Positions 1 to 64,000 of a DNA stretch of 64,000 nt are shown one piece after another. The position numbers were made by a program, and so were the translations under genes. Source of the stretch: Roseibacillus sp. (lineage in GTDB: Bacteria > Verrucomicrobiota > Verrucomicrobiia > Verrucomicrobiales > Akkermansiaceae); contig JBPOGI010000008.1 in NCBI GenBank assembly GCA_051251855.1, positions 1-64,000 of the forward strand, read 5' to 3'. Below the pieces are notes generated by a model. The model was not told the origin of the DNA, searched no databases, and was given only the letters and a program-made list of their open reading frames with translations. How positions within the stretch are numbered: the first letter of the stretch is position 1; every line of letters starts with the position of its first letter.

Positions 1-174
1 AAGAAGTGCAAGGACGGCGAGAAGGAAGAAGCTCTCATCGCTGGTGACTGCAAGAAGAAGTGCAAGGACGGCGAGAAAGAAGAGGCTCTCATCGCTCACT
101 GCGGTGGATGCAAGAAAGACGACAAGCACGAAGAAGAGGAAGAGGAAAAAGAAGAGCTGGTCTTCGCTGCCTAA
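1..174 (+). CDS. 3' end (partial) of a Cys/Lys/Glu-rich tandem-repeat peptide
   Basis: Not in the ORF track. Frame +1 reads KKCKDGEKEEALIA-GDCKKKCKDGEKEEALIA-HCGGCKKDDKHEEEEEEKEELVFAA*. The 54-nt repeat differs only at synonymous positions (aag/aaa, gaa/gag) and is followed by a terminator. Confidence 0.8.
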   Translation, partial: KKCKDGEKEEALIAGDCKKKCKDGEKEEALIAHCGGCKKDDKHEEEEEEKEELVFAA

Positions 175-198
175 TTTCTTCCCTACTCAACATTTTCC

Positions 199-227
199 AA
201 AGCTCGTCGAACAGACGGGCTTTTTTT
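199..227 (+). terminator. Rho-independent terminator
   Basis: Hairpin agctcgtc-gaaca-gacgggct running into a T7 tract, 25 nt after the stop at 174. Confidence 0.75.
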
Positions 228-273
228 GTGCCCTCATTCCTAGACAATTGCTCAATCGCCCCCAAGGTCAGCG

Positions 274-966
274 ATGGCAAATATTCTCCTCATTGGCGGT
301 AACTCAGGCATCGGCTTAGCAACCGCAAAAAAGCTGCAAGCAAACGGACACAACCTTACCGCCCTCTCACGCGGACAAGACCAACTGCAAGCCCTCGGTA
401 TTTCCTGCCAAACCTTCGATGCCGAAAGCGTCTCCTCCTTCGAACTCCCTGATGAACTTGATGGGCTGGTCTACTTTCCAGGCACCATTAATCTCAAGCC
501 CTTTCATCGCCTCTCCAAAGAAGAGTTCCTCGCCGACTTTCAAATCAACACCCTCGCCGCAGTTGAAGTCATTCAGCAAGCCCTCCCAGCCTTAAAAAAA
601 TCTCCCGCAGCCTCCATCGTCCTCTTTTCCACCATCGCCGTGCAGACCGGAATGCCCTTCCACGCCTCTATCGCAGCCTCCAAGGGAGCGATTGAAGGCC
701 TTGCCCGCTCCCTCGCCGCCGAACTTTCGCCCAAAATCCGAGTCAACGCCATCGCCCCCTCCCTAACCGATACTCCCCTAGCCTCCGCCCTTCTTTCCAG
801 CGACGCCAAGCGCGAAGCCGCCGCCGAGCGACATCCTCTCAAGCGGGTCGCCACCGCGGACGAACTCGCCAACCTCACCAGCTACCTTCTCGGTCCCGAA
901 TCAGCCCCCATCACCGGCCAAATCCTCCACCCCGACAACGGCCTCTCTTCGCTGAAGCTTTTCTAA
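274..966 (+). CDS. Short-chain dehydrogenase/reductase (SDR)
   Basis: GGNSGIG Rossmann motif; IAASKGA (catalytic Tyr of YxxxK replaced); RVNAIAP. Confidence 0.9.
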   Translation: MANILLIGGNSGIGLATAKKLQANGHNLTALSRGQDQLQALGISCQTFDAESVSSFELPDELDGLVYFPGTINLKPFHRLSKEEFLADFQINTLAAVEVIQQALPALKKSPAASIVLFSTIAVQTGMPFHASIAASKGAIEGLARSLAAELSPKIRVNAIAPSLTDTPLASALLSSDAKREAAAERHPLKRVATADELANLTSYLLGPESAPITGQILHPDNGLSSLKLF

Positions 967-1012
967 GAACTGCTCTCGCGAGCTTTTTGCCAAAGGCTGG
1001 AAAGACACTGGG

Positions 1013-2689
1013 TTGCCAATAACGCGACGAAACGCTACCAGTCGGCTGCCTTTGACCACATCAGCCGCCACCAACCCTGTTCCCGCTGCCGCCGCGAAAG
1101 AGATTTCGCGCCGTCGCACCTTTGCCATCATCTCCCACCCAGACGCTGGCAAAACCACTCTCACCGAAAAGCTCCTTCTCTATGGCGGCGCCATCGGACT
1201 TGCCGGAAGTGTCACCTCCAAGAAAGAGCAACGCGCCACCTCCAGTGACTGGATGGCCATGGAAAAAGAACGGGGCATCTCAGTATCCTCCACCGTCCTC
1301 CAGTTCGAATATCAGGACTGCATGGTCAACCTCCTCGACACTCCCGGTCACCACGACTTTTCCGAGGATACTTATCGCGTGCTCTCCGCCGTCGATGCCG
1401 CCGTCATGGTCATCGATGCCGGTAAAGGAATCGAGGCCCAGACCCTCAAACTCTTCGAAGTCTGCCGCCGACGAGGCGTTCCTATTTTTGTCTTCATCAA
1501 CAAGATGGACAGACCCACTCGGCCACCTCTCGAACTCATCGACGAGCTCGAAGACGTTCTCAAGCTCGCGCCCGCACCCGTCAACTGGCCCCTCGGAGAC
1601 GGCCCCCGCTTCAAGGGCGTCTACGACCGCAAGAAGGCGGAAGTCAACCTCTTCGAGCGCACCGCTCATGGAGCCTTCAAAGCCCCGCTCGAAGTGGCCG
1701 GAATCGAAGACGAAAAAATTCGCGAAGCTCTCGGCGACGAACTCTACGAAACAGTCACCCAAGAAGTGGAAATGCTCGACGGCCTTACCGAGCCTCTCGA
1801 TCTCGAACGCGTTCTCGCGGGCGAACAAATGCCCATCTACTTCGGCAGTGCCATGAACAACTTCGGGGTTCAGAACATGTTAGAGAGCTTCCTCGAGATG
1901 GCTCCGCCACCCTCCGGCCGCGAAAACGACGGCGAAATGGTGCTCCCTAACACCAACAACTTCTCCGGCTTCGTGTTCAAAATTCAAGCCAACATGAACC
2001 CCCGCCATCGCGACCGCGCCGTCTTCGTGCGCATCGTCTCCGGCATCTTCGAGCGCGATATGCAAGTCATCGACCAACGCACCGGTAAAAAAGTCCGCCT
2101 CGCCAGCGCGCAAAAGCTCTTCGGACAAGACCGCGAAACTCTTGATACAGCCTACGCTGGGGATATTCTCGCCCTCGTCGGCAACTACGACTTCCTCATC
2201 GGGGACACCCTCACCAGCGACCCCAAAGTCACCTACAACGAGATGCCGCGCTTCACCCCCGAGTGCTTCACCTACATTCTCAACAACGACACCGCCAACA
2301 TCAAACGCTACCGCGCCGGCATGGAGCAGCTCATGAAGGAAGGCGTCGCCCAAGCCTACCAAGTGCACAATAGCGCCCAAGCAGTCCCCCTATTAGGCGC
2401 GGTCGGCCCCTTGCAATTCGAAGTCCTGCAAGCCCGCCTTCTCTCCGAATACCAAGTCGAAACCCGCCAAGAGCCCCCCTCTTGGACGGTGGTGCAATGG
2501 TTCAAAGAAGTGGAACCGCAAAAAGGACGCAGCGACCGCGATCCACCCCAAGTCACTCTCCCTTCTGGCAGCGTCGTCGCCCGCGACCAAGACAGTCAAT
2601 GGGTGGTCCTCCTCCCCGCGAAATACCTCGTCAAAAGCCTCCACGAACGCAACGAACACCTCGCGTTCCGCGACCACGCTTACGATTAA
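1013..2689 (+). CDS. prfC: Peptide chain release factor 3 (start uncertain)
   Basis: RRRTFAIISHPDAGKTTLTEKLLL, DTPGHHDF, NKMD, FKIQANMNPRHRDR and GAVGPLQFEV motifs. Confidence 0.97.
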   Translation: MPITRRNATSRLPLTTSAATNPVPAAAAKEISRRRTFAIISHPDAGKTTLTEKLLLYGGAIGLAGSVTSKKEQRATSSDWMAMEKERGISVSSTVLQFEYQDCMVNLLDTPGHHDFSEDTYRVLSAVDAAVMVIDAGKGIEAQTLKLFEVCRRRGVPIFVFINKMDRPTRPPLELIDELEDVLKLAPAPVNWPLGDGPRFKGVYDRKKAEVNLFERTAHGAFKAPLEVAGIEDEKIREALGDELYETVTQEVEMLDGLTEPLDLERVLAGEQMPIYFGSAMNNFGVQNMLESFLEMAPPPSGRENDGEMVLPNTNNFSGFVFKIQANMNPRHRDRAVFVRIVSGIFERDMQVIDQRTGKKVRLASAQKLFGQDRETLDTAYAGDILALVGNYDFLIGDTLTSDPKVTYNEMPRFTPECFTYILNNDTANIKRYRAGMEQLMKEGVAQAYQVHNSAQAVPLLGAVGPLQFEVLQARLLSEYQVETRQEPPSWTVVQWFKEVEPQKGRSDRDPPQVTLPSGSVVARDQDSQWVVLLPAKYLVKSLHERNEHLAFRDHAYD

Positions 2690-2791
2690 GGAGAGGTCGG
2701 GCTAGGATTCAAAACGGCGAGACATTTTCCTCACTCCCAAATGTGGGGTCAGGCTTTAAAGCCGCGCACCAAAGCAACAAACACGCCCTCC

Positions 2792-3469
2792 CTACTCGCC
2801 CCTCCGCGCCCGCTTTCTTCGGCGTTGGAATTCGGCACCCAATGCCACCGAAATCTTCTCGCGGATCTCTTTTCCCTCTTCAGGTGAGCTTGGTGGCTTT
2901 ACTCCACGCTGAATGTGAATCTCCACTCCTGGCGACACTTCTAATCGAACCCAAACACTGCGCTCTTCGCCTCGATTTTCTCTGCACGAGCCTCCCGCTT
3001 CTCTCGCCATTTTCTTTGCAACCATAGGCCCGATTTCTAACAGCTTCTCATACTCTCCGTCGGTCTTCCCTGCGAGCATCTCGCGAATATGAGGCACGCG
3101 GAATCCATCCGAGAGCATCACTCGCGTTAGCACTGCCTGCAGAATGTGACGGTAGCGGTAACGCGCCTCCTTCCCCTCTTTCTCAGGAGCATCGATGATT
3201 TCCTTCCCCTGATAATGCCGCACCGTGCGCTCATTAAACTCCGAGGTCACCCGTCCGTCGACAGGATCACCTGGCGGCAAATAACGCTCGGCGATTTCAT
3301 TCACCCGCTCCACAAACCTTGGCAAGGGTAAGGCAGGATCATTCTCTTTCACTCTTGCAAGCCGTCTTCGCACGGTTTCCTTACTTTGCCGCGCTTTTTT
3401 CACGGCCATTTTGAAAGCGGCCTTTTTCTTCGGCGCAGGTCCCTTCTTCTTTGCTGTCTTTTTGGTCAT
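2792..3469 (-). CDS. MerR-like HTH transcriptional regulator with Lys/Ala-rich N-terminal tail
   Basis: ERTVRHYQGKEIIDAP...ARYRYRHILQ MerR-type wHTH; ATG at 3469 chosen as start. Confidence 0.75.
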   Translation of the reverse strand: MTKKTAKKKGPAPKKKAAFKMAVKKARQSKETVRRRLARVKENDPALPLPRFVERVNEIAERYLPPGDPVDGRVTSEFNERTVRHYQGKEIIDAPEKEGKEARYRYRHILQAVLTRVMLSDGFRVPHIREMLAGKTDGEYEKLLEIGPMVAKKMAREAGGSCRENRGEERSVWVRLEVSPGVEIHIQRGVKPPSSPEEGKEIREKISVALGAEFQRRRKRARRGE

Positions 3470-3490
3470 GGACCAACGATAACACAAAAG

Positions 3491-3503
3491 TTGTCACTGA
3501 CAA
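3491..3503. promoter_or_regulatory. Putative operator palindrome TTGTCA-C-TGACAA upstream of the MerR-like gene
   Basis: Perfect 6-1-6 inverted repeat about 20 nt upstream of the ATG at 3469. Confidence 0.5.
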
Positions 3504-3545
3504 TAATTTACTGAAAACGTATTCAGAGATACGTAGCTTCCGAGC

Positions 3546-4601
3546 TTAGACCGTGGGCGCGAACATCTTCTTCTTCAGAAAGAGCGAAACATGAACCAAG
3601 CCAATGAGGGCTGGCACTTCTACAAGCGGCCCTACGACCGCAGCAAAGGCAATTCCGGAATCGATACCAAAGACCGCAATCGCGACCGCAATCGCGAGCT
3701 CAAAGTTGTTGCCGGCCGAGGTAAAAGCGACGCTAGCGGTGCGGGGATAGTCTGCCCCCAGCTTCGCTGCCATCACAAAGCTCACGAAAAACATGATACC
3801 GAAGTAGAGCAGAAGCGGGATGGCGATACGCAGAACATCGAGCGGCAACTCGACAATGGCATCTCCTTTGTAGGTAAACATCACCACTATCGTGAAGAGG
3901 AGGGCGACCAAAGTGAGGGGAGAAATACGGGGGATAAATTGGGTCTCATACCACTCGACACTCTTGACTCTGGTGAGCACCACTCGCGTAAGTATTCCGG
4001 CGAAAAAAGGAATCCCGAGATAGATCATCACCGAAGAAAAAATCTCCCCCATCGGAATATCAACCACCACCCCTTGCAATCCGACGAGTGGCGGCAAGAC
4101 AGTGATGAAGAGCCAGGCATAAGCCCCATAAAAAAGGATTTGCGCAATGCTGTTAAAGGCAACCAACCCAGCAGCATACTCCGAGGAACCTTTTGCTAGG
4201 TCGTTCCAAACGAGCACCATCGCAATGCAGCGGGCTAGGCCAACCAGAATCAGCCCGACCATGTAGTCAGGCTGGTCTCGCAAAAGAAGCACTGCCAGCA
4301 CCCACATGACCACTGGCCCAATAATCCAATTCTGAACCAGAGAAATTCCAATGATGCGAGGATTCGAGAAGACCCTTGGCAGCTCACCGTAGCGCACTTT
4401 GGCCAAAGGAGGGTACATCATCACGATAAGCCCGATCGCGAGCGGAAGATTGGTCGTGCCGACCGTAAAGGGCTCAAAGAAGGCCTTGGGATCATTGATA
4501 AGAAAACGACCAATAAGGATCCCGAGAGCCATCGCCGCAAAGATCCAAGCGGTGAGATAGCGATCCAGAAACGACATTTTTGAAGAGACTTTTTCAGACA
4601 T
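3546..4601 (-). CDS. acr3: ACR3-family arsenite efflux transporter
   Basis: [43 protein letters not shown] and GPLVEVP signatures. Confidence 0.95.
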
Positions 4602-4629
4602 GAGAGAAGAGGTTTTAAGAAGAAACAGG

Positions 4630-4929
4630 TTAGCAATCGCAGGTGGATGTGTCCGTGCCAATGGACTCGATACAGCTGAGAAAGGTCGGAAGGCACTCGC
4701 ATGACAGCTGATAGTAAACTTGCAGCCCTTTCTTCTCGCAGGATACCCAACCAGCCTTCCTCATTAAGGTCAGGTGCTTGGAAACAGTCGACATATCGCA
4801 ACCGAACATCTCAACAAAATCCGAGACACAGCGAGGGCCACTTGCCAGACTCTCCACAATTTCCAATCGGACGGGATGAGCCAAAGCCTTGATAATCTCG
4901 ACCCGGCGGTCAGTGGTATTTGTCGTCAT
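4630..4929 (-). CDS. arsR: ArsR/SmtB-family transcriptional repressor
   Basis: [12 protein letters not shown]...CVSDF...STVSKHL; Cys-rich C-terminus; directly upstream of acr3. Confidence 0.9.
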
Positions 4930-4931
4930 TC

Positions 4932-4967
4932 ACTTGGCGAAAATGCCAAGTAGTTTGATTTTGTCAA
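4932..4967 (-). promoter_or_regulatory. arsR promoter/operator
   Basis: TTGACA on the minus strand (4967-4962) plus inverted repeat ACTTGGC-N6-GCCAAGT (4932-4951) next to the start codon. Confidence 0.6.
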
Positions 4968-5050
4968 CAGAGAACTCCCGATTCATCTAGCCACTTACTC
5001 ACAACTCCATTGCCAAAGCGGCTCCGCCCTTTCAAGCTAGCGAGACTGAA

Positions 5051-6451
5051 ATGCGTCCCATTCTCCTCATTGTTGATGATGAAAAGCCCACCCGAGATGG
5101 TCTCCGGATGGCGCTGGATGAGACCTTTGATGTCTACGTAGCCGCCGACCTCACCCAAGCACGTGAAGTTCTCAAAAACGAGAACGTCGACCTCCTTTTG
5201 ACCGATCTCCGGCTCGGGGCCGAATCTGGAATGGACCTGATTGAAGAGGCCGTCGCTCTTCCCAAGCCCCCTGTTGCAGTCATGATGACCGCTTATGGTT
5301 CCGTCGATACTGCCGTCGAAGCCATGCGCCGAGGCGCTTTTCACTTCGTCACCAAGCCTCTCAATCTCGATGAAGTCGAGAACCTCCTCCAACGCGCCGC
5401 TCGCAGCCGCAACTTGGAGAAGCAAAACGTTGAACTTAAGACCGAGAACGCCCGCCTCCGGCAGAAAACTTCCCAAGCGCCTTCTGGTCTCGACCGAATT
5501 TTAGGCAAATCAGATGCCATCCGCAAGGTCACCGAGATGGTCGAGCAGGTAGCCGCCACCCGCGCTACTGTTCTCATCGAAGGCGAATCCGGAACCGGTA
5601 AAGAACTCGTCGCCCATGCTCTCCACGACCTCTCGGGCCGCCCTCCCGAAAAGTTTGTTATTGTCAACTGCGCCGCACTTTCCCCCCAATTACTAGAATC
5701 CGAGCTCTTTGGTCATGAAAAAGGTGCGTTTACCGGAGCCAGTCAACGTCGTATCGGCCGCTTCGAGCAGGCGCACGGAGGAACCCTCGTGCTCGACGAA
5801 ATCGGAGAAATTGACCCCGCCACTCAAGTAAAGCTTTTGAGGGTCCTTTCCGAGCGCTCCATCGAACGCGTCGGCTCAAACAGCCCTATTCCAGTCGATG
5901 TGCGCTTGGTCGCCGCTACCAACAAGTCCCTGCGGGAATTAGCTGACCAAGGTGACTTCCGCGAAGACCTCTTCTTCCGCCTAAACGTTCTCAAAATCGA
6001 CATGCCTCCCCTGCGTGTCCGTCCCGAAGACGTCATCCTTCTTGCCAACGCTTTTTTGAAGGAATTCTCCGCCGAGAACAACCGTCCCATCAAGCCCTTG
6101 GCTGATGACGCCCTAGCCCGACTCCGCCAATATCCATGGCCCGGTAATGTTCGCGAGCTGAGAACCGCCATGGAGCATGGCGTTATCATGTCGAATTCGG
6201 AACAAATCGAAGCCCGCCATTTACCCTCCTTCATACTGGAGCCCACTCAATCACAGCTACTCACCACCCGTGAACAGAGTCCGGACGAAAAGAATCTTGC
6301 CCCAACCGCCGAACTCAATTTGCATGCGTTGGAAGCAGTTACTATCCAAAGAGCCCTTCGCCAAACGGATGGAAACAAAACAAAAGCAGCTTCTCTTCTC
6401 GGTATTAGCCGCAGGACTTTGCAAAGAAAATTGAGCGAATCCCCTTCCTAG
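5051..6451 (+). CDS. Sigma-54-dependent response regulator (NtrC/AtoC family)
   Basis: Receiver domain, GESGTGKE Walker A, GAFTGA loop, WPGNVREL, Fis-type HTH. Confidence 0.95.
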   Translation: MRPILLIVDDEKPTRDGLRMALDETFDVYVAADLTQAREVLKNENVDLLLTDLRLGAESGMDLIEEAVALPKPPVAVMMTAYGSVDTAVEAMRRGAFHFVTKPLNLDEVENLLQRAARSRNLEKQNVELKTENARLRQKTSQAPSGLDRILGKSDAIRKVTEMVEQVAATRATVLIEGESGTGKELVAHALHDLSGRPPEKFVIVNCAALSPQLLESELFGHEKGAFTGASQRRIGRFEQAHGGTLVLDEIGEIDPATQVKLLRVLSERSIERVGSNSPIPVDVRLVAATNKSLRELADQGDFREDLFFRLNVLKIDMPPLRVRPEDVILLANAFLKEFSAENNRPIKPLADDALARLRQYPWPGNVRELRTAMEHGVIMSNSEQIEARHLPSFILEPTQSQLLTTREQSPDEKNLAPTAELNLHALEAVTIQRALRQTDGNKTKAASLLGISRRTLQRKLSESPS

Positions 6452-6494
6452 CACTCTAAGACCATCTCAAACCCTCTCCTTCAAACACCCATTT

Positions 6495-8288
6495 ATGAAT
6501 AATCAAAGCTCGGTTAGCATCGCCACTATCTCCCTGAGGGCTGTCTTTTTCATCTTACTTATCGCGATGGCTTTCGCGCACCTCTTTCCTCTCTTTCGTG
6601 GCCTCAGCTCTGCCCACGGGATGGAGCAAGCGGCCATCGCTCGCGAGGTAGCTCGCGGCAACGGTCTCGTCACCAAGGTGATTCGGCCCGCAGCCGTTCG
6701 CCAAAATCAGGAAGCTACCGACAAAAACGGCACCCTTGCAGACGCCTGCCAGAACACTTACCACGCCCCTCTACAACCACTTTTACTGGGGGCCGTCTTC
6801 AGAGCTCAGGGAGCCAACAACTTTGATGCCTTTCGTCCTGAGAAGAACGAATACGTCTATTCACTCGACCGAGTCGTAGCGACCTTCGCCGTCATTTGCT
6901 TTCTGCTAGCAATCGGAGTGACCTACCTTCTCGTCTGTCGGATTTTCGATCCCACCATCGCAGCAACCATTGCCCTGCTGATGCTTTTTTGTGAGCTCTA
7001 TTGGCAGGTCTCCATGAGTGGATTGCCTCAAATGCTCATGCTGCTCCTTTTCACCTGCGGAAGCTATTTCGCTTACCGCGCCATCGAATCAACCGAAGAT
7101 GGAGGCCTCACCCTTGTTCACACTCTTCTCGCAGCAGTATTCTTCGCTCTCTTGTGCCTCACTCACTGGTTAGCAATATGGATTGTCATCGGGTATTCCG
7201 TTGCAGCTGCCATCTTCATTAAGCCGCGAGGTGTAGCCGGAATCATTGCCTTAGTGGCCATTATTCTCGCCGCTATTTTCCCTGTTATTCAGAATCTCAA
7301 GGTATCAGGAAATCCAGGTGGAACCGCAATTCTCGTTCTCTTCGAAGGGCTCGCCGGATCTGAGGAATACGCCATGCGCAGCTACGATACTGTCCCTCTC
7401 AATTTACGTCAGATGTCCATCAACGTTCTTCGTCTCACTATTTCGCAGACCAAGGACCTCTACGCCTACCTTGGAAGTATGATTGCAGCTCCCATCTTTT
7501 TCGTAGCCCTCTTCCACCCTTTCAAGCGAACCTCGATTAGTAACTTCCGCTGGGTCATCCTCCTGATGTGGATCTTCGCGGCCCTTGGAATGGCCTTCTT
7601 CGGACTTCGTGACGGCGAAGCATCCTCCAACCAACTCCACATGCTGTTCGCCCCACTGATGGGCGCTTACGGCCTCGCCATGCTTAGCGTGCTCTGGTCC
7701 CGCCTTGAGTTCCCCAAAACAGTTCCTCTGATGGGGCAAGCGCACTTGGCGCTCGTGGTTTTAATATCTTGTAGCCCATTCTTACTCCGTATGCCCTTTG
7801 AGGTGGTTGACTCCTACTCAGACGGCGAAAGAACAGCCCCTAACTACCCACCCTACGCCCCCAGCATTCTCGACAATAGCATCGTAGGATTCGCCGAAAA
7901 AAATGAAATTATTGCCTCGGATCAACCTTGGGCTGTCGCATGGTATACTGATCGTCGTTCACTGTGGTTGCCCATGAAGCTCTCACACCTCGAAATCATC
8001 GAAAACATGGCCGACTCGGAAGAAACTCCAGTTGTGGCCGTGCTTACAACGCCCATTTCCAGCGGAACACGCCCCTTAAACGAGACCGCCGCTTTCTATG
8101 GAGAATATCTGAGTCTCATGCTCGACGCTTGGGCTGGAGTCGCTACGAACACCTCCCCTAAAAGAAGACTCGTGAGTAGAGACGACCGAGACCTGAAGTC
8201 CTTTTTCTCACGTTACCCTTTCCAAGAGATTCTCTTCTTTCGGAGCTCTCCCATGGTACTCTATACCTCTCGCGATTCGGGAATCTAG
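6495..8288 (+). CDS. Polytopic membrane protein, possibly GT-C (ArnT/PMT-like) glycosyltransferase
   Basis: Many hydrophobic segments; YHAPLQP motif in the first loop; soluble C-terminal domain. Confidence 0.55.
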   Translation: MNNQSSVSIATISLRAVFFILLIAMAFAHLFPLFRGLSSAHGMEQAAIAREVARGNGLVTKVIRPAAVRQNQEATDKNGTLADACQNTYHAPLQPLLLGAVFRAQGANNFDAFRPEKNEYVYSLDRVVATFAVICFLLAIGVTYLLVCRIFDPTIAATIALLMLFCELYWQVSMSGLPQMLMLLLFTCGSYFAYRAIESTEDGGLTLVHTLLAAVFFALLCLTHWLAIWIVIGYSVAAAIFIKPRGVAGIIALVAIILAAIFPVIQNLKVSGNPGGTAILVLFEGLAGSEEYAMRSYDTVPLNLRQMSINVLRLTISQTKDLYAYLGSMIAAPIFFVALFHPFKRTSISNFRWVILLMWIFAALGMAFFGLRDGEASSNQLHMLFAPLMGAYGLAMLSVLWSRLEFPKTVPLMGQAHLALVVLISCSPFLLRMPFEVVDSYSDGERTAPNYPPYAPSILDNSIVGFAEKNEIIASDQPWAVAWYTDRRSLWLPMKLSHLEIIENMADSEETPVVAVLTTPISSGTRPLNETAAFYGEYLSLMLDAWAGVATNTSPKRRLVSRDDRDLKSFFSRYPFQEILFFRSSPMVLYTSRDSGI

Positions 8289-8310
8289 TCTCTCCTAGTG
8301 CCTCCAGCTT

Positions 8311-8613
8311 ATGCCAAAGAAATCCAATGCTACCCCGACGTTCGAAAGTTCGATCGAGAAACTCGAGTCTATCGTGAGCCAAATGGAGGAGGAAAACCTC
8401 CCCCTCGAAGAACTTTTGTCGAACTACGAAAAAGGCCACGAACTGCTCACGCATTGCCAAAGCCTCATCGACAGCGCTCGCAAGCGTATTGAGGTTGTTC
8501 AACTCGACAACTCGAATAGCGACGATGGAACGGAAAACAAGCTAGCCAGCAAGCCATCTACAGGTGACACTCCCTCTTCCGAAGCTTCGTCCGATGACAT
8601 CCGACTCCTCTAA
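8311..8613 (+). CDS. xseB: Exodeoxyribonuclease VII small subunit
   Basis: TFESSIEKLESIVSQMEEENLPLEELLSNYEKG; adjacent to dxs. Confidence 0.92.
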   Translation: MPKKSNATPTFESSIEKLESIVSQMEEENLPLEELLSNYEKGHELLTHCQSLIDSARKRIEVVQLDNSNSDDGTENKLASKPSTGDTPSSEASSDDIRLL

Positions 8614-10519
8614 ACCAACACCCGAAATTGTTCCTCTTCCTGATCCTGCGCTCTTGCCTAGCATCAAATCTCCTGACGATGTCAAGAAGCTGCCGGAGGA
8701 ACAGCTAGAAGGACTTGCCGCCGAAGTCCGCGATACTCTCATCCGCTCCTTGGCGAATACAGGGGGCCACCTCGGACCTAACCTGGGGGTCGTCGAGCTA
8801 TCGATTGCTCTCCACCGCGTATTCAATACCCCCGAGGATAAATTCGTCTTTGACGTCGCTCACCAAGGCTACGTCCACAAAATGCTGACTGGGCGAGCCG
8901 ACAAGATTGACACCATCCGTCAATATCAAGGACTCAATGGCTTCCTGCTGCGCACCGAATCCGAGCACGATGCTTACGGAGCAGGACACGCAGGAACCGC
9001 CCTCTCCGCCGCACTAGGAATGGCCGCTGCCCGCGACCAAAAGGATGAAGACTCCCACGTCGTTGCCGTTGCAGGAGATGCCGCTTTCACCTGCGGGCCC
9101 ACCTTAGAAGCTCTCAACAATATTGCCGAGACCACCAAACGGTTCATCGTCGTCCTCAACGACAATGAATGGTCCATTGATAAGAATGTCGGTGCCATCG
9201 CGAAGTATTTCAACGCACTCCAAACGCACTCCGCCTACTCTACCGTTCGAGACAAGGCGTCGGACTTTGTTCAAAAAGTCGGAGGTGAGTCCGTTCGCAA
9301 GTTCGCCCATAAAATCGAGCGCTCAGCCAAAAACCTCCTCTTCCCCAACGTCTTGTTCGAGAAGTTTGGCCTCCGCTATTTTGGACCCATCGATGGTCAC
9401 AACCTCGAGCTTCTCGTCCAAACTTTCGAATATCTGAAAAAGCAGGACGAGCCTGTCGTGTTGCACATCATCACAGAAAAAGGCCGAGGCTATCAGCCCG
9501 CTCTTGAAAAGCCTGGAAAATTCCACGGTCTCGGCCCCTACAACGTCGAGGATGGAGCAACTGAAGCAGGAGCTCCGACCTATTCCGAAATCTTCGGGCG
9601 CACCATCACCGACTTCGCCAAGAAGGACGAGAAGATGCTCGCCGTCACCGCAGCCATGCCTGGAGGAACCAAGCTTGATATTTTCAAACAGGAAATCCCA
9701 GACCGCTACTACGATGTCGGCATTGCCGAGGAACATGCCGCACTCTTCGCATCCGGTCTTGCGACCCAAGGAATGCGTCCCTTCCTCGCCATCTACTCCA
9801 CCTTTATGCAGCGGGCTTTCGATATGATTGTCCACGATATCGCCCTTCAGAATCTCCCTGTCCGGCTTTGCATGGATCGCGGAGGTCTCTCCGGTGATGA
9901 TGGTCCTACCCATCACGGACTTTTTGATATTGGTTACTTGAGACCAATCCCAGGACTTATCCACATGCAGGCCAAAGACGAAGATGAATTCGTCGATATG
10001 CTCTGGACTATGGCCAATTACGACGATGGCCCTACTGCCATCCGATACCCTCGCGGTGCGGGAACCGGAGCCAAGCCAAAGGACCAGCCTCAGTTGCTAG
10101 AAATCGGCAAAGGCGAACTCGTCCAAAGCGGTACCGACATCTGCCTCATCGGTCTCGGCTCGATGTTCGAAATGGCCGAAGCGACCGCCGCCGAGCTCGC
10201 CAAAGACGGACTCAGTGTTGGCCTCGTTAACCCACGTTTCATCAAACCCTTGGATGCGGAACTCATTCTTGCCGAAGCTAGGAAGGCTAAAGTGGTATGC
10301 ACCTACGAGGACCACGTTCTCGCCAATGGATTTGGAGCCAGCATCATCGAACTCTTACACGACAACGGCATCGACACCCCCGTGGAGCGCATTGGCTGGC
10401 CCGATAATTTTATCGAACATGGCAAGCCCGACATTCTTCGAGCTAATCACGGCCTCACCGTCGAAAACGCTCTGAAGAAAATTCGCGCTCACCTACCTTC
10501 CGTTGCCGCCTCGGCCTAA
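8594..10519 (+). CDS. dxs: 1-deoxy-D-xylulose-5-phosphate synthase
   Basis: GGHLGPNLGVVEL, DVAHQGYVHK, GIAEEHA and GDDGPTHHG motifs. Confidence 0.97.
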   Translation: MTSDSSKPTPEIVPLPDPALLPSIKSPDDVKKLPEEQLEGLAAEVRDTLIRSLANTGGHLGPNLGVVELSIALHRVFNTPEDKFVFDVAHQGYVHKMLTGRADKIDTIRQYQGLNGFLLRTESEHDAYGAGHAGTALSAALGMAAARDQKDEDSHVVAVAGDAAFTCGPTLEALNNIAETTKRFIVVLNDNEWSIDKNVGAIAKYFNALQTHSAYSTVRDKASDFVQKVGGESVRKFAHKIERSAKNLLFPNVLFEKFGLRYFGPIDGHNLELLVQTFEYLKKQDEPVVLHIITEKGRGYQPALEKPGKFHGLGPYNVEDGATEAGAPTYSEIFGRTITDFAKKDEKMLAVTAAMPGGTKLDIFKQEIPDRYYDVGIAEEHAALFASGLATQGMRPFLAIYSTFMQRAFDMIVHDIALQNLPVRLCMDRGGLSGDDGPTHHGLFDIGYLRPIPGLIHMQAKDEDEFVDMLWTMANYDDGPTAIRYPRGAGTGAKPKDQPQLLEIGKGELVQSGTDICLIGLGSMFEMAEATAAELAKDGLSVGLVNPRFIKPLDAELILAEARKAKVVCTYEDHVLANGFGASIIELLHDNGIDTPVERIGWPDNFIEHGKPDILRANHGLTVENALKKIRAHLPSVAASA

Positions 10520-10530
10520 GCCCACTCGCA

Positions 10531-10887
10531 GTGTCGTCGAGACTCAATCTCCTATTCGTCTGTTCTAAGAACCAATGGCGAAGTCCCACGGCTGAAGCGA
10601 TCTATCGCGACCATCCTCTGGTCAAAGTTCGCTCCCGAGGAACAAGCCCCCAAGCCCGAAGAACTCTAACCGACCCTGATTTGAGTTGGGCGGATTTGGT
10701 TCTCGTCATGGAGCAAAAACATAGAGAACGAATTCGCAGCCAACACCCTCAGCGAAGCCGCGAGTGCCACTTTCAGGTTCTAGAGATCGAAGACAAATTC
10801 CGAGCCATGGATCCGAGACTCATCAAAGAGCTCAAAGAAGCCATCGATCCCATCATCGAGGAGAACTCAGAAACGAACTTGGAGTAA
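10531..10887 (+). CDS. Low-molecular-weight protein-tyrosine-phosphatase-like protein
   Basis: LFVCSKNQWRSPTAE (CX5R) and WADLVLVME. Confidence 0.85.
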   Translation: MSSRLNLLFVCSKNQWRSPTAEAIYRDHPLVKVRSRGTSPQARRTLTDPDLSWADLVLVMEQKHRERIRSQHPQRSRECHFQVLEIEDKFRAMDPRLIKELKEAIDPIIEENSETNLE

Positions 10888-10957
10888 CTCGAGCTCAGAA
10901 ACACACCTCAAACCTAGGGTCTATCACGACGAACTTCCCCATAGACCCAAGTAAATT

Positions 10958-11785
10958 CTACTTCACCTCGATCACTAATTCTGGCTCTGGCTTACCTTCT
11001 TCAGTGGGTGCCGGATACCATGTTGCGCTGAAACCTTCGTTCATTGCTCCTTTTTGACCAAAGATAATCTTGCCCGTCTTATCCGTGACAGAACTCATGA
11101 CTATGGTTCTCTCGGCGAGATTCTTGCATTCTATCGAGAACTCAGAAACTCCTCCTTCGAGCCCTTTTTCGGTTTCTAAATTGACCTTGTCAGAAAGATC
11201 GAACTTCACCTTCTTCCCAGTAAGAGTTTTGAGGGCCACCTCGTCCCCCTTGAGCTTTTTCTTCAACTCACGTTCATCGATATCAGTCTCTAAGCGATAA
11301 AGATCTGGGACTTTGACCTCAACCCCCAACCGAATCGGATTTTCACTCTCCGTCTCCAACATCTCGATGGTGATAAATACTTCATCACCATCAAATCGGT
11401 GGCTGATCTTCGCTTTTGTTCCTCCCTTATAAGTCGCAACAAAAGAGCACTCCTCAAGTTCATTACTCGCGGCCAACTCGCTCTCAATCTGCCCCACCTC
11501 CAATGTTCTCTTCTGCCAACTCTCCCCCTTTTTTTCCTCGACCAGATAATTAATGGCGAGAGAACGAGTATCAGAAATCCTCTTCATTTCCCCCTGGCTA
11601 CGATCCTTCAGCATGAGTTCCCCCTCTGCCCTTCCACTTATGCCAAAGTCAAACTCACGCTCCTCATAGCCAACCCAAAAGCCCAACCAAGGCTCCTCTG
11701 AGAGCACGGGCAAACGGTCCGCACATGCAAAACTTGAAAAACTCATCACGGCACCAGCTAAAATGGAGGTAGGAATTGCTTTCAT
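10958..11785 (-). CDS. Hypothetical secreted protein
   Basis: 275-aa ORF with an N-terminal signal peptide-like sequence. Confidence 0.7.
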   Translation of the reverse strand: MKAIPTSILAGAVMSFSSFACADRLPVLSEEPWLGFWVGYEEREFDFGISGRAEGELMLKDRSQGEMKRISDTRSLAINYLVEEKKGESWQKRTLEVGQIESELAASNELEECSFVATYKGGTKAKISHRFDGDEVFITIEMLETESENPIRLGVEVKVPDLYRLETDIDERELKKKLKGDEVALKTLTGKKVKFDLSDKVNLETEKGLEGGVSEFSIECKNLAERTIVMSSVTDKTGKIIFGQKGAMNEGFSATWYPAPTEEGKPEPELVIEVK

Positions 11786-11848
11786 ACTCCCCAGACGCTA
11801 GCAAAACAGGTCCTTTCCAACCAACAATTTCCAGCCGGAATCTCGACC

Positions 11849-12151
11849 ATGAACTTACCCAACATCCTCACAAAGCTAGAAACAGCCACAGGAGCTCCAC
11901 CCGAAGGCCTCTCTGACGAACTTCAAGTCCTCTGGCTCTCCAAAGCAGGCGACTGGCATGGAGCACATGATATTGCTCAAGATTTGCCAGATCCCCATGG
12001 AGCTTGGCTCCACGCCTATCTGCACCGAGAGGAAGGCGATCTGGGTAATGCTTCTTATTGGTATCATCGCGCCAATCGCCCAGTTCCCGATCCCAACACT
12101 ACGATTGCGGCAGAGTGGGCGGACCTTGTGTCCTTCTTCTCTCAGATTTAG
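11849..12151 (+). CDS. Conserved hypothetical protein
   Basis: WHGAHDIAQD...AWLHAYLHREEGDLGNASYWY, a recognisable small conserved family. Confidence 0.8.
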   Translation: MNLPNILTKLETATGAPPEGLSDELQVLWLSKAGDWHGAHDIAQDLPDPHGAWLHAYLHREEGDLGNASYWYHRANRPVPDPNTTIAAEWADLVSFFSQI

Positions 12152-12266
12152 GAAATCTCCCTCAAGTCTATCAAACCCTTCATTTTCGAACCCTCCGTAG
12201 CGAGGGGTCGTTGGAGGTTGCAATTTTTATTACGGTGGTCTAATATACCAACTTTCCTTACAAGTT

Positions 12267-13583
12267 ATGAAGTTATCAATCATTGGAACGGGCTATGTCG
12301 GACTCACTACGGGGGCCTGTTTTGCCGAAGTCGGACACGAAGTCACTTGCGTCGACAACAACGAAGAGAAAGTACAAACCTTACTCGAAGGCAAAATACC
12401 AATCTTTGAGCCCGGTCTTGAAGACCTCGTCAAACGTAACGTCGCCGCCGGCCGCCTCAAGTTTACGACTTCAACCGCCGATGGTGTTCGCGATGGCGAC
12501 GTCGTCTTTATCGCCGTCCCTACCCCGCCCCAACCTGATGGCTCAGTCGATCTTTCCTTTATTGAAAAAGTGGCTCGCGAAATTGCCGAATCCCTCGATC
12601 CCGATTACGGCTTTCGAGTTATCGTCGACAAGTCGACCGTCCCAGTAAAAACGGGCTCTAAGGTCGAAGAAACTGTCCGCCGCTATGCACCCAAAGGAGT
12701 CGAATTCTCAGTAGCCTCCAATCCTGAGTTTCTTCGCGAGGGTTGCGCCGTTGATGACCTTCTCAATCCCGACCGCGTGGTCTTCGGCGTCAATAACGAC
12801 AAAGCCGCCGACATGATGCGCCGCATCTATGACCCTTTCAATGCACCCGTGCTCGTCACCGATATCGAGTCCGCCGAACTCATCAAGCACGCCGCGAACT
12901 CCTTTCTCGCCCTTAAGATTTCTTACATTAATGCGGTAGCACGCGTCTGTGAAAAATCAGGAGCAGACATTGAGATGGTTGCCGAAGGAATCGGAATGGA
13001 CGCTCGTATCGGACGCCAATTCCTCAATGCTGGGCTTGGCTACGGTGGCTCTTGCTTCCCTAAGGATGTGAAAGCCTTCATCAATATCTCCGAAACCTTG
13101 GGCTACCCCTTCGAACTCCTCAAGCAAGTCGAAAGCATCAACGAAGATCAGCGCAGCCTCTTCCTCGGTCGCATTCGCGAGAAGCTCTGGGTTCTTCAGG
13201 AGAAGCAAATCGCTCTCTGGGGACTCGCCTTCAAACAAAACACGGACGACGTTCGCGAATCCGTTGCTATCAAGCTCGCCAACGACATGATGGAGGAAGG
13301 AGCCCAGATCACCGGCTGGGATCCGCAAGGAATGGGCACCGCCAAACGCTTCGGAAACCTCCACGAAAGCTTCATCTACGGAGAGGACATGTATTCCTGC
13401 CTCGATGGTGCTGAGGCCCTCATTATCGGAACCGAGTGGCCTGAGTTCGCTAACGCCGATCTCGAACAAATCAAAAAGCGGATGCGCACCCCCCTCATTT
13501 TCGATGGTCGCAACCTTTACGACCCCGAGGTCATGGCTGCTCACGGCATCGAGTATCACTCCATTGGCCGCGCATCTGTCTAG
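12267..13583 (+). CDS. ugd: UDP-glucose 6-dehydrogenase
   Basis: IIGTGYVGL, NPEFLREG, GYGGSCFPKD and GLAFKQNTDDVRES motifs. Confidence 0.95.
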   Translation: MKLSIIGTGYVGLTTGACFAEVGHEVTCVDNNEEKVQTLLEGKIPIFEPGLEDLVKRNVAAGRLKFTTSTADGVRDGDVVFIAVPTPPQPDGSVDLSFIEKVAREIAESLDPDYGFRVIVDKSTVPVKTGSKVEETVRRYAPKGVEFSVASNPEFLREGCAVDDLLNPDRVVFGVNNDKAADMMRRIYDPFNAPVLVTDIESAELIKHAANSFLALKISYINAVARVCEKSGADIEMVAEGIGMDARIGRQFLNAGLGYGGSCFPKDVKAFINISETLGYPFELLKQVESINEDQRSLFLGRIREKLWVLQEKQIALWGLAFKQNTDDVRESVAIKLANDMMEEGAQITGWDPQGMGTAKRFGNLHESFIYGEDMYSCLDGAEALIIGTEWPEFANADLEQIKKRMRTPLIFDGRNLYDPEVMAAHGIEYHSIGRASV

Positions 13584-13607
13584 GCGACGTTCCTTTTACA
13601 GATATCC

Positions 13608-13636
13608 AAAAAGCTCGGGTTCGCCCGAGCTTTTTT
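13608..13636. terminator. Bidirectional Rho-independent terminator between ugd and murG
   Basis: aaaaagctcggg-ttcg-cccgagctttttt. Confidence 0.9.
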
Positions 13637-13648
13637 GCTTTTGGGAAC

Positions 13649-14716
13649 TCAGGCTTTTAGAATCACCTTTACGATTTCCTCTACCGCATTTCCTTCGCCA
13701 AGCTTTCTCGTTTTGTTCACAAGCTCCTCGCGCTCTGAAGCACCAGGTAATAATTTCTTAGTCAGCTCCACTAGCTTCGCTCCATCGAGTTCCTTCTCTT
13801 GGGCCATTAAGGCTGCACCCGCATCAGCGAACACCTTCGCATTTGCCGTCTGGTGATCGTCCGCCGCGAAAGGATAGGGAATTAAAACAGAGGGAATTCC
13901 CAAAAAGCCCAACTCAGTCAGACTAGAGGCTCCCGATCGGCAAATTGCACCATCCGCCACTGCGTAAGCTGCGGGCATATCATCGCAAAACGCCATCGCA
14001 TGATATCCTTCCTTTTCTCCCACCAACCCTTGGACCCTCTCATAGTCTAGCTGCCCAGTGACATGTAAAATCTGACAATCGAGAGTGTTGGCAGCCTCCA
14101 CGACAAGAGTATTAAGCCCCCTTGCACCCTGACTTCCTCCGAACACTAAAACAGTGGGTTTCTCAGGATTTAGTCCCCACTTTTGACTCGCCTCTTCGCG
14201 ACTAGGAAGTCTCCGGAGTTCGTCACGAACTGGTGTTCCCACCACCGCTGTTTCCCTTCCCGAAAAATAGGATTTAGCAGCCTCGAAACCCAAGAGGACT
14301 TTGGTGCAATACTTCGCAATCATGATGTTCGTCTTGCCAGGAATTGCATTGGAATCATGCACGTAGGTACGCAGCCCCAACTTTTTCCCCGCGTAGGCTG
14401 GAGCAAAGGAAGTGAATCCCCCCATTCCCAAAACCACCTCAGCCTTCTCACTCTTTAGCAAGGCTTTGCACTGCCCGATGGATTTCACCAATCCTAGCAC
14501 AAAAGGAATCATCTTCAGCGACAAAGTGGGCGGCTTCGCGATCGCAGGCATCACCTCAAAGCGCAAATTCCCGTACTTCGCCGAAGCCTCCGCATCGACC
14601 TTCTTCTCCGAAATGACAAGCACAGGATCGTGCCCCTGCTTCTGCAACTCTTCCGCTACAGCGATTCCGGGAAAGAGATGTCCTCCCGTCCCTCCACATG
14701 CAATGACCACCTTCAT
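13649..14716 (-). CDS. murG: Undecaprenyl-PP-MurNAc-pentapeptide GlcNAc transferase
   Basis: GGTGGHLFPG, GGSQGA, RSGASS and DHQTANA motifs. Confidence 0.95.
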   Translation of the reverse strand: MKVVIACGGTGGHLFPGIAVAEELQKQGHDPVLVISEKKVDAEASAKYGNLRFEVMPAIAKPPTLSLKMIPFVLGLVKSIGQCKALLKSEKAEVVLGMGGFTSFAPAYAGKKLGLRTYVHDSNAIPGKTNIMIAKYCTKVLLGFEAAKSYFSGRETAVVGTPVRDELRRLPSREEASQKWGLNPEKPTVLVFGGSQGARGLNTLVVEAANTLDCQILHVTGQLDYERVQGLVGEKEGYHAMAFCDDMPAAYAVADGAICRSGASSLTELGFLGIPSVLIPYPFAADDHQTANAKVFADAGAALMAQEKELDGAKLVELTKKLLPGASEREELVNKTRKLGEGNAVEEIVKVILKA

Positions 14717-14805
14717 GAGAGAAGTTTCGACGGATTCTACCGAAAGAACCACTCCTGTTTGCATCATTTTTGGAAGAACGGAGGCTTTCTCTCAGTTAAT
14801 TCCAC

Positions 14806-17256
14806 GTGTCCCTTTCACGTTCTTTTCAACCGCTTCACCACTTATCGAAAGCGAGCCCTCATTGGGCTATCCTCCTCCTAATGTCACTCCTGCCCTCCTC
14901 CCTCTCCGCTCAAAAGGAGCCACCAACGATCGCCGATATCGCCCCGCAAGTAGACGACATCACTTCTATGTGGTGGAAGGACGGCTTCCCCACCCGAGTC
15001 ACCGGAGCCCCTTGGTTAAGGCGAGTCCAAACAGGTACCTACGCCTTCGAGCTCAACACCGAAACACTCGCCATCACCCATCTGGGCCCTCTTCCCACTG
15101 ATTATCCAATCGGCAGCCAAGACGTTTGGAAAGAACTCACTCCCGCCACGCTGGACCTGCAAATCAACGTTGACGGAGAGAACTATCACTGCCAAAGCGG
15201 CGGAAAATGGACGCGACTCACTGGCCCACGGCTCATCGAGTCCGGTCGCTATGTTCAGCGTGCCGACGTCACCGATCTTACATTCGTTTCGAAGGATGGC
15301 ACTATCCTCGCCTTCGACACTCGGTTCGAAACCATCGCATGGCCTGACCGACTGGGCCTCATCTTTCACGCGAGACCCCACCAAAATAAAAAGCCACTCA
15401 TTGACGGGAAAACGGTCTCTTTGAAAATTGCTATTCAACAAGGAAACAAACGATGGCTGAAATCCGAGACCCTTAAGAACAATACAGACAACCCACTAAA
15501 TCAATGGAGTCAAGTATACTTGAACCTCGACCCGCAGAACAGCACCCAAGTTCCACCTCATTGTCCGCTTAAGGTAGAAGCAAGGTCCGCTGCCGGTGAA
15601 TCACACAGCGTCACCTACGACAGTCCACTCATCCGGCATCGTATTAACCTTGATCCCCCGATCCCAAAGCGCCCTAGAAAAAGCAACGATGCCGTCGAAC
15701 GAGTCACTCTCACCCTCACTAATCCTACCGATACTCCTCAGACAGCTCGCCTCTGTTTCGAAAAAACAAGCGCAGGGTTCGAGGCCTTCGAAGGCTCCCC
15801 CATCACAGGCGTATCCGCAATTCTTTGCGACAAGCAAGGTAACCCCTGCGGCATTCCTATTCAACTAAGCAAGAACTGGCACCACTCTCCGGAGAAACCA
15901 GTCTACAGTGGCACTTGGCTTCACGCCTCCACCCTCCTTCGGTTACCCCCAGATAGCACCACCGAACTCCAGCTCGTCATCGTCTGTGGGCATTGGGGAG
16001 GACTTCCCGCAGCATCCCATGCCCAACTCAGCCTTATCGGCTGGGGCAGCAACCAACTTTGGGAACAAAGTGCCCTCGGTGCATGGGGAGAGAGCATTTG
16101 CTACGAACCCGACCAAGCGCAAGCAGGCACCACCATTACCGACGTCCGCCCCCTGATGGTAACATCCGACCGCAAAAGACTCTGGAAGTGGACAGCTAAT
16201 GTCGGCGGCGCGGACTTCTACCGTCTTTTTGATAAAGAGGAAAACCGCGTCCCTCCGCACACAATGAAAGCCATTTACCATCGAACTGGCCCCTGCCTTA
16301 CCGAAGTCACCTATCAAGGACTTCTCGGCACCGGAATCAAGCATGAGACCACCGTCAGCATCGCTCGCACCGACGACCTTGTACGTGCAACCTATCAGCT
16401 CAGTATGCAGGTTACAGAAGACACTGACTTTTCCAGACTTGTCCTTTTTCAAGTTGGAGCTGACACCTACAACACCACTCGTGAGAAAAAATTCGCAGTT
16501 GGAAGCAACCTCAACCTGTCCCAAGAATGGTCCGCTACTTGGGGTGATAACGTCTACCAATCCTCACCGATTCAACTCCTCGGTTCCAACCCATGGGTTT
16601 CCTTCCACGAAGGCGAGAAGATTGGACAGGAAGACAAGGGCCCCGGAGCAAACAGAGGATTCGTGATTCGAAAGTGGAAGGCTCAACTCGGCGGCAAAAA
16701 GGCTCAGCCTTGGGTTCGAGAACGAGGCATTGGACGCAACAACCGTGAGAGCTCTATCATTGACCTCCTTCCTCCACCCGAAGTCACCTCTTTGAAATCC
16801 GGAGACTATCTGGAAGCCACTATCGAACACCTCGTCATCCCCCAATCTCCCGAAGTCTACTATGGACCGAACAAAGAACTGCGGGCCGCCCTTACGCAAT
16901 ACGCTGACACTTGGCGTATGGTCTCGCGGGAAGCAAAGGGGAACAGCCGTGATCTCAAAGTTGAGAAAGGAACCCTTCTTGGAAAGTTCCCCGATATTCG
17001 AATAGCATCTGACAACAATCAGGCCTGCTTCAATCTCACCAATGGCTTGGGCTTCGTCCCCATCACCTTCACCAATCTCAGCTCACACAAGGGTTACCAA
17101 ATCCTGATCGATAGCGAGATTTGGCAACAGACAGCCAACAAAAACGACTACTGGCAAAGTGATTACCATCCTAAAACTAAAACGTGGAGCCAAACATACA
17201 ACATCCCCTTTCCTTCAGGAAAAACCACCCAAGTAAAATTCCGCCCCGCAGAGTAA
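14806..17256 (+). CDS. Large hypothetical secreted protein (816 aa), antisense within the dcw cluster
   Basis: Long ORF with a signal peptide-like N-terminus; Trp/Gly-rich; no family recognised. Confidence 0.8.
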   Translation: MSLSRSFQPLHHLSKASPHWAILLLMSLLPSSLSAQKEPPTIADIAPQVDDITSMWWKDGFPTRVTGAPWLRRVQTGTYAFELNTETLAITHLGPLPTDYPIGSQDVWKELTPATLDLQINVDGENYHCQSGGKWTRLTGPRLIESGRYVQRADVTDLTFVSKDGTILAFDTRFETIAWPDRLGLIFHARPHQNKKPLIDGKTVSLKIAIQQGNKRWLKSETLKNNTDNPLNQWSQVYLNLDPQNSTQVPPHCPLKVEARSAAGESHSVTYDSPLIRHRINLDPPIPKRPRKSNDAVERVTLTLTNPTDTPQTARLCFEKTSAGFEAFEGSPITGVSAILCDKQGNPCGIPIQLSKNWHHSPEKPVYSGTWLHASTLLRLPPDSTTELQLVIVCGHWGGLPAASHAQLSLIGWGSNQLWEQSALGAWGESICYEPDQAQAGTTITDVRPLMVTSDRKRLWKWTANVGGADFYRLFDKEENRVPPHTMKAIYHRTGPCLTEVTYQGLLGTGIKHETTVSIARTDDLVRATYQLSMQVTEDTDFSRLVLFQVGADTYNTTREKKFAVGSNLNLSQEWSATWGDNVYQSSPIQLLGSNPWVSFHEGEKIGQEDKGPGANRGFVIRKWKAQLGGKKAQPWVRERGIGRNNRESSIIDLLPPPEVTSLKSGDYLEATIEHLVIPQSPEVYYGPNKELRAALTQYADTWRMVSREAKGNSRDLKVEKGTLLGKFPDIRIASDNNQACFNLTNGLGFVPITFTNLSSHKGYQILIDSEIWQQTANKNDYWQSDYHPKTKTWSQTYNIPFPSGKTTQVKFRPAE

Positions 17257-17277
17257 AATAAGTGCTCAACGGAAACC

Positions 17278-18435
17278 TCAGAGCTTCAACGCGAACTTAC
17301 GTTCCTTAGTCCTTGGCATCGCTGTGGCATCAACAAAGACCGCACGACGATGAACACTCATCAAAAGTCCAATCGAGCACATCGTGAAGACCAAGCTCGA
17401 GCCACCGTAGCTCAGGAATGGCAGTGGTAATCCAGTCACAGGAAGCGAACCAGTCACAACCCCCATATTGAGAATTCCAGGAACCACCACAATCATCGTA
17501 ACCCCAGCAGCGAGAACCTTTCCGAAAAACTCGCGCGCATAAAGAGAGATTGCTAGTCCAGCGACCGCAATCAGAACGAAAGCGGAAACAGTAATCAAAG
17601 TGCAGACCAAACCGAGTTCCTCGCCCAGTGCCGCAAAAATAAAGTCCGTATGAGCAAAGGGAAGCGCACCATGCTTTTCAGCTCCATTACCCAAGCCTGT
17701 TCCAAAAGTTCCTCCGTTGGAGAAGGCTTCCAGTGCGCGGTAGGTATGCCATCCGTCACCCTGCTGAACTTCCTTATCATCCATGTTCATGAAAGCTGTG
17801 ATCCGGCGAAGGCGAACGGGATCCTGTTGAATGAACATCCAGAGAGCAGACACCGCTCCCCCACCAGTCACGAGAAGTAACCACAAACGAGTTCCCGCAA
17901 CGAAGAGAACCGCCATACCAACTGTGCCGAGAACAAGGGTCGTCCCCAAATCTTTCTCAAACAAAATCAACAATGCTGGAATACCTAAAATTAGTCCTGG
18001 GGTAATAAACCCCTTCACGAGGGTACGAGCTTCAGCTTGATAGCGTGCAAACCAAGCCGCTAGCGAAAGCACCACAATGGGCTTAGCTAGCTCTGATGGT
18101 TGAATCACAGGTAACCCAGGAAAACGAATCCAGCGAGCTTCTCCATTACGAACCTCACTGATTCCAGGCACATAACAGAAACATAAAAGAATGCAGGCCC
18201 CACCCAAAAGGTAAGGCCAAACATCTTGTAATTTTGCATAATCTAAAGCAGACAACACCCAAGCCCCAAGAGACCCCAAACAGAGCCAGATGAGCTGCTT
18301 TTTAACCAGTGCATAAGGGTCAGCTGCACCACGCATCTCCTCTGCCCAGACACTTGTGCTGGACAGCATGATCAGCCCCAACACCACAAGAGCGGCAACG
18401 GCTGACAGAAGAATAATGGCGCTATTCCGACCCAT
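17278..18435 (-). CDS. ftsW: SEDS-family peptidoglycan polymerase FtsW
   Basis: IQPSELAK, AHTDFIFA, LPFLSYGGSS; dcw context. Confidence 0.93.
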   Translation of the reverse strand: MGRNSAIILLSAVAALVVLGLIMLSSTSVWAEEMRGAADPYALVKKQLIWLCLGSLGAWVLSALDYAKLQDVWPYLLGGACILLCFCYVPGISEVRNGEARWIRFPGLPVIQPSELAKPIVVLSLAAWFARYQAEARTLVKGFITPGLILGIPALLILFEKDLGTTLVLGTVGMAVLFVAGTRLWLLLVTGGGAVSALWMFIQQDPVRLRRITAFMNMDDKEVQQGDGWHTYRALEAFSNGGTFGTGLGNGAEKHGALPFAHTDFIFAALGEELGLVCTLITVSAFVLIAVAGLAISLYAREFFGKVLAAGVTMIVVVPGILNMGVVTGSLPVTGLPLPFLSYGGSSLVFTMCSIGLLMSVHRRAVFVDATAMPRTKERKFALKL

Positions 18436-18439
18436 GAGA

Positions 18440-19399
18440 TTAACGCGCAGGAATTTTGACCGTGATCCCAGGTCTCATTTTTTTCGGGTCTACATTGCGA
18501 TTTGCTGACATCAGCTTATCGACAGAAATCCCATTACGATTTGCAATCGCCCAAAGTGTATCACCCTTGCGAATGGTGTAGCTCTTCATCGAAGGTTTCG
18601 GTGCCGGAGCAGGCTTGGGAGTCACCTCCTGAACAATAATTTCAGGCTCAGCAATTGGAATCGGCTGCGGAGTCGGAGTCCGGTGAACAGCGACCACGTT
18701 GATCGCAGGCACAGGTTCGGGAGCTGTTAATGGGGTCGAGGGAAAAGGTTCAGGGACTCGAAGCGAAGACTGCTGCAAGTTTTGAACAATCGGCTGAGCC
18801 GCTTCCATCACTTCATACTCAGCGGGAAGTCCATTGCGAGTAGGAACCTCCACGATGGGTGGCAACGCCTCTTGAATCAAAGGATCTTGATGAGTCATGC
18901 TGGCCATCGCCGCAGGGACCTCATGATACTCGGGCTGAACTACTGTAGGAATTCTCAGAGCCAACCCATATTTCAAAGGGGTGTTATTATTCATGCGGCG
19001 TAACTCCTGCACATCGACCTGGTGACGACGTGCAAATCTCTCGTAGGTATCACCCTGCTGAACATACTCATAAGGCTCGCCTTGCCCAATCTTAGGTTGA
19101 GCGGCTTGATGCGTCTTAGCTACCAAATTGGCCTTATCGGCGGGCTTCACTGCCGGACTATCTTTCACAGCCAACTCACTATCATTTGTGCTGCTGTGCA
19201 CCACAATCGCAATGATTGCAGCTACATGCAAAATCAAGATCACAACAAGGGCTCGCGCAACGCCAAGATTAGGTTCTTCGACAGCGAAGTCCCCTCCCGC
19301 AGCGGCAGCCACTCTTTGTTTTCTCTTACGAGTTTTCGCATACAAGGTGCGAACCCCTTTCATGGGCTTCCTTTTTGTTTGGAACGCTTTTGTCTTCAT
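18440..19399 (-). CDS. Membrane-anchored LysM-domain protein
   Basis: One TM segment; two LysM modules (YVQQGDTY..., YTIRKGDTLWAIA...); Pro-rich linker. Confidence 0.88.
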   Translation of the reverse strand: MKTKAFQTKRKPMKGVRTLYAKTRKRKQRVAAAAGGDFAVEEPNLGVARALVVILILHVAAIIAIVVHSSTNDSELAVKDSPAVKPADKANLVAKTHQAAQPKIGQGEPYEYVQQGDTYERFARRHQVDVQELRRMNNNTPLKYGLALRIPTVVQPEYHEVPAAMASMTHQDPLIQEALPPIVEVPTRNGLPAEYEVMEAAQPIVQNLQQSSLRVPEPFPSTPLTAPEPVPAINVVAVHRTPTPQPIPIAEPEIIVQEVTPKPAPAPKPSMKSYTIRKGDTLWAIANRNGISVDKLMSANRNVDPKKMRPGITVKIPAR

Positions 19400-19410
19400 A
19401 GTTTGGTCTC

Positions 19411-20721
19411 TTATTTCAGTTGGTTAACGAGTTTTCGGAACGCTTCTCCGCGTTCGATATAGCTTGAAAATTGGTCAAAGGAGGAAGTGCCGGGCGAGAA
19501 GAGGACGGTCGCTCCATGCGAAGCCAATCCCTGTGCCACCTTCACCGCGTCATCGAGAGTCTCGACCGTTTCGGTCTTCACGCTCTGAGAGAAAAGTTGA
19601 CCGAGTTTGCCACCGATCTCTCCGAAGGTAACGGTGCCGATAGTCCGCTCTTGAAGAACCTCGGAAAGCGGACCGTAATCCAAGCCCTTTTCTTTCCCCC
19701 CCGCAATCAGAACGATGGGACGCGTTAACGCACGCAAGGCTGACTCTAAGGCATGTAGGTTTGTCGCCTTTGAATCATTGAGATACTCAACTCCATCTAA
19801 TGTCCGAATTAATTCGCAGCGATGTGCTGGCGGAGTGAACGTCTTCAATGCTTTCTTCATCGCATCAAGCTCGACCCCGGCAGCCTGAGCAGCTCCGGCT
19901 GCAGCCATCACATTCTCAGCATTGTGAAGCCCCCGTAAATTCGTGTCTTCAAGACAAACGAAAGGTTCATCCTGATGATAAATATACCCGTTGCGCATCT
20001 TAAACTCGCACCCTTCTTCTTCATCCCACTCACTCATAAAGCGAACCACCCGTGACTTGATCGACTCAAGCTCCTCCCCAGTGCGAGCCACCACAACTTG
20101 ATCCTCATTCATATTCTCGAAAATCCGCTTCTTGGCATCCCGATACTCCTCCAAAGTCTCGTAACGATCCATATGATCGGCTGCAAAGTTGAGCCAAACC
20201 GCCACATCTGGACGAAAAGTGTCGATCGTTTCCAGCTGAAACGAGCTCGCTTCTAGGGCCACCGCTGCGGGAGGGTTTTCATCCAATGCCACGTCCGACA
20301 AAGGCCGTCCATGATTACCACAAGGCACGCAAGAAATCCCTCCTTCGTTTAGGAAAGCGGAAATCAACTCCGTAGTGGTGGTCTTCCCGTTTGTCCCCGT
20401 GATAGCAACGACCAATCCATTGTAATTCTGGAAGCCTAGCTCCATCTCACCAATGAACCCTTCACTCTTCTTTGCAAAAGCTTGCGCGAACTCTCCCTGA
20501 GTCTCAATCCCTGGACTCAGCACGACGAGATCGAAACTCTTCGACTCTGCCGCTTCGTGAGTCGATTCCCCCTCCAGATGAATTGCATCCGGCCATTCGC
20601 CTTTGATTTCATTCGAATCATAGACCGTTACTTTTGCCCCCAGCTTGAGACACAGTTCAGCAGCAGCACGACCACTACGGCCAGCCCCCAGAATTGCTAC
20701 GTTTTGTCCTTTGAGTTTCAT
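19411..20721 (-). CDS. murD: UDP-MurNAc-L-Ala:D-Glu ligase
   Basis: ITGTNGKTTT, EASSFQL, DHMDRY, NDSKATN; TAATG coupling to mraY. Confidence 0.96.
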   Translation of the reverse strand: MKLKGQNVAILGAGRSGRAAAELCLKLGAKVTVYDSNEIKGEWPDAIHLEGESTHEAAESKSFDLVVLSPGIETQGEFAQAFAKKSEGFIGEMELGFQNYNGLVVAITGTNGKTTTTELISAFLNEGGISCVPCGNHGRPLSDVALDENPPAAVALEASSFQLETIDTFRPDVAVWLNFAADHMDRYETLEEYRDAKKRIFENMNEDQVVVARTGEELESIKSRVVRFMSEWDEEEGCEFKMRNGYIYHQDEPFVCLEDTNLRGLHNAENVMAAAGAAQAAGVELDAMKKALKTFTPPAHRCELIRTLDGVEYLNDSKATNLHALESALRALTRPIVLIAGGKEKGLDYGPLSEVLQERTIGTVTFGEIGGKLGQLFSQSVKTETVETLDDAVKVAQGLASHGATVLFSPGTSSFDQFSSYIERGEAFRKLVNQLK

Positions 20722-21896
20722 TAGAGAATTTTCAATGTTGCGAGTCCAATCATGGCGAAAAGAATGGAAAGAATCCAAAATCGCACAATGACCTGAGTTT
20801 CCTTCCAGCCCCCAAGCTCGAAGTGATGGTGAATGGGTGACATGCGAAAGATACGCTTGCCGGTAGATTTAAAACTGGCCACTTGCAGCACCACGGACAT
20901 GGCCTCCATCACGAAGACGCCACCGATGATGACAAGCAAGAGCTCCTGACGCACACAGATAGCCGTCGTTCCGATACAGCCACCGATCGCAAGCGAACCC
21001 GTATCCCCCATAAAGACTTTTGCTGGAAAACAGTTAAACCACAGGAAGCCGAAACCTGCTCCCACTAAGGCCATCATCACAACCACCAACTCACCCACAT
21101 GTGGGTTGAAAGGAACATTGAGATAGTCGTGAGCATTCTCATTACCTGCCACATAGGCCAAAACGGCGTAGGCGAGAGAAACAGTGATCGTACAACCGAT
21201 TGCCAACCCATCGAGTCCATCTGTTAAATTCACCGCATTGGATGCTCCCATAATAACCACAATGAAGAACGGGATGGCCAGAACACCGAGAGCAATAATG
21301 GGGGACTTAGAGAGCGGGAACGAAATATCTGAAATCCGATGTTCACTATCCTTCCAAACAGCATCTGTATCCGCGAACAGCCACGTTGCCGTATCCACCT
21401 TTGTATAAAGGAACAAGGCGACCAAAAGCCCAACCACCAGCTGCCAGAAGAGCTTCGTCTTTCCACTCACTCCATCCGAGGTCTTCTTCACCACCTTGGC
21501 GTAATCATCGACAAATCCAAGAAGACCTAACCCGAGCATCGCGCACATCGTCACGGTGACAAAGGGATTAAGAACACGCCCACAAACCAAAACCGCAACC
21601 AAAACTGATGCCAAGATCATGACCCCACCCATCGTAGGTGTTCCCGCTTTCGCGCCATGAAGCTCTGCTAACTTGTGCACCTCATCCGCTGTCCGAATCG
21701 GCTGCCCCACCTTGAGCGAAATCAGCTTGCGAATGATACGTGGCCCGAAGGTCAGTGTCAGTCCAAAGGTTAACAACGCAGCCAAGCCACCTCGTACTGA
21801 AAGGTATTTAAACAACCTCAGAAAGCTAAAGGTCTCAGCCCAGCTTTCACCTGCCTCGTGGGCCTTCATCCAAATATCGTAAATCCAGTAGAGCAT
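20721..21896 (-). CDS. mraY: Phospho-MurNAc-pentapeptide transferase
   Basis: GTPTMGG, NAVNLTDGLDGLA, FMGDTGS and PIHHHFE motifs. Confidence 0.97.
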   Translation of the reverse strand: MLYWIYDIWMKAHEAGESWAETFSFLRLFKYLSVRGGLAALLTFGLTLTFGPRIIRKLISLKVGQPIRTADEVHKLAELHGAKAGTPTMGGVMILASVLVAVLVCGRVLNPFVTVTMCAMLGLGLLGFVDDYAKVVKKTSDGVSGKTKLFWQLVVGLLVALFLYTKVDTATWLFADTDAVWKDSEHRISDISFPLSKSPIIALGVLAIPFFIVVIMGASNAVNLTDGLDGLAIGCTITVSLAYAVLAYVAGNENAHDYLNVPFNPHVGELVVVMMALVGAGFGFLWFNCFPAKVFMGDTGSLAIGGCIGTTAICVRQELLLVIIGGVFVMEAMSVVLQVASFKSTGKRIFRMSPIHHHFELGGWKETQVIVRFWILSILFAMIGLATLKIL

Positions 21897-23260
21897 TAGT
21901 TTTGGGGGAAAATTTGTTTCATTACTTGTTCAACCGCAGCCATACGGCTGCCCTTAAAGAGGACGACATCGCCCGCCTTCAGCTGTTGCGACAGCCACTG
22001 TGCCGCTTCTTCTCTTGAGTCAAAGTGACGGTCACTCCCCGCCCCTTCTGAAATTCCTTTTGCTTCTTCCCCCACACTCACAACCTCCACTTCACGCGCT
22101 GCGGCGAACTCTCCTAAAGAAAAGTGCTCTTGGGGCGCGGTCGCTCCAATTTCAGCCATCATCCCAAGCACCGCAAAGTGACGCCCGCCGTTTCCAGCCT
22201 TACGCTCAACCAAAGTCTCAATCCCCGCGCGCATCGACTCAGGGTTCGCATTGTAGGTATCATCTAGAACGGTAATGTCGCGCTCTTGGAATGAGCGAAG
22301 TCGCCCACTCGTCAACTCCGTCGCCTCCAAACCTTGCGCGACCTCCTCAATCGTTAACCCTAAGCGACGACCAACAGCAGCAGCTAACAAAGCGTTTGTT
22401 ACCATATGCCGACCAGCAACCGAAAGTTCCAATGGAACCCGCCCGCCGCCCTCACTGAAGACGAGCACAAACTTCATTCCATCACCGGAACCATCAATTT
22501 CTTCCGCGCGAACCTCACCTCGTCCATTACCTACCGCTACCACCTGAGCCTTGGTCCGATCTCGAAAATATTCGAGATATTCACAAGAGGCGGGCACCAT
22601 CAAGGACCCAATTTCAGGCAAACTGCGAGCCAAGGCTCCCTTTTCTTCTGCAATTGCATCACGTGTGCCCATATGTTCGATATGAGCACTTCCAATATTG
22701 GTAATAATACCAATATGCGGACGAGCAATCTCACAAAGAGGAGCAATCTCACCAGGATGGTTCATCCCCATTTCGAAGACCCCCACTTCATCATCTTCGG
22801 TCAAGGAAAGCACACTCAAGGGCACGCCAATGTGATTATTCAGGTTACCTAAGGTCGCTCTTACCTGAAAGCGTTGACTCAAAACCGAACGCGTAAAATC
22901 CTTCGTCGACGTTTTCCCGTTCGAGCCTGTCAGCCCAACTACAGGAATCGCCAATTCAGTCCGCCACCAATGGGCCAGACGTTGCAAACCAATCAAAGTA
23001 TCAGGAACAACAATGAGTCCTTCTCGGCCCGACGCGACCTCGGCGCTATCGACCAAAGCTCCCACCGCTCCAGAATCCATCGCAGGCTCTACGTAATCAT
23101 GGCCATCAAATCGGTCTCCCCGAAGTGCTACGAAAAGCTCTCCCCCTGCCAAGCTACGAGTATCAGTCGAGACTCCCGCAGTCACTACAAGTTCTCCTCC
23201 CCCATTGGGAAGTTCACCCGCCACAGCATCGGCGATTTCAGCTAGCGAAATATTTTTCAC
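21896..23260 (-). CDS. murF: UDP-MurNAc-tripeptide:D-Ala-D-Ala ligase
   Basis: TGSNGKTSTK, NLNNHIGVP, EMGMNHPGEI and DDTYNANPES motifs. Confidence 0.96.
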   Translation of the reverse strand: MKNISLAEIADAVAGELPNGGGELVVTAGVSTDTRSLAGGELFVALRGDRFDGHDYVEPAMDSGAVGALVDSAEVASGREGLIVVPDTLIGLQRLAHWWRTELAIPVVGLTGSNGKTSTKDFTRSVLSQRFQVRATLGNLNNHIGVPLSVLSLTEDDEVGVFEMGMNHPGEIAPLCEIARPHIGIITNIGSAHIEHMGTRDAIAEEKGALARSLPEIGSLMVPASCEYLEYFRDRTKAQVVAVGNGRGEVRAEEIDGSGDGMKFVLVFSEGGGRVPLELSVAGRHMVTNALLAAAVGRRLGLTIEEVAQGLEATELTSGRLRSFQERDITVLDDTYNANPESMRAGIETLVERKAGNGGRHFAVLGMMAEIGATAPQEHFSLGEFAAAREVEVVSVGEEAKGISEGAGSDRHFDSREEAAQWLSQQLKAGDVVLFKGSRMAAVEQVMKQIFPQN

Positions 23261-24759
23261 GCTTCCTCCCTCTCTCTCTCTTTTTCCTTCAGTCTTCCAA
23301 CCACCTCAATGGCCTTACGCACCTCCACTCGGTCGTCGAAGGTGATCGTCTCGTTCGCAAAAATTTGGTAATCTTCGTGCCCCTTTCCTGCCACGAGAAC
23401 GATGTCATTGGGCTTCGACATCTCGATGGCCGTTCGAATAGCTTCTCGACGATCAGGAATGCTCGCGTGCCCTGCACCCATGAAACCCTTCTCAACATCA
23501 CTGATGATGGAGGCTGGTTCCTCGCCGCGAGGGTTATCTGAAGTCACAATACAAAAGTCGCTGTCTTTCTCAGCTGCACGCGCCATCGGAGCACGCTTAC
23601 CTCGGTCGCGACCACCACCACAGCCAAAGACCGTAATGAGTCGTCCGGGCTCCAATTCACGAAGAGTTCGGCAAACATTCTGAACCGCATCTGGGGTGTG
23701 AGCGTAATCAACAAAGACTGCCGCACCATCCACCATACCAGCCAACTCAAGACGCCCGGGCACCCCTGCAATGTCCTTCACTGCGGAAATGGCATCGCGC
23801 AGTGGAACGCCAATGGCATCGACCGAAGCCAAGGCAGCCAAGGTATTCAAAACATTGAATCGACCGATCAAGGGCACCCGCACAAGAAACGACTTCCCTT
23901 TTGCTTCCAAATGAAACTCCATCCCCTTGGCCGATTGCTTAATTCGCCCAGCTTGAAAATCACAATGAGTACCGAAGCCATAGCTCACCAACTTCAAGCG
24001 TCCTTCAAAGTCTCTTAATAAATCGGCTCCATAAGAGTCGTCGCCATTGACCACCGCCACCGCCTTTGAACTTTCTGCGGCCATGCTCGTGAAGAGAATC
24101 TTCTTTGCTTCAAAGTAGTTCCCCATCGTCCCGTGATAGTCGAGATGGTCCTGCGTGAGGTTCGTGAAGACTCCCACCTTAAAATTGACTCCTTTCACTC
24201 GCCCCTGCTCCAAGCCGTGGGACGACACCTCCATCGCAACTCCGTGGCAACCATTGTCGCGCATGCGAGCCAACAGCCCCTGCAACTCAACCGCTCCAGG
24301 CGTGGTGTGCGTAGCAGGCGTTACCGTCAATCCATCGTCTACCTGAATAGTCCCGATCATACCCGCCCGCTGGCGAATGCGCTTAAGAATCTCATGAACC
24401 AAGTAGGCAATAGTCGTCTTTCCGTTGGTTCCCGTAATGCCAATGATATTGAGGTCTGCCGAGGGAGAACCTGCCTGTAGGTCGGCAAGCACTGCGAGAG
24501 CGTCACGTGAATTACTCACTTGAATCCATGTCCCTGCAAAGCTATCCAACGGCTCATCTTCAGCAACAATCGCCACCGCCCCACTCTCGATCGCAGTCGC
24601 AATGTAGCGATGCCCATCGAACTCGGTTCCTCGCACCGCAACAAACACAGAGCCGGACTCCACTATACGAGAGTCATCAGTTACTTGTTTCCACACACCT
24701 TCGCGTGGCCCGCTAATGCGCGCCTTCGGGAGACAAGGTATAATTTCAGTTATATTCAT
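23257..24759 (-). CDS. murE: UDP-MurNAc-dipeptide:meso-DAP ligase
   Basis: MEVSSH, QDHLDYH, DYAHTPDA, DNPR (DAP-type motif), GKGHE. Confidence 0.96.
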   Translation of the reverse strand: MNITEIIPCLPKARISGPREGVWKQVTDDSRIVESGSVFVAVRGTEFDGHRYIATAIESGAVAIVAEDEPLDSFAGTWIQVSNSRDALAVLADLQAGSPSADLNIIGITGTNGKTTIAYLVHEILKRIRQRAGMIGTIQVDDGLTVTPATHTTPGAVELQGLLARMRDNGCHGVAMEVSSHGLEQGRVKGVNFKVGVFTNLTQDHLDYHGTMGNYFEAKKILFTSMAAESSKAVAVVNGDDSYGADLLRDFEGRLKLVSYGFGTHCDFQAGRIKQSAKGMEFHLEAKGKSFLVRVPLIGRFNVLNTLAALASVDAIGVPLRDAISAVKDIAGVPGRLELAGMVDGAAVFVDYAHTPDAVQNVCRTLRELEPGRLITVFGCGGGRDRGKRAPMARAAEKDSDFCIVTSDNPRGEEPASIISDVEKGFMGAGHASIPDRREAIRTAIEMSKPNDIVLVAGKGHEDYQIFANETITFDDRVEVRKAIEVVGRLKEKEREREEA

Positions 24760-26672
24760 TGGCTTGCTAAAGGCTGCACCACGGTGCGCGTTGGCTTGAG
24801 ATTCATTGCGGAGGCCAGACGGCCAGCGACTTTGGAAAAAATTGGGGCCGCAATCGTTCCACCCCCATGAGTCGCATCAGGAGTTTGAGGGTCATCAATC
24901 ACCACCACACAAACGAACTCGGGATTCTCAACAGGAAGCATTCCGGCAAACGAGGCTACCTTACGATTCTTGTCGTATCCCCCATCAATCACCTTCCAGG
25001 CCGTCCCAGTTTTGCCTGCAACTCCAAATCCGGGGACCGCCCCTTTGGTCGCCGTTCCACCGGGTTCGGTGACGGTTGCCAAAGCACGACGCATGTGAGC
25101 CGCCGTCTGAGGCGAAACCACCTGTCGAATCATTTCTGGTTCAAAGGAATGAATACGTTGACCGTTAGGCATCATTACCGACTTCACTAAGAGCGGCTTC
25201 ATCAGCTTTCCTCCGTTCGCAATCACGCAATAGGCATTGGCCACCTGAAGGGGCGTCACGTTCACAGCGTAACCATAACAGCGGGAAGCAAACTCACGGT
25301 TATTTGCTGTATGAGGAGTCAGGCCCGCCTGCTCGCCTCCAAGAGAAATCCCCGTCCGCTGCCCGAAACCAAAATCGTCCATATAGCGATAGAAACGCTC
25401 CCGCCCTAACATCTTAGCAAACTGGAAAGTGCCAATGTTACTCGATTTCGCTAAAACTTCCCGTAGGGATAACCATCCAAAAGGCATATAATCCTTCACT
25501 GGCGGTTTCAACTCATTGCATTCGCCATCGTGGCAAAAAACTCTCGTCCAAGGATTGGCCAACCCCTCCTCAATCACCGCTGCGGTGGCAATAATCTTAA
25601 ACGTTGATCCCGGCTCGTAAACGGCCTGCATCGCATAGTTCACCCCGGCCACTCCTACATTCTCACGCTTATTTAAATCAAAGGTAGGCCGACTCGCCAT
25701 CGCGAGAACTTCTCCCGTATGAGGATTCATTACCACAATCGCCCCCCGCTTCGCATGAGCGAAAGCCAAGCCTGCATCGAGTTCCTCTTCCACCAATGCT
25801 TGAAAACTCAAGTCGAGACTCAACTGAACATCGAGCCCAGGAATCGGTGGCTTCACTACTCCACTGGTCTTTCCAAGGCGAAGATTTCGCGCATCCCTCT
25901 TGGTCACCTCGTAACCATCCTTACCCTGAAGATACTTTGCTTGGCTTCTCTCGATTCCTGAAACCCCAACAATGTGCTCTTCTTTTGATCCCTCCCTCAC
26001 CGGACGAGAACTTCGGATTCCCACCACGTGAGCGCCCAACTTAGGGTTGGGGTAGATACGACGGTAGCTCTTCCGAAAAATAAGCCCTTGAATACGGTTC
26101 TCTCTGGCAGCGGCTTGAATCTTATCCGAAATTTCTTCCGGCACCTTCTTCGCTAGAATCAAAGGCCGATTAATACGCTTATCGACCGGCCCAACCTTTT
26201 CTAACAAATCATCACGGTGCGGATACTCCTTCAAGTGAGGAGTCAAAATAGAAGCCAGCAATGAAAGGTGCTGCTGCACAATATCAAGCTTATCGCGAGT
26301 CTTCAGAACCTCATCGCTCAAGCCCCCTACAATCTGATCTCTTTGGTGCTCACTCGCGGTTGACCACTCCTCGCGTAAAACCGCACGAGCATAGGCCACT
26401 CCCGGAGCAACCACGGTGGCATCGGTAAGGTGATTGAGGTCTACCGAAATTTCTGTGACCGGATTATTACGTGCAATGACTTCTTCATTGCGATCGACGA
26501 TATACCCATTCTGGGCAAGCAAAGGACGCTTAATAGAACGACCAGGCGACGACGAATGAGCATCCTCCTCCGAGTCCCACTGCAGATAAATGAGACGACC
26601 CGAAAGCGCGCTGAGCCCAGCTACCAAAGCCAGGCACACAATCAACACTCGCGCTTGTAGTCCTTTATTCAT
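24756..26672 (-). CDS. ftsI: Class B penicillin-binding protein (PBP3)
   Basis: EPGSTFK (SxxK), SSN and KTG motifs; dcw position. Confidence 0.9.
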   Translation of the reverse strand: MNKGLQARVLIVCLALVAGLSALSGRLIYLQWDSEEDAHSSSPGRSIKRPLLAQNGYIVDRNEEVIARNNPVTEISVDLNHLTDATVVAPGVAYARAVLREEWSTASEHQRDQIVGGLSDEVLKTRDKLDIVQQHLSLLASILTPHLKEYPHRDDLLEKVGPVDKRINRPLILAKKVPEEISDKIQAAARENRIQGLIFRKSYRRIYPNPKLGAHVVGIRSSRPVREGSKEEHIVGVSGIERSQAKYLQGKDGYEVTKRDARNLRLGKTSGVVKPPIPGLDVQLSLDLSFQALVEEELDAGLAFAHAKRGAIVVMNPHTGEVLAMASRPTFDLNKRENVGVAGVNYAMQAVYEPGSTFKIIATAAVIEEGLANPWTRVFCHDGECNELKPPVKDYMPFGWLSLREVLAKSSNIGTFQFAKMLGRERFYRYMDDFGFGQRTGISLGGEQAGLTPHTANNREFASRCYGYAVNVTPLQVANAYCVIANGGKLMKPLLVKSVMMPNGQRIHSFEPEMIRQVVSPQTAAHMRRALATVTEPGGTATKGAVPGFGVAGKTGTAWKVIDGGYDKNRKVASFAGMLPVENPEFVCVVVIDDPQTPDATHGGGTIAAPIFSKVAGRLASAMNLKPTRTVVQPLASQ

Positions 26673-27011
26673 CTATTCAGCTCTGGCCATTTCGGGAACA
26701 GTCCCGACAGCGTAGACATCTTCGATTGCTTGCAGTGGAATACCTCTCAGTTGAGTTTCAGCAGCAACTAGGGAGTTGCGTAGATCCCAACGATTCTCTA
26801 ATTGCCCTAGGCGAATCTCCAAATTGGTAACATCACGATCGTGCTCTCGGATCCGACGCTCCACCTGCTCAATCTCGCGAACCACGTTCAACTGTTGATT
26901 CTTCATCACAGTATGAAAGACACCCGTTGCACCCAACGAAATAGCGGTGAGCACCAAGAGGGCAAACACTCCCGGATTCAAACTGGCTCTCTTCTTTTTA
27001 TTTTTACTCAT
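26673..27011 (-). CDS. ftsL: FtsL-like bitopic coiled-coil protein
   Basis: Basic N-terminus, one TM, heptad coiled coil; lies between rsmH and ftsI. Confidence 0.65.
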   Translation of the reverse strand: MSKNKKKRASLNPGVFALLVLTAISLGATGVFHTVMKNQQLNVVREIEQVERRIREHDRDVTNLEIRLGQLENRWDLRNSLVAAETQLRGIPLQAIEDVYAVGTVPEMARAE

Positions 27012-28066
27012 CGTCTTTTAGCGAGTCGTAGCTTTGCGCTTCGCGCGCGGGTATTACGGGCGAGCTCGGCATCTCCTGCCGAAATCGCTTTGCGAGAAAT
27101 CAGGTCCCAAGCGAGCTCAGGATTTGGACGTGGCTCAGGCCACTCAGGACGGTCGATAAACTCAACACTCCCCTTTTTTAAAAATTGTTTAACGAGGCGA
27201 TCCTCCAAACTGTGAAAAGTAATCACCGCCAAGATGCCACCAGGCTTCAGAACATCTTGCGCCGCCTCGAGACCAGCTGTCACCGAGTCCAACTCCGTAT
27301 TCACCGCCATCCGCAACGCTTGAAAAACTCGCGTAGCAGGATGCTTACGCCCCCGTCCGCCCATCGTCTTCTCAACACACCCCGCCAACTGCAAAGTGGT
27401 AGTAAACTCTTGCTCTTCACGAGCCTTCACAATTGCCGCTGCAATTCGGCGCGACGCCTTCTCTTCTCCATAGAGAAAGAAAATGTTCGCCAACTCTTCA
27501 GCCGATCGCGTGTTCACATAGTCCGCAGCGGTTTCCCCTGCCGACTGATTCATCCGCATATCTAGCGGACCTTCTTTTTGAAAGGAAAACCCGCGCTCAG
27601 CCTGATCGAGTTGCCAAGATGACACCCCCAAGTCTAACAAGACCCCATCGACAGACTGCGCGGGCACTACCGAACGCATTTCCGAAAAATTTCCCTGCTC
27701 AGCACGAAAGCGATCTCCAAAGACCTCCAGTCGTTTTCCAGCATAGGCGAGGGCATCGCTATCGCGGTCCATTCCGACGACTTGCGCACCCGACTCTAAC
27801 AGACGCTCGCTGTGACCACCGCCACCGAGCGTTCCATCAAGAAATAGTTTATCCTCTGTAGGCTCTAGTCCCGTAAGAGTCTCATCTACCAAAACAGGTT
27901 CGTGATAGAACTCACGCTCATTAACTTCCCCACCCTGTTCGGTAGCAGCAGAGCTTTGAAAAACGTGACCCCGCCATTCCGGCACCACCGATTCCACCGT
28001 CCGTCGTATAACGGCAAGGCAGTCGGAGAAGTCGGCAAATGCCGGAATGAATGCGGGTGTCAGCAT
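27008..28066 (-). CDS. rsmH: 16S rRNA m4C1402 methyltransferase (start uncertain: ATG 28066 or GTG 27997/27988/27985)
   Basis: HEPVL, DGTLGGGGHS, DLGVSSWQLD, PLDMRM, HPATRVFQALR, FHSLEDR and RSAKLR motifs. Confidence 0.95.
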   Translation of the reverse strand: MLTPAFIPAFADFSDCLAVIRRTVESVVPEWRGHVFQSSAATEQGGEVNEREFYHEPVLVDETLTGLEPTEDKLFLDGTLGGGGHSERLLESGAQVVGMDRDSDALAYAGKRLEVFGDRFRAEQGNFSEMRSVVPAQSVDGVLLDLGVSSWQLDQAERGFSFQKEGPLDMRMNQSAGETAADYVNTRSAEELANIFFLYGEEKASRRIAAAIVKAREEQEFTTTLQLAGCVEKTMGGRGRKHPATRVFQALRMAVNTELDSVTAGLEAAQDVLKPGGILAVITFHSLEDRLVKQFLKKGSVEFIDRPEWPEPRPNPELAWDLISRKAISAGDAELARNTRARSAKLRLAKRR

Positions 28067-28599
28067 GTTTTTCAGTGTTCCAATCCTGTTTTTATCCAGT
28101 AAATCCAGTAGCTCGAGGGAGGTCCGCGACCTGCCCCTCACGCAAAATTTTGAAATAACGGAAAGCTGCCACCCCAAGCCCACGCTCGCACAGCGTCGCA
28201 AATCTCTGACCGGCAAGGCAGATGGCTTGCGCCGCGCGAAACAGCAGGTTTTGGGGTGACAACAGTGTTCCAGTTATCCAGTTATCCAGTAAAGTCGTCG
28301 GGAAACTGCCACCACTCCGGGCCTCACGAAGGCCCTCTCCTGACTTGAAAGTCCTTTTGGCAAGGCAGTCTTGCCGAGAGGAGGCTCTCGATTCGCGCCG
28401 GAGTGGCAGCATTGTTCCAGTGTTCCAGTTATCCAGTAAAGTCGTTGGGAAATCAGACAGGAGGACGCCGCCACCCCAAGCCTCGCAAAGGCCCGTTTTC
28501 AGCAGAAAGCACCTTTCGGCAAGGCAATCGTGCTGAGTCAGGGTTTTCGCTTGGTTTTGAGGTGACGACATTGTTCCAGTGTTCCAGTTATCCAGTAAA
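27961..28599 (-). ncRNA. Candidate array of four structured RNA units, each preceded by a 31-nt direct repeat
   Basis: Repeats at 28569-28599, 28410-28440, 28263-28293 and 28073-28103. Invariant TGCCTTGCC (minus) at 28518-26, 28359-67, 28212-20 and 28013-21. Each unit has its own complementary closing stem. Confidence 0.6.
28073..28599. repeat. Four dispersed 31-bp direct repeats (consensus cattgttccagtgttccagttatccagtaaa)
   Basis: Two copies identical, one near-identical, one degenerate in the middle; periods 159, 147 and 190 bp; internal 8-bp periodicity of ACTGGA on the minus strand. Confidence 0.95.
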
Positions 28600-28615
28600 T
28601 TCATTCTTAAGCCCC

Positions 28616-29083
28616 TTACCCAAAGTCGACTGAGTCGTAGAGGTCTTCCAAAATCTGCGCTTCCTTCGCGCGCAGTTCTTCCACATTCTTCGGAGCCACC
28701 AAATCAAAGGCTGCTCCCCGTCCAAAAAGGTGTACTGACTCCCCCGCTTCGAATCCGTGAGCACTCGCGGTCTTTTTTGGCACCGCCAACTTGCCCTGGT
28801 CATTCAAAGTCACTGACTCGCTGCCCGAGTACACCGCCTGCTTCTGCGCATTTCGCGTTCCGGCAGGAATGGCCTCATTAGAAGCAATCGATTCAATAAC
28901 AGCCTCGAAGGCCTCTTGGGTCATCGCCCGCAGAACCGGAACTTTCAGATGCTTCCACTTCAAAAGTCGCAACTGAACCGTCTGTCCACTCGCAGGGCGC
29001 CAAGCGGAAGGCACGGAAACTCGATACTTACTATCAAGTTTATGCTCAACAACGCCTTCAAGGCTCTGGTTTGGTACACCCAC
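28616..29083 (-). CDS. mraZ: Division/cell-wall cluster transcriptional regulator MraZ (divergent; GTG start assumed)
   Basis: EHKLDSKYRVSVPSAWR and VTLNDQGKLAVP (two AbrB-like repeats); first gene of the dcw cluster. Confidence 0.85.
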   Translation of the reverse strand: MGVPNQSLEGVVEHKLDSKYRVSVPSAWRPASGQTVQLRLLKWKHLKVPVLRAMTQEAFEAVIESIASNEAIPAGTRNAQKQAVYSGSESVTLNDQGKLAVPKKTASAHGFEAGESVHLFGRGAAFDLVAPKNVEELRAKEAQILEDLYDSVDFG

Positions 29084-29335
29084 GGTTTCTCTTGGTTCCT
29101 TACGGTGCACAGTAGTACACAATTTGACCCTACACGGTCAATCTCTTTGTTTTCAGTACACTTCGCATTGCTTAACAATCCTTGCTAGCACAATGTTTTT
29201 AAAACTTTTACTTCGTGTCAGCGGATTATTAATAAAACTTAATTAAACTGCTGAACAGCCCACGCAGCGTCAGCATTTGCTCCTCTCTGGCACCCTTTGC
29301 CGTTTCTTTTTTTTAAAACGAGGCCAGCCTTCCCC

Positions 29336-30634
29336 GTGCGCGAAATCCTCTCTGGCTCCGGCCCCTTCCGTCATAATAACGTTCGGCTCTACGCTTGGTT
29401 CACCGTTCTCTATAACGCACGGGCCTACTACCCCATTTTCGCTATTCTCTTCCTCGACCTCGGCCTCAGCCGCGAGCAGTTCCTCACTCTCAACGCGGTC
29501 TGGGCTGCCGCCATCTTTCTACTCGAAGTCCCCTCCGGCGCTCTCGCCGACACCATCGGCCGCAAAAAACTCCTCGTAGCTGCGGGCATCATGATGATTC
29601 TCGAGATGGCCCTCCTCCTCTTTGCCCCTCAAAACGGCGGCTGGGTTCTTCTCATGATGGTCTTCGCCAATCGACTTCTCTCAGGCGCTTCCGAAGCCTC
29701 CGCCAGCGGGGCCGACCAAGCCCTCGCCTACGACACTCTGCAGGAAAAGGGCGAGGAAGAACAATGGGACCACGTTCTCGCCACCGTCATGACCCTGCGC
29801 TCGGCAGGCTTTTTCACAGCCATGATTCTCGGCTCCCTTCTCTACGACCCCTCCATCTTAGCCAAAGTCATTCCAAACCTCGGCGACCTCGATAAGTCCC
29901 TCACTCTGCGCCTCCCCCTCGCGCTTGTCTTTATCCAAGGCATCGCCTGCCTCTTCCTCGCCCTGCGTATGCGCGACATCGAAGACAGCGACGCCGAGCG
30001 CCCCTCTTTAAAGAAAGCCTTTCGCACCACCCTCTCCGCCGGCAAGTGGCTCTTCACTACCCCCCTCGCTCTCATGGTCGTCATCGGTGGCGTGCTTGCA
30101 GACTCCTTCGCTCGCACCTTCGCCACCCTCACCTCGGACTACTTCCGCTTCATCCAAGTCCCCGAATGGCTCTTCGGATTTCTTGGCGCGGGCTTCGCCG
30201 TCGTCGGCATCTTCACCCCCAAGCTCGCCAAGACCCTTTCCCAAAAATACTCCCCACGCACCCACCTCCTCATCATCGTCACCTGGGCCACCGGAGCCCT
30301 CCTCCTCCTCGGCCAAGCTTGGCCCTATTGGGGTATCATCCCCGCGGTCCTCACCATGATGGTCCTCTCATGGACCGACTTTCTCTGCTCGCGCGAGCTC
30401 AACAAACTCGCCGACTCCTCCCAACGCGCCACCATTCTTTCGGTCAAAGGCCTCATCTTCAACCTCGGCTACGGACTCGCTTCTCTTGGATTCGCTGGTG
30501 CTGTCGCTGGCTTCCAAAAGCAAGGCCTCACCGAAAACCAAGCCTTTCAATCCACCCTCCTCTGGCAACCCGCCCTCCTCGCCTCCCTCATTATCGTCTT
30601 CGCCGTCTGGTCCCGCGGCGTCAAACAGCCCTAA
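29336..30634 (+). CDS. MFS transporter
   Basis: LLEVPSGALADTIGRKK motif A; about 12 TM segments. Confidence 0.9.
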   Translation: MREILSGSGPFRHNNVRLYAWFTVLYNARAYYPIFAILFLDLGLSREQFLTLNAVWAAAIFLLEVPSGALADTIGRKKLLVAAGIMMILEMALLLFAPQNGGWVLLMMVFANRLLSGASEASASGADQALAYDTLQEKGEEEQWDHVLATVMTLRSAGFFTAMILGSLLYDPSILAKVIPNLGDLDKSLTLRLPLALVFIQGIACLFLALRMRDIEDSDAERPSLKKAFRTTLSAGKWLFTTPLALMVVIGGVLADSFARTFATLTSDYFRFIQVPEWLFGFLGAGFAVVGIFTPKLAKTLSQKYSPRTHLLIIVTWATGALLLLGQAWPYWGIIPAVLTMMVLSWTDFLCSRELNKLADSSQRATILSVKGLIFNLGYGLASLGFAGAVAGFQKQGLTENQAFQSTLLWQPALLASLIIVFAVWSRGVKQP

Positions 30635-30790
30635 AACGTCGACCTCAGACGGACCGCGAGTCTTTAGCTCGCCCCGCCGGTCCGGCTCCTTCCTGCAGGT
30701 AGGGCGCTCTAAACACTCGCCGTCTCTCGAAAAACCGTAAAACTCCTCCCCAACAAATAACTCATAACAAGTAACAAATCACCCCACCCC

Positions 30791-31861
30791 ATGCTCCCAC
30801 TCATCCTCGGCCTCGACGGCCCCTCTCTCACCGACGCCGACCGCGAGCGCATCGCCCGCCACCAGCCCACCGGTTACATTCTCTTCACCCGCAACATCGT
30901 CGACGCCCAGCAAACCCGCGCCCTCACCGACGAACTCCGCACCCTCACCGACCACACCCCGCTCATCGGTATCGACAACGAAGGCGGCCGCGTTTGGCGT
31001 ACCTCCGGACTCGGCCCCACTCCCCCCGACGCCGGCACCTTCGGCTCCCAAGGTGACTTTAAGCAAAGCGCCTGGTTCGGAGCTCTTGCCGGACGCCACC
31101 TCGAGATGCTCGGGGTCAACCTCAACTTCGCTCCCGACCTCGACATCGATCACGAACCCGAAGAAGCCAACGCCCTCCGCGGACGCTGCTGGGGCCGCGA
31201 CTCGCAACACATCATCGACCACGCCGGCAACTTCAATCGCTGGCTCCGCAAAAACGGCGTCCTCTCCTGCGGCAAACACTTCCCCGCCGGAGGCCGCGCC
31301 CGCGTCGACCCTCATCATGACCTCCCCATCGTCGACTCCACCCTCGAGGAACTCCTCGCCACCGACCTCATCCCCTACACCGCGCTCGATAAGGAACTCG
31401 ACACCATCATGATCGCGCACATCCGCTACCCGCAGATAGACAACGAATACCCCTCCTCCCTTTCCCGCCGCATCATCACCGACCTCCTCCGCAATCAACT
31501 TGGTTACCAAGGTCTCATTCTCACAGACGACCTCGACATGGGCGCCATCACCAAAGGCTACGGCCGCGGCCCCGACTTCGAACTCGCCTGGCTTGCCGGC
31601 AACGACCTCCCCCTCCTCTGCCACGAACTCACCACCATCGACACCGCCGCCGAAGCCTACCAGCGCCTTCCTCACGAAATCCAAGAAGACATCGAAATCC
31701 GTCTCGAAAAGAAGCTCAAAAAACTTCCCCCGCCCCCCGCCTTCTCGCCCAAGAAATTTGAGAAAGACCTCGCCGACCTTTCCAAGCTCACTCACGACCT
31801 CACCGGCCAAGACTCCTTCACCTCGGACACCGCCACCCAGTCGCCCGTCGAAGACTACTAA
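30791..31861 (+). CDS. nagZ: GH3 beta-N-acetylhexosaminidase (NagZ-like)
   Basis: ILFTRNI, IDNEGGRV, NFAPDLD, KHFP...DPH, TDDLDMGA. Confidence 0.85.
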   Translation: MLPLILGLDGPSLTDADRERIARHQPTGYILFTRNIVDAQQTRALTDELRTLTDHTPLIGIDNEGGRVWRTSGLGPTPPDAGTFGSQGDFKQSAWFGALAGRHLEMLGVNLNFAPDLDIDHEPEEANALRGRCWGRDSQHIIDHAGNFNRWLRKNGVLSCGKHFPAGGRARVDPHHDLPIVDSTLEELLATDLIPYTALDKELDTIMIAHIRYPQIDNEYPSSLSRRIITDLLRNQLGYQGLILTDDLDMGAITKGYGRGPDFELAWLAGNDLPLLCHELTTIDTAAEAYQRLPHEIQEDIEIRLEKKLKKLPPPPAFSPKKFEKDLADLSKLTHDLTGQDSFTSDTATQSPVEDY

Positions 31862-32169
31862 TCGAAAAGCAACCTTTTGGTCGCCTACGGAGGGGCGACC
31901 TTTACTGTCGCCCAGCACTGCAATCGTCCTCCCGTTGAAAAATCCGAGACTCTTCTTCCACCCAAAAACCGACTTCACACACCACCCCAGCGGCAATAAA
32001 GGCCGCCGCTCCAGTCGATTCTCGACCTTCTCTTCTCAAAAATGAGAGCACTTTCTCCCCCTTCTTGCTCTTTGTGTCCTTCGTGGTTCAAATTGTCCCA
32101 TTTCATCATTTCCAAAAGCCCTCCTTTCCCCCACATTTCGAGCAAAAAACGACCTCAACCCTTTATCAT

Positions 32170-34947
<2,778 letters not shown>

Positions 34948-35025
34948 CCCCTGGGAGCGCTGGTCTGTGACCGGGTTCCCCCGACTTGTCGGGGCCCCAC
35001 TGCCAGATCCATCCAACCAAATCCC

Positions 35026-35154
35026 CATGGCCGACCCACCAAGGACCTCGACCTCTGGGTCAAACCTTCGATGGTAAATGCCAAAAAAATCGCGAAAACC
35101 TTCTCCATCTTCGGACTCCCGAAAGAAGAAGAAATCACCCAAGCTGAATCCTAA
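35026..35154 (+). pseudogene. Fragment of a nucleotidyltransferase-family gene
   Basis: Reads HGRPTKDLDLWVKPSMVNAKKIAKTFSIFG (RxTxDxD motif); no start, early stop. Confidence 0.55.
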
Positions 35155-35168
35155 CCGCTTTCCAGTTC

Positions 35169-38100
35169 TCACTCGTCTTCCTCAACTTCTAACCGAGCAA
35201 AGTACTTGCTGTTCGCGCTGACCGGAACGGGAAAGCGCCAGACCTCAGCAATCATGCCTTCTCCATTCGGAGTTGAGGAATGCAACACCGCCCCCTCCTC
35301 GTCCCATTCAACAAGGTCGGGAGAATACTGCACCTGATAGCTCAGCCCTTCGACATCAGCTCTTCGCTCGAACGAAATCGTCAGGTATGAGGAGATGGAC
35401 GAGTCCACTGTGAGAGGCTCAACAAGGCCCACCGGTAAAACAGCAGTCGAATCAGCATCCAAGTCGCCATTGAGGAAAAATTCAAGGAGGTTCACGATGC
35501 CGTCACCGTCCTCGTCACCTTGCCCGTCGCTGATTCCGTGAGCGGCTAGCCAGACCTGATAGCTGTTCGCTTGGAAGGACCCCGGAGTTCCAAAATCATC
35601 GAAGCTAGCCCTCCAGTTGGCGGGAAGCGAATGATCAGGAGCGGCCGAAGGGTTGACTAACACAACACTCTTTCCGTCACCATCTGCTCCTTCGGGCCAA
35701 GGCGCCCCATCTTCATAGGTGAACTCGTGGATCGCCACTCCTGCTCCTAAGGACAACTTCAAGAGTTCGCCTCCATTGGAGAGTTGGTCGCCCCCATAGT
35801 TACCGGCAATGGAAATCCCCGGGCCATAACGAGCGGTGAAAGCCGCTTCGTTTTTAACAATGACAATCGAAGCTCCCGCTGCCAGTAGGGTTCCTGAAGG
35901 AAAGTCGAAATCAACTCCCTTGGTAAACCTCACGTTCGTTAAGTCGAGTGCGGTCTCGCCCACATTGGTCACTTCGATCCATTCGTAGTCATCATTTTCG
36001 GTAGAGACCAACAATTCAGCTCCTTGGGGAGCGGGAGGGTTGAACATGAACTCCGTGATCACCAATTGATTTTGATAGCCCGAGACATCGCTCTCGCCTG
36101 CGACGAACTGCATCGGCTCGGACCAGCGACTCCAGCGCCCCACCGAATCGAGATGCCGGACCCGCACGCGGTAGTCGCGACCGGGTCGGACTTCAGTAGC
36201 AGGTATCTCCATCGTCTCGGTAAAAGCGGTTAAGGTACCCGACTCCCAATCGCATTCCGCCTCATACTTGCGCGGCTCCATCGGATCAAAGGCCACGCTG
36301 GTCTCATCGGTCACTTCCGCCAAGCGGTATTCCATCCCCGCAAAGGAAGAACCCACCGGACTACTGAATCCCGAAGAAGCCACCGCAATCTCGTTAGCTG
36401 GAAACCCGCTAGTCCCCTCGTAACTCAGCACCGGCCGATGAGGAACCTGCGCCGAGTCAGTGAGAACATTTTGCTCAATCCAGGCCCGACGGGTCACGAT
36501 GTAGTTTCTCATCTTCTGAGCCATCCCCTCGAAGGAATCAGGGGTCGTAGCCGACAGCTTGTAAAACTCTCCATGACCAGCCTGATTTAAACTTACAAAA
36601 CTGGATACCAGAATGGGATTGTAGTCCCACATGGCCCGATCGGCATCGACGTAGGAAGGAAAGCCATCGGTCCAAACAAACTGCATCCTCTCGTCGATGA
36701 GGAGATCGGTTTGTTCACTATTAAAGAGAAGGTCCAGCAAACTCCGGGCCTCATTGCGATACTCCTGAGCCAAGGCCGGAATGGCTAGAACACGACTTTT
36801 AAAGGGTTCATTCCCAGTTCCAAACCCACCATCAGACCAAGCGACATCGAGATCCCAAGCATGAACCTCCCATTGATCCGACTCAGGATTATTGAAATAG
36901 AAATAGTTTTTCCCGGCATGAATATCGTAGTGCCGGATCCCTTCCACGATAGTCCGATAGGCATAGTAGCGGGAAAGATCGAGATTGTCTCGCCACCATT
37001 GTTCGGTTTGGGTGCCGCCCTCATAAGTCCCGAGGAAGTCATCCAGGTCGGAACGGTCACTCGGTTGGTTAGGTCCTTGATTATTTGATATCCCCGTCCC
37101 CGACTCCATTTTGTAAAGATTACCGTCAGGAAGGTCATGCTCTTCGAGGTACTGCCCATCCATTTGTTCAATCGCGAGATAAAGTCCCTGGAAATCATTA
37201 TCAAATTGTGAATTGGTAGGCCCCTCTTCATCCGCATCCTCAATAATACGAAAATGCACGTAATGGGTGTTGCTGGCCTCCGACCCAGCGAGGTCAAAGA
37301 GCTCAAAACCCACCGACTCATAAAGCCCCTGTTCTCCCCGTTGATTAAAGTTCCCCTGCTGAATAATGGCCGAGAAATTCAATTTACTCCATTCGGTCTC
37401 GTATTCCTCTCCGTAGTCATCCCGGGCTTGAAAGCGATGACCACGATTAAAATCAAACTTCCACATATTCTTGCCCATGCGGTAGCGATGCACCCCGCCG
37501 CGAGCGCGAAAGCGAATATGATCGTAGACCTCACCCTCGTAGATAAGACAACCTTTCCACAAATAGTCACTGCCGGTGTAGCCGCTGCCCCGTGTTGAAC
37601 CCGGAATATACTGCGCGTTCACATGCTCATCGCGAGTGGTAATCAACTGATAGACCGCCACCTTCTGCTGCCCATCCGGAAGATTATTAAAATCAAAGCT
37701 CACATTGGGATCGGTAGGAGTGGCCTGCCCCGTCCAAGTGGGAAGCTGATCATAGACGAAGTAGGCAAAATTCGGCGTAGGATCATCAGCATAAGGAACG
37801 AGCACCGAAGTGCCATTGCCATCCTCCGCACGAATTCGATAGCGCACCAAATCTCGATGAGATTGCAGAGTCGCAGGAAGAACCACCGAATAAGTGGAAT
37901 CCCCTGCAATCAGATCGCCCTGCGTTCCGGCATCAGCCATCGCTAGGGTGGTCCAATTGGTGCCATACCGAGGATCATCGATCGTGATATAGTCTCCTGG
38001 AGCAACGAGCTGATAGTCCAACTCAACAAAGGAGACCCCTTCGGGATCGGTGACCTTAGCGGTGATAGTCACCTCATCACTGCTCGTTGGCCTCTCGGGC

Positions 38101-39242
38101 GTGTGGCTCACTTGTCGAATCGACGGTGGTGCATTCCCCGCAAACACCGAATTCACTGCACCTGGAGAAGGCTCGAGGGCAGTCCCCCCACTAGCCGCGC
38201 CAAGGAACACCAGCTCCACGTCGGCAGTGGCATCAGTGCTGCCCAAGTTGCGATTGATGAGTTGCACCGTAATGGTATTGGTCCCTTCAACGAGATAACT
38301 GGTGGCGCCAGCAATGGTCACCTCTTCGTAGTCGTTCGCCTCGTGCTGCAAGGCGAAACCAGCGGGAGGAGGAAAGGAGATCGCCCCCGACATCAGCGAA
38401 AAACGTTCCACTTCAACGCCATTGATATGAACCGCCAAACCGTCATCATATAAGGCTCGCAAAGTCAGCTCATCCGGAACCTCTCCCGCAGCAATCGTAA
38501 ACTCGTGCCGCATAAAGAAGGAAATGTAGTTCCCCTCCATCCCCGCTAGCACGGTATTATCATCACCATCCCCAAACCCGAAGGGCGCTTGCGAGACCGC
38601 CCAGTTCCCATCGTCGCTCTCATCGTAACCGTTTTCCGTCCAATTCTTTCCGCTCAAGTCATTGTTAGGAAAGGAAGTCCCCTCTCGGTAGCTCCACCCG
38701 GAATCATTCCGCAAAACATAATTCGCGGCCGGAAGAGAAGAACCTTCCAAATTCCCCGCCGACCTCCAGTTTCCGCCCAAATCATTGTCTAACAGTGGAT
38801 GAATCAATTCCATCGAAGGGCTGGGTTCATCCCCTACCGTCGGCCAAGGAAATCCAAGTTGATAGCTCACCTCATCGACCTTTACTCCCCCGCCATCACG
38901 CAAAACCACGGACTCGCCCTGATTGCTCAGCTTCCCCTCCCACGGCCCCAAAGCATCCGCATATCCAAACTCCGCACTCAACATCGTCGGATTCCACGCC
39001 ACCACGAGATAGCCCCCAGCCTCGATACGACTCCCCGCAGGAAAGGTGTAATCCACCCCACTGGAAAAAGACCAACCCGAGACATCTACCGCGACCGTTC
39101 CCGAATTGTAGAGTTCAATAAATTCCGCTTGTTTCGTCTTATCGTCCTCGTCGATATGAAGCTCGTTGATCACCACCGAAGCCAAAGCCTGAGAGAAACA
39201 GATACAGAGGTAAGAAAATAAAAAGGCTAAGCGAACGTTCAT
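35169..39242 (-). CDS. Secreted lamin-tail-domain/CotH-kinase-family protein
   Basis: Signal peptide; VVINEL..EFIELYN and LVITEFMFNP..EWIEVTN LTD modules; CotH-like RARG, KNYFYF and WDLD motifs. Confidence 0.88.
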   Translation of the reverse strand: MNVRLAFLFSYLCICFSQALASVVINELHIDEDDKTKQAEFIELYNSGTVAVDVSGWSFSSGVDYTFPAGSRIEAGGYLVVAWNPTMLSAEFGYADALGPWEGKLSNQGESVVLRDGGGVKVDEVSYQLGFPWPTVGDEPSPSMELIHPLLDNDLGGNWRSAGNLEGSSLPAANYVLRNDSGWSYREGTSFPNNDLSGKNWTENGYDESDDGNWAVSQAPFGFGDGDDNTVLAGMEGNYISFFMRHEFTIAAGEVPDELTLRALYDDGLAVHINGVEVERFSLMSGAISFPPPAGFALQHEANDYEEVTIAGATSYLVEGTNTITVQLINRNLGSTDATADVELVFLGAASGGTALEPSPGAVNSVFAGNAPPSIRQVSHTPERPTSSDEVTITAKVTDPEGVSFVELDYQLVAPGDYITIDDPRYGTNWTTLAMADAGTQGDLIAGDSTYSVVLPATLQSHRDLVRYRIRAEDGNGTSVLVPYADDPTPNFAYFVYDQLPTWTGQATPTDPNVSFDFNNLPDGQQKVAVYQLITTRDEHVNAQYIPGSTRGSGYTGSDYLWKGCLIYEGEVYDHIRFRARGGVHRYRMGKNMWKFDFNRGHRFQARDDYGEEYETEWSKLNFSAIIQQGNFNQRGEQGLYESVGFELFDLAGSEASNTHYVHFRIIEDADEEGPTNSQFDNDFQGLYLAIEQMDGQYLEEHDLPDGNLYKMESGTGISNNQGPNQPSDRSDLDDFLGTYEGGTQTEQWWRDNLDLSRYYAYRTIVEGIRHYDIHAGKNYFYFNNPESDQWEVHAWDLDVAWSDGGFGTGNEPFKSRVLAIPALAQEYRNEARSLLDLLFNSEQTDLLIDERMQFVWTDGFPSYVDADRAMWDYNPILVSSFVSLNQAGHGEFYKLSATTPDSFEGMAQKMRNYIVTRRAWIEQNVLTDSAQVPHRPVLSYEGTSGFPANEIAVASSGFSSPVGSSFAGMEYRLAEVTDETSVAFDPMEPRKYEAECDWESGTLTAFTETMEIPATEVRPGRDYRVRVRHLDSVGRWSRWSEPMQFVAGESDVSGYQNQLVITEFMFNPPAPQGAELLVSTENDDYEWIEVTNVGETALDLTNVRFTKGVDFDFPSGTLLAAGASIVIVKNEAAFTARYGPGISIAGNYGGDQLSNGGELLKLSLGAGVAIHEFTYEDGAPWPEGADGDGKSVVLVNPSAAPDHSLPANWRASFDDFGTPGSFQANSYQVWLAAHGISDGQGDEDGDGIVNLLEFFLNGDLDADSTAVLPVGLVEPLTVDSSISSYLTISFERRADVEGLSYQVQYSPDLVEWDEEGAVLHSSTPNGEGMIAEVWRFPVPVSANSKYFARLEVEEDE

Positions 39243-39448
39243 GGGGAAAATTGTCACTGGGGAATGAAAGACCATCGAACGCCCCTCATCAAAATCCCGT
39301 TCATCGGAACTCACGACAACAAATCCTCAGCAAAACGGGCCTTTCGGCCTAAAAGAGAACGAAATACAGAGAGCCAAAGCAAGCCAGAAGGCCTCAACGC
39401 TAGAGATGGACAACGAGGAACACGAAATCGCAGTCCAAGGCATCGACC

Positions 39449-40366
39449 TCACCAATCCTGAGGAAAAGATTGCGACAAGTCCGGACCATCTTCACTTTGA
39501 TACTCAGGAAGGAGATAATAAGCCCGCGTAATACCCCACCGTTTGATCGTCAAGCGACGGACTTCATCCCTCAGCGCAGGGTCATCAATGTGATCGGCAG
39601 TCTTCAATCCCGCATACCCAGCAGGTAAGGCTACTTTTCTCAAGAGCTCATTCCGTTTCTCCCGATCCCAATAAGAGGCAATCCATTCCGTTGCCGCTTC
39701 CAAGTCCTCTTCTGCCCCCTCAATAGCGACCGAGGGGAAAAGGGTCTGATCCGCTTCAGGCCATTGCTCAAAGAACAAGTCCACGAAAGCAGCCGCTTCT
39801 TCAGGGTGATATTGAGCAAGGTCACGCGCATACTCGTTCAGAATGCCAATATGGCCCTTCTTCTTGGTCTTAAGAAGACTTTGCAGAGCGGCATCCTGAT
39901 CCATTGCCAACCAAGTGAACAGAACGCCACGAGTGGCTTCTTTCTCAAAATCTTTATCCTGCAGAGCACTCGACCAAGCTTCCTCAGGTGAGAGCTCAGC
40001 CCAACGAGCATAGAGAGCGGTAGCAAATCTCCCAAAACGGGATTTCGGCTCCATTTCGCGCAAAGCATCTCGCACGGCCATAAGCTCCTCCAAGCTGAAG
40101 CTAAAAATGAGCAGCCGAAGATTGTTTTCCAAGCCGGCATCGAACTCAGATTCTTGATACCCACGAAGGGTCTCAACGATGGACTCTCGCTTAGACTTCC
40201 CCGAAGCCAAAGACCGTCCGGAACCACTCCCTCCCCCAACAACAGTCGAAGCCTGCTGACCTAAAGGCTCCTTAACTGCAGTATTCTTACGTGGGAAAAA
40301 ATGATGCGAGATAAAGAACAAGAGGCTCCCTAGGGAAAAACAAATAAGGAATCCTCTCAGCATCAC
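39449..40366 (-). CDS. Hypothetical membrane-anchored helical-repeat protein
   Basis: N-terminal TM; repeated W..DPxAA..W-like helices. Confidence 0.7.
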   Translation of the reverse strand: MMLRGFLICFSLGSLLFFISHHFFPRKNTAVKEPLGQQASTVVGGGSGSGRSLASGKSKRESIVETLRGYQESEFDAGLENNLRLLIFSFSLEELMAVRDALREMEPKSRFGRFATALYARWAELSPEEAWSSALQDKDFEKEATRGVLFTWLAMDQDAALQSLLKTKKKGHIGILNEYARDLAQYHPEEAAAFVDLFFEQWPEADQTLFPSVAIEGAEEDLEAATEWIASYWDREKRNELLRKVALPAGYAGLKTADHIDDPALRDEVRRLTIKRWGITRAYYLLPEYQSEDGPDLSQSFPQDW

Positions 40367-40526
40367 TTTACCTACATTCTATCAAATAGCCTTCCAGCTC
40401 AATTTAAGCATTCAAGCAAATGCATCAAAATGCCGAGGCTTACAATCTGAAATCCTCGGGTCCTATTGGGGTCAGTCCGGAATGGCGCTGCAATAAGCGG
40501 TTTTTCGTGCCGCAGGCAACGAATGA

Positions 40527-40669
40527 GGAGCGTGGTCTTTTCAAGCCGCCACCTTTCATCGTTGAAGGTTGAGGGTAGGCCTACTCGTTTCCGAAGTCAC
40601 TCATCTGGCGATTCCTTGGAGGTCTTCCTCGCATCGTGATCAAGCCAGCGGCTTAAAAAGCCACGCTCC
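40527..40669. repeat. REP/REPIN-like inverted-repeat element
   Basis: ggagcgtggtcttttcaagccgc (40527-49) is inverted as gcggcttaaaaagccacgctcc (40648-69). Confidence 0.7.
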
Positions 40670-40809
40670 GAAGCCTGCGGCCACTGTCCTCGAGAACTCT
40701 CAGTTTTTGTTCGGGATTTCTCTTAACGCAGTGCCATTCGGGTCAGTTCGCGCATCAGCACATTTTCCTCTCCCCTACCCGGGGGGTGAAGGAGGCTAGG
40801 AAGCCGACC

Positions 40810-41055
40810 TCAAACGATCCCCTTCTTCTTCAGAAAGGGAATCAATTCATCGACCCCAAAGTCAGCCAAGACTTCGCCATGCCAGTTCATGGTGGGAGCC
40901 TTAGTCTGCCCCGAAAGCTCCTTCATCTCCTTCATCGCCTCGCGATTCCCGGAGACGACAACGGTTTCGACCTCGATGGCCTTTTGCGAGAGATAGTCAA
41001 CGACCTCGACGCACCAAGGGCAGCTGGGTTTGAGATAGAGAACGGGTAAGGACAT
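40810..41055 (-). CDS. Glutaredoxin-family protein
   Basis: CPWC active site; SGQTKAPT cis-Pro motif. Confidence 0.9.
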   Translation of the reverse strand: MSLPVLYLKPSCPWCVEVVDYLSQKAIEVETVVVSGNREAMKEMKELSGQTKAPTMNWHGEVLADFGVDELIPFLKKKGIV

Positions 41056-41115
41056 AAACTGGTGAGGGACGGTAGTGGCAGTTTCCAAAACAGGCAAGAA
41101 AGCCTCCATCCATCC

Positions 41116-41162
41116 CGAATCAAGCAAAGGCGAATCAAGCAAAGGCGAATCAATCAAAGGCG
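41116..41162. repeat. Tandem repeat, 3 x 15 bp (cgaatcaagcaaagg)
   Basis: Two exact copies and one with a single mismatch. Confidence 0.95.
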
Positions 41163-41402
41163 TCAGTCCGCGCATTTGAACATTTCCCCTACTCCCTCCC
41201 CTTCTGAGCAAGAGGCTCGCTTCGCTAGAGAATAATAATAAATTGTTCCTCCGAACAATTACCTCTACGCTAGGCCAGAAGAACAAGAGAACACTTCCGC
41301 CTCCCCTTTTTTACTTTAATTTGACAAAACCGAGGCCCCCGCGCGCTACTTATTAACCCTTTCTCACCCAACCCACCTTTCTTCATCTGCTCACCACTCC
41401 GA

Positions 41403-43109
41403 ATGCCTGTCTTTGCTCGTTTCATAAACAGCTGTCTAGCCATCCTCCTTTTGGGTGCTTGCAGTACGAATCACTACAAAAAACAGGCTGATAAGGACGT
41501 CTATGCCATCCTAAAGAAGGTCGAGAGCGACATCTTCGGAGACTCCTCCAACTTCTCTATCGACAGCCCCACCTCCGGAAAAAAGAGCAAGAACGTCACC
41601 CCCAAAACCGTTCTCAAATCCCGCACCCAAGGCGGAAAAGTCACCCTCTCCCTCGACCAAGCCCTCGGCTACGCCATTAAGAACAGCCGCGAGTATCAAT
41701 CGGAGAAAGAAAGACTCTACCTTACCGCCCTCACTCTCACCGGAGAGCAACACAGCTTCCGCCCCAACTTCTTCGGGCGCACCCGCATCCAAGGCACTCG
41801 AGCCAGCGATGGCGAACAAACCGGCACCGCAGCCTCAGAACTTGGCGTCAACCAGGCCCTTATCAGGGGCGGCAGTCTTGGCATTAGCATTGCCAATGAC
41901 CTCCTCAAATACTTCACCGGAGACCCCCGGCGCTCTGCGGTCTCGGTTCTCGACCTTAATATCACCCAACCCCTCCTCCGTGGAGCCGGCCATCAAATCG
42001 CCGCCGAACGACTCACTCAAACCAACCGCAACGTGATCTACGCCGTCCGCGATTTCTCCCATTTCCAGAACACCTTCTCGGTCGGGATCGTCAACGACTA
42101 CTTCGACCTCCTCCAACAGAAAAAGGTTATTTTCAACGAGTATAACAACTACGAATCCCGCCAAGCCAACCGGGAATACCTCACTGCCCGAGGCGACCGC
42201 GAATCACCAGAAGCTATCGGCGATGCCGAGCAAGCGGAGCTGCAAGCCAAGAACCGCTACATCAACTCCATCACAAGCTATCGAAACTCGCTCGATCAAT
42301 TTAAAATCACCCTCGGCCTCCCCCAAACCACCGACCTGCGGCTCGAGGACAAAGAGTTCGACCTTGTCCGCGCCGCTGGGGCCAAATCACTCTCCCTCGG
42401 CAGTCAAGAAGCCTTCCGCGTCGCGCTTGACCACCGTCTTCCCCTTTTCAATCAAATCGACCGCTTCGAGGATAACAAGCGCCAGGTCGCCATCGCGGCC
42501 AACCAGCTCAAAGCCGACCTCAACCTTCTCGCCAGCAGCTCTGTCAGCACCGACGGCGGCCCCACCGATTATGTGAACTTTGACTTCAATAAAGTCCGCA
42601 CCACCGTCGGCCTCCAACTGAACCTCCCTCTCGACCGCCTCCGTGAGCGTAACACCTACCGCGCCACCCTCATCAACTTCGAGTCCGCCACCCGCACCCT
42701 CGGGCAGAACTTCGATGAGCTCCGTAACCTCCTCGACCGCCGCATTCGCGAACTCGAGCAGTTTCGCCAATCCTACGAGATTCAGAGAAACGCCGTCGTC
42801 CTCGCCGCAAGGCGCGTGGAAGGAAACCAACTCCGCCTCAAAGCTGGCACCGTCATCTTCCGCCGCCTCAGTGAGTCCCAAGACGCTCTCATCTCCGCCC
42901 AAAACGCCGAGACCCTCGCTCTCGTCGACTACCTCGGCGCACGGCTCAACCTCCTCATCGACCTCGGCGTCCTGAAGTCCGATGAAAAGCGCTACTGGCT
43001 CAAGGAGAACCCTTCCAAAATCAAGTTCCAGAATGCTCCCCCGTTAGAAAACAGTCTCCCTCTCGAAATGGGCGACACCGTCATCTCACCTGAACGCCTC
43101 TTCCGATGA
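41403..43109 (+). CDS. TolC-family outer-membrane efflux lipoprotein
   Basis: Lipobox LGAC; ITQPLLRG; coiled coils; operon with MFP and ABC genes. Confidence 0.88.
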   Translation: MPVFARFINSCLAILLLGACSTNHYKKQADKDVYAILKKVESDIFGDSSNFSIDSPTSGKKSKNVTPKTVLKSRTQGGKVTLSLDQALGYAIKNSREYQSEKERLYLTALTLTGEQHSFRPNFFGRTRIQGTRASDGEQTGTAASELGVNQALIRGGSLGISIANDLLKYFTGDPRRSAVSVLDLNITQPLLRGAGHQIAAERLTQTNRNVIYAVRDFSHFQNTFSVGIVNDYFDLLQQKKVIFNEYNNYESRQANREYLTARGDRESPEAIGDAEQAELQAKNRYINSITSYRNSLDQFKITLGLPQTTDLRLEDKEFDLVRAAGAKSLSLGSQEAFRVALDHRLPLFNQIDRFEDNKRQVAIAANQLKADLNLLASSSVSTDGGPTDYVNFDFNKVRTTVGLQLNLPLDRLRERNTYRATLINFESATRTLGQNFDELRNLLDRRIRELEQFRQSYEIQRNAVVLAARRVEGNQLRLKAGTVIFRRLSESQDALISAQNAETLALVDYLGARLNLLIDLGVLKSDEKRYWLKENPSKIKFQNAPPLENSLPLEMGDTVISPERLFR

Positions 43110-44575
43110 AATTACTCTTCAAAAAAAGAATCCTCATTCCGCTCGTGCTCATCGCGCTGTTCGCCGCCTTCATCGTCAACAAGAGCGGCAAGGATACGGA
43201 TGATGGATTCTACCACACCGTCGAACGCGGCGACTTCGTCATCTCCATCGTCGAAGGGGGCACCCTCGAGGCCGTCAATGAAGTCGTCGTCAAAAACACC
43301 ATCGACGGTGAGTCCCGCATCATCTCGCTCATCCCCGAAGGCACCTACGTCAAGAAAGGCGACCTCCTCGTCGAGTTCGATGCCGGCGAAGCCGAGAACA
43401 AGGTAGAAGAACAACGCGTCCAATACCAATCCCGCGAAGCCGCCCTCGTCAAAGCTCAAAACGATCTCATCATCACCAAGAGCACCACCGAGAGTGAAAT
43501 CAGCCAAGCTGAGCAAGAAGTCCGCTTTGCCACCATGGATTTGGAGAAGTTCGAGCAACTCGAGAAAGTGCACAAGCTCCGAGAATCTGAACTCAAAATC
43601 GATGCCGCCGAGGAAGCCCTCAAACTCTCCCAGCAGAAATACGAGTGGTCCCTCAAACTCGCCGAAAAAGGATTCGAAACGCAGAGCCAGGTCGATCGCG
43701 ACAAGCTGGATGTCAGCTTCCGATCGAAGGAGTTTGAAACCGCCAAAAGCACCTTCAAAATGCTCGAGACCTTTGACCTCATCAAGCAGCACGCCGAGTT
43801 CACTTCTAAGAAAAAGGAAGCCATCGCAAAACTCGGGCGCGCCAAAAAACAAGGCGAAAGCAAAACCACCCAACATGAGGCCGCCGTCAAATCCGCCGAA
43901 ATCACCCTCAAGGTCACCAAGGAAAGCCTCGACAAGAAGACCAAACAACTCGACGCAACCAAGGTCTACGCCCCGCAGGACGGCCTCCTCATTTACGCCA
44001 AGCCGAGATATTACTGGAGCGATGATGCCCAGATCACCGAAGGCGCCATGGTCCGAAACCGCATGGATCTTGTCAAAATTCCCGACGTCTCCTCGATGAA
44101 GGTGACCGTCAAGATTCACGAGTCCATGATCAGCCAGGTCAAAACGGGGCTGAAAGCCTATGTCGTACTGGATTCCCGCCCGGACGAACGCTTCAATGCC
44201 GAGGTTACCAAAGTGGCCATCCTTCCCGATAGCGAACAGAACTGGTCCAATCCCGACCTCAAAGTCTACACCACCGAAGTCGTCATCTCAGAAGTCATCG
44301 AGGGCATTAAACCCGGCGTCTCCGCCAAGGTTGAAATCATCACCGAGGAACTCTCCAACGTCCTCACCGTCCCCATCCAAGCCGTCACCACTGTCGACGG
44401 AAAACAAATGTGCTACCGCTCAAAGGGAGGTGAGCCCGTTGGCATCCCCGTCGAGGTCGGCAAGTTCAACACCAAACACATCGAGATTAAATCCGGACTC
44501 AAAGAAGGCAGCAAAGTCATGCTCGACCCACCTCTCGACACCAACATCAATCTCACCGGAGAAACCTCGCAGTAG
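43106..44575 (+). CDS. Periplasmic adaptor (MacA/HlyD-like)
   Basis: EGTYVKKGDLLVEFD, APQDG, IKPGVSA, VPIQAV. Confidence 0.9.
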   Translation: MKLLFKKRILIPLVLIALFAAFIVNKSGKDTDDGFYHTVERGDFVISIVEGGTLEAVNEVVVKNTIDGESRIISLIPEGTYVKKGDLLVEFDAGEAENKVEEQRVQYQSREAALVKAQNDLIITKSTTESEISQAEQEVRFATMDLEKFEQLEKVHKLRESELKIDAAEEALKLSQQKYEWSLKLAEKGFETQSQVDRDKLDVSFRSKEFETAKSTFKMLETFDLIKQHAEFTSKKKEAIAKLGRAKKQGESKTTQHEAAVKSAEITLKVTKESLDKKTKQLDATKVYAPQDGLLIYAKPRYYWSDDAQITEGAMVRNRMDLVKIPDVSSMKVTVKIHESMISQVKTGLKAYVVLDSRPDERFNAEVTKVAILPDSEQNWSNPDLKVYTTEVVISEVIEGIKPGVSAKVEIITEELSNVLTVPIQAVTTVDGKQMCYRSKGGEPVGIPVEVGKFNTKHIEIKSGLKEGSKVMLDPPLDTNINLTGETSQ

Positions 44576-44586
44576 GAGTAGAATCA

Positions 44587-45309
44587 ATGAGCGATTCCAC
44601 TGCAGCTTCCGAGGTTATCCGAATCCGGAAAATCGAAAAGAACTTCCAAGTCGGCGAGGTCGAAGTCCGTGCCCTTCGTGGAATCGACCTCACCATCACC
44701 AAAGGTGAGTTCGTCGCCATCATGGGACCCTCCGGCTCAGGGAAGTCGACCCTGCTCAATATCCTCGGCTGCCTCGATCGCCCGACCACAGGTGAGTATT
44801 TTCTCGGAGGCGAAGACGTCGCCCAAATGGATGACGACACCCTCTCTGCCGCCCGCGGAAAACGACTCGGCTTCATCTTCCAGTCCTACAACCTCATCGC
44901 CCAACTGACCGTTCTCGAAAACATTCAAGTCCCCCTCATCTACCAACAAGAGAGCCTCGAAGAACACAAGGAGCGCTGCGAGGAACTCGGAAAACTGGTT
45001 GGCCTCAGCGACCGCCTTGACCACCGACCCAACCAACTCTCCGGCGGCCAGCAACAGCGCGTGGCCATCGCCCGTTCTCTCGTCAATGAACCCCTCATGA
45101 TTCTTGCCGATGAGCCCACCGGAAACCTCGACTCCCAAACCGAAATCGAAGTCCTCGCCATCATCAACGACCTCAACAAGCAGGGCCGCACCATCGTTCT
45201 CGTCACGCACGACGACATCGTCTCTTACCACGCCCACCGCGTCATCCACATGAAGGATGGCCGCATTGACCGCGAAGTCATCAACTCCAACCCGGGAAGC
45301 AAACCATGA
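44587..45309 (+). CDS. ABC transporter ATP-binding protein (MacB/LolD-like)
   Basis: [16 protein letters not shown] and DEPTGNLD motifs. Confidence 0.95.
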
Positions 45310-46592
45310 TTTCTTCCCACCTTCTCAACACCGTCCAGCTTGGCATCAAGAGCCTCCTGCTGCACAAGCTGCGCTCGGGCCTCACCATGCTGGGGATCAT
45401 CTTCGGGGTTTGCTCCGTCATCGCGATGCTCGCGATCGGAGAAGGCGCTTCCTTCGAAGCGCAAGAACGCATCAAGCGCCTCGGCAGCGAGAACATCATC
45501 GTCAACAGCATCAAGCCACCCGAGGACAACCAACAAAACTCCAGCGGCAAATCCTTCTCCGTCGAATACGGCATCACCAACAAGGACGTCACTCGAATTC
45601 AAGACACCATTCCTGGGGTTGAGAGGGTTGTTCCCCTGCGCATCATTCGCGAAAACATCCGCTTCGACCGCAATCAAGAAGCCGGTCAAATCATCGGCAC
45701 CCTCCCCTCCTACGCTCTCGTTCAAAATGTCGACGTCGTCGCCGGCCGCTTTCTCAGCGACACCGACCAACGCTTCGAGCGCAACGTTTGCATCATCACC
45801 CAAAGCCTCGTCCGCAAACTCTTCCCCTACCAAGACCCGCTGAAGTCCACCGTCCGCGTCAAAGATGGCTACTACGAAGTCGTGGGCGTCATCGATGAAA
45901 CCGGCACCTCCGAGCAACGCCCCCAAATGGGCGACAGCCAGGGCAAGGCCGTCGACAACAACATCTACATCCCTCTTTCTACCGCCCGCTCTCGCTTCGG
46001 AGAATTACTCATCAAGCGCACCTCCGGAAATACCAGCGCCGAGCGCGTCGAGCTCCACCGTCTCATCATCCGCATGAGCAGTCCCAAGACCGTCATCTCT
46101 GGAGAAAGGCAAATCCAACATCTCTTCAACCACTTCCACGAGAAGAAAGACTTCGAGCTCATCGTCCCCCTCCAGCTCCTGCGCGAAGCCGAGGCCACCA
46201 AGCGCATGTTCAACATCGTCCTCGGCTCCATCGCCGCCATCTCCCTCCTCGTGGGTGGCATCGGCATCATGAACATCATGCTCGCCACCGTCACCGAGCG
46301 CACCCGCGAAATCGGGGTCCGCCGTGCCCTGGGAGCCAAACGGAAGGACATCATCGTGCAATTCCTCATCGAAACCATCGTCCTCTCCATCGGCGGTGGC
46401 CTCATCGGAGTCCTCCTCGGCATCCTCGTCCCGGTTTGCGTCTCCTACTTCACCGACATGAAGACCATCATCACTCCTTGGTCCGTCTTCCTCGCCTTTA
46501 GCATCTCGGGCCTCACCGGCATCATCTTCGGCATCTACCCCGCCTCCCAAGCCGCCAAACTCGACCCCATCGACGCCCTCCGTCAGGAGTAG
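45306..46592 (+). CDS. ABC permease (MacB/FtsX-like)
   Basis: RSGLTMLGIIFGV; GGIGIMNIML..VTERTREIGVRRALGA; LDPIDALR. Confidence 0.95.
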   Translation: MISSHLLNTVQLGIKSLLLHKLRSGLTMLGIIFGVCSVIAMLAIGEGASFEAQERIKRLGSENIIVNSIKPPEDNQQNSSGKSFSVEYGITNKDVTRIQDTIPGVERVVPLRIIRENIRFDRNQEAGQIIGTLPSYALVQNVDVVAGRFLSDTDQRFERNVCIITQSLVRKLFPYQDPLKSTVRVKDGYYEVVGVIDETGTSEQRPQMGDSQGKAVDNNIYIPLSTARSRFGELLIKRTSGNTSAERVELHRLIIRMSSPKTVISGERQIQHLFNHFHEKKDFELIVPLQLLREAEATKRMFNIVLGSIAAISLLVGGIGIMNIMLATVTERTREIGVRRALGAKRKDIIVQFLIETIVLSIGGGLIGVLLGILVPVCVSYFTDMKTIITPWSVFLAFSISGLTGIIFGIYPASQAAKLDPIDALRQE

Positions 46593-46655
46593 GAGGCAAA
46601 CTATTCCGGAATCCCCTTGCACTTACAGGCATCAACACACACCACCTCAACCACC

Positions 46656-46946
46656 ATGCCAGAGAAAACAACGCCCTCCTCTTTCGGATTTCCAAAATCC
46701 ACCCCAAAAAGTCTACAAGCGGAAATCGAGAAGCTCATTCCCAAAGAGCAACACGAACAAGCCATTGTCATCCTGCGCGATAATGAGAAGCAAAGCCTCC
46801 GCGACGTTCTCTCCACCAAGCCTTACAGCCTCGGTCCCAACATGATCGCGATGCTGATGAAGAACTACTACTCCCACGGCTGCGACCCCGCCACCATTTT
46901 GGACAAAGCGAGCCAGCTCGCCGCCCTCACCCAGCCAAAAAAATAG
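46656..46946 (+). CDS. Small hypothetical protein (96 aa)
   Basis: Genome-typical codon usage; a decayed copy of its 3' half lies at 48867-49008. Confidence 0.7.
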   Translation: MPEKTTPSSFGFPKSTPKSLQAEIEKLIPKEQHEQAIVILRDNEKQSLRDVLSTKPYSLGPNMIAMLMKNYYSHGCDPATILDKASQLAALTQPKK

Positions 46947-47298
46947 TCCTGCCAACAACGCCCGGCTCGGGCCCGGAATCGAGATAAATGGAAGCCCGAG
47001 AGGGTCAGCCCGCACGTCCGAACACTCGTCTTGCCTACGTTCCCCTCCTCTCAAAGGCCCACTTTGCTGACTGAGCCTCTCATGCAAATCCCCCTGTTCT
47101 GGGAATTTTCAAACTCTCAGCCCAACTTTAGGCTTGATGAAGCTCATTCCCCCCAGTTTGGTTAGCTAGGTAAAATGTAGGGAACGGAGTTCTCTCCTCT
47201 TTCTTGATCCTTCTCCGGTCCTCACAAAAAAGGTTTCTGAGAAAATGAGGGGAAAATGGAAATTTCCTAGCAATGAAACATTACAACAAGCACTCCCA

Positions 47299-48768
47299 AT
47301 GAAATCTCCAAGACATCTTCTCTGTCCAACACTTCTCATTTTCTCCGCCTTACCCTCCCTAGGCGGCACCGTAACCAACAACAGCGCCACTGACCCGGGT
47401 TCTTTAAGATCGACTATCGCGAGCGCAGTCTCTGGGGAGACGATCGATTTTGCACCGAATCTAGATGGTGAAACGATTACCCTCGAAGGGCAGATTTCCA
47501 TCACCAAAGACCTCATCATCGACGCATCGAGCCTACCGAATGGCATCACTATCGACGGCAACGGCGCAGTCACCGAGCAACGCGTCTTTATCCTACCGAG
47601 CGCAGGTACTGAAACTACATTTCGGGGACTCACTATCACTGGAGGATCGGAGACATTCGGGGGAGCGATACAGGTTAGTCAAAGTACTTTAAAGCTCTAC
47701 GACTGCACCCTCACCGGAAACACTTCTGACTTCATCGGTGGCGCCATCTATGTCGTTAATCGCCGTTCGAAGACCTCTCCTGCCAGGCTTGAAATGTATA
47801 ACTGCAGCCTATTCGCAAACTATGCAGAGGACCGCGGCGGAGCCATATTCCTCAACGGCTCTGACGGAGGAACGGTTTCAGGACTTTTCGAATCATGCAC
47901 CTTTGCCGAGAATCGCGCCGACGATCGTGGAGGCGCGATCATTTCTTCGGGTCCTGGGACCGACGCTGAGGCTAGCTTAATCCTCCGCTCCTGCACCATC
48001 TCGAATAATCAAGGCGGGCGCAACGGCGGAGGCGGCGTAGTCAGCGATGGTCGCTTCGAAGGGAATTCGGTGCTCGAACTGGACAATACAATCATTGCCG
48101 GAAACACGGCGCCATTTGGCATCGACCTTCAAGAACGTAGTACTTCAAACGGAGCGACTTTCCTGACTCTGACGGGAGTGAATTTGATTTCCGATCTCGG
48201 TGGCAACAGCATCGTCTCTGGGACCGTGTTAGAGGGACTGCCCGGACTCGCGCCCCTCGGCAACTACGGCGGCAAGACACCAACCATGCCTCCCCTACTC
48301 GCTTCACTCGCCATTGATCCAACCGGAGGCATCACCACCGATCCCGGCGGAACCGACCAGCGCGGGTTCTCACGTTTTGTGAATGGCACCGTGGACATCG
48401 GCGCCTCCGAATTTCAAGGCGCCGCCCAAGAGCTCAATATCGGCTTCTTCGGTGATCACGACGGTGACGGCACCCCGACCGGACTTGAGCAAGCAGTCGG
48501 ATCGGATCCTCTCGTCGTTGACCTCGCTCATCCCAACAAACTCATGATCATGGGAGTCGACGCCAGCGGCCAAGCTACTTTATCCTTTGGATACGAAGAC
48601 CAGACGATTGGTCTTAACCTCCTTCGCTCCACGAATCTCGAGAGCTTTGTGCCACTGATCACCGGAGTTGCCGCACCTGCACCAGGTATGCTGATCGAGA
48701 TCAACGATCCAAACCCAGCGACAGGTGGAAAGGCCTTCTACAAACTCGAGGCCGTCCCACTTAACTAG
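47299..48768 (+). CDS. Secreted beta-helix protein with choice-of-anchor-Q-like domain
   Basis: Signal peptide; PGSLR motif; Pmp-like GGAI repeats; LAPLGNYGGKTPT...DQRG...DIGASE. Confidence 0.85.
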   Translation: MKSPRHLLCPTLLIFSALPSLGGTVTNNSATDPGSLRSTIASAVSGETIDFAPNLDGETITLEGQISITKDLIIDASSLPNGITIDGNGAVTEQRVFILPSAGTETTFRGLTITGGSETFGGAIQVSQSTLKLYDCTLTGNTSDFIGGAIYVVNRRSKTSPARLEMYNCSLFANYAEDRGGAIFLNGSDGGTVSGLFESCTFAENRADDRGGAIISSGPGTDAEASLILRSCTISNNQGGRNGGGGVVSDGRFEGNSVLELDNTIIAGNTAPFGIDLQERSTSNGATFLTLTGVNLISDLGGNSIVSGTVLEGLPGLAPLGNYGGKTPTMPPLLASLAIDPTGGITTDPGGTDQRGFSRFVNGTVDIGASEFQGAAQELNIGFFGDHDGDGTPTGLEQAVGSDPLVVDLAHPNKLMIMGVDASGQATLSFGYEDQTIGLNLLRSTNLESFVPLITGVAAPAPGMLIEINDPNPATGGKAFYKLEAVPLN

Positions 48769-48866
48769 TGGCCCACGACACTAAGACATTACCCCTCATC
48801 GACGATAAGAGCGAAGTCAATAGAAGACGAAACCGATACCTCAGATTGTCTCGGAAACTCTTGTGG

Positions 48867-49008
48867 AGCCTCCGTGACAATCTCTCCACAAAATCTTAAC
48901 AGCTCGAGCGCGATGCTGATGAAGGATGGATCCTCCCACGGATAAGACCCCGCCACGATTCTGGAGAAAGCGAGCCAGCTCGCCGCACTCATCCAAGACA
49001 AGAAGTAA
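48867..49008 (+). pseudogene. Degenerate duplicate of 46794-46946
   Basis: Shared blocks agcctccg.gac, cgcgatgctgatgaag, ctcccacgg, gaccccgccac and aaagcgagccagctcgccgc; in-frame TAA and indels. Confidence 0.85.
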
Positions 49009-49096
49009 TCTCAGGCATCGACCTCACCCAATTCGCATCGCCTGCGAAGGTGATGGTTACGAACTCACAGAGAAACCTAATCATATTCCAACTTTT

Positions 49097-49130
49097 AAAA
49101 GCCGCCCCTGTCCGAAGTGGGCGGTTTTTT
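49097..49130. terminator. Probable terminator downstream of the carbonic anhydrase gene
   Basis: aaaagccgccc-N11-gggcggtttttt. Confidence 0.65.
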
Positions 49131-49159
49131 CGAAAACCGGACCAGAGACTCTCACGCTC

Positions 49160-49741
49160 TCAGCCCGCTTTTCCCGCGGCAGTGGCAGCAGGCACTTCGT
49201 TGAGCTTGCCTGTCTTGCAATCGTAGATGTAACCGTAAATCGGAATATCGTTTGGAACCAACGGGCTATTGCGAATGCGCTGAACATCTTCCACGACACT
49301 TTTTTCCTGGTCGGTGAAGGTCAGCCACTGAATGAACTTCCCTTCAACTGAGCCTGGGCCATCGCCACTGTCTTGCCAACCGGAAGCGTCGACGCTGGAG
49401 GTCTTCAAGCTGCTGGCGAGGAGGTCACCCATGATCTGGTTGTCGAAGGTCAGCATCCCACAATCGGTGTGGTGGATGACGAACCACTCTTTCGTTCCGA
49501 GTAGCTTGTAGGAAATCACCAACGAGCGGATGGCATCGTCGCTCGCGCGTCCGCCGGCATTGCGAATGACATGAGCGTCGCCTTCAGCAAGGCCTGCATA
49601 CTTCGCCGGATCGAGCCGTGCGTCCATGCAGGTCAAGATTGCGAAATGCCTCCCGGGAGGCATCGGTAGCTCACCCTTACTTCCAAACTCGGCAACATAA
49701 GTCGCATTAGCAGCCAACACCTCATCATGAATCTTGCTCAT
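49160..49741 (-). CDS. Beta-class carbonic anhydrase
   Basis: [14 protein letters not shown] and HHTDCG zinc-ligand motifs. Confidence 0.95.
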
Positions 49742-49822
49742 TTCGAAAGGCTATCGGAAGCGGACAGGGAGACACCAGCCAAAAAACCAAAGAGATTTAC
49801 CTCTCAAGTATCTCCCCAAAAC

Positions 49823-51292
49823 CTACTTCAGAGGCACCGCGTTGGCAGGGACATACTGTGAGGCGTCGCGCTTCTTTTTGACTGCCCAAGCTTCATCAGA
49901 AATCTTGGTGCGCCTTTTTGCACGATGGCTGAGCGGCCAATTGGGGTCTTCTTGGTGAGCATCTTCAAAAATAGTTTTCGCCTTCGCGACCAACTCGGGA
50001 CTTTCCTTCGCGAGGTCATTCTTCTCACCCGCATCCTTGGAGAGGTCAAAAATTTCAATCGGCTTCTTGAAGCCATTCTTTACCGCTTTCCAGTCCTCCC
50101 AGCGCGCAGCCTGATAAGCCCCGGCGCCTTCCTTGTCTTCATGGAGCTCCCAGTAGAAGTAGTCACGTTCAGGTGCCGCTCCTCCCTTGAGAAAAGAAGC
50201 GAGTGAGAGTCCATCGGTTTGATAGCCTTCCGGTTCCTCCACCCCAGCCAGTTCAACAAAGGTCGGCATCAGGTCCCAAAAGGCCCAAGGCTCGTCACTC
50301 ACTCGGCCCGCTGGCACCACTCCAGGCCACCAAGCAAAGGCCGCTTGCCTCAACGCTCCTTCATACATCCCTCGCTTATAACCGCGCATCCCATTGGCGT
50401 CTTGCTGAAAGAGCTTCCCAATCTCGGACTTGGGATTGAAGGAAGAACCATTGTCGCCCGCAAAAACGATGAGAGTATTCTTATCTTTGCCCAACTCCTT
50501 GAGTAAGTCCACCAGCTCTCCAACATCGCGATCAATGCGAGTCACCTGAGCGGCGTAAGACTTTTGTCGGTCACTCCAAGGCTTATCCTGATAGATCCCA
50601 AAGTCATCAATCTCATGAGGACCGTGAGGCAGCGTGATGGCGTAAAAGAGGAAGAAGGGATTCTTCTTTTGCTCGCGAACCCACTCTAACATCTCCTTTT
50701 GAACGAGGGCTTGAGAATAGGTCTCCCCCACCCCTTTGCCTGTATTTCCAGGAAGTTTGATCGGAACATCGTCATCCCACAGATAGGTAGGAAAGTAGGA
50801 ATGCGCATGTCGCTGACAATTGTAACCATAGAAGCGGTCCATCCCCTGTTTGAAAGGACTGCCCTCACCATCAAAAAAGCCCATGCCCCATTTTCCAAAA
50901 GTCGCGGTGGCGTAACCACCCGCTTTGGCCACTTCCCCAATAGTCAAGGTCTCCGCTGGCACGGGAAGCTGTCCTTCGGGCGGCAGTTCATAGTTCCCAC
51001 GGATAGCGCAGTGACCAGAGTGCTTCCCCGTGAAGAATGAAGCTCGGCTCGGAGCACAGACTGTAGTTCCGCAATACGCCTGCAGGTAGCGGGTACCTTC
51101 TTGACATAGGGCATCCAGCCGTGGGGTTTGAATCAGCTCCTGACCGTAGATGCCGAGGTCTCCCTGCGCGACATCATCACTCAGGATGAAGACAAAGTTA
51201 GGCCGCTCCGCTCCGAAAAGAGAAGAAGTGAAAGAAAAAGCGATCCCACTGAATATGCCCAGCAGGACGAGAAGAGTTGGCAAACAACGCAT
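49823..51292 (-). CDS. Formylglycine-dependent (aryl)sulfatase
   Basis: [20 protein letters not shown] and DNG motifs. Confidence 0.93.
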
Positions 51293-51481
51293 CCCGTAAG
51301 CTAGATCTTCTACGAGCCAATAACAATCCCGACCTCAGCTAAAATCTAAAAAGGAGAGACATCTAGAGCACCAGCCGGTGGCAGTTCGGCTCTCTTGAGA
51401 ACGCAGAATTTTGGGAGTTTTGAATCCTCGAAAGAATGCTAGCGTTTCTTTCGTCTCAACGCCTATCTCCACAACGCTTTT

Positions 51482-53422
51482 ATGAAACACGTTCTCCTCA
51501 CCATCATCTTCCTGAGCACTCTTTGCCAAGCCGATCCCGTTGAAGAATTCTCCCGCCAACCCTATATTCAGCTCGCTACCCATGATTCTATTCGGGTGCT
51601 CTGGAGGACGCGCAACGCCATTGCTCCTCAGGTTCACTTTGGTTTGAACTTTGAGAATCTCAATCAAACCGTCCCCTCCAAGAACGTCCTCACCCGCGAA
51701 CATCCTTCTCTCGAGTCCAAGAACCCCCTCTTTGAAGACTGCCCCGTCGACACTCGCCAATTCGAAGCCACCCTTTCCGGCCTGCAACCAGACACCATCT
51801 ACTACTACGCTATCTATGATGGTAAAAAACGGCTTACCCCAGTCGACCGGTCATACAGCTTTAAAACCCACCCCATCCCCGGAACAGAGGCTCCCCTTCT
51901 TTTTTCAGTCATTGGCGACTCTGGCACCGGCGGAAAAGAACAAGCCGCCGTGCACAGTGCGATGGTCAAGCACACCGAGAAAACGCAACGCCCCCTCGAC
52001 CTTTTTCTCCACGTCGGAGACATGGCCTACGGCTCAGGAACCAACAAGGAATTCAGCGACCGCTTCTTCGACATGTATGCCCCCACTCTTCGCCACACCG
52101 TGTGCTGGGCTTCCATGGGCAACCACGAAGGAAAGACCTCCAAAGGCTCCACCGGCACCGGCCCTTTCTATGATGCCTACATCAACCCCACCAAGGGAGA
52201 AGCGGGCGGCCTGCCTTCCGGTCGCGAAGCCTTCTACTCCTTCGACTACGGCCAGACCCACTTCATCTGCCTCGACTCCCACGACCTCGACCGTCGCTCC
52301 ACGGGAGAAATGGCGCAATGGCTCAAAGCAGACCTCGAAAAAACAAACGCTAAATTTCTTATCAGCTTCTTCCACCATCCCCCCTATACCAAAGGATCCC
52401 ATGACTCGGACAAGGAAGAGCAACTCATCGAGATGCGCGAATACATTATGCCCATTCTCGAAAGCGGAGGCGTCGACCTCGTCTTCACCGGGCACTCTCA
52501 TATCTACGAGCGCTCTATGCTCATCGACGGCGCCTATCAAACCCCCTCGGTGGCTCAAGGAGTCGTTCTCGACGACGGTGATGGCGACCCCGCGGGCGAC
52601 GGTTCCTACCGCAAAAGCGAAGGACTGCAGCCGCACAACGGCCACGTCTCTATCGTCGCTGGTAACGGCGGCACAGGGCTCAAGCGTAAGGGCACCCATC
52701 CCCTCATGCGTCGCATCATTCTCGAACACGGCTGCTGCCTCATCACCATCGAGGGCGACACCATCTTAGCTGAAATGCTGAATACCAAGGGCGAGATCAG
52801 CGATACCTTTACCATCGAAAAACGAGGCACCGTGACCCACACCATCGTCGAATCCCCTTGGGAGCATGAAGATTGGACCCCTCCAATCAAAGGAGGCAAA
52901 GCGGCTCCCCGCAACGTTACCACCTTGATCGACAAAGGGGCCTCCTGGTCGTATCTCGGAGGTTCCCACCCACCAGGCTCCCCCACTGCGTGGGCCGCTC
53001 CTAACTTTGATGACTCGGACTGGCCAACTGGCGAAGCAGGCTTTGGCTACGGAGATCAGGACGACAAGACCGTCCTCGAGATGCGCAACAAATACACCAC
53101 CCTTTACCTCCGCAGAGAATTCGAACTCCCCGAAGGACCCAATCTCAAAAATCTCGGCCTTCACATTTCCTATGACGACGCCTTCATCGCCTACCTCAAC
53201 GGACACGAAGTTCTGCGACAAGGAGTCGACCACGAACAAGGAGCACAAGCGGAAGGGTTCACCATGCACGAGGCTAATCAGACCTTCGAATACTTTCCTC
53301 TCACGGGAGTGTCCCGCATCCTCAAGCCCGGTCAAAAGAACGTCCTCGCTATCGAAGGCCACAATGCCAACCTCAAGAGCTCCGACTTCACGCTGCACCC
53401 TCGCCTCCTCTTAAGGAAATGA
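51482..53422 (+). CDS. Secreted purple-acid-phosphatase-like metallophosphoesterase with C-terminal beta-sandwich module
   Basis: GDSG, GDMAY, GNHE, HHPPY and GHSH motifs. Confidence 0.9.
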   Translation: MKHVLLTIIFLSTLCQADPVEEFSRQPYIQLATHDSIRVLWRTRNAIAPQVHFGLNFENLNQTVPSKNVLTREHPSLESKNPLFEDCPVDTRQFEATLSGLQPDTIYYYAIYDGKKRLTPVDRSYSFKTHPIPGTEAPLLFSVIGDSGTGGKEQAAVHSAMVKHTEKTQRPLDLFLHVGDMAYGSGTNKEFSDRFFDMYAPTLRHTVCWASMGNHEGKTSKGSTGTGPFYDAYINPTKGEAGGLPSGREAFYSFDYGQTHFICLDSHDLDRRSTGEMAQWLKADLEKTNAKFLISFFHHPPYTKGSHDSDKEEQLIEMREYIMPILESGGVDLVFTGHSHIYERSMLIDGAYQTPSVAQGVVLDDGDGDPAGDGSYRKSEGLQPHNGHVSIVAGNGGTGLKRKGTHPLMRRIILEHGCCLITIEGDTILAEMLNTKGEISDTFTIEKRGTVTHTIVESPWEHEDWTPPIKGGKAAPRNVTTLIDKGASWSYLGGSHPPGSPTAWAAPNFDDSDWPTGEAGFGYGDQDDKTVLEMRNKYTTLYLRREFELPEGPNLKNLGLHISYDDAFIAYLNGHEVLRQGVDHEQGAQAEGFTMHEANQTFEYFPLTGVSRILKPGQKNVLAIEGHNANLKSSDFTLHPRLLLRK

Positions 53423-54333
53423 AACGGCCCCTCCTCTTAGCTTTCTCACTCTGCCTCGGCTCCGCCCAACCTTCGCTGGCCCACAGCAACCTCTCTGAAC
53501 TCATCCAAGAACTCAGCAAGGAAATCAAAAGCGCACCCACTGCCGACCTTCACTATCGCCGCGCCACCGAATACCGGGCCCTCGGCGAAAGAACGCACAC
53601 TCTCGAAGACCTCCGCTCCGCCCTCCACCTAGCTCCCGGACACCGTCTAGCCACCATCGCCCTCATTAAAGAACTCGGCCACAGCGACGAAGCCCTCACC
53701 CTCGCCCAAGAGCTTGCCAAAACCGCCCAGCCCCCCGCCCAAGCTGCTGAAACCAAATTCCTTCTCGCCCGCATTCATCACCTGCGTGGCAAGCAAGAGG
53801 CAGCGCTCCAAATTTGCGAGGAAGTCCAAGAGACTCATCCCGAGCACGATTCCAACATCGACCGTCTCCACGCCCAAATCCTGCTCGACCTCAAGCGACC
53901 AGATGAAGCGGCTACCATCCTTAAAATCTCGTGGCAACGCACCAAATCCATCGTCATTCGCAATACTTGGATCGACACTGCTCTTACCGCCGAGCAAACC
54001 GACGAAGTTTTCCCCCTCATTCAAAATGAGCTCACTTCCTCCCGCTACCAGTCCTCCTGGCTCATCCGCCGCGCACGCGCCCAACTCACGCTCGGTAAAT
54101 ACGATTCAGCCCGCGCCGACCTCCAAGCAGCACTGGCCGAAATCAGCACGCGTCTTAACCCTTCGCGTCCCGACCTCACCCTCATCGCCGATCGCGGCCT
54201 CATCCACTCGCTCTTAGGGAATCCCACTCTCGCCCAAAGAGACCTCACCACCCTCCAAAGCTCTTCCCTCCCCCCCGACTCCTACCGCCTTCTCAGAGAC
54301 AGCATTGCAGGCCGAGTTCCTAAAATGCCTTAG
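53419..54333 (+). CDS. Secreted TPR-like protein
   Basis: Signal peptide; TPR-like helices; ATGA overlap with the phosphoesterase gene. Confidence 0.8.
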   Translation: MKRPLLLAFSLCLGSAQPSLAHSNLSELIQELSKEIKSAPTADLHYRRATEYRALGERTHTLEDLRSALHLAPGHRLATIALIKELGHSDEALTLAQELAKTAQPPAQAAETKFLLARIHHLRGKQEAALQICEEVQETHPEHDSNIDRLHAQILLDLKRPDEAATILKISWQRTKSIVIRNTWIDTALTAEQTDEVFPLIQNELTSSRYQSSWLIRRARAQLTLGKYDSARADLQAALAEISTRLNPSRPDLTLIADRGLIHSLLGNPTLAQRDLTTLQSSSLPPDSYRLLRDSIAGRVPKMP

Positions 54334-54445
54334 CTAGAAAAACCCAAAATCTGAAGTAGAGATTCACCCCAAGCACAAGCCCCATCACCACGCAGGCGCC
54401 CAAAACCTCCCAACGATTTCTGACATCCTCGCTATCAGCATCGGC
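54334..54445 (-). pseudogene. Degenerate duplicate of the 3' end of the SSS symporter gene
   Basis: Reads ADADSEDVRNRWEVLGACVVMGLVLGVNLYFRFWVF versus SAADKEDIRNSWNRWDVLGTCVVMGLVLGMYLYFSFWLR at 56218-56340. Confidence 0.9.
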
Positions 54446-54455
54446 TTCTTCGAAA

Positions 54456-56072
54456 TCAGTTAGAAAAAGAAACTTCGACGGTGCTAAAAATTTTGGGTGT
54501 CTCAGCAGTGTTCACCGGTTCATTGAGCGTTACTCGTTCCCACTCGGAGTCGATTGGCTCGACCATTTGAGTCGCCACTCCCTCCAGGGGCAGAAGGACA
54601 TCAAAGTTGACGAAGTTAGAAATCTTCGGAGTGTAGGTGAGGTTTCCTCCTATTCGTCGCAGATATTGTATCTGCCAGTAACTTTGGTCATTCAGCGTAA
54701 CGAGAGAGCTTCGTGGAAGCCCTGATATCCCGTTAGGACCTAAGGTGTGGCTGTCGGCACCAACAAGATTCATATTGAACGCGAATTTGAGAATGTTCTC
54801 GATTTTATCGTTATATGGAACCGCACTCGGGAAAGTCTCTTCTTCCAAAAGGCCAGCACTATAGACTGCAGAGGAATAGGGGGAGGTAGGGGTCGCGGCA
54901 AGCGTTACAGTTAAGGTATTCCAGTCGGAAGAGAGACTGCCAAAAGATTGGGCGTGCTCTGGTAAGACAAAGGCAGTTCTTTCTGCAGTAATATGGCTCA
55001 GGAAAGAGTCAGGGGTTGCGGAAGGGGCTTTCCCTTCGAAGTAAAAGCTTTCAAGGTTGTGGCAAAGCGCGAATGCCCTTCCTCCAATCGTGGTTATCGA
55101 GCTAGGAATGGAGACGCCAGTAAGACTATTGCACTGGTTAAAACAGGAGTATTCTAAGGAGGACATCCCGTTTCCAAGAGACAAATTAGCGAGGCTAGCA
55201 CAACCGGAAAACGCATGTGATTCGATGGAAGACACGGAATCGGGAATTGAGATATCAGTGAGACTGCTACATCCTTCAAAAGCGTATTCTTCGACCACTG
55301 AAAGTCCTTCAGGCAACGATATCGCAGTGAGACTGGAGCAGTTACGGAAGGCTGAATCTCCAATGGAGGTAATACTATTTCCTAGATCAACATTGCTCAG
55401 ACCTGTGCAGTCCTCAAAAGTGCCTTCCCTGAGAAGGGTTATCGAGTCTGGAATGGAAATACTGCTAAGACTACTACAACTGGCGAAAGAGTATTCTCCG
55501 ATAAAGGTCACGGTTTCCGGAATCGAAAGGGATGTTAGACTTGAGCACCTTTTGAATGCGTAGTTTCCAATACCAGACAAGGATTGAGAAAGTGTGACGT
55601 TGGTAAGACGAATACAATTCCGAAAAGCAAGGTCGCTAATACTCGTAATGTGATTGGGTAGAGTGATGCTAACGAGACCACTGCAATCGGAAAACGCTCC
55701 ATACGCGATGGATTTCAGTTTCGAACCAAAGGAAACGCTGGACAGACTGGTACAACCTGAAAAAGCGAAAGTGCCAACCCCTATGACCGTATTGGAAATG
55801 GAGATGCTGGTAAGATTGACGCAGTCAGAAAACGCATTTTCTTTAATGTAGTGAACTGGGAGGTCTTCGATTGTCTCAGGAATCGCCATAGCTCCTGCGG
55901 CGCTGGTGTCACAATCAGTAATCATAATAGAGATTCCTAGGTTGGTGTAAGACAGGTCGGAGAGGTCAGCTGCGGAACCGCGCTTTGAGGAGCCCAAGAC
56001 AAAAACAGCAATCGATATTAGGAGGGAAAACTTGAGGCCTTTGCAGTCCCTTCTTGCAGTAGGATTTATCAT
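54456..56072 (-). CDS. BspA-type leucine-rich-repeat surface protein
   Basis: About 11 repeats of LTSIxIPxSVxxIGxxAFxxCxx (23 aa); signal peptide. Confidence 0.92.
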   Translation of the reverse strand: MINPTARRDCKGLKFSLLISIAVFVLGSSKRGSAADLSDLSYTNLGISIMITDCDTSAAGAMAIPETIEDLPVHYIKENAFSDCVNLTSISISNTVIGVGTFAFSGCTSLSSVSFGSKLKSIAYGAFSDCSGLVSITLPNHITSISDLAFRNCIRLTNVTLSQSLSGIGNYAFKRCSSLTSLSIPETVTFIGEYSFASCSSLSSISIPDSITLLREGTFEDCTGLSNVDLGNSITSIGDSAFRNCSSLTAISLPEGLSVVEEYAFEGCSSLTDISIPDSVSSIESHAFSGCASLANLSLGNGMSSLEYSCFNQCNSLTGVSIPSSITTIGGRAFALCHNLESFYFEGKAPSATPDSFLSHITAERTAFVLPEHAQSFGSLSSDWNTLTVTLAATPTSPYSSAVYSAGLLEEETFPSAVPYNDKIENILKFAFNMNLVGADSHTLGPNGISGLPRSSLVTLNDQSYWQIQYLRRIGGNLTYTPKISNFVNFDVLLPLEGVATQMVEPIDSEWERVTLNEPVNTAETPKIFSTVEVSFSN

Positions 56073-56217
56073 ATTGATGAAGCAAACGAACAGAGATATT
56101 CTTATAGCCAGTAGAGAGGCTATGAAAGATTTTTAAGCAGTCGAAGGAAATCGAGTTTGCCTGCCTGAACATGGCCCCTTTTCAGTCCTTCCTTCTCGCA
56201 CTCAGAAGAGCACCCCC

Positions 56218-57912
56218 CTACCTCAGCCAAAAGCTAAAGTAGAGATACATCCCGAGCACCAGCCCCATCACCACGCAGGTGCCCAAAACGTCCCAACGAT
56301 TCCAGCTGTTCCGGATATCTTCTTTATCGGCAGCCGACAGACCTTGCCAAGTGAGACCACGCGTCTTCTCCTCCGTGGGAGCGTCTGTGAGAAGAGAAAG
56401 TCCCACGATGATGACCGTGCTAATCACCAGCAGCACACCCGAGTAGTAGAGGAAATTAAACTCCGCGATAAAGGCTAACGGTCCCGTGGTAATGCCCTTC
56501 TGAGAGGCAATCGCTTCAACCATCAGCTTCCCCATCCCCAGCACAAATCCAATTACGAGACCGTAGAAGGCTCCCGTAGCATTGATTCTTCGCCAAAAAA
56601 GACCCAGCAAGAAGACTGCGGTAATGGGAGGCGCGAGATAGCCCTGCACTGATTGCAAATACTTGTAGATGCCCCCTCCGGCCATCTGCTTCATGATGGG
56701 AATCCAAATCAATCCCGCCACTACCACCACTCCAGTCGCGACCCGTCCCACGGCCACATACTGACGCTCGGTCTTACCGGGTTTGAGTTTCTGATAGATA
56801 TCGATCGTAAAGAGAGTGGCACAGCTGTTGAAGAGTGACGCCAACGAACTCATCAGCGCCGACATTAAGCCAGCCACCACGAGACCCCGCAGTCCCACTG
56901 GCAACAAGGTCGAAACCATAGTAGCAAACACCTGATCGCCATCCAGCTCATCGCTGCCCGTCTTCGAAGGAATAGAAATCGCGCCCTGATTGTGCAAGGC
57001 CATCCCGATGATACCCGGAACGAGAAAAATCAGTACGGGCCAGACCTTCAAAAACCCACCCCAAATCGCGCCACGACGGGCCTCGGTCAAACTCTTGGCC
57101 GCCAGCGTTCGTTGCACGATGTATTGATCGGTGCACCAATACCAAATTCCAATCACCGGCGACGCAATCAAGATCCCCAACCACGGAAAGTCATCATTCT
57201 TCCACCACGGCACTCCCGGTTGCGAGAGCGGTCGCCAGAGTTCGAAATTCATTTCACTATTGATGGCCGCCGCTTTCAGCTCCCCCCAGCCACCGAGCTT
57301 CTCCAAACCAAAAAGAGTGATTAACAAAGACCCTACCAAAAGAACCACCGTCTGAGCCACCTCCGTGTAGAGCACCGCACGCAGACCACCAAAGACAGTA
57401 TAAATCCCCGTCAAAACCACCGTCACAATAGCACCCACCCAAAAGGCATTATCCGGTGAACCGAAGGTATCGGGAAGGAGCGTCCGGAAAACAAGCGCCC
57501 CCGCATAAACGGTCACCGAAACTTTGGTGAAGACATAGGCTACCAAGCTCACAACCGAAAGAACCCAACGAACCCGCGCATTGAAACGCCGCTCCAAAAA
57601 CTCCGGCATCGTGTAGACTCCACTCTTGTAATAGAATGGCACAAAGACCCACCCCAACAACACCATCACCCAGGCATGAAGCTCCCAATGAGCCATCGCC
57701 ATCCCACCCGAAGCCCCACTCCCCGCCAGCCCCACGATGTGCTCGGAGCCAATATTGGAGGCAAACAAAGAAGCTCCCACCACAAACCAAGAAGCATGAC
57801 GCCCCGCGAGAAAATAATCTTCCGTCGTCTTCTGCTTTCCCGCAGACCACTTCACAATCCCCACCAGCCCAGCAAAATAGGCCGCCACTAAAATCCAATC
57901 GAGAACTTGCAT
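56218..57912 (-). CDS. Sodium:solute symporter (SGLT-like)
   Basis: YFLAGR, ASNIGSEHIVGLAG, WYWCTDQYIVQR and ALMSSL motifs. Confidence 0.95.
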   Translation of the reverse strand: MQVLDWILVAAYFAGLVGIVKWSAGKQKTTEDYFLAGRHASWFVVGASLFASNIGSEHIVGLAGSGASGGMAMAHWELHAWVMVLLGWVFVPFYYKSGVYTMPEFLERRFNARVRWVLSVVSLVAYVFTKVSVTVYAGALVFRTLLPDTFGSPDNAFWVGAIVTVVLTGIYTVFGGLRAVLYTEVAQTVVLLVGSLLITLFGLEKLGGWGELKAAAINSEMNFELWRPLSQPGVPWWKNDDFPWLGILIASPVIGIWYWCTDQYIVQRTLAAKSLTEARRGAIWGGFLKVWPVLIFLVPGIIGMALHNQGAISIPSKTGSDELDGDQVFATMVSTLLPVGLRGLVVAGLMSALMSSLASLFNSCATLFTIDIYQKLKPGKTERQYVAVGRVATGVVVVAGLIWIPIMKQMAGGGIYKYLQSVQGYLAPPITAVFLLGLFWRRINATGAFYGLVIGFVLGMGKLMVEAIASQKGITTGPLAFIAEFNFLYYSGVLLVISTVIIVGLSLLTDAPTEEKTRGLTWQGLSAADKEDIRNSWNRWDVLGTCVVMGLVLGMYLYFSFWLR

Positions 57913-58071
57913 AAGTTTGGCCGCCCATTGTTTCTCAACAAAAGGAATCCGCAAGAACTTCGCTCCCTAAAGATCGAGAGAAAAAACGCTCGCGTGTAAG
58001 AAGCCCTTTGACTTATTTCAGCATCAATGCTCTTGAAGACTAACGCATTCCATTTATCCTAAGCTGGACAA

Positions 58072-59595
58072 ATGAGAGTGAGTTTGATGACAACCCTCCT
58101 GCTATTTGGCGCGCTCGAAGCTGCAGATATCAGTAACTTGACATGGAGGCTTCAAGGCTCGGAAATCGAAATCACCGATTGCGACCCAGATGCTATCGGT
58201 GATTTAGTCATCCCTCCCACAATTAACAATTTCCCAGTCACGGAAATTGGTTACGGAGCATTTAGGAGTTGTGACTCCCTTACATCTATCACCTTGCCCT
58301 CCGGCATAGAAGACATAGGATCCACCGCATTTGTAGATTGTTTGAATCTCACCGACATCCACATCGAGTCAGGAAGCCAATCCTATACTTCAATAGACGG
58401 CGTGGTATTTAACTCTGTGCAAACACGCCTGGTAGCGTTCCCATCTGGGAAGACAGCCTTAAACTACCTCATACCCCAAGGCGTCACAACTATTGGCGAT
58501 TACTCTTTTAGCTACAGCAACAGTTTGGCTGCAGTGACCCTCCCCGACACCGTGACAGTGATCGAGCCCGATGCCTTTGGGAATTCGGCTCTACTTACTG
58601 CTAATCTCTCTCCAAATCTGAATCTGATCGGATACCGTGCATTCGCTAATTGTTTAAATCTCGAAAATTTGTCTCTCCCAGACAGCCTCTCTTCTCTCGA
58701 ATACCAAGCGTTTTCAGGATGCGATCAGTTAATCAACGTAACAATTCCAGCGAACACGACGAGCATCAGCTACGGAGTCTTCAGAACCTGCAACAGGCTT
58801 AAGTCTATTCAAGTAGCGGCTGCAAATACCAATTACAGCTCTATTGACGGCGTCTTGTTCAACCAGTCTCTCAACACTCTCGTCCAATTTCCGGCTGGAA
58901 AATTGGCCAGCTACTATCAAATACCCAATGGAACCCAATCCATTGCTAGGCAGGCCTTTCAAAACAGCGATCTCCTCGAAGCGATCGAACTCCCGGATAG
59001 CTTAATTGAAATCGAACGAGATGCATTCGCGCATTGCAGTGGCCTTTATGAAGTCATTTTTCCTAAAAGCCTCACCTCTATAGGCTCACTGTCTTTTGAG
59101 AGATGCGAAAACCTGTTCCGAGTCGTCATTTCTGCCTCCGTTGAAGAAATCGAATTTGGAACGTTTAGAAGTTGCGAAAACTTAGCTCAAGTTGTCTTTG
59201 AAGGAGACCCACCCGAAAACATTGGAACCTTTCGCGCAATTTTCCCCTTTGGAGACACTGCTCCCAATGCCCGCGCCCTTGTGTTGCCCGAGTTCATCAA
59301 CTCCTTTGGCGGCATCGGCTCGGATTGGTTCGAGCTCACTGTCTCGGCTCGACAAGCCCCAAGTGCAGAAATTGAGATCACTCGTTCTGGATTCGTCAGC
59401 GCAGGAGTATTTTTCATCGAATTCTCCCCTGGTGGCATGGACTTCAAAATTATGCAGGATGAGAATCTGGCTTTCGAAAACGCAACTGAAGTGCCTCCAT
59501 TGAAAGAACCTTCGAGTTCGACTGGAAATCGTTTCGAATTTGAGGCTTGCGAAACACGCGGTTTCTTTCAAGTCGTTAAGATCCCAGATTCCTAA
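58072..59595 (+). CDS. BspA-type leucine-rich-repeat surface protein
   Basis: LRR_5-type repeats with YxSIDGVLFN..LVxFPxGK inserts; N-terminus similar to that of 54456-56072. Confidence 0.92.
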   Translation: MRVSLMTTLLLFGALEAADISNLTWRLQGSEIEITDCDPDAIGDLVIPPTINNFPVTEIGYGAFRSCDSLTSITLPSGIEDIGSTAFVDCLNLTDIHIESGSQSYTSIDGVVFNSVQTRLVAFPSGKTALNYLIPQGVTTIGDYSFSYSNSLAAVTLPDTVTVIEPDAFGNSALLTANLSPNLNLIGYRAFANCLNLENLSLPDSLSSLEYQAFSGCDQLINVTIPANTTSISYGVFRTCNRLKSIQVAAANTNYSSIDGVLFNQSLNTLVQFPAGKLASYYQIPNGTQSIARQAFQNSDLLEAIELPDSLIEIERDAFAHCSGLYEVIFPKSLTSIGSLSFERCENLFRVVISASVEEIEFGTFRSCENLAQVVFEGDPPENIGTFRAIFPFGDTAPNARALVLPEFINSFGGIGSDWFELTVSARQAPSAEIEITRSGFVSAGVFFIEFSPGGMDFKIMQDENLAFENATEVPPLKEPSSSTGNRFEFEACETRGFFQVVKIPDS

Positions 59596-59634
59596 GCAAC
59601 TTCTCCCGCTATACTAGAAGGTCGGTGAGCGAAG

Positions 59635-59979
59635 ATGTACACAAACTATTATAATGCTTCGCTGCATATTAAGAATGGAGCGAACAGAAACTATCGAGAT
59701 CGTGTAGGCTTCTTTGTGCTACTCGTTCTTGTCTTAATCTTTCTCGCCAATTTAGCTGCAGACGAAGCCATCATCCCCCGCGACGAAACCAAGCTGACCT
59801 CGCGTATCACCATCGCCTTCGGGTCCTGTATGTAACAGGCTCGGCCACTGGCTATCTTTGACACTACCGCCAAAGATGAGCCCGACCTTTCACTCTTCCT
59901 CAGGGATAACGTCTATGTCGACACGAACGACACGACCATTAACACCGATTCAAACCACTCTACGGGTCCGTTAAAGTAA
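59635..59979 (+). pseudogene. 5' remnant of an alkaline phosphatase D (PhoD)-family gene
   Basis: IAFGSCM*QARPLAIFDTTAKDEPDLSLFLRDNVYVD; in-frame TAA at 59833; truncated. Confidence 0.7.
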
Positions 59980-60004
59980 CTTTGAGAGGAAGCGCCATTC
60001 CTGT

Positions 60005-60946
60005 CTAATTAAGAGACGATTTTCGGAAAAACACCTTAATCGAAGCAAGAAGCAAGAGTTCGACCACTATCTGGATGGCACGCCAGAGAATAGCAGCGGT
60101 CGCCACTTCAGCACCGATACCCAGCGGTTCAAAAACAAGATAAAGAACGCCCTCACGAACCCCCATCCCCCCCGGCGCACCAAACGCCAGGAAGCCGACA
60201 ATCCACGCTAAGCCGTAGCTCCCTGCTGCATCCATCAAAGTTGGCAGAGGCTCCACTCCGGTGGCCTGCAAGCACAGGAGAAAACCCGCACCATAGAAGA
60301 TGGAAAGAACAAGATACTCAGCAAAAGCACGCAGTGTGATTCGCCATTGCAACAGGCCGTTCAGAAGCTCTCGCGACGCGTTTAAGACTCTAGAACGCAC
60401 TCCAAGGACATCGAATGACAATACGACGATTGAAATCACGAAACATCCTCCTATGGCTATTAAGAACCCCGTGGGAGGAATTTGAAAACGCTCTAAGTAA
60501 ATAAGGCCCGCTGCGCGGAGTTGAGGAGAACAAAGAGTACCCACCACTCCCAAGGTGGCCCATGCCGCGACCGTAATGGCGAGTTCAACCGCCAAACTCA
60601 AAGCAGCAGGTCCCTTGGCTGCACCAACCTGCTTGGCCTCCACTACACGAGAGGCATAGCCCCAAATACCACCAGGCAGCCATCGCATCGATTCGCATTC
60701 AATCCAGAGTCGTGCCGCCCTCCAGCGAGAGACCTTAACCCCCACAAGACGAAGAATCAGTCCCCAAACCGATGCATTGAGACAAAGGTAGACCGCAGCA
60801 AGAAGAGCAGCCCCTAACAAAAGTAGATGGTCTGCATTGGCGAGAGCCTCCCCCAATTGCGCACGCAACGCCCAAAGACCCCACCCCATAAAGGCGAGCA
60901 CCGCGAAAAAGCAAAGCGGTTTGACGCGATTAAGAAAGCCTTTCAT
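60005..60946 (-). CDS. Lysylphosphatidylglycerol-synthase-TM/flippase-like membrane protein
   Basis: RWLPGGIW and APGGMGVRE motifs; multiple TM segments. Confidence 0.8.
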   Translation of the reverse strand: MKGFLNRVKPLCFFAVLAFMGWGLWALRAQLGEALANADHLLLLGAALLAAVYLCLNASVWGLILRLVGVKVSRWRAARLWIECESMRWLPGGIWGYASRVVEAKQVGAAKGPAALSLAVELAITVAAWATLGVVGTLCSPQLRAAGLIYLERFQIPPTGFLIAIGGCFVISIVVLSFDVLGVRSRVLNASRELLNGLLQWRITLRAFAEYLVLSIFYGAGFLLCLQATGVEPLPTLMDAAGSYGLAWIVGFLAFGAPGGMGVREGVLYLVFEPLGIGAEVATAAILWRAIQIVVELLLLASIKVFFRKSSLN

Positions 60947-60953
60947 CAGCCGC

Positions 60954-62168
60954 TTATTGCACCGGTTCCTCAGCGGTTTCGGCATAGACTGCTACCGTTG
61001 CGCTAACAATCCGCTCCCAGTCAAACACCTTCTGCGCATAGTCAAAACCTTGATTGGCCAATCGCTGCGCCAGCTCGGAGTCATCAAGAATGCGTAAGAT
61101 TGCCGCAATCAATGCCTCTTCGTTCTTTTCGGGAACAAGGAGACCTGTCTCCTCATCTTTAATAACATCAACGATCCCGCCTACCCCTGAAGCCACCACT
61201 GGTTTGCGGTGTCGCAAGGCCTCAATGAGCACAACCCCCAAACCCTCGGTATCGCCACGATCGTCAAAAATGGCTGGGTGCACATAGCAGGTGCACGTAT
61301 GATAGAGCTCAGCCAAGCGCTCACTACTCACGAACCCCGCCCACTCAACCACTTCGTCGAGGCCGAGTTCCGTCGTCAACTTCATCCACTCCTCCTTGCA
61401 GTCCCCTTCTCCCGTGATGACCACTTTAACCTTCCTCTTCTCAAGAATCTTAGGCAGAGCCTGCAGCAGAACATGTAGTCCCTTCCGTTGGATCAAACGC
61501 CCACAATTGAGAAGCATCGGAGGATCTGAGACAGGATACTCTTCCCCGACCTCCGCCGATTCAACAGTAGCGCCATAGGGCAAAATATGGATAGGCCGGT
61601 CGCAGAGTTTACGAACCTCGTTCGCGGTATGAGAACTGTTCGCACAAAGGGCATCACCTGACTCGAGAAGAAGCGCCAACGCTTTGCGAACTCCTCCGCT
61701 ATTTCTAGCCAAAGCCAATTCAGCTCCGTGACAAGTCATCACCACGCGCGTGCCAAAAATCTTAGCTGGCAACCAACTCATGAAACCGTGAGGAAAGGGC
61801 CAATGCACATGCAACACGTCGAATTTCTTTTTCCAAGTCCACCAAAAGACAGCCAACACCCCACAAGCGATGTAACTGAGAGCAAAAACCTTAAAGAGAG
61901 GCGAACCCTGCTTATTCGGAGCCCCCTCATCATGCGTGAGAGTCTCCCATTTCTTCGGAGCATAGCGCCACCGCAGAACCGGAACTCCGTCGATTTCATG
62001 ACTCGCAAGAGCACACCACGAAGGAGCCAGCACCGTGACCTCGTGACCAGCGGCCGCGGTACGATTGACAATCTCCCGCTGCCAAGGGACGCCTGGGTCC
62101 TCATGATTCCGGGGATAAGTCGATCCTAGCACTGCGATACGCAGCTTCTTTGAAATTGAACTTTCCAT
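60954..62168 (-). CDS. Glycosyltransferase family 4
   Basis: HVHWPFPHG, GRLIQRKG, EGLGVVLIEA and PVVASGVGG motifs. Confidence 0.93.
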   Translation of the reverse strand: MESSISKKLRIAVLGSTYPRNHEDPGVPWQREIVNRTAAAGHEVTVLAPSWCALASHEIDGVPVLRWRYAPKKWETLTHDEGAPNKQGSPLFKVFALSYIACGVLAVFWWTWKKKFDVLHVHWPFPHGFMSWLPAKIFGTRVVMTCHGAELALARNSGGVRKALALLLESGDALCANSSHTANEVRKLCDRPIHILPYGATVESAEVGEEYPVSDPPMLLNCGRLIQRKGLHVLLQALPKILEKRKVKVVITGEGDCKEEWMKLTTELGLDEVVEWAGFVSSERLAELYHTCTCYVHPAIFDDRGDTEGLGVVLIEALRHRKPVVASGVGGIVDVIKDEETGLLVPEKNEEALIAAILRILDDSELAQRLANQGFDYAQKVFDWERIVSATVAVYAETAEEPVQ

Positions 62169-62186
62169 TTCCAGGTGGGTGTTAGG

Positions 62187-63620
62187 CTAACTCACCTTTG
62201 CATCTAATACTGGACGCAGCGCGCGGCTGGCGGTAATCGCCCGCCCCAGAGTCGCCACCAGTTCGTCCTTTTGAATCGGCTTGGAGAGGAAATCGAAAGC
62301 TCCCGACTTAATTGCCTCAGCTCCATCCTTCGCTTGATCCGAGCCCGATAGAACAACCACTTGCGCATAAGGAGCAAGTGCCTTGAGCTTAGGAAGAGCC
62401 TCCAGCCCCGAAAGGCCTGGAAGATAGATATCAAGTAAGACGGCATCGAATTCAGAGTTAATGGCCGCCATCGCCGCCTCAGCGGTATCAACGGCAACGA
62501 CTTCCCAGCCTTCTTTCCCGAGCATCAGTGTGCTCAAGCGACGTAAAGTGGAGTCATCATCGGCAACAAGAATCTTAGCTTTTTGCTCTGCACCACCATC
62601 AGATGCAGCACCGAGAGAAGTAATGGAAGTTACCTTCTCGCTCACTTCGGAGCTCATGGGCTCGATTCGATCAACGATTGGAAGAGGATGCTCCTTGGAG
62701 TAATGACGATTGGTCATCATCTCGGCGAGAAAGCCTATCATGACGAGGACTGGAGCCGCAAAAAGAGCTGCTGGCGCTGCCGCCAAGAGCCCCGAGCGAA
62801 GACCACCGGGAAAGAAAGGAAGAAGAGCTAACAGCCACAAGAAGACTGCCGTCATTGCACACAGAACCGCAACTCCTCCCATAAGGTGAAGAGGGCGCTC
62901 TCGAAAATTCTTGATGAAGTGCACGGACCACATATCCATGAATCCCCTTACGAAACGCTTCACCCCATACTTTGAAACCCCGTGGAGTCGAGGATGGTGC
63001 TCAACAACAATCTCAGTCGTGCGATACCCTTCAATCGAAGCAAGCGAAGGAACCATGCGATGCATCTCACCATACATAGGCAGAGATTTCACTACCTCAA
63101 GGCGGTAGCATTTAAATCCACAGTTGTGGTCATGCAACTTTACCCCGTTCACTTTACTGAGCATTAAGTTAAAGACACGGCTTGGCAGGACCTTGTGCCA
63201 AGGGTCATGCCGTTTCTCTTTGTAACCCGAAACCACATCCCACCCTTCGCCTTCCTTGAGCTTATCCAAGAAACGAGGAATCTCTTTAGGATCATCTTGA
63301 AGGTCGGCATCCAAAGTGAAGACAATCTCACCCGAAACCTCAGCATATCCAGCGGCAAGAGCCGGGGCTTTTCCTTGGTTACTACGAAAGCGTATCGCTC
63401 GCACGTGGTCCGCATCCCGCTCGGCTAACCCCTGCACGACCTCCCATGAAGAATCCGTGCTCCCATCATCAATAAAAATGATTTCCCAGTCGCGAGACAA
63501 CTCATTCGCCTGCACCGCGATCCGGTCATAGAGTTCTTGCAGAGACTCTTCTTCATTCATCAACGGAATGATAAAACTAAGAGTCGGCTTTTGGCTTTGA
63601 TTGGGGGTTGAAGAGGACAT
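62187..63620 (-). CDS. GT2 polyprenol-phosphate glycosyltransferase (ArnC/GtrB-like) fused to a C-terminal receiver domain
   Basis: DDGSTD, LDADLQDDP, NCGFKCY, two TM segments, then KILVADDD...LLDIYLPG...LSG...FLSKP. Confidence 0.9.
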   Translation of the reverse strand: MSSSTPNQSQKPTLSFIIPLMNEEESLQELYDRIAVQANELSRDWEIIFIDDGSTDSSWEVVQGLAERDADHVRAIRFRSNQGKAPALAAGYAEVSGEIVFTLDADLQDDPKEIPRFLDKLKEGEGWDVVSGYKEKRHDPWHKVLPSRVFNLMLSKVNGVKLHDHNCGFKCYRLEVVKSLPMYGEMHRMVPSLASIEGYRTTEIVVEHHPRLHGVSKYGVKRFVRGFMDMWSVHFIKNFRERPLHLMGGVAVLCAMTAVFLWLLALLPFFPGGLRSGLLAAAPAALFAAPVLVMIGFLAEMMTNRHYSKEHPLPIVDRIEPMSSEVSEKVTSITSLGAASDGGAEQKAKILVADDDSTLRRLSTLMLGKEGWEVVAVDTAEAAMAAINSEFDAVLLDIYLPGLSGLEALPKLKALAPYAQVVVLSGSDQAKDGAEAIKSGAFDFLSKPIQKDELVATLGRAITASRALRPVLDAKVS

Positions 63621-63779
63621 TATTTGCGATGGGTGACAAACATTGATAGTAAATAATGACAAACTAATCAACAGCAAAGTTTGACAACCTTTGAACACTA
63701 TCTGTTCAAAATTAAACCCGATTAGAGCTAACCTACTGAAAATCAGCACAGAAGTTCACCTCCTCTCTTTTCCCATTTC

Positions 63780-64000
63780 TCACTCCCTCAGAAAGGTTTG
63801 CCCCCAAGATAGAGGCCCCTTTCTCCTCGATTCATGACAAAAGCAGCTCTCAATTAAAGCATTATTGAGTCGATGAGATTGCTTCCAAAGAGATGTTTGC
63901 TTAGATCCCGCCATGGCCCATCGCGATACTCCAGCCACCTTTCCGATTCCTAAGGACAAAATTCTTATCGAAAAGAGCAAAGCGATTGCCAGTTCACCAC
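63780..64000 (-). CDS. Possible 3' end of a gene entering from the window edge
   Basis: Frame is open to the edge; no recognisable motif. Confidence 0.25.
   Translation of the reverse strand, partial: GELAIALLFSIRILSLGIGKVAGVSRWAMAGSKQTSLWKQSHRLNNALIESCFCHESRRKGPLSWGQTFLRE

Follow-up and report, generated by a model that had tools for sequence, protein, structure and literature searches.

A conserved, apparently translated array of tandem hairpins between mraZ and the RsmH domain in Roseibacillus

The mraW motif, which takes its name from mraW (rsmH), lies at the 5' end of that gene. In leader-ORF attenuators and in translational coupling through a start buried in a hairpin, access to the structured start is gated by translation of an upstream leader, whose peptide may have no importance, and in CRISPR and TIGR arrays repeats alternate with variable units. 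The mraW RNA motif (RF01746) dates from 2010, when Weinberg et al. listed it as a candidate for a cis-regulatory RNA, and it is assigned to Actinomycetales in the part of its description available to us (PMC2864571). Rickettsia palindromic elements (RPEs) are inserted in frame within coding sequence, according to the accessible part of PMC3733652. No mechanism of the mraW motif was found in the literature searched.

We analyzed a window of 64,000 nucleotides from a Roseibacillus sp. genome (contig JBPOGI010000008.1 of assembly GCA_051251855.1, positions 1 to 64,000), in which four units (27957-28599, minus strand) lie between mraZ and the RsmH domain within the dcw cluster (Table 1). Like the mraW motif, this array is positioned at the 5' end of rsmH and is made of long, irregular, covarying hairpins of about 100 nt, with CUUGCC at the centre in the array and CUUCCCC in the motif (PMC2864571, available part). 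While each alignment row of the motif shows one hairpin in that part of PMC2864571, the array has 2-4 tandem units with a repeated leader, and unlike the motif it forms a leader ORF and the RsmH N-terminus. The RF01746 loop CUUCCCC is absent, the array apex being CCUUG(C/U)(C/U), and the host does not belong to the Actinomycetales, the order named in the accessible portion of PMC2864571. The RF01746 gathering score of 50 bits was not reached in the genome, where the best match (14.5 bits) lies elsewhere than the array. The array is mraW-motif-like but, judged by score, loop and host, is not a member of RF01746. RPEs and REPs are likewise hairpin-forming and occur in frame in coding sequence, but these families are dispersed and multi-copy (PMC3733652, available part), whereas the array is present in frame at a single locus, is conserved in position and has an invariant apex; dispersed copies were not found. 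Compared with leader-ORF attenuators, the leader of the array is built from copies of the gated start module; no intrinsic terminator was detected on the minus strand inside the array, and no regulatory codon run was seen. With CRISPR/TIGR arrays it shares the alternation of repeat and unit, but its units are self-paired, orthologous and in frame, lack an adjacent effector gene and contain no unpaired, turning-over spacers. No description of such an array was found in the literature searched, which was without subscription papers and bioRxiv supplements; the translated hairpin array is real and conserved, and apparently undescribed.

Table 1. Features of the mraZ-rsmH region (window positions).
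Feature	Position	Strand	Description
mraZ promoter region	29095..29165	(-)	conserved TTGAC and GTG(T/C)AC (GTGTAC/GTGCAC) boxes, recognized by eye across 8 loci
mraZ	28616..29083	(-)	155 aa from GTG; alternative TTG at 29122; stop TAA 28618-28616
Optional upstream AUG of leader ORF	28602..28604	(-)	11 nt past the mraZ stop
Leader ORF	28092..28604	(-)	170 aa (159 aa from AUG 28571), across units 1-3
Leader 1	28572..28599	(-)	conserved 8-nt ACTGGA(TA/AC) repeats, mostly single-stranded
Hairpin 1	28457..28580	(-)	AUG 28571 at foot; apex TGCCTTGCC 28526-28518
Leader 2	28413..28440	(-)	identical to leader 1
Hairpin 2	28301..28418	(-)	AUG 28412; apex 28367-28359
Leader 3	28266..28293	(-)	3 mismatches
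Hairpin 3	28157..28275	(-)	CUG 28265; apex 28220-28212
Variable linker hairpin	28111..28143	(-)	between unit 3 and leader 4; site of frame shift
Leader 4	28067..28103	(-)	diverged; contains leader-ORF stop TAA 28094-28092
Hairpin 4	27957..28074	(-)	coding; pairs -9..-2 of the rsmH AUG (28066); apex 28021-28013
rsmH	27008..28066	(-)	352 aa; 53-codon N-terminal extension 28066-27908 is unit 4

The Pfam MraZ match to the upstream gene product is weak (E 0.019), and this gene was identified as mraZ by its position heading the dcw cluster. The rsmH product matches PF01795 (E 6e-101) over residues 53-351, and an identical RsmH protein had already been gene-called in the sequence collection. The boxes upstream of mraZ, which are unlike the array leaders, are read as a candidate promoter and a candidate MraZ operator; no sigma-70-like promoter was found in 27850-29350. 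A presence check identified an RNase III gene in the genome, and two Rho-like genes were observed (G000:C9:334517-335740 and C1:49872-50981; 470 and 424 bits, both below the TIGR00767 cut-off). In the same genome, which is 95% complete, CsrA was not found, and the rRNA motif had no match. Genomes of the order commonly carry a second RsmH-family paralogue, which is weaker (G027:C48, G033, G035, G037, G038 and many g5/g8/g13 genomes).

A sequence-only reading of the window had reported four units between mraZ and rsmH, each preceded by a 31-nt direct repeat. The units are real, and the U-rich tails described with them were also seen; the fourth, taken as intergenic, actually encodes the first 53 codons of RsmH. 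Copies 1 and 2 of the 31-mer are exact, while copy 3 carries three mismatches and copy 4 is longer, with eight ungapped mismatches; internally, the 31-mer is built from the 8-nt repeats listed in Table 1. The invariant TGCCTTGCC is present in all four units as reported, but the spacing given for it (42, 42, 42 and 51 nt) was distorted by a misregister in unit 4 (the '51'). In the true register the spacing is equal: counted from the first base of the start-codon position, TGCCTTGCC begins exactly 45 nt downstream in 4/4 units. The proposed closing stems were borne out, except that the one assigned to unit 4 (28040-49/27975-84) is an internal helix, with 28074/27957 as the outer pair.

Each unit consists of a conserved leader and one long irregular hairpin (~40 bp, ~100 nt), and most folds place the motif at the apex or close to it. 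The apex CCUUG(C/U)(C/U) is found in 28/28 units from this and related genomes, the units having been picked by that motif. The sense strand folded better than the antisense strand in 27 of these 28 units (z -2.0 to -6.4), in agreement with the operon-strand preference read from the sequence, and the whole region gave a z of -5.2 on the operon strand. For covariation, the units were aligned as three classes of 12 (long class), 8 and 8. In the long class, which includes window units 1 and 2, 88% of cells were paired and 19/34 pairs had changed on both sides; none of 500 shuffles reached the observed pairing and slid controls gave 39-53%, with structures derived from the same alignments and shuffles that ignore relatedness. 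The 13-bp outer helix of this class was 98% paired and contained four invariant pairs. The unit-3 class (8 units) likewise forms a long helix (86% paired, 22/33 pairs changed on both sides, 0/500 shuffles), and the last-unit class (8 units), which was folded only, showed two-sided change in 10/27 pairs. A covarying hairpin with a 5-nt loop, proposed earlier for units 1-3, was counted on the long class (window units 1 and 2 and their homologues) and not on the unit-3 class; it was only 58% paired and was equalled by 236/500 shuffles. It was rejected for the long class, its bases belonging to the long irregular helix.

The mraZ locus was obtained in eight of nine Roseibacillus genomes and the array was present in all eight; the named relatives that carry it are Roseibacillus. 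Four units were counted in four genomes, three in three genomes, and two plus a diverged last hairpin in one, while a locus of a neighbouring genus (L008) contains a single unit. In L004, the last hairpin is without leader and apex and rsmH is retained. Conservation in relatives, genome-wide dispersal as a MITE/REP family and a match to a known Rfam family had been named as checks on the sequence-only reading. The array proved conserved with covariation, and BLAST together with a covariance model of the units (model R1, built from 28 units but only 11 pairs) gave four copies in the genome, all at this locus. Rfam returned no match at gathering over the window and, at E<=10 over 27800-28800, two chance matches, neither to RF01746. 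Among 150 further genomes of the order, a sample without genera g1 and g9, none was matched by model R1, and in 41 loci of other genera its best match reached only E 0.055 (L087, at the rsmH start). A metagenome scan with the leader pattern yielded 14 loci, which were dropped as chance, since mraZ, rsmH and the apex were absent from all of them. All units compared (27/27) had their nearest counterpart in another genome and not among the units of their own, and in the unit tree the last units and the unit 2s were grouped with support, the others weakly. As judged from these relationships, the units are inherited by position, without turnover.

The array also lies in frame, a feature that the sequence-only reading had overlooked. 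In the frame where the apex is TGC-CTT-GCC, 102-179 codons are free of stops in 8/8 genomes, while each other frame contains 1-9 stops. Spacings between non-last units are multiples of three in 12/12 cases, and six pairwise, frame-blind alignments, not all of them independent, contained indels of 3, 12, 3, 3, 12 and 6 nt, all multiples of three. Under random substitution at the observed load, the frame stayed open in 1-9% of trials per pair. Substitutions by codon position were 37/38/40, 40/43/33 and 60/61/61 in the array, compared with 7/3/64 in the neighbouring mraZ and 13/6/62 in rsmH, and synonymous changes made up 14/72, 10/72 and 13/100 of the changed codons in the array. Since the substitutions are spread evenly over codon positions, the peptide is not under visible selection. 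The leader frame itself is conserved.

An AUG is found at the foot of hairpin 1 in 8/8 loci and at the last hairpin in 9/9, but at internal units in only 2/12, and eight of the ten internal non-AUG start positions are near-cognate codons. The AUG at hairpin 1 lies 29-44 nt beyond the mraZ stop, and an in-frame upstream AUG, after or overlapping that stop, is present in 5/9 loci. Twelve protein clusters match the leader ORF, three of which represent genomes already counted or near-identical ones and nine further contigs. Nearly all of these nine metagenomic ORFs start at hairpin 1, within a gene-called set that is biased because only open frames are called. In five of the nine, the unit-3 start position is occupied by P, W, E, S or Q, and one (P0012) shows by eye an apparent frame change within unit 3. 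The leader frame differs from that of mraZ in 8/8 loci, and on this ground read-through from mraZ was rejected. A translational bypass or fixed frameshift (GGA-stop and a later GGA in L001-L003) was also rejected, as three genomes have an offset of +1, three of -1 and one of 0.

In all loci where the last unit has the motif (8/8), it shares the RsmH frame. Its frame differs from that of the leader ORF in 6/7 loci, and in the seventh a stop separates the two. Fusion of the leader ORF to RsmH was seen in no genome, and a search of 2547 candidates revealed no fused protein at E<=0.01, which is weak evidence. The -10..-1 region of RsmH is paired in 7/9 loci, and in the remaining two the buried element is the AUG itself; L001 and L003 show, by eye, a matching A-U to G-C change in the pairing at the RsmH start. 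The distance from the leader-ORF stop to the RsmH AUG ranges from -7 to 60 nt, and because it varies, coupling of the leader ORF to RsmH would be loose at best.

Other genera of the family carry in-frame hairpin arrays of different sequence at this position. In g15 and g17, the apex is of another type (CUUGG-AGGG), and its distance downstream of the RsmH AUG is 45 nt in 20 of 22 motif-matching genomes and 42 nt in one, with one exception; these loci are the best-scoring rsmH matches and not a random sample. Eighteen of the g15/g17 loci have another unit upstream, the leader of which is related; this unit starts with AUG in nine and CCG in nine and is always closed by a stop. In g15 (L039-L067), we observed a two-unit array with an SD-like apex able to pair with the 16S tail (-8.3 kcal/mol), which reads AUCUCC in place of ACCUCC. 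The genera g5, g8, g14 and g16, which we take to be Luteolibacter/Haloferula-like, carry GGGACAG and GGCUGGUU hairpins in arrays that stay in the RsmH frame throughout and reach about 280 codons. Paired GGGACAG/GGCUGGUU hairpins occur at the rsmH 5' ends of L018-L021 and L069-L083 with spacings of 105, 111 and 216 nt and add about 130-280 codons to RsmH. A motif pair of this kind was also seen in another family (L105). In five complete genomes, 19/23 matches to the motif pattern fell within one cluster per genome. Codon bias in the in-frame arrays of other genera is weak, for example 40/31/48 compared with 20/7/54 in the RsmH core. In g3, presumably Akkermansia-like, an N-terminal protein region of 185-215 aa replaces the hairpins in RsmH (L065:2407-3056(-), L014:832-1482(-), L060:2404-2954(-)). 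It contains a degenerate HUH-like word, and two of three tested regions showed similarity to Y1_Tnp (PF01797) at E 0.026 and 0.26, below the cut-off. Outside the order, the mraZ-rsmH gap is shorter than 60 nt in 14/27 loci. Because model R1 gives no link between these arrays and that of Roseibacillus, we infer their homology from position and design only.

The explanation that we favour, and to which we give about an even chance of being correct, is that the array consists of tandem copies of the rsmH initiation module and acts as a translation-dependent cis gate on rsmH and the downstream dcw mRNA. The module would comprise the conserved leader followed by a ~100-nt fixed-apex hairpin with a start-codon position at its foot, and its tandem duplication would have created the leader ORF. 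Ribosomes would start at hairpin 1, traverse and melt hairpins 1 to n-1, end 17-60 nt before the RsmH AUG or overlapping it, and then re-initiate at the buried RsmH start. At low ribosome flux, the hairpins would refold, and a putative factor (a protein or RNase III) reading the refolded apex or stem could shut off or cut the message, so that rsmH-ftsL-ftsI output relative to mraZ would track translation flux, more steeply with more units. This gate is in line with the covariation of the long helix, a leader frame kept open while its peptide is not selected, AUG codons at the first and last hairpins, the paired RsmH start region, the last unit being out of frame with or stop-separated from the leader ORF, the analogous leader, AUG and hairpin design in g15/g17, and the presence of RNase III and two Rho-like genes. 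It is at odds with the variable stop-to-AUG distance, CCG in place of AUG in 9/18 upstream g15 units, the retention of rsmH in L004 despite a last hairpin that lacks leader and apex, and the apparent frame change in P0012. Moreover, it gives no reason for the retention of leader and apex in internal units, the shuffles behind the covariation leave relatedness in, and the open frame could merely avoid polarity.

Such a guard against polarity is the only part assigned to the open frame if the hairpins form an array of endonuclease (RNase III-type) sites, where cuts would split mraZ from the downstream mRNA or free ~100-nt RNAs. The well-paired outer helix with its four invariant pairs and the RNase III gene fit this explanation, and RNase III is said to control mraZ mRNA in Corynebacterium, as Maeda reportedly published in 2016. 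We consider it unlikely; a cut in hairpin 4 would sever the RsmH coding sequence, and cleavage needs neither the invariant apex nor the AUG pattern. The apex and leader could instead belong to a feedback sensor or binding array that reads RsmH, MraZ or the C1402 state of the ribosome, for instance through internal non-AUG initiation. Leader and apex are conserved at the nucleotide level, including synonymous sites, the internal non-AUG start positions are mostly near-cognate, and E. coli without RsmH shows more non-AUG initiation and less UGA read-through, as stated in the accessible part of PMC2831307. A 10-nt run of the leader also recurs in Roseibacillus 16S near position 308 (L141; 0/60 shuffles), but this was one of eight tests and the identity is probably due to chance. 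Apart from it and the SD-like g15 loop, a search for pairing of leader or apex with 16S or its tail revealed nothing notable, nor did the apex match or complement 16S notably. According to the available part of PMC2831307, RsmH acts on the 30S subunit and not on naked RNA; MraZ boxes are given as GTG(G/T) with 6-nt spacers in the accessible part of PMC12957436, unlike the 8-nt leader repeat. The residues at the unit-3 start position in the metagenomic ORFs and the lack of a CsrA match in G000 also speak against such a sensor, which appears rather improbable.

A tolerated, once-selfish RPE/REP-like palindrome, duplicated in place and in frame only because the message is translated, would have a precedent in the in-frame insertion of RPEs (PMC3733652, available part). 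Loops that differ between genera and the Y1-transposase-like domain of g3 at the same RsmH position, below the cut-off, also point in this direction. The confinement of the four copies to one locus, the lack of matches in the 150 sampled genomes of the order (no g1, g9), the concentration of other genera's arrays at one locus, and an invariant apex and compensatory change beside far-diverged third codon positions make this origin very unlikely. Still more doubtful is a repeat protein with an RsmH extension, in which the peptide would be the functional product. The ORF is gene-called in 12 clusters and the words LLDNWNTGT and CLA recur, but there is no third-position bias, synonymous codons are few, as counted above, and the conserved words are conserved as nucleotides; the leader-ORF peptide matched no Pfam family, and its Atlas matches scored only 0.80-0.81. 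Only the periodicity of repeat and unit recalls a guide array of CRISPR/TIGR type with processing at its repeats, an explanation we find scarcely credible for position-inherited units with self-paired variable parts, flanked by mraZ and rsmH, the last of them coding. Of the two functions suggested by the sequence-only reading, a cis-regulatory element is supported in the form of a structured cis RNA on the dcw mRNA that is single-locus, covarying and conserved, whereas a processed ncRNA array of a guide-like, non-coding form is not, given paired variable parts, inheritance by position and the conserved open frame with AUG retained at its first and at the last hairpin.

Our findings show a module of leader, start codon and fixed-length hairpin that is readable while its peptide does not matter, and they suggest that the long N-terminal 'extensions' of RsmH in the family are RNA elements and not protein domains. 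The array constitutes a natural dose series, with one to four units in near relatives and longer arrays of other hairpins elsewhere, and post-transcriptional control between mraZ and rsmH-ftsL-ftsI becomes testable in the cultured R. persicicus and R. ishigakijimensis. A bolder and unlikely extension is that the duplicated start modules, with AUG at the two ends and mostly near-cognate codons between them, form a multi-stage sensor of ribosome quality or flux, in which the C1402-methylation state or ribosome activity would set RsmH and division-gene output. If true, rRNA modification would feed back on its own enzyme and on cell division, and this feedback would have been rebuilt with different hairpins across the Verrucomicrobiales.
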